Shown one piece after another: positions 1 to 64,000 of a stretch of DNA of 64,000 bases. Source of the stretch: the human T2T-CHM13v2.0 reference genome, Homo sapiens. A program made the translations under genes and the position numbers. The notes beneath the pieces are model-generated. The model saw nothing but the letters and a program-made list of their open reading frames with translations, was not told where the DNA came from and made no database searches. Positions within the stretch are counted from its first letter, which is position 1. Every line of letters starts with the position of its first letter. Where the stretch lies: assembly GCF_009914755.1 (NCBI RefSeq), contig NC_060932.1; one strand, 5' to 3'.

Positions 1-294
<294 letters not shown>

Positions 295-764
295 AAACTA
301 CTCTTTTTTTTCTAGTATTAAGGTGACAGAATTATATCTAGTAATTTTGTGATTAATGAAGTGGATGAACTAATGAAGAGTTGGGGTTATACGTTTACAG
401 TGTAAAAGACAGCACATAGGAATTGACTCATTATTTTCATTCTTACTGGGCTGGCTGGCCATAGATTCAGAACATGTGTACTCATAACTGTTTATTATGT
501 TAAAATATTCTGATTTGACTTTTGCAGTTATGGACCAGCATTTCCATCTTTTACTGGCCTGAAATAATATAATAAAATCTTTAAGCCACCATAAGATATC
601 TAAGGAAAATAACTGTATGTGGTTTAAAGAGTAAGTTGTATATACTTTTGCTTATTAACTAGGATCTTATACATGGGTCTTGAGATTGAACAGAAAATAA
701 GATATCTTTGGTGATATCAAATAATCAGTTAATAATATGGGAAGGGGATAATAATTCCTTCTGA

Positions 765-1096
<332 letters not shown>

Positions 1097-1519
1097 TATT
1101 GGCTAGCTTTATCTTCAGTTAGGTTGTGTTTTCAAAGAAAGGAAAACAGGGCAACTGTGTTCATTTTCTAAACCCTTGCCTTTCCTACTGTATCTAATCC
1201 TTTTTCTCTCCTTATCTCCAATCTAAATAATGTCTAGAGAAATATGTTGCAAAGGTGGGTTAAGTATACAAAATTTTCCATTATGTTTTATCCCTGTTGT
1301 TTCTGTTGTTTCTGAGGGCTTGTGTTTGTTAACCTCAGCTTGTGTTTTCATCTTTGTTTTCTTATTTCATGTTATCTTCGGATGATGATGGAAGTCAGGG
1401 TCTGATAGCAGATTAAATATGGCACTAGAGCCTTAGTGCCATATTTAAAGTAACTGCTTTTATGAAATTAATATAATTGCTTTAATTCCTCATAACGTTT
1501 TTTGTGAATTCCTTTTTAG

Positions 1520-1660
1520 CTGTCAGCTGCTAGTGTGGGTAACTGTCCCACCAAAAAATATATGCCAGCTGTTACTTCAACCCCAACTGTTAATCAACAC
1601 GAGACCAGTACAAGCAAATCTGTTTTTGAGCCTGAAGATTCTTCAATAGTAGATAATGAG
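1520..1660 (+). CDS. PCM1: PCM1 coding exon (~16), LSAASVGN...IVDNE, 141 nt, phase 0-0
   Basis: ccttttTAG acceptor, GAG|gtattg donor, open frame joining the next exon. Confidence 0.93.
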
Positions 1661-2104
1661 GTATTGTAAATTGTACTCTCTTGTTCCTGAGTTAGTCTTT
1701 TGTTTTCCTTTTTTTTTCTTCAATAAGGCACATCTCAAGAAAGGAAACTGAATATCCTTGAAACATGTTTGTAAATAGTAGTCTGCTTTGTGCCTTTTTT
1801 AGTAGACACAAAAATGTAATAGATTATAATAATATAAGAAAGATAAAACATTTTAATTTTTAAACTTTAATTGAAAAGTTTTAAATAATTTTTTCTAAAA
1901 AGTAATTATCTTTTAAAAATATCCATGTTCTTTGTTAGTAAATATTTGGCAGAAATATATAGGGGGGTAGTTGCAGCAAATAGTAATCATTTCAGTTAGA
2001 AAGACCTATCCTTTGACATTTTATTTATATGTGGTTTGTAGAAAATATAATTTTTCCTAAATAATTTCTGAAGTATATTTGAGTTCTACTTGTTTCTATT
2101 AATA

Positions 2105-2402
2105 GGCCATGTGCGGTGACTCACACCTATAATCCCAGCACTTTGGGAGGCTGAGGTGGGCAGATCATGAGGTCAGGTATTCAAGACCAGCCTGGTCAAC
2201 GTGGTGAAACCCTATCTCTACTAAAAAATACAAAAAAAATTAGCTAGGTGTAGTGGTGGGCGCCTGTAATCCCAGCTACTCAGGAGGCTGAGGCAGGATA
2301 ATCACTTGAACCTGGGAGGCAGAGGTTGCAGTGAGCCGAGATCACACCACTGCACTCCAGCCCAGATGACAGAGTGAGACTCTGTCTCAAAAAAAAAAAA
2401 AA
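2105..2402 (+). mobile_element. AluS
   Basis: Full dimeric Alu with A tail. Confidence 0.92.
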
Positions 2403-2586
2403 ATTGGCTGATTTTTTTGTAATCATAACTATATTATTATTTTAACCTTCATGGACATGTTAGTGTGAAAAGGAGAGAATGAGAATAGAAACCTTTGTTG
2501 ATACTGACAATACTAGTAGTCTTTTACTCTTTTAGGCTACAGCAAATCCAAATATTTATTTAACTCTGGTTTCTTAAAAAAAATAG

Positions 2587-2777
2587 TTGTGGTCAGAAAT
2601 GAGAAGACATGAAATGTTGAGGGAGGAGCTGCGACAGAGAAGAAAGCAGCTTGAAGCTCTGATGGCTGAACATCAGAGGAGGCAAGGTCTAGCTGAAACT
2701 GCATCTCCAGTGGCTGTGTCATTGAGAAGTGATGGATCTGAGAACCTATGTACTCCTCAGCAAAGTAGAACAGAAAA
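2587..2777 (+). CDS. PCM1: PCM1 coding exon (~17), LWSEMRR...SRTEK, coiled coil, 191 nt
   Basis: ORF 2587..2781; aaatag acceptor; AA|gtaaga donor. Confidence 0.95.
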
Positions 2778-3557
2778 GTAAGAGAGCTGCATAAATCACT
2801 TTTCTAAAAATGTCACCTGCCGAAGATTGACCTGTAGGCTAGGCAGCCACATTTCTCCTCTACATCACAGCACAAATCTGCTATTTCAGTGAGGCTACTG
2901 TTTAACTACCACCTTTGTGACCCAGTTTAATTGAATCCAGCCACTTTCTGTTCTGACTTCTCGTAGCATCAGCTTTCTCTTTTGTCTTAAATTACTATGG
3001 CACTTGATCAAATGGTGATACAGATTTTCTTATGTGTATAAGCCTTATTAGTTAAGTTTATAAAAAGAAAATGCTTGATATTTTGTAGTGCTTTTCTGTC
3101 AGGCCAGAAATAGGCCCTTTTTTGCTTAAATTGAGTATCTGCTGTTTGTAAGGTTCTTAAGGATCTTAAAACATTTTATTATAATCATTTAGTTTTTAGG
3201 ATTTCAGTTTAAAATGTCCATATTTAGAATATTTCTAAAAGAGTTGGTCATCTATAAGATCAGTGAATTATTTAGCTATATAGTAGTAACCATATCAAAA
3301 ATTTTGAAATATAGATTTGTTTATGACCTTCCCTTTTGATATCCTCAGATGGCATTTCTGGAATTTCTGGAGTTTTGCACCAAGCCCTACTCTCTTCTCA
3401 GATGAACTTCTATTCTTGGGGTCCCAATATGCATTTTACTGATCAGACTATATCTACAATATTTTATTCTGTTCTGGGTACTACACGTCTGTTCTTCTAC
3501 AGAGTTCTTCAGATAGTTTTGATGAGCATCTGGTTTCAGAATCATTGGTCTGGATTT

Positions 3558-3753
3558 TTGCTGTCCAGTATGGCAGCCACTAGATATAGGTGGTTATTTA
3601 AATTTCAATCAAATGAAATTAAAAATTTATTTTCTCAGTCATATTAGCTGCATTTTAAGTGCTCAGTAGCCATGTGTACCTAGTGTCTACTGTATTGGAT
3701 AGCACAGATACAGATGATTGCCGTAATTATAGAAAGTTCTGCTGAACTGCACT
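3558..3753. mobile_element. MER3-like hAT-Charlie DNA transposon
   Basis: ctgtccagtatggcagccactag...tactgtattggatagcacag internal palindromic MER3/MER33 motifs. Confidence 0.7.
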
Positions 3754-4053
3754 GATCTTGAAAACTCCCTCAAGCAAATGTTAAGGGTAGTTTAGCTTTG
3801 GGAAGTAGTCCCAGGGGATATGATGATTATTTAAATGTATTTGAAGAATTGTTTTGAGGAAGGCAAACTAAACATATTCTGTATATAACAGCAATAGGGA
3901 GAGTGCCACCCGTAGCATAGTTATTGTGATTAAATGAAATTTTATATACAGACATGTATATGTATGTTTGAAACAATGTCTGGCACATAGTAGGTGGCAG
4001 AGTATTTAACTTATCTCCAGAATGACATCTGTTTTATGTCTCTTAATCACTAG

Positions 4054-4254
4054 AACGATGGCAACTTGGGGAGGGTCTACCCAGTGTGCACTAGATGAAG
4101 AAGGAGATGAAGACGGTTACCTTTCTGAAGGAATTGTTCGGACAGATGAAGAGGAGGAAGAAGAGCAAGATGCCAGTTCCAATGATAACTTTTCTGTGTG
4201 TCCTTCTAACAGTGTGAATCATAACTCCTACAATGGAAAGGAAACTAAAAATAG
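4054..4254 (+). CDS. PCM1: PCM1 coding exon (~18), TMATWGGS...ETKNR, acidic tract, 201 nt
   Basis: Within ORF 4022..4273; cactag acceptor; AG|gttagt donor; phase 2-2. Confidence 0.95.
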
Positions 4255-4299
4255 GTTAGTTTCAGTATTTTAATTTTGTGCTTAATTTAAGAGGCTCAG

Positions 4300-4962
4300 G
4301 TCTTTTTGACTGACAGCAAGCACTTCTGCAGTTCTCCAAGCCAACTGAATGTCCTACAACTCAATTCAATTTTTACACTAACTACTCAGAGTTAGTGCAG
4401 ACCCCTCAAGTTAAGGGGCTCAGTTCAGTAAGACTGCCCTCACCTCAGACTTCAATTTCAACTGCTTGGTCCCCACGTTACCCACACTTCTGTGCAACAT
4501 GGCTAGAAATTTGGGAGTTCTTACAATCCCCTTCAGGTTTATTTGCTAGAACAACTCACGAAATACAGGAAAAGACTTACTTACGTTTCCTCATTTCTTA
4601 TAAAGGATTCTGAACTGCCAAATGGAAGAGGTGTGTTAGGACAGTGTGTGGGTTGGGGAGGTGTGCAGAGCTTCCATGGTTTCCTCTGTGTGTCCCACCC
4701 TCCCCAGCACTTTGATGTGTTCAGTGACCCAGAAGCTGCCTGAATTCTGTTTACGGTTTTTTAGGAGATTTCATTGCTTAAGCGCAATTGATAAAATTGT
4801 TGACTGTTGGTGATTGTTCTCATTAGCAAAAATTCACATCTGGTTGAAAGGGGCTTGTTACGGATAACAAAAGACATTATCACTTGGGAGATTCCAAGGG
4901 TTTTAGGAGCTCTGTGCTAGGAACCAGGCACAAAGAACAGATAGATATTTTATTATACCACA
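4300..4962. mobile_element. MER21-like LTR
   Basis: caattcaatttttacactaactactcagagttagtgcagacccc and aggagctctgtgctaggaacc motifs typical of MER21. Confidence 0.7.
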
Positions 4963-5484
4963 AGAATGTTGTTCCAGTAGATCCAGGTAAACTGGATCAG
5001 TCTTCACTCCTGCTGTTGAGAATTAAGCAAAAATAACAAATTGTAGATAGTGAAAAGAGTCTGCCAACAAAGATGTTATTACATTGTTACTAATAATTAT
5101 AACTGAAAATTTCTTCATGAATAACAGATGGTGAAGTAGATACAGTAGCTCCACTTGATGAAATACTATGTGGTTGAACTTAAAGCGTGAAGAATGGAAA
5201 ACTACTTGTGACATAATAAATATTTTTATTTTGCAGAATACTTAATTATATGGACACTGCTGTGTAAAAACATACATGAAAAAGACTGGAGACTAATGAA
5301 AACTAATAATTGTACAAAGCTAAAGATCTGGACTTCTCCCCCCTCTATATTTTTTAATACTTTGTATGTTCTTTTAATTTAAAACAGAATATTGGCCCAT
5401 AGGCCTGAGTATCAGAGTTTATTGCTGTATTTTAAAAACCAAATTATTATGTATGATGACTTAATGCTTTCAATCTTGTGTTAG

Positions 5485-5704
5485 GTGGAAGAACAATTGC
5501 CCTTTTTCGGCAGATGAAAATTATCGTCCTTTAGCCAAGACAAGGCAACAGAATATCAGCATGCAACGGCAAGAAAACCTTCGTTGGGTGTCAGAGCTCT
5601 CTTACGTAGAAGAGAAAGAACAATGGCAAGAACAAATCAATCAGCTAAAGAAACAGCTTGATTTTAGTGTCAGTATTTGTCAGACTTTGATGCAAGACCA
5701 GCAG
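5485..5704 (+). CDS. PCM1: PCM1 coding exon (~19), WKNNCPF...MQDQQ, 220 nt
   Basis: gttag acceptor; CAG|gtaaaa donor; overlaps ORF 5561..5950. Confidence 0.95.
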
Positions 5705-5813
5705 GTAAAATTTGCTATGAAAGTATATTTTTCGTCTATTTTTATAACTTCTGAAGCAATACAAATTTTTCTCAAGTCATCAGTAACTATTAACAAACAT
5801 TTTCTTTCAATAG

Positions 5814-5959
5814 ACTCTATCTTGTCTGCTACAAACTCTTCTCACGGGTCCTTACAGTGTTATGCCCAGCAATGTTGCATCTCCTCAAGTACACTTCATA
5901 ATGCACCAGTTGAACCAGTGCTATACTCAGCTAACATGGCAACAGAATAATGTTCAGAG
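5814..5959 (+). CDS. PCM1: PCM1 coding exon (~20), TLSCLLQ...NNVQR, 146 nt
   Basis: tttctttcaatag acceptor after a 109-nt intron; AG|gtaatc donor. Confidence 0.94.
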
Positions 5960-6465
5960 GTAATCTGTTTCTTAGAAGTATTGAGACTGTATAAGAGCTA
6001 ACATTGAGCAGAGGTTTTACAGTTAGCTTCTGGGAGAAAAGAGCAAGACCAAATTGCATATTTGGACATTCTCTTTCCCTTGAGAATTTTATAAGTGGTG
6101 ATTTACCTAATGTTTCCTTTTAATACCATGGATTTCTGTTTTTATAAATTTATGTTATTGAATTTTACTTATATTTTGGCAGATTTTATGGTGTGTAAAT
6201 TGTACCACAGTGAAGCTATAAACAAACAAAAAAGTGATTTTCTTACAGTTTTACCGACTGTCGGACAGAAGTACTAAGTTCATTTCTTGTTCCAGAGGGA
6301 AAGTTATTGAATTAAGCCTTATAGAGCAAGCACGTATTTGTTACAGTATCAGAGCAGTTTGTCTGCATGCTTTTGAATCATTTTTTTACATGTATTCTTC
6401 CTGAATGTACTTTATATATATGGCAATATAACTGATTCTTAGATTACTGACTTAAATCTTTGTAG

Positions 6466-6656
6466 GTTGAAACAAATGCTAAATGAACTTATGCGCCAGC
6501 AAAATCAGCATCCAGAAAAACCTGGAGGCAAGGAAAGAGGCAGTAGTGCATCGCACCCTCCTTCTCCCAGTTTATTTTGTCCTTTCAGCTTTCCAACACA
6601 GCCTGTAAATCTCTTCAATATACCTGGATTTACTAACTTTTCATCATTTGCACCAG
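6466..6656 (+). CDS. PCM1: PCM1 coding exon (~21), LKQMLNE...SFAPG, 191 nt
   Basis: tttgtag acceptor; CAG|gtaggt donor; ORF 6467..6664. Confidence 0.95.
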
Positions 6657-6791
6657 GTAGGTGACTTAACCTAAAGAGAAAATAAATAAAAGCAAAGTGT
6701 TTGGAACAACGTAATTTGTCTATTGCCTAGATGTTTTAACATTTTCTTTTGGAGTGGGGTAGGAAATGTTTGCAAAGAAAGTTACAAACTC

Positions 6792-7093
<302 letters not shown>

Positions 7094-7214
7094 TACGTTG
7101 TTCCTTTTAAACCAAACTTTAATAATACGGTTGCTAATGAAATTAAGTAAACTACTTAGGAATGATTGCTTCAACTATTTATTAAGAGGAAAGAGAACCT
7201 GTTCAATGGCTGCT

Positions 7215-8110
7215 GTATACTAGGCACTGTGTAAAACGCTGGGAGAGTAAAGATGAATAAGACAGTGCTCTCCTAAAGGAGTACCATGTCTTGTTAGGGG
7301 GATGCTAATAGACTAAAGGAGAGCACATTTAGCTTAAGCTTTTCTTTGGATGGTTTTTTCTGCACTCATTATGTACCAGACACTATGTAAGTTACTGGGA
7401 TCTAAAGATGAGTGACACTGATCCTTTAAGGAATTCAGGGTCTAGTGAGGATGCTGTTAATGAATGCTTATAGTACAGTGCCACGGGTGCCATAACAGTA
7501 GTGCAAATGCTGGGAAGTGTCAGCAAATCAGTTCCGCCGCCAAAAAAAAAAAAAAGAGTTGATATTTAAGCTAAAGAATGAATAGAATTTATTTCCAGAG
7601 AGATTAGAAATGAAAGGGCTTTCTAATAGAACCACTTAGAGTTATAAAGCAATGAAATAGTACATCACTCAGGGAATTTAGAGGTATTTAAGTGTGGCTA
7701 GTATTTAGGGGAAGAGTAATTGATGTGGTTGAAGAGTGGCAGAGAGATTTTATGATGTGCAAACAAGCTTAGGTTTTATATTGCAGACGAGGGTGCCATT
7801 GAAGGACTTTGAGCAAGGGATAACATGAAATTTATATTTTAGAAAGATTACACTGGTGAAAGTGTTCGGGAGAAGTTGGAGGAAAGGAGTGAAGATTTAG
7901 CTGGTGAACAGAAGGCTGTCATAATAATATGGAAAGAATGATAGCTTGGCCTTAGGCCTTGTCAGTAGGGATCAAGAAAAAGGAGTAACTGAAAGACATT
8001 ATAGTGATAGAGTGAATAAGTTAAGTGACCGATTATATGAGGTGAATCATGAGGAGGAGTTAAAGGTGTTGGCAGGGAATATAGGAGGAGAAAAAAGGTT
8101 GAGAGGGCTT
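7215..8110 (-). mobile_element. L2 LINE fragments
   Basis: taggcactgtg...gatgaataagac, ccattgaaggactttgagcaaggga, ttttagaaagat motifs. Confidence 0.6.
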
Positions 8111-8115
8111 TGTGA

Positions 8116-8210
8116 ATATATATATATATAATCACAATATATATGTACTCAATACTTCTTACATACATATATTACAGTGTTATGCCCAGCAATGTGTATA
8201 TATATGGATG

Positions 8211-8264
<54 letters not shown>

Positions 8265-8270
8265 CACACC
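8116..8270. repeat. Compound (TA)n/(TG)n microsatellite; probably marker D8S261
   Basis: (TG)~16 flanked by TA runs; flanks tatgcccagcaatgtgtat (8181) and ggattttcaagacagtggca (8290-8309) match the D8S261 primers as I recall them. Confidence 0.8.
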
Positions 8271-9062
8271 ACAGTGTTTTTTCTTTATAGGATTTTCAAG
8301 ACAGTGGCATAAAAAATTTAAGAGACTTTTTAGTTCTTGGGTGTCAATTAATATTGGCAGCAAACATCACATGAGTAGACTTTTAAGTAATAAGAAATTG
8401 CAAATGCTCTTCCTTTTTACTAAAATATACTTCATACCCACACCAACTCTATATAAAGGCTCTTCATTCTTCTTAACAGTACAATTTTTGTGAAACCTTC
8501 CCAGTCTCTTTCCCCACACGTTGTTAGTAGCCTCTTGCAAATAGCTCTGATACATAACAGTATTTGGTAAGTATTTAATTATATTCTACTTTCCCAATAA
8601 AAATAGAGTAGAAACAACATAAGCGTAGGAGTCATACAGACCTGAGATCTAATCATCTTTTTCATTTATTAGACGTTTGATTTCTAACCGTATTTGCTCA
8701 CTGGTAAAATGAATGCAGTATCTATTTTATAAGTTACTTGGTTTTAAGTATTAAACCAAGTAACATGTAAAGTGCCTGCAGTAGAGTGTGTCACCCAGTA
8801 ATTGATAAATGTCAGGTACCATTATTTCTAACTTTTAGCTCTTAAGGGAGTGGGGATTATTAATTGTCTTTGACCAATGCCTAAAACATAGTGGCCTAAG
8901 CTGTGAACAGTGATTGGATAAATATTAGCTTTTTTTTTTAATTAACAGTTTTTTGTTTTGGTGGATTTGAATGACATGTTTAATTAAAACTGTCTTTTAA
9001 TTTCATTTTAAAGCTAAAGACATTTATTTATTTTTCTCTTACCCATTGCTTTTACTGATTAG

Positions 9063-9234
9063 GTATGAATTTCAGCCCTTTATTTCCTTCTAATTTTGGA
9101 GATTTTTCTCAGAATATCTCTACACCCAGTGAACAGCAGCAACCCTTAGCCCAGAATTCTTCAGGAAAAACAGAATATATGGCTTTTCCAAAACCTTTTG
9201 AAAGCAGTTCCTCTATTGGAGCAGAGAAACCAAG
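9063..9234 (+). CDS. PCM1: PCM1 coding exon (~22), MNFSPLFP...GAEKPR, 172 nt
   Basis: gattag acceptor; AAG|gtactg donor; phase 1-2 fits neighbours. Confidence 0.94.
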
Positions 9235-10421
9235 GTACTGATTGTAAACAGTCTTTTATTGCTTAAACATTCACTTTTGTGATTACATCTAATTATGTGT
9301 AATTTGAAAACACAACTAGGGAGGACGTTTGTGATGATTTGGCTTGATGATGTTGGAAATATGAAACTTTGACGTATCAGTAGATGAGATGCCAGATACT
9401 TCCTGGTAACCCTGGTACATTAAAAGTTGTTTGGAAGGATGTGGCGTAACTCATAGGATTTGTTTTGTCTCTAATTTGATACCTGTCTTTACGGTTAAAG
9501 CAGTTTGCTGTTCAATGACTTAGGGCTGGAAACTAATATTAACTGCTAGAAGATAGTTGTTAAGTGATGATCCCTTTTTTTGATTCCTAGCTCTTGATTA
9601 GAATCACTTCCTAAAGCCTATTCAAATATAATGTTGAGTACTATTAGATTATAAAAACAACTTTTGTCTCATAAGTTTTGAGGATGCATGGTATTAATGA
9701 TATTTAGGATTTCTTCTGAAACAGAGTTTTTGACTCAGTGTGAAAGGTTGGCTCCGTTGAACCTAGTCTGTCAGATGTATCTCTCTGATTGTCTTTCCTA
9801 CTCCATAAAAATATATATAATTCACATTATATTTCTCTTTAGCTATGTGATTAGGAAGGTCTCAGGCTCTTATATTAGCATTTTGACACTGTTTAATTAC
9901 TGAGTCATTAACTGGGATTTTTTTTTTTTTTTACTCGATTAACCAATAACTCTGAGAATTCCAACTTTGTATTCACCACTAGGAGTGCTATGATTAACAT
10001 CCGTTACTTTGTTGACTCCTTTTTTTTGGTTGTTCTATCTTTTTCCTGTTAAATCTCATGTTGCTCTATAAAGGTATTCTGTTGTCAGAAGCCTAACACA
10101 GTGTTAGTTCACAGTTGCCATTCAGAAATGATTGTTGAATGAATATCCATCACGAGCAGTAAACATTTATTCAAAGCTTCGGTGAATAGACTTTCCTATT
10201 AGAATGTCCCTACTTCATTATTTTCATATAATTGATAGTAAAAAATTACTCTGGTTTTAAATTATTTATATCATTTTTAGGATGGATCTGAATGTCTAAT
10301 ATTATTTTAGATATTTGGCCTACTTCAGATTAGACCTCATTTCCCAAAATCTCAACTATTGTAATTTCATGGAATTAAATGACTAGAGATAAAAAGTCAG
10401 ATAAAATCCTGTAGTCTTATT

Positions 10422-10750
10422 CAGGGGTCAGAAAACTTTTCCTATAAAAGACTAGATAGTATTTTAGGCCTTGCTGGCCATATAGTGTTTATCATAGCCA
10501 TTCATCTGTGACAGTTTTGCACAAGAGCAACCATAGGCAATATGTAAACATGAGTATGGCTGTGTTCTGCAATAACACTTTATTTATGGGCACAGAAATT
10601 TTATTTTCATATAATTTTCATTTGTCACAAACTTTTAACTTTTTTTCTTCCAACTATTTAAGAATATAAAAGCCATTCTTAGCTCTCAGGTCATATGGAA
10701 ACAGGCAGCAGGCTGAATTTGGTCTGTAAGTTACAGGTTTCTAACCCTTG
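10422..10750. mobile_element. MER58B-like hAT DNA transposon
   Basis: caggggtcagaaaactttt start, aataacactttatttatgg core, terminal aacccttg. Confidence 0.75.
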
Positions 10751-11221
10751 TCTTGAGTTAAATCCTGTAGGTCACTGTCTCCCAGACTATTAGGAGCAGT
10801 GTTGTTGTTCACGCTAGGTTCTGTGATAAAGTTTTGGACTTGTTGCCCACTACCACTTTTAAGAGATTTATAAAGCACATTGGCATATTAAAAGTTGTGA
10901 GATATTTTACAGACCTGTTTAACTTTGTTTTATGTGTTTTCTCCCCAACCTAGACGACCGATGAGTACCTATTAAATATTAAGGGATGCTAGTGTTCAGC
11001 AGATAAAATTTGAGAAATGACAGTAGACTAATAGAACTACGGACTTAAGGAGTGGAGAAATAAATTGCTAATTGAATGACCAATTGTATTCACCAAATTC
11101 TTGTTCTACTTGAACTGCTTTAGGTGAACACAAATCCATGTATGTTCCCAAGCCCTCTGCTATAGCTCTTTTTGAGCCATTCTTCCAACTTTTGGGTCTT
11201 GTATATCCCATCCTCCCTTGA

Positions 11222-11530
11222 TTTTTCTTTTTGTTGTTTTTTCTAGAGGCAGGGTCTCACTTTGTTACCCAGGCAGGAGTACAGTTGATAACGATCATAG
11301 CTCACTGCCTCCTTGAATTCCTGGGCTCAAGGGATCCTCCTGCCTCAGCCCCCTGAGTGTCTAGGACTGGAGGCACATGCCACTGTGCCTGGCTCATTTT
11401 TAAAATTTTTTTTAGAGACGGGGTCTCACCAACTTGTCTGGGCTGGTCTTGAACTCCTGGGCTCAAGCATTCCTCCTGCCTCCGCCTTCCAAAGTGCTGG
11501 AGTTACAGGCATGAGCCACTGCAGCTAGCC
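11222..11530 (-). mobile_element. AluJ with TSD tgatttttctt
   Basis: Diverged reverse Alu with J-type ctcctgggctcaag motifs. Confidence 0.88.
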
Positions 11531-11814
11531 TGATTTTTCTTTCCCACTGTTTTCCATTGCTAATGCTAGATCTTTGATAAGGAACTTTTGCCAGTAAAAG
11601 TGGTTTAGTGAGATGGGTCCAGAATTAAAACTAATTTACTACCTTAGCTTATGTGATATTTGCATATTTAATGTGTATTTTTGTGAAAACATTTTTATAG
11701 CCTGTTGACAATTTTATTCACCTAAATCTACTCGAGTAGACTATAAATTCAGTGTATTTGGAGTTTTTGTAAACTATAGTTGTTAACTTATAAAAACTTG
11801 TTTTCATTGGTAAG

Positions 11815-12173
11815 GAATAAAAAACTGCCTGAAGAGGAGGTGGAAAGCAGTAGGACACCATGGTTATATGAACAAGAAGGTGAAGTAGAGAAACCATTTA
11901 TCAAGACTGGATTTTCAGTGTCTGTAGAAAAATCTACAAGTAGTAACCGCAAAAATCAATTAGATACAAACGGAAGAAGACGCCAGTTTGATGAAGAATC
12001 ACTGGAAAGCTTTAGCAGTATGCCTGATCCAGTAGATCCAACAACAGTGACTAAAACATTCAAGACAAGAAAAGCGTCTGCACAGGCCAGCCTGGCATCT
12101 AAAGATAAAACTCCCAAGTCAAAAAGTAAGAAGAGGAATTCTACTCAGCTGAAAAGCAGAGTTAAAAACATCA
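11815..12173 (+). CDS. PCM1: PCM1 coding exon (~23), NKKLPEEE...RVKNI, 359 nt
   Basis: ORF 11780..12184; taag acceptor; TCA|gtaagt donor. Confidence 0.95.
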
Positions 12174-12922
12174 GTAAGTGTTGAAATTTGTTGAATGTTG
12201 ATCAGTGTAAATTTTGGTAATCTTACTTTGACATGTTGACATAGATATAGTTTCAGTAAGGCTAGATGTGCAGGTGCTGTTCTAGACTTAGTTGAACAGT
12301 CATTTTTAGTTACCTTTATATATATAATTTTTTTTTACAAAATAATATTCGAAATAGGGTTTAATTTTCTGGATTAATGTTGTAAAACATGGCATTTATT
12401 TTTTGTACTTCTTAAAGCTTCAGTTTTGTAGATTATTGAAAAATTGCCAAATGCCCACGTTTACTATTTTTTTTCTTTTGCTATTGTATCAGATCCTGCA
12501 TCCAACTCTTTGGTCATGACTTTTAGATGGATTCTTGATTGATTAGTTTAAAGAATAGTGGGCTTCTAAATACATTGCAGTTTTTGAATATCATATGATA
12601 AAACCAGTTTTAAAACAGGCTGGCTTAAGTCCTTCTGGAAGTAAACTCATATTTTACTCAGTCTTGCCATTGAATGTCATATTAAAGTTGTTTAAAAAAT
12701 TTTTTTAAAATTTTCTTTATGGTGTTAGTCATACCTCTTACAAAAATAGGTTTTCTGTGATTTTTGAATTATTTACTGAAGTGTAGTACTAGGTTAAAAA
12801 TAGTTTCATTAGCTAAAATCTGCAGTGTTACAGCTGAAGGATATTCTTTTTATGTTTGCAAAGGATGGGCTATGGCCTTGAAAGGTTGTTCTGAGTTTAA
12901 GGAGATAGTATTTGGTGCCTAA

Positions 12923-13218
12923 GGCTAGTTGCGGTGGCTCATGCCTGTAATCCCAGCACTTTGGGAGGCTGAGGCAGGTGGATCACCTGAGAGCAGGAGT
13001 TTGAGACCAGCCTGACCAACATGGTGAAACCCCATCTCTACTAAAAGTACAAAAATTAGCCGGGCATGGTGGGCGTGCCTGTAATCCAGCTACTAAGGAG
13101 GCTGAGACACAAGAATCGCTTGAACCTGGGAGGCAGAGGTTGCAGTGAGCCAACATCATGCCACTGTACTCCCAGCCTGCGTGACAGAGCAAGTCTCTGT
13201 CAGAAAAAAAAAAAAAAA
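12923..13218 (+). mobile_element. AluS
   Basis: Full Alu with A tail. Confidence 0.92.
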
Positions 13219-13899
13219 ATTGGTGTTTAAGAACAAAGTATTCTAGGCTTATAATCAGGAAAGTTTGAAATGCATTGCACACTGCTAACTCCCTTTCTTG
13301 GAAGTTCACAACACATACAAGTATAGTAAATGCCCTGAGAAATCCTGTAGTAAGAAAATACACTTGTAAACTTTGGCAACCTTCATCTTAATCACTTTTG
13401 GATAATGAAACCTTAGAAAAATCTAATGAAAACCACAGATACAAGAGAATATTGGCACATTTTTAAAAATTTCAGTAATTCATCTATCCTTGAAGTCCTT
13501 GGCTCCTACCTTGAACCCCATGTGAAGAATCTGACGGATGGTTTAAAAAGCAAGTTTGAACAGGAGTGAAAGAGGTGACATTTTTCTTAGCATACACATT
13601 ATCAGCCTTGAAGTAATTTTCTGGTTATAAAGGTTTAGGAGAAGCTGGTTTATTTAGTAAATTAATTGGTAATCTGAAGCTATTCAGAAAGTTACTGCGC
13701 TTTTCCAAGATTACTGTTGGTGCTACCAGAGAAGATTTAAGTAGATAATGGCCATTTAGAGACAGGGCCGTTAGGCAACTCAGAACTTTCTATTTCCTAG
13801 TGCTTTGCCCTCACAGAGATGCTCTTTGTCATATAAATAAATGAAGAAAAGCTGACATTTTAAATTTCAGCATTGTCTCATTCAGATAGTTAATTTGAA

Positions 13900-14342
13900 T
13901 CTGATAGGGCAATACTTCATAAACTTGAGTTTCACATGAATCTCCTTAGGAATACAGTTTTAAGTGCAGATTCTGATTCATTTGACTTGGAAGGGACTTG
14001 AGAGTCTGCCTTCCTAACAGACTCTCTTGTGTTGCCAGTATTGGTCTGTGGACTACACTTCAAGTAGCAGATTTTACAGGAACCTTAGCTAATTTATGGC
14101 TATGACCACCTAACCCTAGAAATATTGGTATGTTTTAATTTTTCTGAAACCCCTTTATTCTCGGGAATTACTTTTCCAAATATATAATTCAGCCTTTTAA
14201 CTTCAAGACAAAGATTGACATTCTGATCTTTGTGCTCTTGTCCTTCATATTGAAGTATAAAAATACCTGCTGTTTGAAATGTACAGTCACATTTGCTCAA
14301 CAAGCATTCAAGACCATCTGTCAGTGAGTGCCCCACTTTAAG

Positions 14343-14381
<39 letters not shown>

Positions 14382-14640
14382 TAAAAGGCTTGATAGCAGA
14401 ATCAAACTATACATAGCAGAGCCGAAGTAATATGGGGTAAAATCAAATTAGCTCAATCCTTGCTATTCAAACTCTGAACTGTGGACAAGCAGCATTACAT
14501 CATCTGGGATATTATTAGAAATGCGTGCTTTTGGGCCTCACCTTATGCCAACTAAATCAGTATGTATTTTTCTTCAGTATGCATTTTGGCAAGATTTTTG
14601 GTATGAAGATATGTACGTGAAAGTCTGAAAAGTACTGAAC
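13900..14640. mobile_element. Two MER5A-like fragments flanking a (CA)n repeat at 14344-14378
   Basis: gcagattctgattc, gtggactacactt, catcatctggga...ttagaaatgc motifs; (CA)~17. Confidence 0.55.
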
Positions 14641-14728
14641 TAGAACACTGGTTTATGTGGTTTTTGTTCCTTTTGTGCTATAGGAATGGTCAAGATTTGT
14701 TAGAAAAAAGGATTTTTACTGTATCTTT

Positions 14729-14948
14729 AACCTCCACCTCCCGGGTTCAAACAATTCTCCTGTCTCATCCTCCCGAGTAGCTGGGATTACAGGCATGTGC
14801 CACCACACCCGGCTAATTTTGTATTTTTAGTAGAGACGGGGTTTCTCCACGTTGGTCAGGCTAGTCTTGAACTCCCGATCTCAGGTGATCCACCCCCATT
14901 GGCCTCCGGAAGTGGTGGGATTACAGGTGTGAGCCACAGCGCCCGACC
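14729..14948 (-). mobile_element. AluS (Sp-like) lacking its 3' end and poly-A
   Basis: Begins mid right arm (aacctccacctcccgggttc), 5' end intact. Confidence 0.88.
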
Positions 14949-17379
14949 AATTTTTATTATATCTTAAAGGAAGTGGTAAATAGAGGTGGGTGGGGAAAAG
15001 TTTAGAAAGCCTTTCAAATTGTTACTACAGTAAGAAAAGTATAGAGTGGGGAACAAGCAGGATGAGAGGAATTGGGAACGGATATGACAGATATTTCAGC
15101 ATAGTGGGAATTACACTGCTGTCTTGAGAGATATGGTACAGCCAGTTATACTGTCCCATACTTACTAGACTGATCCAAATATATATGTGTTTTTTGTGCA
15201 TGTTGACATTCTTTCAGAAGTAGCTTGATAAATCTCATATAACTTTGTTTCCCATGATGGTAATGTGTTTTAATCCTTAGAAGGTCTTTATATATGAAAA
15301 TAGATATTGCATATGAGGTAAGAATATATAAATTATGTAATAATCGTATTTTAAACTTGAGTTCAGACTTAGACCTTATGAGTTGAAGGTGATTTCCTGC
15401 CTTACTGAGTTTTTCTGTTATCAGACCTATAATTTGTTTACACTATACTCTTCTGATATTATTAGTAGTAGCCAAGATTTTCTTCACTCTTTTCTTGGAA
15501 AATTGGATAGAACTGTTAAGGTACAGCCTTCTGGGTTCTTACTGTCCTTGAATCTTTTCATTTCTTCCTTCCTCCCTTTCCTGTTGCACACTAATGAAGA
15601 TGGACATGAAATGGACGTGAAACATTAGGCAAGGCAAGGCCTGACAGATTTGGCTGGTAAACAACTAGTCAACTTTTTGAATTTAGACAGTTATTAATTA
15701 CTTAGGCAGAGAAAAAAGTAGTCCAAGGTGCCATTTCTCTGTGCCCCTTGTCTCACACTTGAAAAGAGTGACACCGAAATAAAAGGGGCTAGCTAACGAT
15801 TGTCCCTTGAATGGTGGGACACCCTGTTGCTGAGGAATCATTGTTATACTGCAGCTAAGCCTGTTTAGTCTGCAAATGTACCCTACAAGGTTGAGGAAGA
15901 AAGGTCTCATGTTTCATTAGAACCTGAGAGGAGATGGGAAACTCTCCTGACAGAAGCATCCTGGGGCAAGAGAGAGGTGAGTGGAAAACGTCCATCCATA
16001 TAGCAACTTCTCACAAGCCTCTCTTGTCCATGTTCCAGGATGATTCCATGGCCTTCTGCCAAGACAGCTTGCACTGTGATTCAGACCTTAACCTCTCTGC
16101 GCTCTTTGGACATGTGCAAGGTCTCCAGAGTGCCATGGCTGATCTCTTTCCCTTCAGTGGAGGCTCAAGTAGAAGTACTGTTTCTTCTACTAATGTCACC
16201 CCCTCATGCTGAGAAAAACAGAATGAGAAAGGGAAAGAGTGGTGAAGTGGCATAGGCGATAACATCCTTATCTCTCATCAGTCACACATTAGTACCTTAA
16301 CTTTGGAAATCTAGCCTTTGATGTTTTTAATTTGGGACTCATATATAAAACCAGTTTTTTTTTTTTCTCTTTTCGTAGCATCTTAATAATTATAGCCTAC
16401 TTCTCTTCACAGTTTCAGCTATTTTGGAGGATGACTGTATGTATTCCTTTTTAAAGTACCTATTGGGACTCCCCACTGAGAATTTCGTATATGCCACATT
16501 AAGTGCATTTTAATTTTGATTAAAATTTATTCATCACTTTTCATGTGATACAGTAACAGCATTTAAATGTTTAATTTCACTTATATAAATGTTCATGTTA
16601 GAATAACATACTTAAAATCTTTTTCTTTAGATCATTGTATGTTATTAAATGAGCAATAGTACTACCAGTCATGTCATTTTACATATTGCTTTTGGCACTC
16701 ATACTCTTTATTGCTGGTTTTATATTAAGATCAATAATAATCAAGAGGTCTCTCTTTTCAGTAAATTTCATGCAGACTCGGTGGCAGAGGCTAAACTTTA
16801 GTTTGAGAGACCAGTGAAAAAACCTGGAACCTAAAGTTGAGATGATGAAGTCTTACATAATGGCCTTGGAAATAGAGAGGGAGGGCTGAATCTAGATGGG
16901 ATATCACAGATAATAAATTGACAATATTTGGGAAAATTATTTGTTGTTAGTAGACCTGTGCGGTGATCTGGAAGATGCAAGCAAGGCTTTAGGGTCTGCT
17001 GGCTTTTTCCTAGAGTGTCAGGAGCATGGTCAGATCTCCATGATTCTTGGAGAAAGCTATGTTGGAGGAGATCCTTGCAATTCCTCCTGTTATTAACCCT
17101 TCCCCTTACCCCCAAGAGTAGCAGTGTTTTGCTACTGCAAGCTACTAGTTGGCAGAAAGGTTATTGAGTAAGTAGGTGGCAGTCTTCCTTAACCCTGTAC
17201 ATGGGAGAGCATTAGTCTTTGCAGCTGAAGAGACTAAGCAGTAGAGAAGATTCCTCTCATTGTCTTGATGAGGGACTGACAGCTTGCTAGCGAAAATGTT
17301 GCTTGACCACAGGAATGAGACTTCCATGCACCCTCATCTTGCCATTATTAAAGCTATCCAGCATTTGGGTCCAGCCTTA

Positions 17380-19700
17380 AGAGAAGGTGAGAGTCATGAC
17401 TAGGCCAGTGAATATAACAGTGCATATAAAAGGGACCTAGTTACCAGGGAGAAAACAGAAGTAGACCACTGAAAGAGGCAAAACCTAGTGAAAATAGAAT
17501 TATTGAACAAAATATTGAACAAATACACTTGAACAAAATAATAAGGGCACATAAGCAGATTGAATTATAACAAATTCTTTAGAGCTAGAAAAAAATGACA
17601 TTAAGTTTTAATGTTTAGATTATTTAAAAAAGAGGACACGTGCTATTAAGTTCCAAATTACAGGCCTAGAAAATCAGGGGGAAGAATTATGTCATTAAAT
17701 GGAATGAAAGTACTAACAGATAAAATCAAGAGAAGACGATTAGAGACTTACAAGAAGTTCTGAAGGGGAAAATAAAAAACCAGGTGGACAAGCAATAACT
17801 AAATAATAGATGGGATGAAGAAAGACTTGAGACTGCAGATCAGAACAGCTGGCTGTTGTCTAGCCAGGAGAGAAGTGAGGGAAACACACAAACACCTATG
17901 CAGAGTCTGGCAAAATCCCTGAATTCCAAGGAAAAAGTAAAAATCCTCTAAGCTTCCATATGAAAGACCAAGTTGCATACAAAGAAAAAGAACCAAACCG
18001 ACACCAGGCAATCTTCCTTACCACACAAGCAGAAGTAGAAAAAAGTGGAATGACGCTACACAGTTGACAAAGAACTGCAACTCAGGAACCTTGTACTCAG
18101 CCAAAGGACCCTCCACATGTCAGAATGAAAAGGAGATACTAGTTTATCCTATCTGAGGAAAACTAAAGAAACAACCTGTGAATCAAAATAGAGACCTTTA
18201 TACAGGGGAAGATAAAGAAGACAGAGAACAGTTTAATAAAGAAAACAGTAGATCAGTCTCACTAATATAAATTCAAAAGTAAAAATAAAATATTAGCAAA
18301 TTGAATCTGCCATTGTATCAAAAGAATTCTAGACTATCAACACTAGAGTTTATTTCAGACATGTAATGATGATTTGTTACCAGGAAATCTGTCAACATAA
18401 TTTATTCTATCAAAGGGACAAATAATCATAGAAGCTATTCTCATGAGAATTTGAAGTAAAATGGGTATAAGAAGGCAGTTATGCCTGTAATCCCAGCACT
18501 TTGGGAGGGCGAGGCAGTTGGATTGCTTGAGCCTGGTAGGTGGAGTTTGCAATGAGCCAAGACTGTGTCACTGTACTTGAGCCTGGGCAACAGAATGAGA
18601 CTCAGTCTCAAAAGAAAAGAAAAAAAAAAAAAAAGCAGTTATTTGAGTGTAATAAAGACTGTTAGCCAGTGTACATCATTGTAAATGAAAGTACTCCAGA
18701 GATATTTCTATCTCAGTTAGGAACTAAACAGGGATTCCTTCTGTCCCACCATCATTATTTACCATTATTTGGGAAGCATTAGGTCAAATAATTGGAATTA
18801 TAATGGTAGTAAATATTGGAAAAGGAAGGAAGCAAGTTTTATGTGTTCTTTTCTAGTGGCATTTTTGTATACTAAGAAAGCCCAAGAGATACTGGAAAGT
18901 AGCTCCTAGAGTTACAAGGTAAACTGTTAAAGTGGCTGGTTATGGAATAAGTGTGTGAATATTTTTCTCTGTTGTAATATCCAGTAGCATGAAAGTGGAG
19001 AGGAACGCTCTTCTCATAGTAGTACTCTAAGTGTTTGAGTGGGGGGTATGAAATGTAAGGAACAAATTTAACAAGGAAAGTACTAGGTCTATAAAAAGCT
19101 ATAAAGTATTTTTGAAGAACATCAGAAAGATTGAACAAATATAAAAACATAACCATGTTCTTAAGATGGAAAAGATGGAAATGCATAAGATTATTAAATA
19201 CCATTTCTCCTGAGATTAATACATACTTTTAATTTGATTCCATTTTGAGTCCCCAGAGATTGTTTTTAAAATTAAAAACAAAAAACAACAAAGCTTATGT
19301 GGAAGGACAGATGCCCAAGAATAGTCAAGAAAAAAGTGAAGCTAGTGGGACTTGCCTTAGCAGATATTTGATCATCCTGTATAACTTGTGTTTCTAAATG
19401 AATAAAAATGGCATTGGAATAGCTAAGTTGAACACATAAATGTCCAAAAGTAAAACCCCAAATATTGGAATTTAATATATTGACCGATGTGTATTTTAAT
19501 TCAGTGGAAAGAGGGTAGGTATAGCCACCTATCCATGTGGAACAAAAAAAAAAAAGGAATTTCTACCTTGTATATATACCAAAATATTTTAAAAACTTGA
19601 AAATTTTATAGAATATATGTATAACCTATCAGTGGGTAAGACCTTTTAAACCAAGTCATGTCACATAAAAGATAACAATAAGAAAGGCAAATGTATTTGA
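17380..19700 (+). mobile_element. Ancient L1M/L1ME ORF1-ORF2 remnants, interrupted by an Alu monomer
   Basis: A-rich strand with decayed L1 motifs (gaaaaagtaaaaatcctctaagcttcca; gagtttatttcagacatgtaatgatgattt; ggacttgccttagcagatat). Confidence 0.6.
18476..18634 (+). mobile_element. Alu monomer (FRAM-like)
   Basis: Single-arm Alu with A tail, TSD-like gcagttat. Confidence 0.8.
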
Positions 19701-20076
19701 CTACTCTCCCTCTATAATGGATATTTGTATATATCGGATGTGATTCTTATGTCTCCTAATATTAAAAATTGCTAACTTGGAATTCTAGTAGAGATTTGGG
19801 GTCATGTAAGGTCTGCCATATACTTCGAATTGGAATATACTCATTAAGATGAGTATCAAAGAACAGTGAAGGTTAGATTTATTACTGTTAGCTCATGCTT
19901 CCAAAGGGTATTGCAAAGATACCTCCAAGACATATTTACTGTTTTGTATTCTATTTATACCAGGCCTTCCTAGCATTGTAAATTGAGTTACCTGTACTGT
20001 TACACAATGGAAACCGATTTCCCTTTTAGTTTGAGTTAGTTGCAACTGATAACAGTTGTCACTTTTTTTACTCAAG

Positions 20077-20241
20077 GGTATGAAAGTGCCAGTATGTCTA
20101 GCACATGTGAACCTTGCAAAAGTAGGAACAGACATTCAGCCCAGACTGAAGAGCCTGTTCAAGCAAAAGTATTCAGCAGAAAGAATCATGAGCAACTGGA
20201 AAAAATAATAAAATGTAATAGGTCTACAGAAATATCTTCAG
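20077..20241 (+). CDS. PCM1: PCM1 coding exon (~24), RYESASMS...TEISS, 165 nt, symmetric phase 1-1
   Basis: ORF 20040..20267; ctcaag acceptor; CAG|gtatgt donor. Confidence 0.94.
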
Positions 20242-21941
20242 GTATGTTCTTTTTTGGTTTGCATTAATATAAGGAGGTTTTCAGCTTAGATTTGAAAAGC
20301 TATAATAAAGCAGGTGTTAAAATTGGTGTTTCACACGTATCTATCATGTGGAAGGTTTTATAGTGGAAATTATAGTACACATTCCTTGATACTGAAAAAT
20401 AAAAACTGAAAATATTTTGTGTTATACTATTTAATAGTTTTGGACACATTTTAATAAAATTCTAAACAAAGGATAGTTACAATTGTGGAACTCTTCAAAT
20501 TCTGAAAATCTTATCTGATTAAGAATTAGATATGAAATCATGTCATCTCCTGCTTCAATCCTTTGGCTTACTGTGCCTACAGGATAAAGTCTGAATGCCT
20601 TCATGGAACGTACATGGCCATCAGGGATTTGGTTCCTTCCTGCCTCTCCAGACTCATTTCTCAACACACTCTGCCTTGAACTTTTTTCTTTCTGTGGCAC
20701 TGAACTGGAGTTTTTGTATAGCTATCACATTCTTTCTTACCTTGGTAGCTGTTTTTCTATCTCAAGTCCTTTCTGCCTTTTTTGTAAGTTCGTTTCTCTG
20801 CTGGACTCTTAATACAATTTTAATTCTGAAACTCCATTCTAATCCAAGCTAGGATAGTTTCCCCTTTCTCCTGTTTTCCTTGTAGCTTGTGTAAACCTAT
20901 TTTGTTGCCTTAATCACATTATTATAGTATTTCCCTGTTTGTCACTTTTTTGAGTCCCTTGGCAGCAGATAAAAGCACCAGTAGTTTCCTAATTTGTAAA
21001 GAGCATCTCAAAGAAATATGGAGAGAGAGAGGCAATAACATGACATTAGACTATAGTGGATAGACCTTAATCTAGTAGCTTTCATTGACATTAGTATAAA
21101 ATGCATGCGTTTTTTGTTTAAAAATGATAACAGCAGCTATCTTTTGTACCATGCTCCATTATTTTCAAATTACCAACAAATCTCATTTGAGCCTCATAAT
21201 GCTGAGTTGGTTTTATTTCCATTTTTCGGAGGAAACATGGTCAAAGAGGGAACTTTTTTTTGTTTTGTTTTTCAGTACTCATAAAGGCTCAGTAATGTAA
21301 ACTGGTACAACTTTCCTGGAAAGCTTCAGAAGTCATGCCCTTAATCCAGTAATTGTACTTGTAGTAATCCATCCTAAGAAGACAAAAGGGGAAAAAAAAA
21401 AAAGACATTAAGATTTAGTGTTGTCTCAACAGTATGGTTTCAACTATGTATAAACAAAAATTTGAAAGCAAAAAGGCCGGAAGAAAATGCATCAAAATGT
21501 TAATAGTGGTTTTATCATCTTTAAACTCATAATGAGCATTTATCATTTTGTAATCAGAAAAGAAACATCACATTTGTTTGCATTTTGAAATGAATTTCTC
21601 AAGCTTACATTGCTAGGAAATGGTAAAGCTGAACTTAGAAGCTGGGCTTCTGTTAAGTCTGTGTTCCTTTCTGCAAAAATATCAATCCTATTCTTCTGAA
21701 CCCAGAATTTTACTAAAATTTTATAATTTTCATCTCCTTTTACTCTCTACCAAATAGTGATATCTTCAAAAAATAAACAGTCCGGTAGAGGTCGAAGAAG
21801 GACACTAAACTGAAAGTCTTAATAAACTGAGTATCAATTACTTAAATAATAATTGGACATAGTACTTCAGGCCCTATTACTGTTACTTAGTGAAATATAA
21901 TGATTGAATTTTGGTGAATTAAAAAATGTTTGAATATATAA

Positions 21942-22279
<338 letters not shown>

Positions 22280-22718
22280 CTGAAAAGATTTATTTTTAGT
22301 TTTAATCATTACCCTAAAATTCCTTATAGCATGTAAGGCATGTTACTTTTTGTAACTGTACTCATAACATATGATTATTAGAGTATAGCATAATAGGACT
22401 GCTAGTATTAAATTACGCAGTCTTCTTCTCCCGTGGGTGTTGTGGGAGGTTCACCTTGATGTGTATGCTTCTAAAAATGAATGATAGAAGTTTATTATGA
22501 TAGTCATCATCGGTCGCCTTAATATACGTTTATAGCAAACCTTTTGAGATTTTTTTTCTTGAGATTATTTTTAAGTAGAGCGTAAGCCTTAGTTCAGGCA
22601 AACAATTTTAAAGAAATTCGCTTATTTCTTTTTTTCATTCACTTATTCATGTTATAGACCCTGTCTTTACTACTCATACACATTTTATGTTCATCCTTAT
22701 GTCTGCCCTTTCCTACAG

Positions 22719-22775
22719 CACATGCTAGGAGAATACTACAGCAGTCTAACAGAAATGCATGCAATGAAGCGCCAG
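22719..22775 (+). CDS. PCM1: PCM1 alternative 57-nt cassette exon, (A)HARRILQQSNRNACNEAP, phase 1-1
   Basis: Strong ctgccctttcctacag acceptor, CAG|gtaaca donor, 19 codons with no stop in the PCM1 frame; I recall this peptide from rodent Pcm1. Confidence 0.85.
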
Positions 22776-24932
22776 GTAACAATCTGCGTAGTTTTGGTGT
22801 CCACTTTTTGTTAATTTTTTCCCATTGGTCCTAAAGGTTTTATTGTCCTGATTTTTTTCTTTTTTAAATTTAGCTGAGAGTATATATGTTATGTGACTAT
22901 TGTAAAAGATAATTTATATTCATAAAATTCTGAACCCATTCATTTATAATTCTTGGTAAAATTTGCTGCTTTTGTTTTCATATTCTGTTAGTGTATGTAA
23001 CCTAACACATTCATAAGGGTAACAGAAACCTTTTTTACGGTTTAGTACTTGATTTGAGGTTATTTTGTACTTCTTCAAAGCATTAGTATTTCTTAGACCT
23101 AGAAATATAGTTACTTTTATAGTTTATCTTTCCATTTCAGTCAGCATCTTAGAAAAGTCATCAAACAAAACAATGATTACATGCAAAGACGTGATAAATA
23201 AAGATCATGGAAATTACAAAGATTCCCAAATACTATTTTAGTCTCTAATATAAGTATTCTCATTAAATGTGGTTCTTTGTGATTTAGAGTTGTAAATATT
23301 TTTTTAACTCCTCTTGCAGCTTTACATGAATGAAAAGTAAAAGCCAGTTTGAATGGAACCTTTAGGGGAATCTAAAGATACAAAACAAGGATCCAGAACT
23401 GACAAAGCTGAATATATCAGTGGCACTTTGAAAATAAGGAACTCTGAAAATAGGATATAAAAACAAGATGGAATTAGAGAAACCTGATTAAGATTAGGGA
23501 TTTTTCCAGCCAAAGCTAATAAATTTCAGTTCAGGAGGAGAAACTGGCATAAACTTTCCACCTCTTGACTGCAGAAGTGGTGGGGGAATGAAGCTTGTGT
23601 TTAAATGGCATATTCATTATTTGAGAATAATTTAATTTTTAATGATACGCAATTTAGATTGATAATTTTATCACATACAGAGGTATTAAATATGTCATTA
23701 AACAGTTATAGCTTTGAAATGAATTTTTTAAATTAAGTATGATTAAACTGCAATATAGTATATAAGATAAAAGTTTGCATATCAAAATTCTTTTTACCTG
23801 GATTTTTCCCATTAGAAGAGATTGCTTACAGAGATAATTTTGGTTCCTGCTTATTATAATAAGTGTCATTTTTGTGATAGTTCATACCTTAAAACTACGA
23901 GAACTTTAGTGTATCACTTGATTTTATACCTGTAACTGAGGCAAAATAGGGAAGTTGCATATTTATTGTTACATATAATTAATATATTTTTCTATTGATA
24001 TCTTATATTAGTAATGTTATTATTTCATGCTTGTGGAAATTGAGACCTGAAGATATTAAATTATTAGCCAAGTAGTGGAAAATTTTTCTATTAGAGCACA
24101 TTCTTTTTCCATTTTCTTATTCCTCTCACAAAAATGAGTTTTTATGATCTTGTATACTTCTTTGAAAGCGCAATGTATTAAGATACTCAACATTTTAAAT
24201 GGATACCTTTGAGTGTAATAATTTTGTGTTATCAACAAGTAAATTTAGCCGAATTGTAGCTAAATAATAGAGTGATGCCTAGATTCTGTGAAACTGAAAA
24301 CTTCAGTTGGATCACTTGCCTGCTCCAATATACACTGAGTATGTAAATAAGACACAATGGTGAAATTGACCTATTATGTTAGGTTACAGATTTGGTTACT
24401 CATCATCACAGCACTTTTCTGTGTGATGTATGAGATTTGATAATTAGTAGACTATACTGGATAGACCTTAATCTAGTAGCTTTCATTGGCAGCATTCAGT
24501 TTATTCTTTTTAACATTAACAAAATATACAAACTTCCTTTTCTGTAATGAAGTCCATATTAGCAAAAGCAAAAAAGAAATTAGCACTTAGCTTATTTCTA
24601 AGTGTTGAAAGATTTTCACTGATTTTTCCTATAAAATGTATAATATTTTCTGTATATTTTATATGATCAGAAATAAACATGGTTCTTAGTAATGCTAGGT
24701 AATGTTATTCATTAAAGTTTCATTTTTAGTATAAAATGCATATCTTGATATTTTAAGATTTTATTTATCTTGGTAATATTAAGCTTCTTTTCTACTTTAA
24801 AAGCTCTGAAATAGAATTGTCTAAAATAGAATTTTTAGATAATTTAAAGCTGAGAGTAATGATACTAGCTAATAAAAGTTGTCATGAAGGTACTTCATCA
24901 ATATTAACTTTCTGGTCTTTTATGTATTCCAG

Positions 24933-25105
24933 AAACTGGGAGTGATTTTTCCATGTTTGAAGCTTTGCGAGATACTATTTATTCTGAAGTAGCTACATTA
25001 ATTTCTCAAAATGAATCTCGTCCACATTTTCTTATTGAACTCTTCCATGAGCTGCAGCTACTAAACACAGACTACTTGAGACAGAGGGCTTTATATGCAT
25101 TGCAG
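24933..25105 (+). CDS. PCM1: PCM1 coding exon (~25), ETGSDFSMFE...LYALQ, start of conserved C-terminal region, 173 nt
   Basis: ttccag acceptor; CAG|gtatct donor. Confidence 0.95.
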
Positions 25106-25444
25106 GTATCTGGTACCTAACATAATTTTTCCTACCCTATTATCACCTTCTTCATGATTATCTCTGGTTGCTGTCTTAGACTGAAGCATGTGCCATATGA
25201 ATTTTCATCTGTTCTCTATGTGCTTTCTTGACATTTTATTTAAAATTTTTGTATAGCTTAAGTAGCATTAAAGTATTTTTTTTGAGTACTTTTTCAGTGT
25301 TTTGTCTACTTCCTCACACTTAACCTGTGAGGGTAGAAACAGTACATTTTTCCTTCCATCTGCTTTTATTTTTGAATCTGTAATATAAATGAATGATTAA
25401 GCATGTATGTTTTATATAAATGATGATCTTATTTTCTTATTTAG

Positions 25445-25573
25445 GACATAGTATCCAGACATATTTCTGAGAGCCATGAAAAAGGAGAAAATGTAAAGTC
25501 AGTAAACTCTGGTACTTGGATAGCATCAAACTCAGAACTTACTCCTAGTGAGAGCCTTGCTACTACTGATGAT
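25445..25573 (+). CDS. PCM1: PCM1 coding exon (~26), DIVSRH...ATTDD, 129 nt
   Basis: tttag acceptor; GAT|gtaagc donor; phase 0-0. Confidence 0.95.
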
Positions 25574-27226
25574 GTAAGCTGATAATGATTAGTGAATTGT
25601 AGATATAATTTTAGTATGCAGTAAATAAAAGTTAAATAGATTATTGTCAAATTGTAGGTAGACCTAATATATTTGATTTTCAGCTTTTTTTAAAACTTGG
25701 GTATAATGTGTTATTTTATTTTGAGGGCGAGATATAATATGCAATCAAAATATGGTAGCAAACACCAAAAATTATGTATGTATGATAGATTATGAGGTCT
25801 GAGATAGCCATATTTATGTTGTTATTACCCAGTATAGGGGCTGACTCTTAAAAGACATTTACAAATGTATGTTGTATTTATTTAAGACATTCAGTAAAAC
25901 AGGTATCAGATTACAGTAAAAACACTTGAATGAATAAATACAGGATAAATCAGGTCTTTGGGTTAAAAAAAAAAAAAAAAGCCTAGACAAAAGTCTTCCA
26001 GGAAAAAAATTGTAATTTAATGTATTCTAATTCATGGAGAAAATTTTGAATAGAGTAAAAAGGACCTGGAAATGGAGAAGAGTGCTAAGGAGAATGGTAT
26101 AAATTCAGTAAGCTGTGTCCTCCAAATAGCACTTAGCACATCGTTGATTGAATAACAGTGACAGAACTGCTAGTATATTGAGGAGATAATGTGCTAGGTG
26201 TTTGGGAATCACCTATTTCAAGGTTCAGGCCTTGATTTTATTGTAAAATATTTCATGTGGTCGTGGGATAGCAAATACATTCCTTTTTTTATGACAACTC
26301 TAGCACCTAGAGATACATGGGTAAGAGTTTCGTAGTTGATTAGCAAATATCAGCTATAGGTAGAGAGTTGGAATTTACTGTTTCTGCCTTTTGTTGAAGT
26401 GTTAATACTAAGTTTTTTCTGAAGCCAGTGTTTTCTCAAAGGATTGTCTTTCCTTTTCAGATACAGTAATTTCTGAGTTTTTCTGAATTTTTGCTCTTTA
26501 ACTTCTACTCGTGTTTAAAATAATAACTTCCCCAGCTCATCTTTTCTGTTTAAAATGTTTTCCCACTGGACTCTGACTCCTTTAGTACTATAACATAAAC
26601 CTGTGTCTAAAAACTACATGGTTTTAATTAACTTTGCAATGTGAAATGTAAATTAGTGTCAGTCAGTGTTTGCTCCTTTGGATTGTTATAACTAATTGAA
26701 AATTGTGTATTCCTTTTTGTGGGAAATGAAATGCGACCTGCTTGAATACATTAAAAATAGATGTTAAATTATATTAAGGTTTATTGGGCACTGAAACAAC
26801 TTGAGAGAGAATGAACAGTCTCCATTCCTAGACGTATTTTTCAATAATTTTATATCCTTAATTCCAGTGCTTTCACTTTTATCCAAGTTTCATACAGGCA
26901 GCATTACTTCCATTTATTTTAAGAGATTGGAGCACATTGGTTTGCACCATCGATAGCACATTTTGAAAGTTGAGCTACAGTTTAGGATAAAGTTAACCTA
27001 AGAAGGTTTTAAAGTTAAATGAAATTTAAAGATGCTGTACTACTTGATACGTAAGGACTTGGGATAGTAATTGTATTTAGTATTACTTTTAATTAAGTAA
27101 CTAAATCAGTTCTTTGATATTTCTTCCAAAACTTAAATTCAGCATTAAGGTCAACATCTTCCCTTTACTAATGCCATTTAATCAGCAGCACCACAATATC
27201 CAGTGTTGATACTCACAGATCTGAAG

Positions 27227-27405
27227 CAGCAGTGTCCAGTAGAACTTTCTATAGTGATGGAATTGTTTTATGTCTGCATTGTCTAATGCTGTAGCCATTA
27301 GCTACATGTGGCTAGCAAGTACTTGAAGTATAGCTATTGTAACTGAGGAACTAAATTTTAAATTTTATTTAAATAGCCATATGGTGTTTTTTGTATTGGA
27401 CAGAT
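27227..27405. mobile_element. MER3-like DNA transposon
   Basis: cagtgtccagtagaactttctatagtgatggaa...gctacatgtggcta motifs. Confidence 0.75.
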
Positions 27406-27854
27406 TCAGAGCCTCATTCTCTAGATGCTTCTATGCTTCTTGAGCTTCATTTTTGGAGCTTTTACAAACGTATATTAAGATGTGTAAGAGATACCTCTCT
27501 TGCCTAGGGAAGAGAGAAATGAAAGTGAAACTGGGAATCTGGGAGCTGTAAGTCCAGGAGGATGGAGTGGAGACACTGAGGTTTAGGAAGAAGAAAACAC
27601 ACTTTGTGTCTCCTGCTCCCGATGATAATAAAATGGTAAAAGCACATCTGTCTTGAAGACTTGAAGCACATCAAGTCTTACTTGAAACAGTAAAAAAAAT
27701 GGTTTCCCTATTCCTAAAATACGTTCCTTAATGTCTAAATTTCCTTTAATCAGGGACAAATGTTTGATTTCATAATTGAAGATAGGAAACTTTAAAAAGA
27801 TCATTAGTTAAGGGAAAGAACACAACTGTAAAATGTCATAATCAAAGTGTAAGT

Positions 27855-28935
27855 GAGACACCCTACCACCATCACACTATACACAAAATTAATTTGAAAT
27901 GACCTAAAGTCGTGTAAAAGCCAACACTATTAAAACTTTTAAAAGAAAATGGGAAAAAATTATGACCTTGACATAGGCTAAGTTTTCTTAGGACAGAGAA
28001 AGCACTAACTATAAAAGAAAAAATTAAGAAATTAGACTTAACAAAAATAGGAATTTTCTGCTTTTCAAAAGATACTGTTATGGGAAAATAATCCCAGTAT
28101 ATATATCTGACAACTGTCTGATATATAGACTGTATAAAGCTTACAACTCAGTTGTAAGACAACTCAGTAAAAACTGGGCAAGAGATTTGAACAGGCACTT
28201 AATGAAAGAAGATATATGAATGGCTAATATGCAAATTAAAGCCACAGAAAATACCACTTCACATCAAGAATGGCTAAAATGAAAAGATTGACAATAAGAA
28301 GTGTTGGTGAGAATGTGGAACAGTTGGAACTCTCACAGTCCTTATGAGAATGTAAAATTGCACAACCACTTGGAAAGCAGTTTGGCAGTTGCTTATAAAC
28401 ATAAACGTGGCATGTGACCCAGCAATTTCTCTTCTAGGTATTCATCCAAGAGAAATGAAAATATGCATCACAAAAACACTTGCACATTAATGTTCATAGC
28501 ATCTTTAGTCATGATAGCCTCAAACTGAAGCATCAAGAGATAAATGGATAAACAAACTGTGGTATATCTATACAGTGGAATACTGTGCAGCCATTAAAAA
28601 ATAATTTCTGAACTTCTGAAACACAAAACATGGATTCATTTCAGAAACATACTAAGTGAAAAGTCAGACAATGAAGAGTGTATATTGGCTGGTTCCATTT
28701 GTATGAAGTTCTACAACCAGCAGAACTGATCTACAGTGATAGAAATCATGAGTAGGGTGTGGTGGAGATTGACTGTAGAGGGTTGTGAAGAAACGTCCTG
28801 GGCCAGTGGAAATGGTCTTTATCTTTAGGGAATCTGGTTACATGAGTGTATACATTTGTCAAAACTCATCAAACTGTACATTTAAAGTGAGTGCATTGTA
28901 TATTAATTATATTTCAATAAAGTTTATTTTTTAAA
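27855..28935 (+). mobile_element. Old L1ME-type 3' end
   Basis: Decayed ORF2 C-terminus (gtgttggtgagaatgtggaacagttggaactctc) and 3'UTR ending ttcaataaag. Confidence 0.8.
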
Positions 28936-29344
28936 AATGCAAATGATGTTGTGATGTTTTCTTTTCTGATGTGAGACAACCAGGTAGAGTAAGCTACTAG
29001 ACATTGTTAGCATTTGGAGATAGGAGAATGTCCCTGAGAGTATAGAAATAATGTAAAATGTTAACTTTGCCAAATTAGAATTTAATCAGTAGCTGTCTTT
29101 GTGTGTGTTTATCTACATAATAAATATTCTGCAAGGCTACTTATATCACTGTTCTCTGTGACTCTGTATTCAGCGTTTAATAACTTTGGTTATATTATCA
29201 TCTTGTTTGGACAGAATACTGAGGAAACTTATGAATATCTTTTAAGTGTACAATTTTATGTAAATACTTAGTTATCTCTGTTAGATTATTAATATGAAAT
29301 TCTTAGAAGTATTAGTGATTTTTGTTTGTTTTACTGTAACTTAG

Positions 29345-29465
29345 GAAACTTTTGAGAAGAACTTTGAAAGAGAAACCCATAAAATAAGTGAGCAAAATGA
29401 TGCTGATAATGCTAGTGTCCTGTCTGTATCATCAAATTTTGAGCCTTTTGCAACAGATGATCTAG
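29345..29465 (+). CDS. PCM1: PCM1 coding exon (~27), ETFEKNF...ATDDL, 121 nt
   Basis: cttag acceptor; TAG|gtaagc donor. Confidence 0.95.
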
Positions 29466-31027
29466 GTAAGCAGAATTGTTTATAATCTTAGAAACAACTT
29501 TAAGTTGATCTGGTCCAGTCTTTGAATTGGCGTTGATAAGGAAACAAGTCTAGAAAGGCGAAGTGTGTGTGGTTGAAAGAATGTGGACTTAATTATCTAT
29601 CAGTCTAAAATCAAGAATCTTCTGACTCTTAACCCTGTGAGCAAATCATCCAACATTTTTGACTCTGCATATACTAAGGAAATGGGAATTTTAACCTACC
29701 TTGCTATGTTCTTGTGAAAATATAATGTAACTTACTTGCTTGAGTTCAGAAAATGTTAATTTCCTTTTCCTTAAAGGAAAGGTCATCGTTTAAGGTCATC
29801 TAGTTAATTCATGGGAACAATTCAGGCCTCATCTAATCATATTTTTAATAAAAATATTAACTTTGTAATTTGAGTTAAGCAGTCAGTTTTCTTAAATAAC
29901 CTGTAGTGAAAACCTCAAGTAATTCTCAGGCATAGCAAATGGTTTTGGTTGTTTTTTTTTGTTTGTTTGGGTTTTTTTTTTTTTCCCCCTCTCCCATCAG
30001 CTGTAAAACAAAAGAGGTTTAGAGGGTTGCCTGGCTGCAGTGGAGAAAAAATTCGAGTCCTAGACTTGGAAAGGAAATTTAAGGAAAAGAAAAATATGTA
30101 GATACTTGATACGTTTCTAGACTGTGGCCAATCAAAAGAGAACCTGAGAATTCAGTCATTTGCCATCCAGGGTGCTTAGTTGATAAAATAATGTAATGTC
30201 CTGTTACTCTAGTGTTTGTTCACGTGATGAAGAGAAGACTTAGATTATTTCAAAGGTATTTTTCCACTATAAAGAAAAGGACTTAGCCTTGCCCTATCAT
30301 TACATTCCTACTGTTCGCCAAAACAAAAGTCTTCCTTTTGCTTATTGTAATTATTGAGGACTCAGCCTTAGCTGACCTCTAAGTAAATGCTTATTTGGGT
30401 CTGCATTGAGTTCATCCCATTACAGAGAAAAATTACTGTGTGGCCTGCCAACCCTCACCCCTTAGGTTGTCCCTCTCTTTCTGAGTTGCCAGAATACTTC
30501 GACTCCTACGTATTTTCTTTCATTTACTGGTATTTTTTTTTTTTTCTTACAAACCTGCACCAGTAGCTGTGTCTGAAGTAGACATAGAATTGGGAAATTT
30601 CATTGATAGGCCTTTTTCTTACCTAATTTGCTTGTTTTAGGTTGCGTTGTTTTCATCAGAATTTGCATGACATTTTGGAATTCACTTGTATTGTTTAAAT
30701 GAAACAACAAAATGAAATAAATATGGGCTTCAGAGTTTGATAACTAAGTTTAAATCCTTGTTCCTACATTGAACTGTCTGTGAAAGCTTGAGCAAGTTAC
30801 TTAAATTTTCTGCAAATGAAAGTAATGTCATCTACTATATAGGATTATTTTAAGGATTAAATAAGTGTGACAATGTATATGAAGTGCTCAAGTAGTATAG
30901 TGTGTAGAACTTGTTAAAGCTAATTTTCCTCCCTTTTGTTTGGACATTTTTTTATTAATGCATTTTGAGGAATATATGAAAAAGTTCACTTTTACATACT
31001 CAAAAAATATTTTTGTTCCAAATGTAG

Positions 31028-31186
31028 GTAACACCGTGATTCACTTAGATCAAGCATTAGCCAGAATGAGAGAATATGAGCGTATGAAGACTGAGGCTGA
31101 AAGTAACTCAAATATGAGATGCACCTGCAGGATTATTGAGGATGGAGATGGTGCTGGTGCAGGTACTACAGTTAATAATTTAGAAG
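31028..31186 (+). CDS. PCM1: PCM1 coding exon (~28), GNTVIHLDQ...VNNLE, 159 nt; codon 1543 is Thr (ACC, 31123-31125)
   Basis: ORF 30940..31209; tgtag acceptor; AAG|gtatat donor. Confidence 0.95.
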
Positions 31187-31195
31187 GTATATATT

Positions 31196-32719
<1,524 letters not shown>

Positions 32720-32968
32720 GAAGGTATATTTTTTATTGATTACAAGTAATAATAATTCTATGTAAAAAATTTAAATATGTGATATCTAATGGTGGTTTTA
32801 TTACTACTTTATTTTAATTGATAGGGGTGCTTAAACTACAAACATGTTTCTTTGTATTATGTTAGCATAAAATCATCAAATTTAATATTTTTCAAATTTC
32901 AACATAAAGGCATATATGTATATATAATAGGCTTTGTTAGGCTAATGTATTTTCTTTTTAAAAATTAG

Positions 32969-33105
32969 AAACTCCCGTTATTGAAAATCGTAGTTCACAA
33001 CAACCTGTAAGTGAAGTTTCTACCATCCCATGTCCTAGAATTGATACTCAGCAGCTGGACCGGCAAATTAAAGCAATTATGAAAGAAGTCATTCCTTTTT
33101 TGAAG
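32969..33105 (+). CDS. PCM1: PCM1 coding exon (~29), ETPVIEN...IPFLK, 137 nt
   Basis: attag acceptor; AAG|gtaagc donor. Confidence 0.95.
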
Positions 33106-33371
33106 GTAAGCAATTATTTTAAAAAATAAACGAAACCTTCTATGTTTTGTTTTTTAATTCATACAGAAGACCTTATTGTGATAAAGTTCAACGGTATAGG
33201 TAAACAACAACAAAAAAACTATCACCCATAATTTTTTCACCCTACCAACATTCTCTGAACCTTTCAGTAATATTTTATACACATGTGCATATTCTGCCTT
33301 TTTCATTTACTATATCATAAACTTCTTTCTAGATCATTATTTTTCTGCTGCATTTTTTCAGGATTTATCAC

Positions 33372-39320
<5,949 letters not shown>

Positions 39321-39349
39321 TGCCTTTTTTTTTAATGGATCCACAACAT

Positions 39350-40690
<1,341 letters not shown>

Positions 40691-41479
40691 TAGTCATAAA
40701 ATACAATTTTCTATTAATTATTTTTTCAGTCCCTGTTGTTAAATATTTGTGTTTATTCTGGTTTCTTTTCCACTATTACAAACACTTATTGAATGATTGA
40801 AGGTAATCTGTTTACTTTTGTTTCTCTAGAAACAATTTTTAGACATAAAATTTTTAGTTCAAAGGTCATAAACATTTTTAAAGCTTTTTAGACAAGCTGA
40901 TTGTCCTTCAGAGAAACTAACCAGTTTATATTCCCATCAACATTGATAGTATCAGACTGGTAAGCAGTACTATTAATTTCATTTAACAACATTGATCAGG
41001 GCAGATGGAGACATGTGCAACAAATGGAATAGGAAGACAGGACTTCTTTCTGAGATGGCATTCATTACATTCTAATTTAAAATGGAAGTTTTAACAATTA
41101 GAAGTGAAAAGTAATTGTTTTCTTTTCATCTAGATATGGTAAACTACAAAATACATTGTCACTGGGCTAGTTTCTTATATTGTACTCATACTTTTCTTTG
41201 TAAGACATGTACCACAGAGAATTGCTTCCATTGTGCTCATATTTCTTCCCTCAGCAGAAGTAATTGCTTTTTTTTGGAATGTTTTGAGAGAAGAGAGATC
41301 TTTGAGAAAGCACCTGTAGAAACTGCTTTCTCTGTATCTGACTTTACAGCTGAGAGGAAAAAGTCAGCTGATCGTGTCCAGATTATTCCATGTAAAAACA
41401 GAAACACGTAGCCTTGTTCTGGGCAATTGCAACAGTTCCTAAATGGCCTTACTATCCTTTTGCCGCTGCTTCTAACCTT

Positions 41480-41481
<2 letters not shown>

Positions 41482-41524
<43 letters not shown>

Positions 41525-42402
41525 TGGAGAGATCTGTTAAATTTTTTTTTTCTTTTTTTTTTTTTTTTTTTTTTATTATACTCTAAGTTATAGGGTACAT
41601 GTGCACATTGTGCAGGTTAGTTACATATGTATACATGTGCCATGCTGGTGCGCTGCACCCACTAATGTGTCATCTAGCATTAGGTATATCTCCCAATGCT
41701 ATCCCTCCCCCCTCCCCCGACCCCACCACAGTCCCCAGAGTGTGATATTCCCCTTCCTGTGTCCATGTGATCTCATTGTTCAATTCCCACCTATGAGTGA
41801 GAATATGCGGTGTTTGGTTTTTTGTTCTTGCGATAGTTTACTGAGAATGATGGTTTCCAATTTCATCCATGTCCCTACAAAGGATATGAACTCATCATTT
41901 TTTATGGCTGCATAGTATTCCATGGTGTATATGTGCCACATTTTCTTAATCCAGTCTATCATTGTTGGACATTTGGGTTGGTTCCAAGTCTTTGCTATTG
42001 TGAATAGTGCCGCAATAAACATACGTGTGCATGTGTCTTTATAGCAGCATGATTTATACTCATTTGGGTATATACCCAGTAATGGGATGGCTGGGTCAAA
42101 TGGTATTTCTAGTTCTAGATCCCTGAGGAATCGCCACACTGACTTCCACAATGGTTGAACTAGTTGACAGTCCCACCAACAGTGTAAAAGTGTTCCTATT
42201 TCTCCGCATCCTCTCCAGCACCTGTTGTTTCCTGACTTTTTAATGATTGCCATTCTAACTGGTGTGAGATGATATCTCATAGTGGTTTTGATTTGCATTT
42301 CTCTGATGGTCAGTGATGATGAGCATTTCTTCATGTGTTTTTTGGCTGCATAAATGTCTTCTTTTGAGAAGTGTCTGTTCATGTCCTTCGCCCACTTTTT
42401 GA
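41482..42402 (-). mobile_element. 5'-truncated L1HS (Ta subset) with 3' transduction
   Basis: Intact 200-aa ORF2 C-terminus (41780..42382); diagnostic ACA (41666-41668) and 3' G (41583); two poly-A tracts; TSD acctttc. Confidence 0.95.
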
Positions 42403-42419
42403 CCTTTCAACTCTCCTAC

Positions 42420-42745
42420 TAGAGTTGTTAGCACTTCTGAGGCCTTGGCACTTGCTAATACTTCTGCCTGGAATGCTCTTCCTTCACATACCTACCTGCA
42501 TGGCTTGTTTTCTTGAACTCAACTGTTTGGTCAAATGTTAACTTTTGCTGAGTAAACCTCTGCCTTATCCTTTACCTGCTTAGTGCTTGCACGCCACCTT
42601 TAACCTATGTAATATTTGTCTGCCTCTCCATGCTAAAATACAAGATCCATGACATCTGAGATGTTAATCTCTTTTGGTCACTGTCCAAAAATAGTACATG
42701 CACATTGTAGACACTCAGTAAACATTAATGAATTAATAAATGACT
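42420..42745 (+). mobile_element. L2 3' end fragment
   Basis: tctgcctggaatgctctt...tagacactcagtaaacattaatgaattaataaatga. Confidence 0.6.
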
Positions 42746-45189
42746 GGAATCTTCAACCCTCAACTGTAGTTGAGCTCTTTAGACGCTCTAAGTGTGAAAA
42801 CAACTGGCCCATAGGATAAAGACCAGGTTCATTGTCACTCATAAAACCTTTTACAGCTTGGTCTGGCCTCTTAAGCCTTGTGTCCTACTTGACATTATTG
42901 AAAAAGGCACATTGCCCACATTATGTCCTTTACCTAGAATGACCTTCTCCTCTTTCTCTGTCAGTTTCTCCTGTTTTTCAGGAGCCAGCCCAAATGTTAT
43001 TGCATGTGTTTACAGGCAGAATTCCTTCCTCTCTTCACTGTTCCTGAGATACTGGATTCATGCCTTCATTATAGCACTTATGACAAAGGATCATAATTAT
43101 TTGTATCTCCCCCCTAGAATAGTATCTCATAGTACCTACAGCCAAGAAGCACTTAAGATACTGGATAAAAAGAATTTGAGGGATAAGGCATAAATACATC
43201 AGTTTTACCAAGTGTTTTGTGAATTTATTTCCTGTTACTTATAAATATATGTATATATTTACCTTCCATAAAAGAATATACTTATAAATTTTAAGAATAT
43301 AGATTTTTTATATAGATATTTATCTCAGAGCTTGAAACCATTGCCTCAAGTGAATTGGTTTAAATTTTCTTAGTTAATGCTTGCTTTCATCTTAGGCCTA
43401 AAGTATTGCCTTTTTGCTTTTATACTTTTATTTTAGCATTAATAGTACAATAAATATTTGTCAACATGTCTTTTAAAAACTAATAGGTATGCTTGTAGTA
43501 ATATTTATTTGATATGTACAGTTACTTTATAAGGGTTAAAAAAAAAGCCTAAATGATCTATCCTTATGCTTAGGGAGTGCAGCCTTCAGTTAGGAAATTG
43601 ATTGTTTTTACTTTTTTGTGTCTGATTTGATGGAAGAATTATGTAAGTTACATGCTATCTGCTCAGAAACTGTTATACAATAAAATATTTAATACTTGAG
43701 CGAAATAGAAGTCACCTTGAGTCTGTGAAATGTTTAAAAAGTCTTGAATTTAAAAGAATTACATTTTTTAAAGTGATTTTTCTTAAATGTCTAAGATATT
43801 AGGAAATATCAATGGTATTTTAGTTGGCTAAAGTGGCTAGTGACACTCATTTAATAGGTTTTCCATTTGACCTTTTAAGCGCTACTAGCATATCTAGAGT
43901 TACCTAAATCACAACACTTATCTTGTCACCTTGTGTAAAATCTAAATTGTTCCTTCTCACTTTACCTGTGTAGCCCTGATTTAAGTGATTTCATTTCATG
44001 AGGAAATGAAATAATAAATACTAATTTAGCATTTCAAAAAGTGTCTGAGGCCAGTAAAGAGTAGAACTAATAATCTGATTTTAATTATTTATGATGTCTC
44101 ATTTCACTTCAGATCTTGACTTTTTTTGTAGGACTGTAGAACTTCTTTGTTAATTATGCCCAGGCAGCATTACACCCAGTCACCTGAGTTAGACTTCTTG
44201 ACTCTCTTTATGTCATCACTAGTGAGTCAAAAATGTATTCTCCTCCTTAGAGTCATCAATTTGACTTCACTTTCTTCTTTCTAGTAGCATGACCTTAATT
44301 CATATTCTTACCTTTTGCTTAGACTACCTGTCGTAATAGGCATGAAGTGCATTTTTACTAAGCCGTGTCCTACCCAAACTCCTTAGTCTTCAAGTGGCTT
44401 CACTGCTGGATCTGGTGTGCTTTCCCCCTCTAGCTACTCTCCATCTAGGTACATTCACTTCACATTATTCAACATTTTCCATATCTACTGTTACTTTTTC
44501 ACGTATTAGCTGTTTGTACAAGTTGTCTTGTCTATCCAAGAGGTAAAATACTTTCACTCTTTTCTGCCTGGCTGAAATATTTCTTCAGAAATATTTGTTG
44601 TTGCCTCCAGTATGCTCCTACAGCTCCTTAGAGCACCTAGTGGGTGCTTTTTAAAAATATTTATTTATTCAGTAAGTAATGTCTCCTGTGAGCCACTGTA
44701 TTTTGTGATAAATAAGAATACCTGCAGTTAAAAAAGTGTTATCTACCAGACAGCACGGAGCTTATAGTGATTATTTATATACGTATCTGACTCCTGCATA
44801 GTATTTGACTCTCTGAAGACAGGGACAGTTGTGTTGTTGTTGTTGTTTTTTTTTTTTTTTAAATCGCCTGTCTTGACACATACATTATTTTAAATGAGCT
44901 TAAGTCTGAGAGGGGACCTTGAACATCTAGTTTGGCACCCTCATTTTATAGATATGTATTGGTGGGGGGGACTGAACTGAGAAAAGGTTTAGGATTTGCT
45001 TAAATGGATTTAGTAGAATAAGAAGGATTAGAACCTTGAGATTACTTGATATCGATGATTTATGGACTCAACCTCAGAAAGTTAACCATGATTCATATTA
45101 TTTTGTAGCTCACACATGCTTCTCAAGGAAGTTTAAGAAGAGACACTTGACTGAAGTGATTTGTTAAGAAAGTTAGGGGGTGATGTTAA

Positions 45190-45343
45190 CCCTCAAGACA
45201 TTTCAGAATGTCTAAAGGTATTTTTAGTTGTCGAGGTGGTGTAGGGAGGAGGTGTTACTGGCATCTAGTGGGTAGAGGCCAGGATGATGCCAAATATCCT
45301 ACAATGCACAGGATGTCAATAATGTGAAGGTTGAGAAACCCTG
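45190..45343. mobile_element. MER20 DNA transposon fragment
   Basis: tactggcatctagtgggtagaggccaggatgatgcc...aggttgagaaaccctg. Confidence 0.8.
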
Positions 45344-45750
45344 AGTTAGAAAATAATAGGGAATTGGGTACAAGGTGAGTATGCTTGTAAGAGTATTTGA
45401 AATTAACTGAATGAAAACAGAAAGATTGGCAAAATGGAAACTAGCATGAATAGTTCTCCTTAAGGTACAGAAAAGTACAGAAAGAAAGTGCTGAAAAGTA
45501 CTGGATCAGCCAGTTCTTTTACTGGCCATCATCTGCTTTCGTGGGTCAAAATTGCCAAACCTCTCAATACGTATGAATAAAGTAGGAGTTTGGCTTTTCT
45601 TATGAATGGATATTTCTAAACAGACATCTGAAAATTGAGGAGCATCTACGGCAAGAAAATTAAAAATTAACATTTTGTATTATATGGATTGATTTTCTTT
45701 TTTTAAACAATAGGTAAGTTTATATTCTAACCAACTAGGATTTTTCTCAG

Positions 45751-45885
45751 GAGCACATGGATGAAGTATGCTCCTCGCAGCTTCTAACTTCAGTAAGGCG
45801 CATGGTTTTGACCCTTACCCAGCAAAATGATGAGAGCAAAGAGTTTGTAAAGTTCTTTCATAAACAACTTGGAAGTATATTACAG
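45751..45885 (+). CDS. PCM1: PCM1 coding exon (~30), EHMDEVC...GSILQ, 135 nt, phase 0-0
   Basis: tttttctcag acceptor; CAG|gtaaga donor; ORF 45757..46020. Confidence 0.95.
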
Positions 45886-46314
45886 GTAAGAGTTTATACT
45901 TGTATGATTTACCAATATGTACTGTGTGGTAAGGTTTTTTTTCGGGGGGTGGGTGAGGCATTTTCTTGCATTACACAATTTATTCTGGTGGACATCCAAT
46001 CTAGCGTCCATTTGGGATGATGTTGTAATACTTTTTAGTTGTCACTTGGTTAAAATAATATTGTATTATTAGGTCCTGTTTGTATCTTCATTTAATTTGG
46101 TCATCTCTAAGGCATGTCTCTTATAAGCTTTTACTGGTTTGGTTTATCTTCTCACTGAAAACATTTTGAGTTTGAAATGTTTACAAAGTATTCTGTGGCT
46201 GTTTCTAAAATAATTGGCTAAAGTAATTTGACTAATCAGGGAAATTTTGGAAGCCAGAGACCAGCTGGTTGTAGAGACTTTTTAGGGTGTACCAGTACGC
46301 TTAAATTATAGTAA

Positions 46315-46555
46315 GTCAGTAACTGGGAGAGAATTTGCCTTCTAGGAGACATTTAGCAGTGTCTGCAGCCATTTTGTTTATCACAGCAAGTAGTGTGGAG
46401 AAGGTAGGAGGGCTGAGAGGAGGACAGGTACTGGCAACTAATGGGTAGAGACCAGGAAGAATCTTGATAAACATTTGACAATACACAGGACAGTACCCCA
46501 TAGCAAAGTATTATCTGGCCCTAAATGTCAACAGTGCCAAGGTTGAGAAATCCCA
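46315..46555. mobile_element. MER20 DNA transposon
   Basis: gacatttagcagtgtctg...aatgtcaacagtgccaaggttgagaaatcc. Confidence 0.8.
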
Positions 46556-47469
46556 TGTTAGTGTTAATAAAATTACCTTGTTTATTCCATATGACAAACA
46601 TCTTTACCTTTATATTTACCTGAATGTTTTTCCATTGAGATAGTTCAGTGATGTGTATTTTTACTCCACATTAGGTGATACATTTTTCTTCTCATCTTTA
46701 TTACAGAATTTTCTTATGAAACTTGGCTTTGCTTCTTATTTCTGTGTTTAAACTGGTTTTAGATAATCACTATTAACTTTTTTTAAACCTTGGGCTTGAT
46801 GCAAATTTGTATCACTGTAATTTTCCATTTTGTTAGTATTAGGACTAAAGGACAAATTGTCCTGGCCCCGTTAGCAGTTATTAGTACTAACAGATAATTT
46901 CTAAGGACTACAAAACATTGATGGTGTTGTGCATTGTAGGAAACTCCATTTTAGAATAAGGCTGAAAGAGAAATTATAATTTAAATATTTTTTATCAAGA
47001 TCCATGTAGCCCTTCCTCAGTTTTGCCTTCTATGATAATTGTGGACAGATCCCAAAGCATTAATTTCTAAAGACTTTTTTCTCAGTCTAAGGTTTGACTG
47101 CTTTTCTTTCATCCCGTTCTTGATTTTTTCACAAGAGGACATACATGAAGAATACAAGTTAATTTACGTTAAATATTGCCCAGAGTATTGAAAAATTTTT
47201 ATGAGCTAGAGCTTAAATTACCATCTTCTACATTTTTCCTTCTGAAACCCGTTCAAGAATTGTTTTTTCCACAAAGCACCCAGCATATGTACGTTTTTAC
47301 CATAACTGTACTAGATAAGATAGTCTTTTGGTGGGGGAGAGGAGCAGGCATTGAACATCATAGTTGTTTGCCTGTTTGCTAAATAGGGTAGTCCATATTT
47401 TAGAAGGAAAAAGAGGAGTGGTTTTACTAAAAATGTATACAGTATACTTCCTTATTTGAAGATTCTCAA

Positions 47470-48448
47470 CCTAAAATAATCAAAAGGGTCAGAATCTACT
47501 TTAAAGAGAGTTTATTCAAGCACAGTGTTGGAGGGATAGCTGCCTGGGAAGCACAGATTCCAAAGAATAGACATCAGAAGTTTGGGATCATTTATATCAG
47601 GGGTCCCCAACCCCCAGGCTGGTGAGCAGCAGGCGAGTGAGCAAAGCTTCATCTGTATTTACAGTCCCTCCCCACGGCTCTCATTACCGCCTGAGCTCCA
47701 CCTCCTGTCAGATCAGCAGCAGCATTAGATTCTCATAGGAGTGTGAACCCTACTGTGAACTGCACGTGTGAGGGATCTAGGTTACATGCTCCTTATGAGA
47801 ATCTAATTCCTGACCTGTCACTGTCTCCCATCACCCCCATATGAGACCATCTAGTTGCAGGAAAATAAGCTCAGGGCTCCCACTGATTCTACATTATGGT
47901 GAGTTGTATAATTATTTCACTATATGTTACAGTGTAATAAAGGGCACAGTCAGTCAATGTAATGTGCTTGAATCATTCCGAAACCTTCCCCCAAGCTATG
48001 GTTGGGGGAAAAGTTGTCTTCTGTGAAACCAGGTCCTGGTGCCAGAAAGGTTGGGGACTGCTAATTTATGTGGACAGAGTTTAGAGAAGCTTAACAGAGT
48101 TTCAGCATCTTTCTATATAAGGCTTTAATGCATAGTTACAACAGTCTAATTAGTTGAGGTGATGTTTTTGTTTCAGAAAAGGTGGAAGATGAGTCTTTTC
48201 TGCCCCCTGATCTGACTTAGGTACAGGACAGTAAAGGAGGCAGTTAATCTGTAACAAACATCAGTGGTTGGGAGGCAGGAGGTCTGGTCTCTTGATCTTT
48301 CCTAGTCATTTACAGAACAAGAACAGTGAGGAAAAGAGTTAATGTGTTGTCTAAGAAGGAGAAATCACCAACGTTCAAGTTGCCAGGGCTTAACTTCCTC
48401 CTTGACATAATAAATGTAGAGGGTCTTGAAATCCTATTTTCTTTTACA
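47470..48448 (-). mobile_element. ERV1 (MER4-group-like) solo LTR split by MER1A
   Basis: Reverse strand begins TGTAAAAGAAAATAGGATTTCAAGACCC; polyA signal (gagtttattc on +) near the other end. Confidence 0.6.
47598..48063 (-). mobile_element. MER1A hAT-Charlie transposon, 8-bp TSD atttat(a/g)t
   Basis: TIRs caggggtccccaac / gttggggactgct; core cattagattctcataggag. Confidence 0.88.
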
Positions 48449-48639
48449 TGATCCTATATATCAACTTGAATAGAACTAATGTTTACTTTTGAAGAAAAAT
48501 TTAAATTAGAATGGTTGTCTTAAGTAAAGGAGGAAGCTTTAAACATGATCCTATATATCAACTTGAATAGAACTAATGTTTACTTTTGAAGAAAAATTTA
48601 AATTAGAATGGTTGTCTTAAGTAAAGGTGGAAGCTTTAA
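48446..48639. repeat. 97-bp tandem duplication (2 copies, 1 mismatch)
   Basis: acatgatcctatata...ggaagctttaa at 48446 and 48543. Confidence 0.95.
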
Positions 48640-49034
48640 AAGTATTCTAATGGTACATTTAGAGGTGGAAGATTTTGTCTTTTCCTTTCATAGCACTTAG
48701 TATTTATTACTGTAGTATATATTGTATCTCCTGTACTGTCAGGGAACTTTCTGGTATTAGAAATCCCTGTCTGAATTCATTTGTGCCCAGCAGTTACATC
48801 AAATAGGGACTAAATATAGATGACCATATATGTTCTTCCCTTGTGTATACTCTTTAAGCAGGACTAGCAACATTCCCACTTAGTAATATAGCAGTATTCT
48901 TTAGTAATACTAACAACCTATCTTTCCTTAGTAATCATAAACATTAGTTTTAAGTTTTTCAGTACTTAAAAGTAATAGTATTTTATAATTGAAGTTTACT
49001 GTCTTTAAAAATTATTTGGTTTATCTTTGAATAG

Positions 49035-49232
49035 GATTCACTGGCAAAATTTGCTGGCAGAAAACTGAAAGACTGTGGAGAAGATCTTCTTGTAGAGATA
49101 TCTGAAGTGTTGTTCAATGAATTGGCTTTCTTTAAGCTTATGCAAGATTTGGATAATAATAGTATAACTGTTAAACAGAGATGCAAAAGGAAAATAGAAG
49201 CAACTGGAGTGATACAATCTTGTGCCAAAGAG
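49035..49232 (+). CDS. PCM1: PCM1 coding exon (~31), DSLAKFAG...SCAKE, 198 nt
   Basis: gaatag acceptor; GAG|gtaaat donor. Confidence 0.95.
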
Positions 49233-50096
49233 GTAAATAACGTTCATTTTGATTTTTAGGATAATTGACACATAAATACAGTTCTTGATCATTATTATTA
49301 ACTGAAATCACATTTTACCTCAGCAAAAGTAGTTGTTTTTAGTAATACCAGTTAATCACATTATAAGTCATTACATATGCTAGTCACTTGTGGAATTTGA
49401 GGACTAACAGCAGTTGCTAAAGATCAGGAATGCGGGCAGGAATTGATGTTAAATGTACATTGTCAGATAACCAGTTCACATTATTGTCCTGTATTCAGGT
49501 CTTGAAAGATGAGAGAAGGACTGGGATCTGATCCTGGGCCAGTGCCAGGTGCCTGCCATGTCTGTTATTGATCCCTGTAGATTCTTCGAGAATATGCATT
49601 ACCCAGAGGTCACTCCCAGTCAACACAAATGCTTATTAGTTAGGGCTTTGGTTTTACCTCCCTGTAGTTTGTTCTGCCTTGTCAAATTAATTTTGATCAC
49701 AGGTGAGATTGGATGACTGTTCTGCCTCAAGTTGAGGCATACCAGGAAGCCTTTTCCCTAGATGTGTACCCTTTTCCTGACCCTCTTTTATGAGAAGGAA
49801 ACAAGCCAAGACCCAAACAGAGATGGCTCTTCTTTCTTAGAATCTAAAGTAGACGAAGTCAGGCTGTCCATTTCACACTTTTCATGATATTTATTTTCTG
49901 GATATAAATAAATTTCAGACGTTGCTAAGAGCTTGATGAAAATAAAACAGCATGATACTATAATAAATGATTAGAAAGTAATACAGGCCAGGCTTAGGTC
50001 TATAATCCCAGTACTTTGGGAGGCTGAGACATGAGAAATGCTAAATTATGTATCTAAGTATGTTGCTAAATTCTGTGTAATTGATTTGTTTTAAAG

Positions 50097-50156
50097 GCTA
50101 AAAGGATTCTTGAAGATCATGGCTCACCTGCTGGAGAGATTGATGATGAAGACAAA
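50097..50156 (+). CDS. PCM1: PCM1 coding exon (~32), AKRILEDH...DDEDK, 60 nt
   Basis: ttttaaag acceptor; AAA|gtatgt donor; phase 0-0. Confidence 0.92.
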
Positions 50157-50188
50157 GTATGTGCTAATTAATTTTTGCCTAAAAATAT

Positions 50189-50473
50189 GGCTGGGCGCGG
50201 TGGCTCACCCCCGTAATCGCAGCCCTTTGGGAGGCCAAGGCGGGTGGATCACGAGGTCAAGATTTCCAGACCAGCCTGGCCAACATGGTGAAACCCCGTC
50301 CATACTAAAAATACAAAAATTAGCCAGGCGTGTGCCTATAGTCCCAGCTATTCAGGAGGCTGAGACAGGAGAATTGCTAGAACCTGGGAGGCAGAGGTGG
50401 TATTGAGCCGAGATCATGCCACTGCATTCCAGCCTGGGCAACAGAGCTAGACTGTGCCTCAAAAAAATAAAAA
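50189..50473 (+). mobile_element. AluS 33 nt downstream of exon 32
   Basis: Alu consensus with A tail; TSD-like gccta(a/c)aaata. Confidence 0.9.
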
Positions 50474-50724
50474 GCCTACAAATAATGCTTTTGAAACAAT
50501 ATAAAATTATTTTAACAGCTTTCACCTTAATGTTTGAAAGCAGACTGTATCATCAAATGACCTTTTTCCTGACACTTTTTTATTTTAAAAATAAAACTAG
50601 ACTATCAAAAATGGTTCTTTGTATTTTTTATTAGATAATGATCATTATTAATACGATAGACTTACTATATACCTTTTACACATGTACTTTAAGGAATTAA
50701 TTACTCAAATATTTTTGTGTCTAG

Positions 50725-50854
50725 GACAAGGATGAAACTGAAACAGTTAAGCAGACTCAAACATCTGAGGTGTATGATGGTCCCAAAAATGTAAGATCTG
50801 ATATTTCTGATCAAGAGGAAGATGAAGAAAGTGAAGGATGTCCAGTGTCTATTA
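50725..50854 (+). CDS. PCM1: PCM1 coding exon (~33), DKDETETV...CPVSI, 130 nt
   Basis: gtctag acceptor; TTA|gtaagt donor. Confidence 0.94.
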
Positions 50855-51154
50855 GTAAGTTTAAAGGCTCTGTACTATCTTTATACTTTAGTTTTTTGTA
50901 GGTCATTTATTGGAACAGTTTGGTGGAGTGTAACAAGTATAAAATTAAGTGTCAAAGAACTCTGATTTTGAATTTCACTGTGACCCTGACTAAATTATCT
51001 AGACTTTCTGCACTGTAAGTTTTTAATACATTCTGTTTGAGGATTTCAGATACTGTATATAAAGCATCTGTGCCATGCAGGAATGCAGTAAGTGGTAGCT
51101 ATTGTTAAGATTATGTGCTGAAATTTACTAAAAATTGTGTATTAATCAACTTAG

Positions 51155-51315
51155 ATTTGTCTAAAGCTGAAACTCAGGCTTTAACTAATTATGGAAGTGG
51201 AGAAGATGAAAATGAGGATGAAGAAATGGAAGAATTTGAAGAAGGCCCTGTGGATGTCCAGACTTCCCTCCAGGCTAACACTGAAGCTACTGAAGAAAAT
51301 GAACATGATGAACAG
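51155..51315 (+). CDS. PCM1: PCM1 coding exon (~34), NLSKAETQ...EHDEQ, acidic, 161 nt
   Basis: ORF 51115..51330; cttag acceptor; CAG|gtattc donor. Confidence 0.95.
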
Positions 51316-51337
51316 GTATTCCCGTATTGACTGACAC

Positions 51338-51397
51338 ACTTCCATCAGCCTTATTTTAACTAATCAAACTTCCATCAGCCTTATTTTAACTAATCAA
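51338..51397. repeat. 30-bp perfect tandem duplication
   Basis: acttccatcagccttattttaactaatcaa x2. Confidence 0.95.
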
Positions 51398-51474
51398 AGT
51401 AGATCCTTCTAAATATTCAGGTTTCATGAATGCAAGCCTCATTAATATGCTTATTAAAATCTGAAAAACCAGTT

Positions 51475-51647
51475 TATTTTTTATGATTGTTTTTTAGAGA
51501 CAGGGTCTTGCTCAGTCTTCTGGGCTGGAGTGCAGTGGTGTAATTGTAGCTCATTGCTCATAGCCTCAAACTCCTGAGCTCAAGCGATCCTCCCACCTCA
51601 GCCTCCCAAAGTTCTGGGATTACAGACATGAGCCACCACACCCATCC
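51475..51647 (-). mobile_element. Alu monomer (FRAM/FLAM-like)
   Basis: Single-arm reverse Alu. Confidence 0.8.
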
Positions 51648-51719
51648 AATAATTTATACGTTTTAAATTATACACTGTTTTTAGTGGTGTGATTAAATTT
51701 CACACCGGCCCTCTCCTTC

Positions 51720-52030
51720 CTATTTGGGTTGTGAATCATTCCATTGTCCGGCATGTCTACACTGTATACACTACCTGCTTGTTAATCACTTAATAGCCAT
51801 CTAGGGTAGCAGATAGACTTGCAGTATAACAGTGTTCAAACAACCCTTATTTGACTTAATGGCCCCAAAGCACAAGAGAATTAATTATTCTATTATTAGT
51901 TATTGTTAATCTCTCACTGTGCTCCATTTATAAATTAAACTTTATCATAGATAAGTGTGTAGGGGAAAAACAGTATAAATGGGGTTTGGTGCTATCCACA
52001 GTTTTGGAACATACACTCTATGGATGAGGC
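51720..52030. mobile_element. MER44 (TcMar-Tigger) fragment
   Basis: acccttatttgacttaatggccccaaagcacaagag; atttataaattaaactttatcatag. Confidence 0.75.
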
Positions 52031-52759
52031 GGTGCTTTTTTATATGTTATTTTCCTCCCTGGTCTAGATCTTTTCTTCTGGAGTTGGATATTTTACTGTG
52101 ATGTGCCTTGTTGGGGTCTTTTTTCATTATTTGCAGTGGATACTCAGTGATTGTTTTCAAGTTGGTAAATTTTTAAATTCTCTTTATTACTGCCACACCA
52201 TTTTCTCTTTTCTCTCCTTCTGTAATTATCAGATATTATTAGTACTCATGGATTGATCTTCTGATTTTCTCCTCTTTTCCTTATCTTTTGGTTTTACTTT
52301 GAGAGATTTTCTTTGACTTTAACACTTGTATGAAATTATTTTTATTTCAGCTGTCATATTTTTAACTTCTGAACACTTTCTTTTTTTCTGATTGTTACTT
52401 TTTAATAGTGCCCTGTTATTTCACAGAAGCATTACCTTCCGTTTTCAAATGTCTGCTGAACCTTGGTTCTTTATATTGAACAGTGATATATCAAAAAGCA
52501 AGTTAAGGTTCTTTTGGGCTTCACTGCAGGTAGGGCATTTGGGGAGACAGCCAGCATATTCCTACAAACTTCTAAATGTTAGTATCTATTGGTCTTTTCT
52601 TTGAGATGGTTTAGATTCTTCAAATTAGGGTCCTTCACTGTCGTCCTGCCTGGAGTGTATGAGCTTGGCTGCTGATATTCTGAAGCTAGATTGGGAATGG
52701 GGCTGAGGTCCCACCGTTATACAGGCATGCACTAGATTATTCTGTTTTCAGTATTCTAT

Positions 52760-52836
52760 TTAGGTTGGTGCAAAAGTAATTGTGGTTTTGGTCATTTTCA
52801 ATAGCAAAACCCACAATTACTTCTACACCAGTCTGA
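52760..52836. mobile_element. MADE1 mariner-derived MITE
   Basis: ttaggttggtgcaaaagtaattg...caattacttctacaccagtctga, ~80-bp palindrome, TA flanks. Confidence 0.9.
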
Positions 52837-53451
52837 TACTTTACTGTGTCATTTGTGTCTCCACCTCTACTCCCAGTGGCCCCAGGTTTGGGGCTCACTA
52901 GTTTAATTTCTCTAAAATATAATCTGCCATTTTCTGTTGAGGTGGGAGGAGAGAACCTACGTAGGCACATTTTCCTTAAACAGTTTTAAACAACTACCAC
53001 CACCGTTTCATCTCCAGCTCCTGCCCCAACATCATCATGTCTTCCTTTCTAGATCTGTTACTTACAGTTATGAGGTGAATCTCAGTTTTTGTTTCCTCTC
53101 CCTGCTGAAGGCATTTAGCTTTGTTCATCTTCCTCTCGTCACTTCCTCCTTCATTCCCTTCTTGTCTGCATTAAGTGTCTTTTAGAGTCTGAAAAAAAAT
53201 GAACAGTGCAGTCTGTTCGTTCCAGTTGTATTATACTGTGTGTGTGTGTTTTTAAGGCAACAAGGAAACCCTTTAACTTAGCCATCTTGAAATCACAACC
53301 AAAGCCGCCTCCTTGAAATAGTTTTAGAAGATACTTTTAAATTTCTTTGTATGAAGGTCTTGGGTTGGACAAAAACTACACACTAGTAATCATCTCTTTT
53401 ATAGTGACCATATATTTCAGGCCCTGCTATTAAAACATTTTTCCCTTCTAG

Positions 53452-53524
53452 GTCCTACAACGTGACTTTAAAAAGACAGCAGAAAGCAAAAATGTCCCAT
53501 TGGAACGAGAAGCCACTAGTAAAA
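53452..53524 (+). CDS. PCM1: PCM1 coding exon (~35), VLQRDFK...EATSK, 73 nt
   Basis: ttcccttctag acceptor; AAA|gtaaga donor. Confidence 0.93.
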
Positions 53525-54071
53525 GTAAGAAATCTAAATAAGTCTTTGATTTTAAGATAATTTCCTTTATTTGCTTTAAAGCTAAAAAAAAAAAAAAAAC
53601 ACACACAGAAAACACTAAAATTCTTAGTTTGAAAGTACTTTGGACCTGATGTATGTTTTTCTTCTCCCTATAAATCCTTTGTAGAAAACATAAGAATTTG
53701 TTTCTATAAACAATAAAGAAAAGGTGACAAATATTTACCTGCACAGACAAAAATTCTGTCAAGAGCATCGCATCTTTAGATACAAATAATGGTAGATTTA
53801 AAAAAAAAATCTATTTGTAGGCCTTATTACTGAAAGTCCTAATTTTTTAGAAATCAGGTGGATTTCAGGAATCTGAGTCTTAAAATGCTCCCAGGTGATT
53901 TTGATCAACTAAATTTGGGAACCATTGATAAGGAAAATTTGTAGTTGCCTTTTCTTTTTGGTCTTAAATATCTTGATTGCTCTTATTCAGGCGTATTGTC
54001 TTTATTAGTATAATAGTAAAATTTAACATTTTTTGCATTACACTAATGTTAAGACTTTCTTTTGATGACAG

Positions 54072-54328
54072 ATGACCAAAATAACTGTCCTGTGAAACCC
54101 TGTTACCTCAATATCTTGGAAGATGAGCAACCTTTAAATAGTGCTGCCCATAAGGAGTCACCTCCTACTGTTGATTCAACTCAACAGCCTAACCCTTTGC
54201 CGTTACGTTTACCTGAAATGGAACCCTTAGTGCCTAGAGTCAAAGAAGTTAAATCTGCTCAGGAAACTCCTGAAAGCTCTCTGGCTGGAAGTCCTGATAC
54301 TGAATCTCCAGTGTTAGTGAATGACTAT
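54072..54328 (+). CDS. PCM1: PCM1 coding exon (~36), NDQNNCP...LVNDY, 257 nt
   Basis: ORF 54062..54415; gacag acceptor; TAT|gtatgt donor. Confidence 0.95.
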
Positions 54329-54781
54329 GTATGTATCATTTACATTTCCAAATATTTTTACTTTTCATTTCTGTGCATATTTCTTCATTTTCAGATTAGC
54401 ATTCTCCACATGTAAACCATTTTGTGTTTAGGTTTAGAACATGTTGGAACATTTTTCTAATTCACACTTTAACTTTAGCAGAAGGGTAATAGTGAATTAA
54501 GATGACCATCTCAAAACCCACATGCTGTTTTATAATTTTGAGAACCAAAGGGATAAAAAGATTTCATCTTAAGTTCGGCTCTGAAGTGGTAATGATGCAT
54601 GAATCCTCCTTTATCCTTTATACTACCTATTCTTCTCAACTGTTTAGAATATATTGCAAATTTTCAATAAACTTAAAGGTTTACACTTGGGATAGGAAAT
54701 AAAACAGTTTGACAACAGAATCTTTATACAGTGAATGATAAAAAAAAAAAAAACTAGGAAATCTGTACTCATGATAGTACT

Positions 54782-55202
54782 TACTAAATGAAAATTCAAG
54801 TGAAGCCCAGGTCTGAAAAATACTTGAGCAGAGGAAAGCAAAAACCTTTAAAGTAATTAATCTTGCTTAAGCTGCAAACATAAATGAAACTTCACTTGGG
54901 TCATTTCTGATAAATGCTTCTGTTAGAACCAAAGCTTAACCCCAGCCTGTCATAAGTAGCCCCCTAACATATGGATATGTGACTAGGGACTTTCTGAGAA
55001 GGTACTTGATAAAAGACAATTTTGTAATTGCAAACCAAGCAAATAATTTATTTTACTTCCACATTTTCCAAATAAATACTTGCCTCTGATATTTTGTCAG
55101 TGGAACACTAAATCTCTTTTGGTCTGGTGTTCCCACTTCCTGAATTGCTTCTTACTCAAATAAACTGTAAAATTTTATTGTGTCTCAGATTTGTCTTTTA
55201 CA
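54782..55202 (+). promoter_or_regulatory. 5' LTR (MER101-like) with AATAAA at 55159-55164
   Basis: Aligns with the 3' LTR start (gcaaacataa.tgaaactt.acttgggtcatttc); ends in ...ttttaCA. Confidence 0.85.
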
Positions 55203-55205
55203 GTT

Positions 55206-55227
55206 TGGTGTCAGAGTAGGATTTGAA
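55206..55227 (+). other. Retroviral primer-binding site, tRNA-Leu-like
   Basis: TGGTGTCAGAGTAGGATTTGAA 3 nt after the LTR; resembles the complement of the tRNA-Leu 3' end (TGGTGTCAGAAGTGGGATTCGAA). Confidence 0.75.
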
Positions 55228-55371
55228 AGAGACCCCCTGTGGCCTCTGGAAGCATCGAGGAACCAGGCAAAAGGTGTCCATTGTGCTCACTGCTTTCTCG
55301 CTGCATCTGGAGGTCCTGGGTAAGTCCCTCTCGGATTTCAGGCTCCACAGTTTGTGTCCTGAGCTCTCTGA

Positions 55372-55675
<304 letters not shown>

Positions 55676-57059
55676 GGGTAATTTTATTTTTTACTGGATC
55701 CAGAGGTCGAACTAGATGTTTGACAGTAACTAGACTGGGTCCAGTTGGCAGCCTCAGGTAGGTGAGGTTTAGAAAGATAGGGTATTATGGGTTCATTAAC
55801 ACCTAAAGACTCTGGGACCCCTCTTTCTAGAACTCTAGCAAATTTTATGTTTAGAAATTAGGAACATGAAACTATGCCTTTAACTATGCCTTTCTGGAGA
55901 AATGGTTACACTTTACCAGAGAAGAGAAGAGTTAAAGTTACAGTGGAGAAGTTTTAATCTAGATAAAATTGTTTATGGGGACATTAGAAAAGAAGGGATC
56001 CTAAATGCCTTAGAAACAATGGGAAGCAGTTTTTGATTGTTGTATACAGGCTTCTAAAAGACATAATTCCAAAATTGCCTTGCTAAAAGATTCCTTGCTA
56101 AAGGCAAATAAGACAGATGAAAAGCTTAAGCAGTGAATTGACAACCAAAATAAAATGAATTGTATGTAGGGAGTGATTTCACTCTGACCTGTTACTCTGC
56201 TTATCCTCCTCTAATTATTCTGAGTCCACTAACCCATTTGTTCAGTCATCTTAATCCTTTTGCACAATTACCCTTTCACTCTGGACGATGTGACAGAAAG
56301 GAAGTTAGGCTAATGCTTTGCTTAGTTAGACCCTCAGCCAGGACACCGAGGTCTGGCTCCTGTAAGTACTTTTACTTCTGGGTCAAAAGCTGAACTCAGA
56401 GCCATAGCAAAAGATTTTCCAAATCCCAAGGAAAATCCAAAACAGTTTGCTGAGGAATGTAGATTTAGAATGACCCTGGGCTTCCTGATTTCTGTCAGTT
56501 TCTACGCATGATATTAGCCACTGGGGAAGCATGTTAATGGATGACTACGGCAGGATGGCATAAGCCTCAGAAGAGTATTGCCAACCCTTTAAGAGCTACT
56601 TCTGTGGATAGCCCAAAAGATGCTACAAAAACAACTGGAAAACATCTAGAAGCTATCCCCATGGTCTTTCCACAAAAGATTGACTAGTCCAAAAAGTTGA
56701 ATCTATTTCTGATTACACGGCTAAATTGGAAATCTCATTTGTTAAACATTCTGGTCTTAAAATACAGCAGGGAGTATTTCCTGCGGGAACTGAAATGGTT
56801 TTTATGGTTTTATTCATTAATAGTCTCTGACTAGAGTCTGGTGACTTGATTAAAAAACACAAGATTGGATGGCAAGTCACTGATATGGCTATATTAGTCA
56901 CCATAGCTGAACATTTTGAGAGAACATTAGAACTAGAAAAAAATCAGTTTCTGTAAAGAGGCCATTGAAGAAAAGAGTCTCCACGCTTGACCAGTCCTCT
57001 AATGGACCTACCTGTGTTGGGCCAGACTATTTCCTCATTAGATGAAGTTCCCAAGGCTG

Positions 57060-57352
<293 letters not shown>

Positions 57353-58035
57353 GTTCCCAAGGGTTTGACTCTGAAGACAATAATCAACACCAATGGGACA
57401 TCAAGGGATTCTCTGGTATGTTACTCTCCATAAGGCCCTTAAACAAACATGGGGAGGAAACTAAGATCAGCATCAGTGGGAGTCACGTACAGTGTTGGTG
57501 GATACCTTATCCACTTTCAACCCCATGCTAATAAATCAGCCAGTCCCTTGGAGGAAAGAAAATATTTCACGTTTCCAATCAAGTTCAGAGAATCCTCTGT
57601 GAACCAGTCTAAATGACAGTTGGACTAATCTCAGAAAAGCATGCCTTCCTACAATATGACACTAAATTGAGAGGGCACTTAAAGTTCTCTCTGGAAGGAA
57701 AGTTAATTTTAGAGCTTCCTGACCCTTCTAAACCTGAACTGCTCTGTTTCCTACAAGCAGGAATTGATCATATTGAAACTCACTCTTATACCAACCTAGA
57801 CCTTTCTGAAGTACCCAGATGTTTGTGGGCTTGTTTCTCAACTGACAAAGGGAAGATTAAAAGTGGTAAGCCTATAAAAATACAAATACATTATTCCAAG
57901 CCATTGCCTAAATTGCCCTCATGCCCCCTAGGGTCAGAGGCAATCCAAGGGCTTTACCCAGTTATAGAGGATTTAATAAAACAATTCCTTGTACTTGTCT
58001 CTATAATACTATAATCCTACAGTTAAGAAATCCAT

Positions 58036-58447
<412 letters not shown>

Positions 58448-58810
58448 TTAAACATACAATAAATTGTCAATCCAAGATTTCCTGCTATTCCAAATCCTAA
58501 CACTTTGTTATCTAATGTGCCTACAGATTCTAAATGGTTCACAGTGTAATCTTTCTTTCCTCTGCCTTTTTCAGTATTCCAGTAAGCCAGTAGTTCTCTG
58601 CTTATACCTGGAAGAACCAGCAATATACTTGGACTGTAGTGCCACAGGGGTTCGCTGAAGCTCTATCTTGTTTTTCTCAGACATTATACCAAGACCTGTC
58701 AACCTTACAATTCCATAGAAATTGTATTCTGTCTATATGTAGATAATCTTTCATACTTTTAGCTTACAATGGACATAAGGCCTCAATGGCAAAACTTTAG
58801 TTCTGTAGAG

Positions 58811-59324
58811 CGGCTGTCCTCAGCCTTTTTGGCACCAGGGACTGGTTTCATGGAAGACAATTTTTCCATGGACTGGGGTAAGGGGGATGGTTTCAGGATG
58901 ATTGAAATGCATTACATTTTTGTATATTTTATTTCTATTATTATTACGTTATATAATGAAATTGGTATACAACTCACCACAATGCAGAATCAGTGGGAGA
59001 CCTGAGCTTGTCTTCCTGAAACTAGATGGTCATATCTGGGGATGATGAGAGATAATGACACAGCATCAGGCATTAGAGTCTCATAAGGAGCACGCAACCT
59101 AGATCTCTGGCATGAGCAGTTCACAATAGGGTTCAAGCTCCTACAAGAATCTGTTGCCGCCAGTGATCTGACAGGAGGCAGAGCTCAGGTGAGAATGTGA
59201 GTGATGGGAGTAGGTTTAAATAAAGGTGAAGCTTGGCTCGCTGGCTCCCCCCACCACTCACCTCCTGCTATTTGGCCTGGTTCTTAACAGGCCCTGGACT
59301 GGTACTGGGGGTTGCAGATCCCTG
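58811..59324 (+). mobile_element. MER1A nested in ERV RT, perfect 8-bp TSD ctgtagag
   Basis: cctttttggcaccagggactggtttcatggaagacaatttttcc; TSD at 58803-58810 and 59325-59332. Confidence 0.92.
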
Positions 59325-62300
59325 CTGTAGAGTAAAGGTCCATTACATAGGATGTGATCTGACTGCAGAGAGAATTTTCCTCTTAACTGAAATAATAAAA
59401 ACAATCCAAGGGTTCCCTAGGCCCACAACTAAGGCAGTTAAGGGAGTTCATTGGTCTTATGGGATACTGCAGATCTTGAGTCCCACATTTCTCTGCTGGC
59501 TTCCCCCTTGCCTGAATTTAGAAAAATCTCTGTCCCAGAGCTTTGCCATGGGAAGATAATTAGGAACAAGCTTTCAATAAAATAAACCTGGCCTTATAAC
59601 CCCTTCAGGTTCAGGATACCCAAGTTATTTAAAACCTTTCACTTTGGGATTATCAAATATGATAATCCATCCTTAGGAGTCCTTACTCAGAAACGTGGAG
59701 GAAGCTACTGACCCATTGCTTATTATACGTTACAGTTAAATCGAGTTGTCAGAGCATATCCAAACCATCTAAAAGCAGTGACAGCAGCAGCTAAATTGAT
59801 AGGAACTTTATCTGACCTAGTATTAGGGAATAAATGTTACCTACAAGTTACACGTGCAGTTGAAAGCTCATTACCTTCCAGTCAGATCCAACATGTCTTA
59901 ATAAGTAGACTAACATTTTATGATATCCTTCTCCTGTCACCTTCTAATCTCTATCTCAGATGTCAGTCTGCTTAACCCTACCACTTTGCTGCCTCTGTCT
60001 GAACAATAGGAAGACCAAAACTGTGTGTGTGGTATCATAACTATTGACTCCTCACATTGACTTATGGAAAACTTCATTAAATAATTCTGAATAAATACAT
60101 TTTATTGATGGATCCTATGAAAAAACTGTAGAGAAGAAATACTGAGCAAGACATGCTGTAACAACTCAGTATGAACTAATAGAAAAGGGAATTCTTTCTC
60201 AGTTTAAGTCAGGACAACCCGAAGAATTACGTGATCTAAGACTTAACCATATAGCAAAATGCCAATCATTTTCCATTTATACAGATAATAGGTATGCCTT
60301 TGGAGTGAGTGATGATTTTGGAATGTTGTGGAAACAAAGGGTTTCTCACTTGTAGTGGAACCCCCATCAGTACTGGACCTCTGCCAGATGAGCTTCTTTC
60401 AGCTATTCTGCTGCCCTCACAAGTAGCTCTTAATAAAAATGATGCTCATGCTCGTAGGACTGAACCTGAGTATCAAGGAAATGCATGTGTGGACTTTTAT
60501 GGCCAAGTCTGAAATTGACAAAATATGCATTTTGAATGAACTCCACAGAATTGACCAAGATCAAATCACTCAGGATAATTTGTTCAGTAAACAATGCTGT
60601 GCACTTGAGTTGAAACAACAAAAATGGAATCTTAAAGGTTGCAAATTTCATGCTCAACAAGGACTCAGTGAAGGCCCAGACAGCCAGCTGGTCCTTCCTG
60701 AGTCCTTCAAACTGTCATTATTATTAAAGGCCCTGCACTCTACAAACCATCATGGTGAAGAAAAACGTTTCAGATTATGAAAAAGATTATGAAAGCAGAA
60801 ATGGCTTACAGCAGTGTGGCTTGTCAAACTCATAAAGCTGGAAAGACCCTTAAGATTTCTGCCACCTGCTAGACCATATGTAGGTCTGCAGATGGATTTC
60901 ATTCAGTTGCCACCCTCATTGAGGTATCAGTACATTCTTGCGGTAGTGTACCTGTTTGCAAGATAGATTGGGACTTACCCTTATAGAAAGGCTGATGCCA
61001 CAACAGTAGCAAAAAATTCTTAGGAAATGTATTTCCTTTATGGGGCTTTTCTGGAGAGATCTCCAGTAATAAGGGAACTCATTTTCCTGAACAGGTTATC
61101 AGATAAACAGGATTTTCAAACTCGGTGGCACTACCATTGGCCTTGTCATCCTCGGTCTTCTGGAAAGCTTGAATGGACAAATTGTATCTTGAAACTAAAA
61201 TTAGCTAAATTGTCAGCTGGATTACCTTGGCCAAAAATTTTACCACTAGCCCTAATGGCAATTACATCAACCCCTACAGAAAAACACAAATTTGACCCCT
61301 TATGAAATAACTGGAAGACCTATGCCTTTAATACCAGAACCCCATGTATCACCTGTATTTGTTAGCTCTGAAATGACTCAATACTCTAAGACCTTAATGG
61401 ATTATGCAAAAGTCTATTTCTACCAGCTGAAGGAGGCTTTTTGTGAACTGCCTACCAGTGATGATCTATGACTGGCTTCCATAACTTAGAACGTGGAGAT
61501 TGGATCTTTTGGAAACAACAGCAGAGAAAAATTGCCCTTGAGCCTCATTGGAAAGGACTGTAGCAGACAGCTCTTACTACTCACAATGCAGCAAAACTTC
61601 AGGGTTTTCAGCCTTGGGTCCATCTATCTCAAGTAGAGAGAGCTTCCTTAGACTCTTGGACTTGACAACCTATAGGTGACTTAAAGATATAAAAGGGAAA
61701 GCCTTTCCCTAGGAGCAGGTGGCATCGTGAAGTAAACAACTTACCACCACAATGAAACGACTACATTTAAAACTTTTCTCATTAAGTTTTGATTTGGTTT
61801 TGCATTAACACAAAATGTTCAAACTTTTGTTGGGAACTTTTCCTACTCAAACAGAATATCCTCTAAGGTCTGATGTTCAAAGAATAGCCACTCTCACTCA
61901 ACCAAAGCAATTGCTGGCCATGTAGTCATATAGATGAATGGAATCACAACTAATACCGAAATCTACTCCCACACACACTTGGGTGAGCAATTGGTTTTAT
62001 GAAAAGGTTTGGTATCCTTCCCCTAGCAGGTTGGTTGATATTTATGGTTGACTGACTTCGCACTGGGAAGAAGTTACAGAAGCAAAGGTATGTCCTGTAA
62101 CTACTATTGATTTTATTGCTGGTAATTTTATCACTATGGACAGAAAACCTTAATGGAACTGGGCCTAATCTAGCCAGGGTTCCAGTCTCCCTATATGCAG
62201 TCAGACTTTATGATTTAACACCAATTAGGGAGACTGCTCTCCTATATAATGACACATATTTAAAATCAGAACTTCACCATGATACCCTTGACTATATTAG

Positions 62301-63467
62301 TAGAGAACGGACTGAAACTGACATTGGTTCAAAGGAAACTCTAGAGGCAAATGGAATACCCCTGTAGTTTCACTGTATACAATAGGGTTTTTAAGATCAG
62401 TATTCAGGGCATATTTGAAAAGGAAACAAGTCATCCTTATTTGGCGATGGTACCCATGTGTAATACATAGAAGTGTTTTTTTATTCCTCTTTCTATTTAA
62501 ATCATAACCATTCTACCTGGCAGTGTGCAGATGCAGATATGACAGAGAATAACCATGACAATCACATCATTCCCAATTGGTGGGTAATAGGATCTCCTTT
62601 GCCCCTTTCTCTCAGTAATACTGGATTATTCATCTTGTATGGCAACAAAATATATAAATGTTTTCACCTATATGGTCTGGACACTGTGGTTTGGGCTATT
62701 TCCTACCTAAAATGACCAGATATGACTCTTTAAATGGTTGTGAAATTCTTAATCTGGGGTTGTTTGTACATGAAGTGATCCCTTACAAAAGAACTCCCTG
62801 TGATCTCCCAAACTCGAATATATGAAGGGGTTCTAGATTTTGTTCTTTGGTAAGATCGCTTTTTCTTTAGCTGGCAGTCTCTGAATTGGAAAAATGGCTT
62901 ATGGATATTTCAGCAACCCTTGAAAAAAAGTTTTAATGATACTTTCGATACTCTTCAAGCAATACAATCTGAGATGAGTCATTTGGTCTCACTGGAACTC
63001 CAGTAGAAGTTTAGCTGCTCACAGGGATGAGCTTTGGGTGAAACGTATTGTTTTTATGTTAATTAGATATTGTTGCCCCAAATTTAAAAGATCTTAATAA
63101 ATCAGAATTTTTTTTATCAGATAAGCAAGGCCTCCTCCATTGATTTATTCAGTTGGTTAAATTTTAGGCCCCTGGGAATCTTTGCTTAGAGGGATCTTTA
63201 AGTTCTTGCTACAGTTACTGTGTTTTCTTCCTTTGTGCTTTATATCCCCACAAGGGGTTCAAATGCTTTCCAGCAGCCACTCACACGTCAGATGATTGCC
63301 ATCAGGGAAGCTAACACTGTGTAAACTTGATGGAGGGTGCATGACTGAATCCCAACATAACTTTTGATGATAACAACTTTACCTGACTTTTCATCCCAAC
63401 TTCTGTGTCAGTAGTGGTTACAGGATAATGCTACTCCATTTGGCCACCCTCAAGCTGAGAGGGCAGC

Positions 63468-63645
63468 CAAAAGGGGGGAATTGTTAAAGCAAAATTAAAA
63501 TGGAGATCAGGCCTGAAAATACCTGACCAAAACCCCCATAAAACAAAGGCCTTTAAAACAGCCTTAATCTTCCTTGAATTGCAAACATAAGTGAAACTTA
63601 ACTTGGGTCATTTCCAATCAATGCTTTTGTTGGATAGAACTAAAA
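63468..63645 (+). promoter_or_regulatory. Polypurine tract and truncated 3' LTR
   Basis: aaaaggggggaat then TGTTAAAGCAAAATTAAAATGGAG, homologous to the 5' LTR start. Confidence 0.85.
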
Positions 63646-63860
63646 GGAGTTTGAGAGCAACCTGGGCAACATAGTAAGACCCTGTCTCTACAAAAAATTA
63701 AAAATTAGCCAGGCGTGAGAGTGCAGGCCTGTGGTCCTAGCTACTCAGGAGGCTGAGGCGGGAGGATCACTTGAGCCCAGGAGTTCTAGACTATGGTGAA
63801 CTATGATTGCCCCTGCTGCATTCCAGTCTGGGCAACAGAGTGAGGCCCTGTGTCTTAAAA
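63646..63860 (+). mobile_element. 5'-truncated AluJ
   Basis: ggagtttgagagcaacctgggcaacatag...ggatcacttgagcccaggag. Confidence 0.88.
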
Positions 63861-64000
63861 TTTCTTCTTAAATATATATTTACAGTTATGATTCATAATT
63901 TCTTAGAAAGGGGGCTTATAATCTTTGAAAAACGTTAGTACAAAGAGTAACTCTTCTAACTCTTTTGTTTGCCTCACTACGAGTACAATTATACATTTAA

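What the first reader, a model, noticed from the sequence alone, without database searches (positions are those of the whole stretch)
41475..42408. Very young L1HS-Ta insertion with a 3' transduction tag that should identify its source element
Seen, in L1 sense: ~830 nt of L1 3' end with an intact ORF2 tail, diagnostic GATGAC-ACA-TTAG and ACTTA-G, then A22-G-A10, the non-L1 18-mer TTTAACAGATCTCTCCAC, then a pure A42. TSD is acctttc (41475-41481, 42402-42408) at a TTTC/AA endonuclease site. Established: ACA/G defines the active human-specific Ta subset, and two tails separated by unique sequence mark a 3' transduction. A non-consensus base (CCCTATAACTTAG) is a second lineage marker. Inference: human-specific, probably polymorphic, and traceable to an active progenitor L1.
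Basis: partly seen in the sequence, partly recalled or inferred. Interest (0 to 1): 0.8.

Follow-up and report, generated by a model that had tools for sequence, protein, structure and literature searches.

The report
Short-tagged L1 insertion traced to source
A truncated human LINE-1 copy in a PCM1 intron carries an 18-base tag that traces it to one full-length LINE-1 on chromosome 16, which is a tidy but ordinary case of a well-known process.

Summary
On the minus strand, 41475-42408 holds a 5'-truncated L1HS-Ta 3' end of 827 nt. It is followed by A22-G-A10, an 18-nt non-L1 segment and A42, all flanked by a 7-bp target-site duplication.

The predicted source exists. The 18-mer has one other exact copy in the 3.1-Gb genome, directly after the A16-G-A15 tail of a full-length L1HS on contig 16. 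Its first 13 nt are that element's own target-site duplication and the next 5 nt are flank, so the direction is chr16 to chr8.

A published long-read callset lists both loci as L1 deletions relative to CHM13, of 927 bp and 6062 bp. Those lengths equal insertion plus duplication exactly, so both are polymorphic. It types the chr8 copy "solo", so the transduction was missed there.

- "Very young" fails. The copy has three private substitutions (3.6 per kb), the median of 14 unselected Ta copies.
- The non-consensus T is private to the daughter, not a lineage marker.
- The source allele here has a frameshifted ORF1.

This is a known mechanism with a probably unrecorded parent-offspring link. Interest is low.

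The parts
41475..41481 (.). Target-site duplication copy next to the terminal poly(A); acctttc on the plus strand
   Evidence: Searches show it identical to 42402-42408. The published 927-bp deletion allele equals insertion plus one copy of it.
41482..41523 (-). Terminal pure A42 tail, added to the read-through transcript
   Evidence: The regex count gives 42. The source locus has ACACCTG at this point instead.
41524..41541 (-). 18-nt 3' transduction, made of 13 nt of the source's 3' TSD plus 5 nt of contig-16 flank
   Evidence: Its only other exact genomic copy directly follows the tail of the full-length L1 on C16.
41542..41574 (-). Internal tail A22-G-A10, copied from the source element's genomic tail
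   Evidence: The source tail is A16-G-A15 and has the same single G interruption.
41575..41779 (-). L1 3' UTR with the Ta-diagnostic ACA (41668-41670) and one private substitution at 41590
41780..42400 (-). C-terminal 206 codons plus stop of ORF2, open, with two private missense substitutions at 42310 and 42166
   Evidence: Translation and differences.
42401..42401 (-). 5' truncation point of the L1. The T that ends the adjacent TSD (42402) matches the L1 base just before this point in the source, a one-base overlap.
   Evidence: The alignment shows the source reading ...CCCCAT before CAAAAAGTGGG.
42402..42408 (.). Target-site duplication copy at the L1 5' junction

Best explanation
A full-length L1HS-Ta on contig 16 (CHM13 chr16:89,702,698-89,708,746, plus strand) was transcribed past its own AATAAA. 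It is probably the catalogued reference element 16q23.3-1 in a CDH13 intron.

The transcript ran through the element's genomic A/G/A tail. It was cleaved and polyadenylated at a CA 18 nt into the flank.

That RNA was inserted by target-primed reverse transcription at a TTTC/AA site in a PCM1 intron, antisense to the gene. Reverse transcription stopped about 830 nt in, which left a dead-on-arrival 5'-truncated copy with a 7-bp TSD.

Shown:
- The anatomy of the insertion.
- The unique match of the 18-mer to the source flank.
- The direction of transfer.
- Presence/absence polymorphism at both loci, from a published table.

Inferred:
- The polyadenylation site and the signal used.
- Copying directly from chr16 rather than through a tagged intermediate.
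- ORF1 being intact in the source when the copy was made.

By divergence the insertion is an average-aged member of the Ta subfamily. No effect on PCM1 is indicated.
For: - Structure and TSD are confirmed.
- The 18-mer is exact only twice in 3.1 Gb. With an A6 prefix the count is also 2, against 0 for the reversed control.
- The 8 one-mismatch hits compare with 9 for the reversed control. None lies next to an A run or an L1.
- At C16 the 18-mer directly follows the A16-G-A15 tail of a 6049-nt L1. That L1 has a complete 5' end and an open ORF2 of 1275 aa.
- The C16 5' flank ends in AAAAATTTAACAGATCTC. So 13 nt of the tag are that element's TSD, which makes them chr16 target DNA. That fixes the direction of transfer.
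- Both tails carry a single G interruption.
- The L1 bodies differ at only 4 of 828 positions.
- The base after the tag in the source is A, which gives a CA cleavage site. A T-rich stretch follows about 20 nt downstream.
- PMC12350158 Supplementary Table 18 lists chr8-18269474-DEL (927 bp) and chr16-89702690-DEL (6062 bp) as L1. Those lengths equal insertion plus TSD at each locus.
Against: - No derived base in the L1 body is shared by source and daughter. Three differences are private to chr8 and one to chr16. The link therefore rests on the tag and the tail architecture alone.
- No canonical poly(A) signal lies 10-30 nt before the transduction end. AATAAA is 48 nt away. Only the variant hexamers AAGAAA (25-30 nt) and AAAAAG (28-33 nt) are in range.
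- The source allele in this genome has a frameshifted ORF1. It could not mobilise itself in cis as it stands.
- The source catalogue in PMC13009371 records 0 germline transductions for 16q23.3-1. Its tag method needs an exact 30-bp tag, so it could not see an 18-nt one.
Confidence: 0.92

Rival explanations
1. Relay. The chr8 copy was made from an intermediate full-length daughter that already carried the tail, tag and tail arrangement. That intermediate is absent from CHM13 or lost. The chr16 element would then be the grandparent.
For: The daughter has 3 private substitutions and shares none with the CHM13 chr16 allele. An intermediate could have supplied them. Multigenerational transductions are described in PMC13009371, though I saw only the section heading in its outline.
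Against: No third copy of the tag exists in this genome. An unselected sample of Ta copies shows the same divergence level, so ordinary post-insertion mutation is enough to explain the three changes.
Confidence: 0.07
2. Trans-mobilisation. The source already had its broken ORF1 when transcribed, and proteins from another L1 copied its read-through RNA.
For: In this assembly the source ORF1 is shifted out of frame and back by two one-base length differences relative to 11 of 11 other copies.
Against: L1 proteins strongly prefer their own RNA (cis preference, established knowledge that I recall). The element is otherwise identical to other copies across 1101 nt of ORF1. The frameshifts may be later, allele-specific, or homopolymer assembly errors.
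Confidence: 0.06
3. The 18-mer is untemplated filler, or a chance or post-insertional insertion into a long A tail, and is unrelated to chr16.
For: The segment is short and lacks a canonical poly(A) signal at the usual distance.
Against: It matches 18 of 18 bases at a unique genomic site placed exactly at the tail end of a full-length L1HS. Both tails have a G interruption, and 13 nt of the tag are duplicated as that element's TSD. By my arithmetic about 0.09 random 18-mer matches are expected anywhere in the genome.
Confidence: 0.01

Closest known systems
L1 3' transduction, as described by Goodier 2000, Pickeral 2000 and Szak 2003 (seen only as references), by Hoyt et al. for CHM13 (bioRxiv 10.1101/2021.07.12.451456, passages), and by PMC12350158 (passages)
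   Same: It has two A tails bracketing unique DNA, and that DNA maps directly 3' of a full-length source L1. The offspring is 5'-truncated and has a TSD and an endonuclease-type nick site.
   Different: At 18 nt the transduced piece is at the very short end. It consists mostly (13 of 18 nt) of the source's own TSD.
Short-transduction source L1s such as Xp22.2-1 (PMC13009371, sections 7 and 9 read)
   Same: That study found 248 of 349 transductions shorter than 100 bp. It also found that such events are routinely called "solo" by standard pipelines, as happened to this copy in PMC12350158 Table 18. Two Xp22.2-tagged daughters turned up among my comparison copies.
   Different: Xp22.2-1 has a canonical signal 9 bp downstream and very many offspring. 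The chr16 source has only variant hexamers inside its G-interrupted tail. It has one known offspring in this genome.
Catalogue entry 16q23.3-1 (GRCh38 chr16:83637252-83643296, plus strand, intron of ENSG00000140945; PMC13009371 Supplementary Data S1)
   Same: It shares the chromosome arm, strand, length (about 6 kb) and approximate distance from the q telomere with the CHM13 element. It is the only 16q23 entry in that table.
   Different: I infer identity from coordinates only, since no GRCh38 sequence was available. The catalogue records 0 germline transductions for it. It calls the element fixed in its samples, whereas PMC12350158 lists an empty allele.

Membership tests
L1HS Ta subfamily | ACA, not ACG, at the 3' UTR diagnostic triplet (positions 5929-5931 as numbered in PMC12350158 Methods) | tested here: met
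   GATGACACATTAG is present, with ACA at window 41670-41668. The source and the comparison copies have the same triplet.
L1HS Ta subfamily | G at the second 3' UTR diagnostic site near the end of the element (I recall this definition; it comes from no call) | tested here: met
   CTTAGAGTATAAT is present in the daughter, the source and the four comparison copies printed.
Ta-1 subset | T and G at positions 5535 and 5538, where Ta-0 has G and C (PMC12350158 Methods) | tested here: inconclusive
   Counting back from ACA lands 2 nt away from a T-N2-G pattern (AAATGAGTAT), which is present in the daughter and the source. That fits Ta-1, but the numbering offset could not be checked against the reference element.
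Endonuclease-dependent TPRT insertion | Flanking target-site duplication | tested here: met
   There is a 7-bp TSD. The published empty allele differs by exactly insertion plus 7 bp.
Endonuclease-dependent TPRT insertion | Nick site resembling TTTT/AA | tested here: met
   The site is TTTC/AA. By my hand count it scores 7, against a threshold of 6, under the scheme quoted in PMC13009371 Methods.
Endonuclease-dependent TPRT insertion | 3' poly(A) tail | tested here: met
   The terminal tail is a pure A42.
L1 3' transduction | Unique sequence between two A tails | tested here: met
   The arrangement is A22-G-A10, then 18 nt, then A42.
L1 3' transduction | The unique sequence maps directly 3' of a full-length L1 elsewhere and continues into flank there | tested here: met
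L1 3' transduction | A poly(A) signal 10-30 nt before the end of the transduced segment | tested here: inconclusive
   Canonical AATAAA lies 48 nt before the end. The variant hexamers AAGAAA (25-30 nt) and AAAAAG (28-33 nt) are in range. The list of variants is recalled, not taken from a call.
Retrotransposition-competent ("hot") source L1 | Open ORF1 and open ORF2 | tested here: not met
   ORF2 is open at 1275 aa. ORF1 is read out of frame for about 127 codons, with stops, in this assembly's allele. Other alleles were not testable.
Polymorphic human-specific insertion | An empty allele exists in humans | tested here: met
   This rests on the literature only. PMC12350158 Supplementary Table 18 has rows for both loci. 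No allele frequencies were visible.
Polymorphic human-specific insertion | Absent at the orthologous site in apes | not testable with these tools
   No ape genome is held.

The most novel reading that the evidence does not exclude
The single G in the source's genomic A tail creates weak variant poly(A) hexamers (AAGAAA, AAAAAG). These would place cleavage 25-33 nt downstream, just inside the flank.

This source would then habitually make very short transductions of about 18 nt. Current pipelines score such copies as "solo".

Its germline output would be under-counted, and possibly that of other L1s with interrupted tails as well. More tagged siblings would be waiting in pangenome data.
Probability: 0.2. 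Interest if true: 0.35.

Novelty: new member of a known kind. Interest (0 to 1): 0.2.

Why it matters
The finding adds one documented germline offspring to a chromosome-16 L1 whose catalogue entry records none. It is also a clean example of a transduction too short for standard callers. A 1,019-genome long-read resource typed this copy as "solo".

That supports the published point that short transductions bias estimates of which L1s are active. Beyond that it is an ordinary intronic, antisense, truncated L1 with no indicated effect on PCM1.

Tried and rejected
- Sibling insertions. The 8 one-mismatch tag hits are chance: the reversed control gives 9, and none lies beside an A run or an L1. The 600 nt of chr16 flank has no other copy in the genome.
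- Tag strings in the literature. They were absent from full texts. The held part of PMC12350158 Table 18 gave only an unrelated Alu TSD. That table holds noisy TSD and poly(A) strings only, so this is a weak test.
- PCM1 in print. The one relevant L1 paper (PMC3514663) concerns a tumour-specific insertion, not this one.
- Files I could not read:
  - Szak 2003.
  - The supplement of PMC9311842, which is too large.
  - Table 19 of PMC12350158, because the file is cut after Table 18.
  Any of these could already list the chr16 to chr8 link.
- Excess of private substitutions. I considered that three private substitutions in a polymorphic copy were too many and pointed to copying errors. I dropped the idea after the unselected sample showed the same level.
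- Tail length. A42 looked like evidence of youth, but it is only suggestive. The first uninterrupted A run reaches 42 or more in 3 of 29 young comparison copies.

Full report
**Observation**

In L1 sense, on the window minus strand, the insertion reads in this order:
- TSD GAAAGGT at 42408-42402.
- An 827-nt L1 3' end at 42401-41575.
- A22, G and A10 at 41574-41542.
- TTTAACAGATCTCTCCAC at 41541-41524.
- A pure A42 at 41523-41482.
- GAAAGGT again at 41481-41475.

The ORF2 C-terminal frame is open to its stop. The empty-site sequence puts the first-strand nick at TTTC/AA. The L1 base just before the truncation point in the source is T, the same as the last TSD base. That gives one base of overlap at the 5' junction.

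**Subfamily**

PMC12350158 (Methods passages) defines Ta by ACA at positions 5929-5931, and Ta-1 by T and G at 5535 and 5538.
- ACA is present.
- Counting back from ACA lands 2 nt away from a T-N2-G pattern in both daughter and source. Ta-1 is therefore likely, but it was not confirmed against the reference numbering.

**The tag identifies a source**

- A whole-genome pattern search finds the A6+18-mer twice, in the window and at C16:89708741-89708764 on the plus strand. The reversed control gives 0 hits.
- The bare 18-mer is also exact only twice. Its 8 one-mismatch hits match the reversed control's 9, and none sits next to an A run or an L1.
- At C16 the 18-mer follows the A16-G-A15 tail of an L1 that is 6049 nt long including the tail. 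This L1 begins with a complete 5' end.
- The C16 5' flank ends in AAAAATTTAACAGATCTC. The first 13 nt of the tag are therefore that element's own target-site duplication, meaning pre-existing chr16 DNA. The last 5 nt (TCCAC) are flank.
- This settles the direction as chr16 to chr8. It also rules out untemplated filler.
- Both tails have one G interruption.

**How the transcript ended**

- The source reads A after the tag, which gives a CA cleavage site. A T-rich stretch follows about 20 nt downstream.
- The element's AATAAA lies 48 nt before that point, outside the usual 10-30 nt window quoted in PMC13009371 (section 9).
- Only the variant hexamers AAGAAA and AAAAAG fall at 25-33 nt. Both are created by the G in the tail. 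The list of variants comes from my recall.
- The next canonical AATAAA is 327 nt into the flank. No copy of that flank exists elsewhere in the genome.
- The signal actually used is therefore an inference.

**Age and lineage markers**

- Daughter and source differ at 4 of 828 aligned L1 positions.
- The 29 best-scoring other L1HS copies are identical to each other over this stretch. They are a biased set, being top hits among the 40 scored of 3,892 candidates.
- Those copies polarise the four changes. Three are private to the chr8 copy, at window 42310, 42166 and 41590. One is private to the chr16 copy.
- The T in CCCTATAAC is thus not a shared lineage marker. Two of the private changes are missense in the dead ORF2 fragment.
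- I also took 14 Ta-type 3' ends at roughly even steps from the first 100 listed places, out of 434 genome matches to a Ta-specific 33-mer. All 14 lie on contigs 1-3.
- Their differences from the common young sequence run from 0 to 12.6 per kb, with a median of 3.6. The five copies that span all 828 nt show 2, 3, 3, 4 and 8 differences.
- The chr8 copy, at 3.6 per kb, is an average Ta copy and not a very young one.
- Its A42 tail is long but not exceptional. The first uninterrupted A run has a median of 19 in the 29 young copies and reaches 42 or more in 3 of them.

**State of the source**

- ORF2 is open at 1275 aa.
- ORF1 leaves its frame and returns about 127 codons later, with stops in between.
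- Against 11 of 11 other copies, the only differences in 10 of them are two one-base length differences in short A runs, 382 nt apart. The eleventh copy has one further substitution.
- In this assembly the source therefore lacks an intact ORF1. I cannot tell whether that is later decay, specific to this allele, or a homopolymer assembly error.
- Over 5805 comparable positions the source differs from three young full-length copies at 19 substitutions plus those two indels.

**What is in print**

- Supplementary Table 18 of PMC12350158 (1,019 long-read genomes, CHM13 coordinates) lists chr8-18269474-DEL, 927 bp, L1, "solo". It also lists chr16-89702690-DEL, 6062 bp, L1, "solo".
- Those lengths equal 920+7 and 6049+13, which is insertion plus TSD at each locus.
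- Both elements are therefore presence/absence polymorphisms, and the boundaries are independently confirmed.
- The "solo" label shows that the 18-nt transduction was not recognised.
- Table 19, the source catalogue, lies beyond the stored part of the file.
- PMC13009371 Supplementary Data S1 lists a reference element 16q23.3-1 at GRCh38 chr16:83637252-83643296, plus strand, in an intron of ENSG00000140945. I recall that gene ID as CDH13. A CDH13 paper holds the ID, which I saw in a search listing only.
- That entry records 0 nanopore and 0 tag-based transductions and one xTea somatic call.
- I take 16q23.3-1 to be the same element from its strand, size and position, but I could not verify this by sequence.
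- The same paper shows that 248 of 349 transductions are shorter than 100 bp and that these are usually missed or called solo.
- Hoyt et al. catalogued 183 high-confidence L1 3' transductions in CHM13, but their table was not readable here. I therefore cannot say that the link is unpublished.

**Verdict**

The central prediction, that the tag would lead to a source L1, is fulfilled within the same genome, and polymorphism is supported by a published table. The claims of extreme youth, of a second lineage marker and of a demonstrably active progenitor are not supported.

The mechanism is textbook L1 3' transduction. The only mildly new points are the specific parent-offspring link and the very short tag, which consists mostly of the source's TSD.

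Noticed in passing
L016 (G000 C23:11293487-11297314), L017 (C15:95420123-95423950), L031 (C6:84186252-84190079): The X-linked L1 in L016 is followed by TAACAATAAAATGAGATAAAATCTACT... after its tail. L017 and L031 carry the same roughly 25-28 nt followed by a long A run. They look like a source and two short-transduction daughters. They probably correspond to the known hot element Xp22.2-1, which has a canonical signal just downstream.
   Followed up: partly
L019 (C12:87727613-87731440) and L038 (C4:83277802-83281629): These two L1HS copies share more than 50 nt of identical sequence after their tails (TAAAACCCCCTAAGAATACTAAATAATTG...). They may be another source and daughter pair or a longer transduction. 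I did not resolve which is which.
   Followed up: no
L024, L039, L025 (output): Further young L1HS copies show unique sequence of 9-19 nt between two A runs. Including L017 and L031, at least 4 of the 29 comparison copies have this double-tail architecture, so it is common.
   Followed up: no
G000 C2:94009106-94027688 and C2:94297887-94309669: Two clusters of three exact matches each to the Ta-specific 33-mer lie here, all on the minus strand. Spacings within a cluster are about 6-12 kb. This suggests locally duplicated L1-containing units near the chr2 centromere.
   Followed up: no
L003 3017 and 3399 (G000 C16): The source L1's ORF1 is shifted out of frame and back by two one-base length differences in A runs. 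It is otherwise identical to 10 other copies over 1101 nt. This could be real allele decay or homopolymer assembly error.
   Followed up: partly
window 41482-41600, plus strand: On the PCM1 sense strand the insertion presents T42 and then T10-C-T22. These are long pyrimidine tracts, followed by ...ctctaag. This resembles a 3' splice-site context. The supplied annotation lists no exon here.
   Followed up: no
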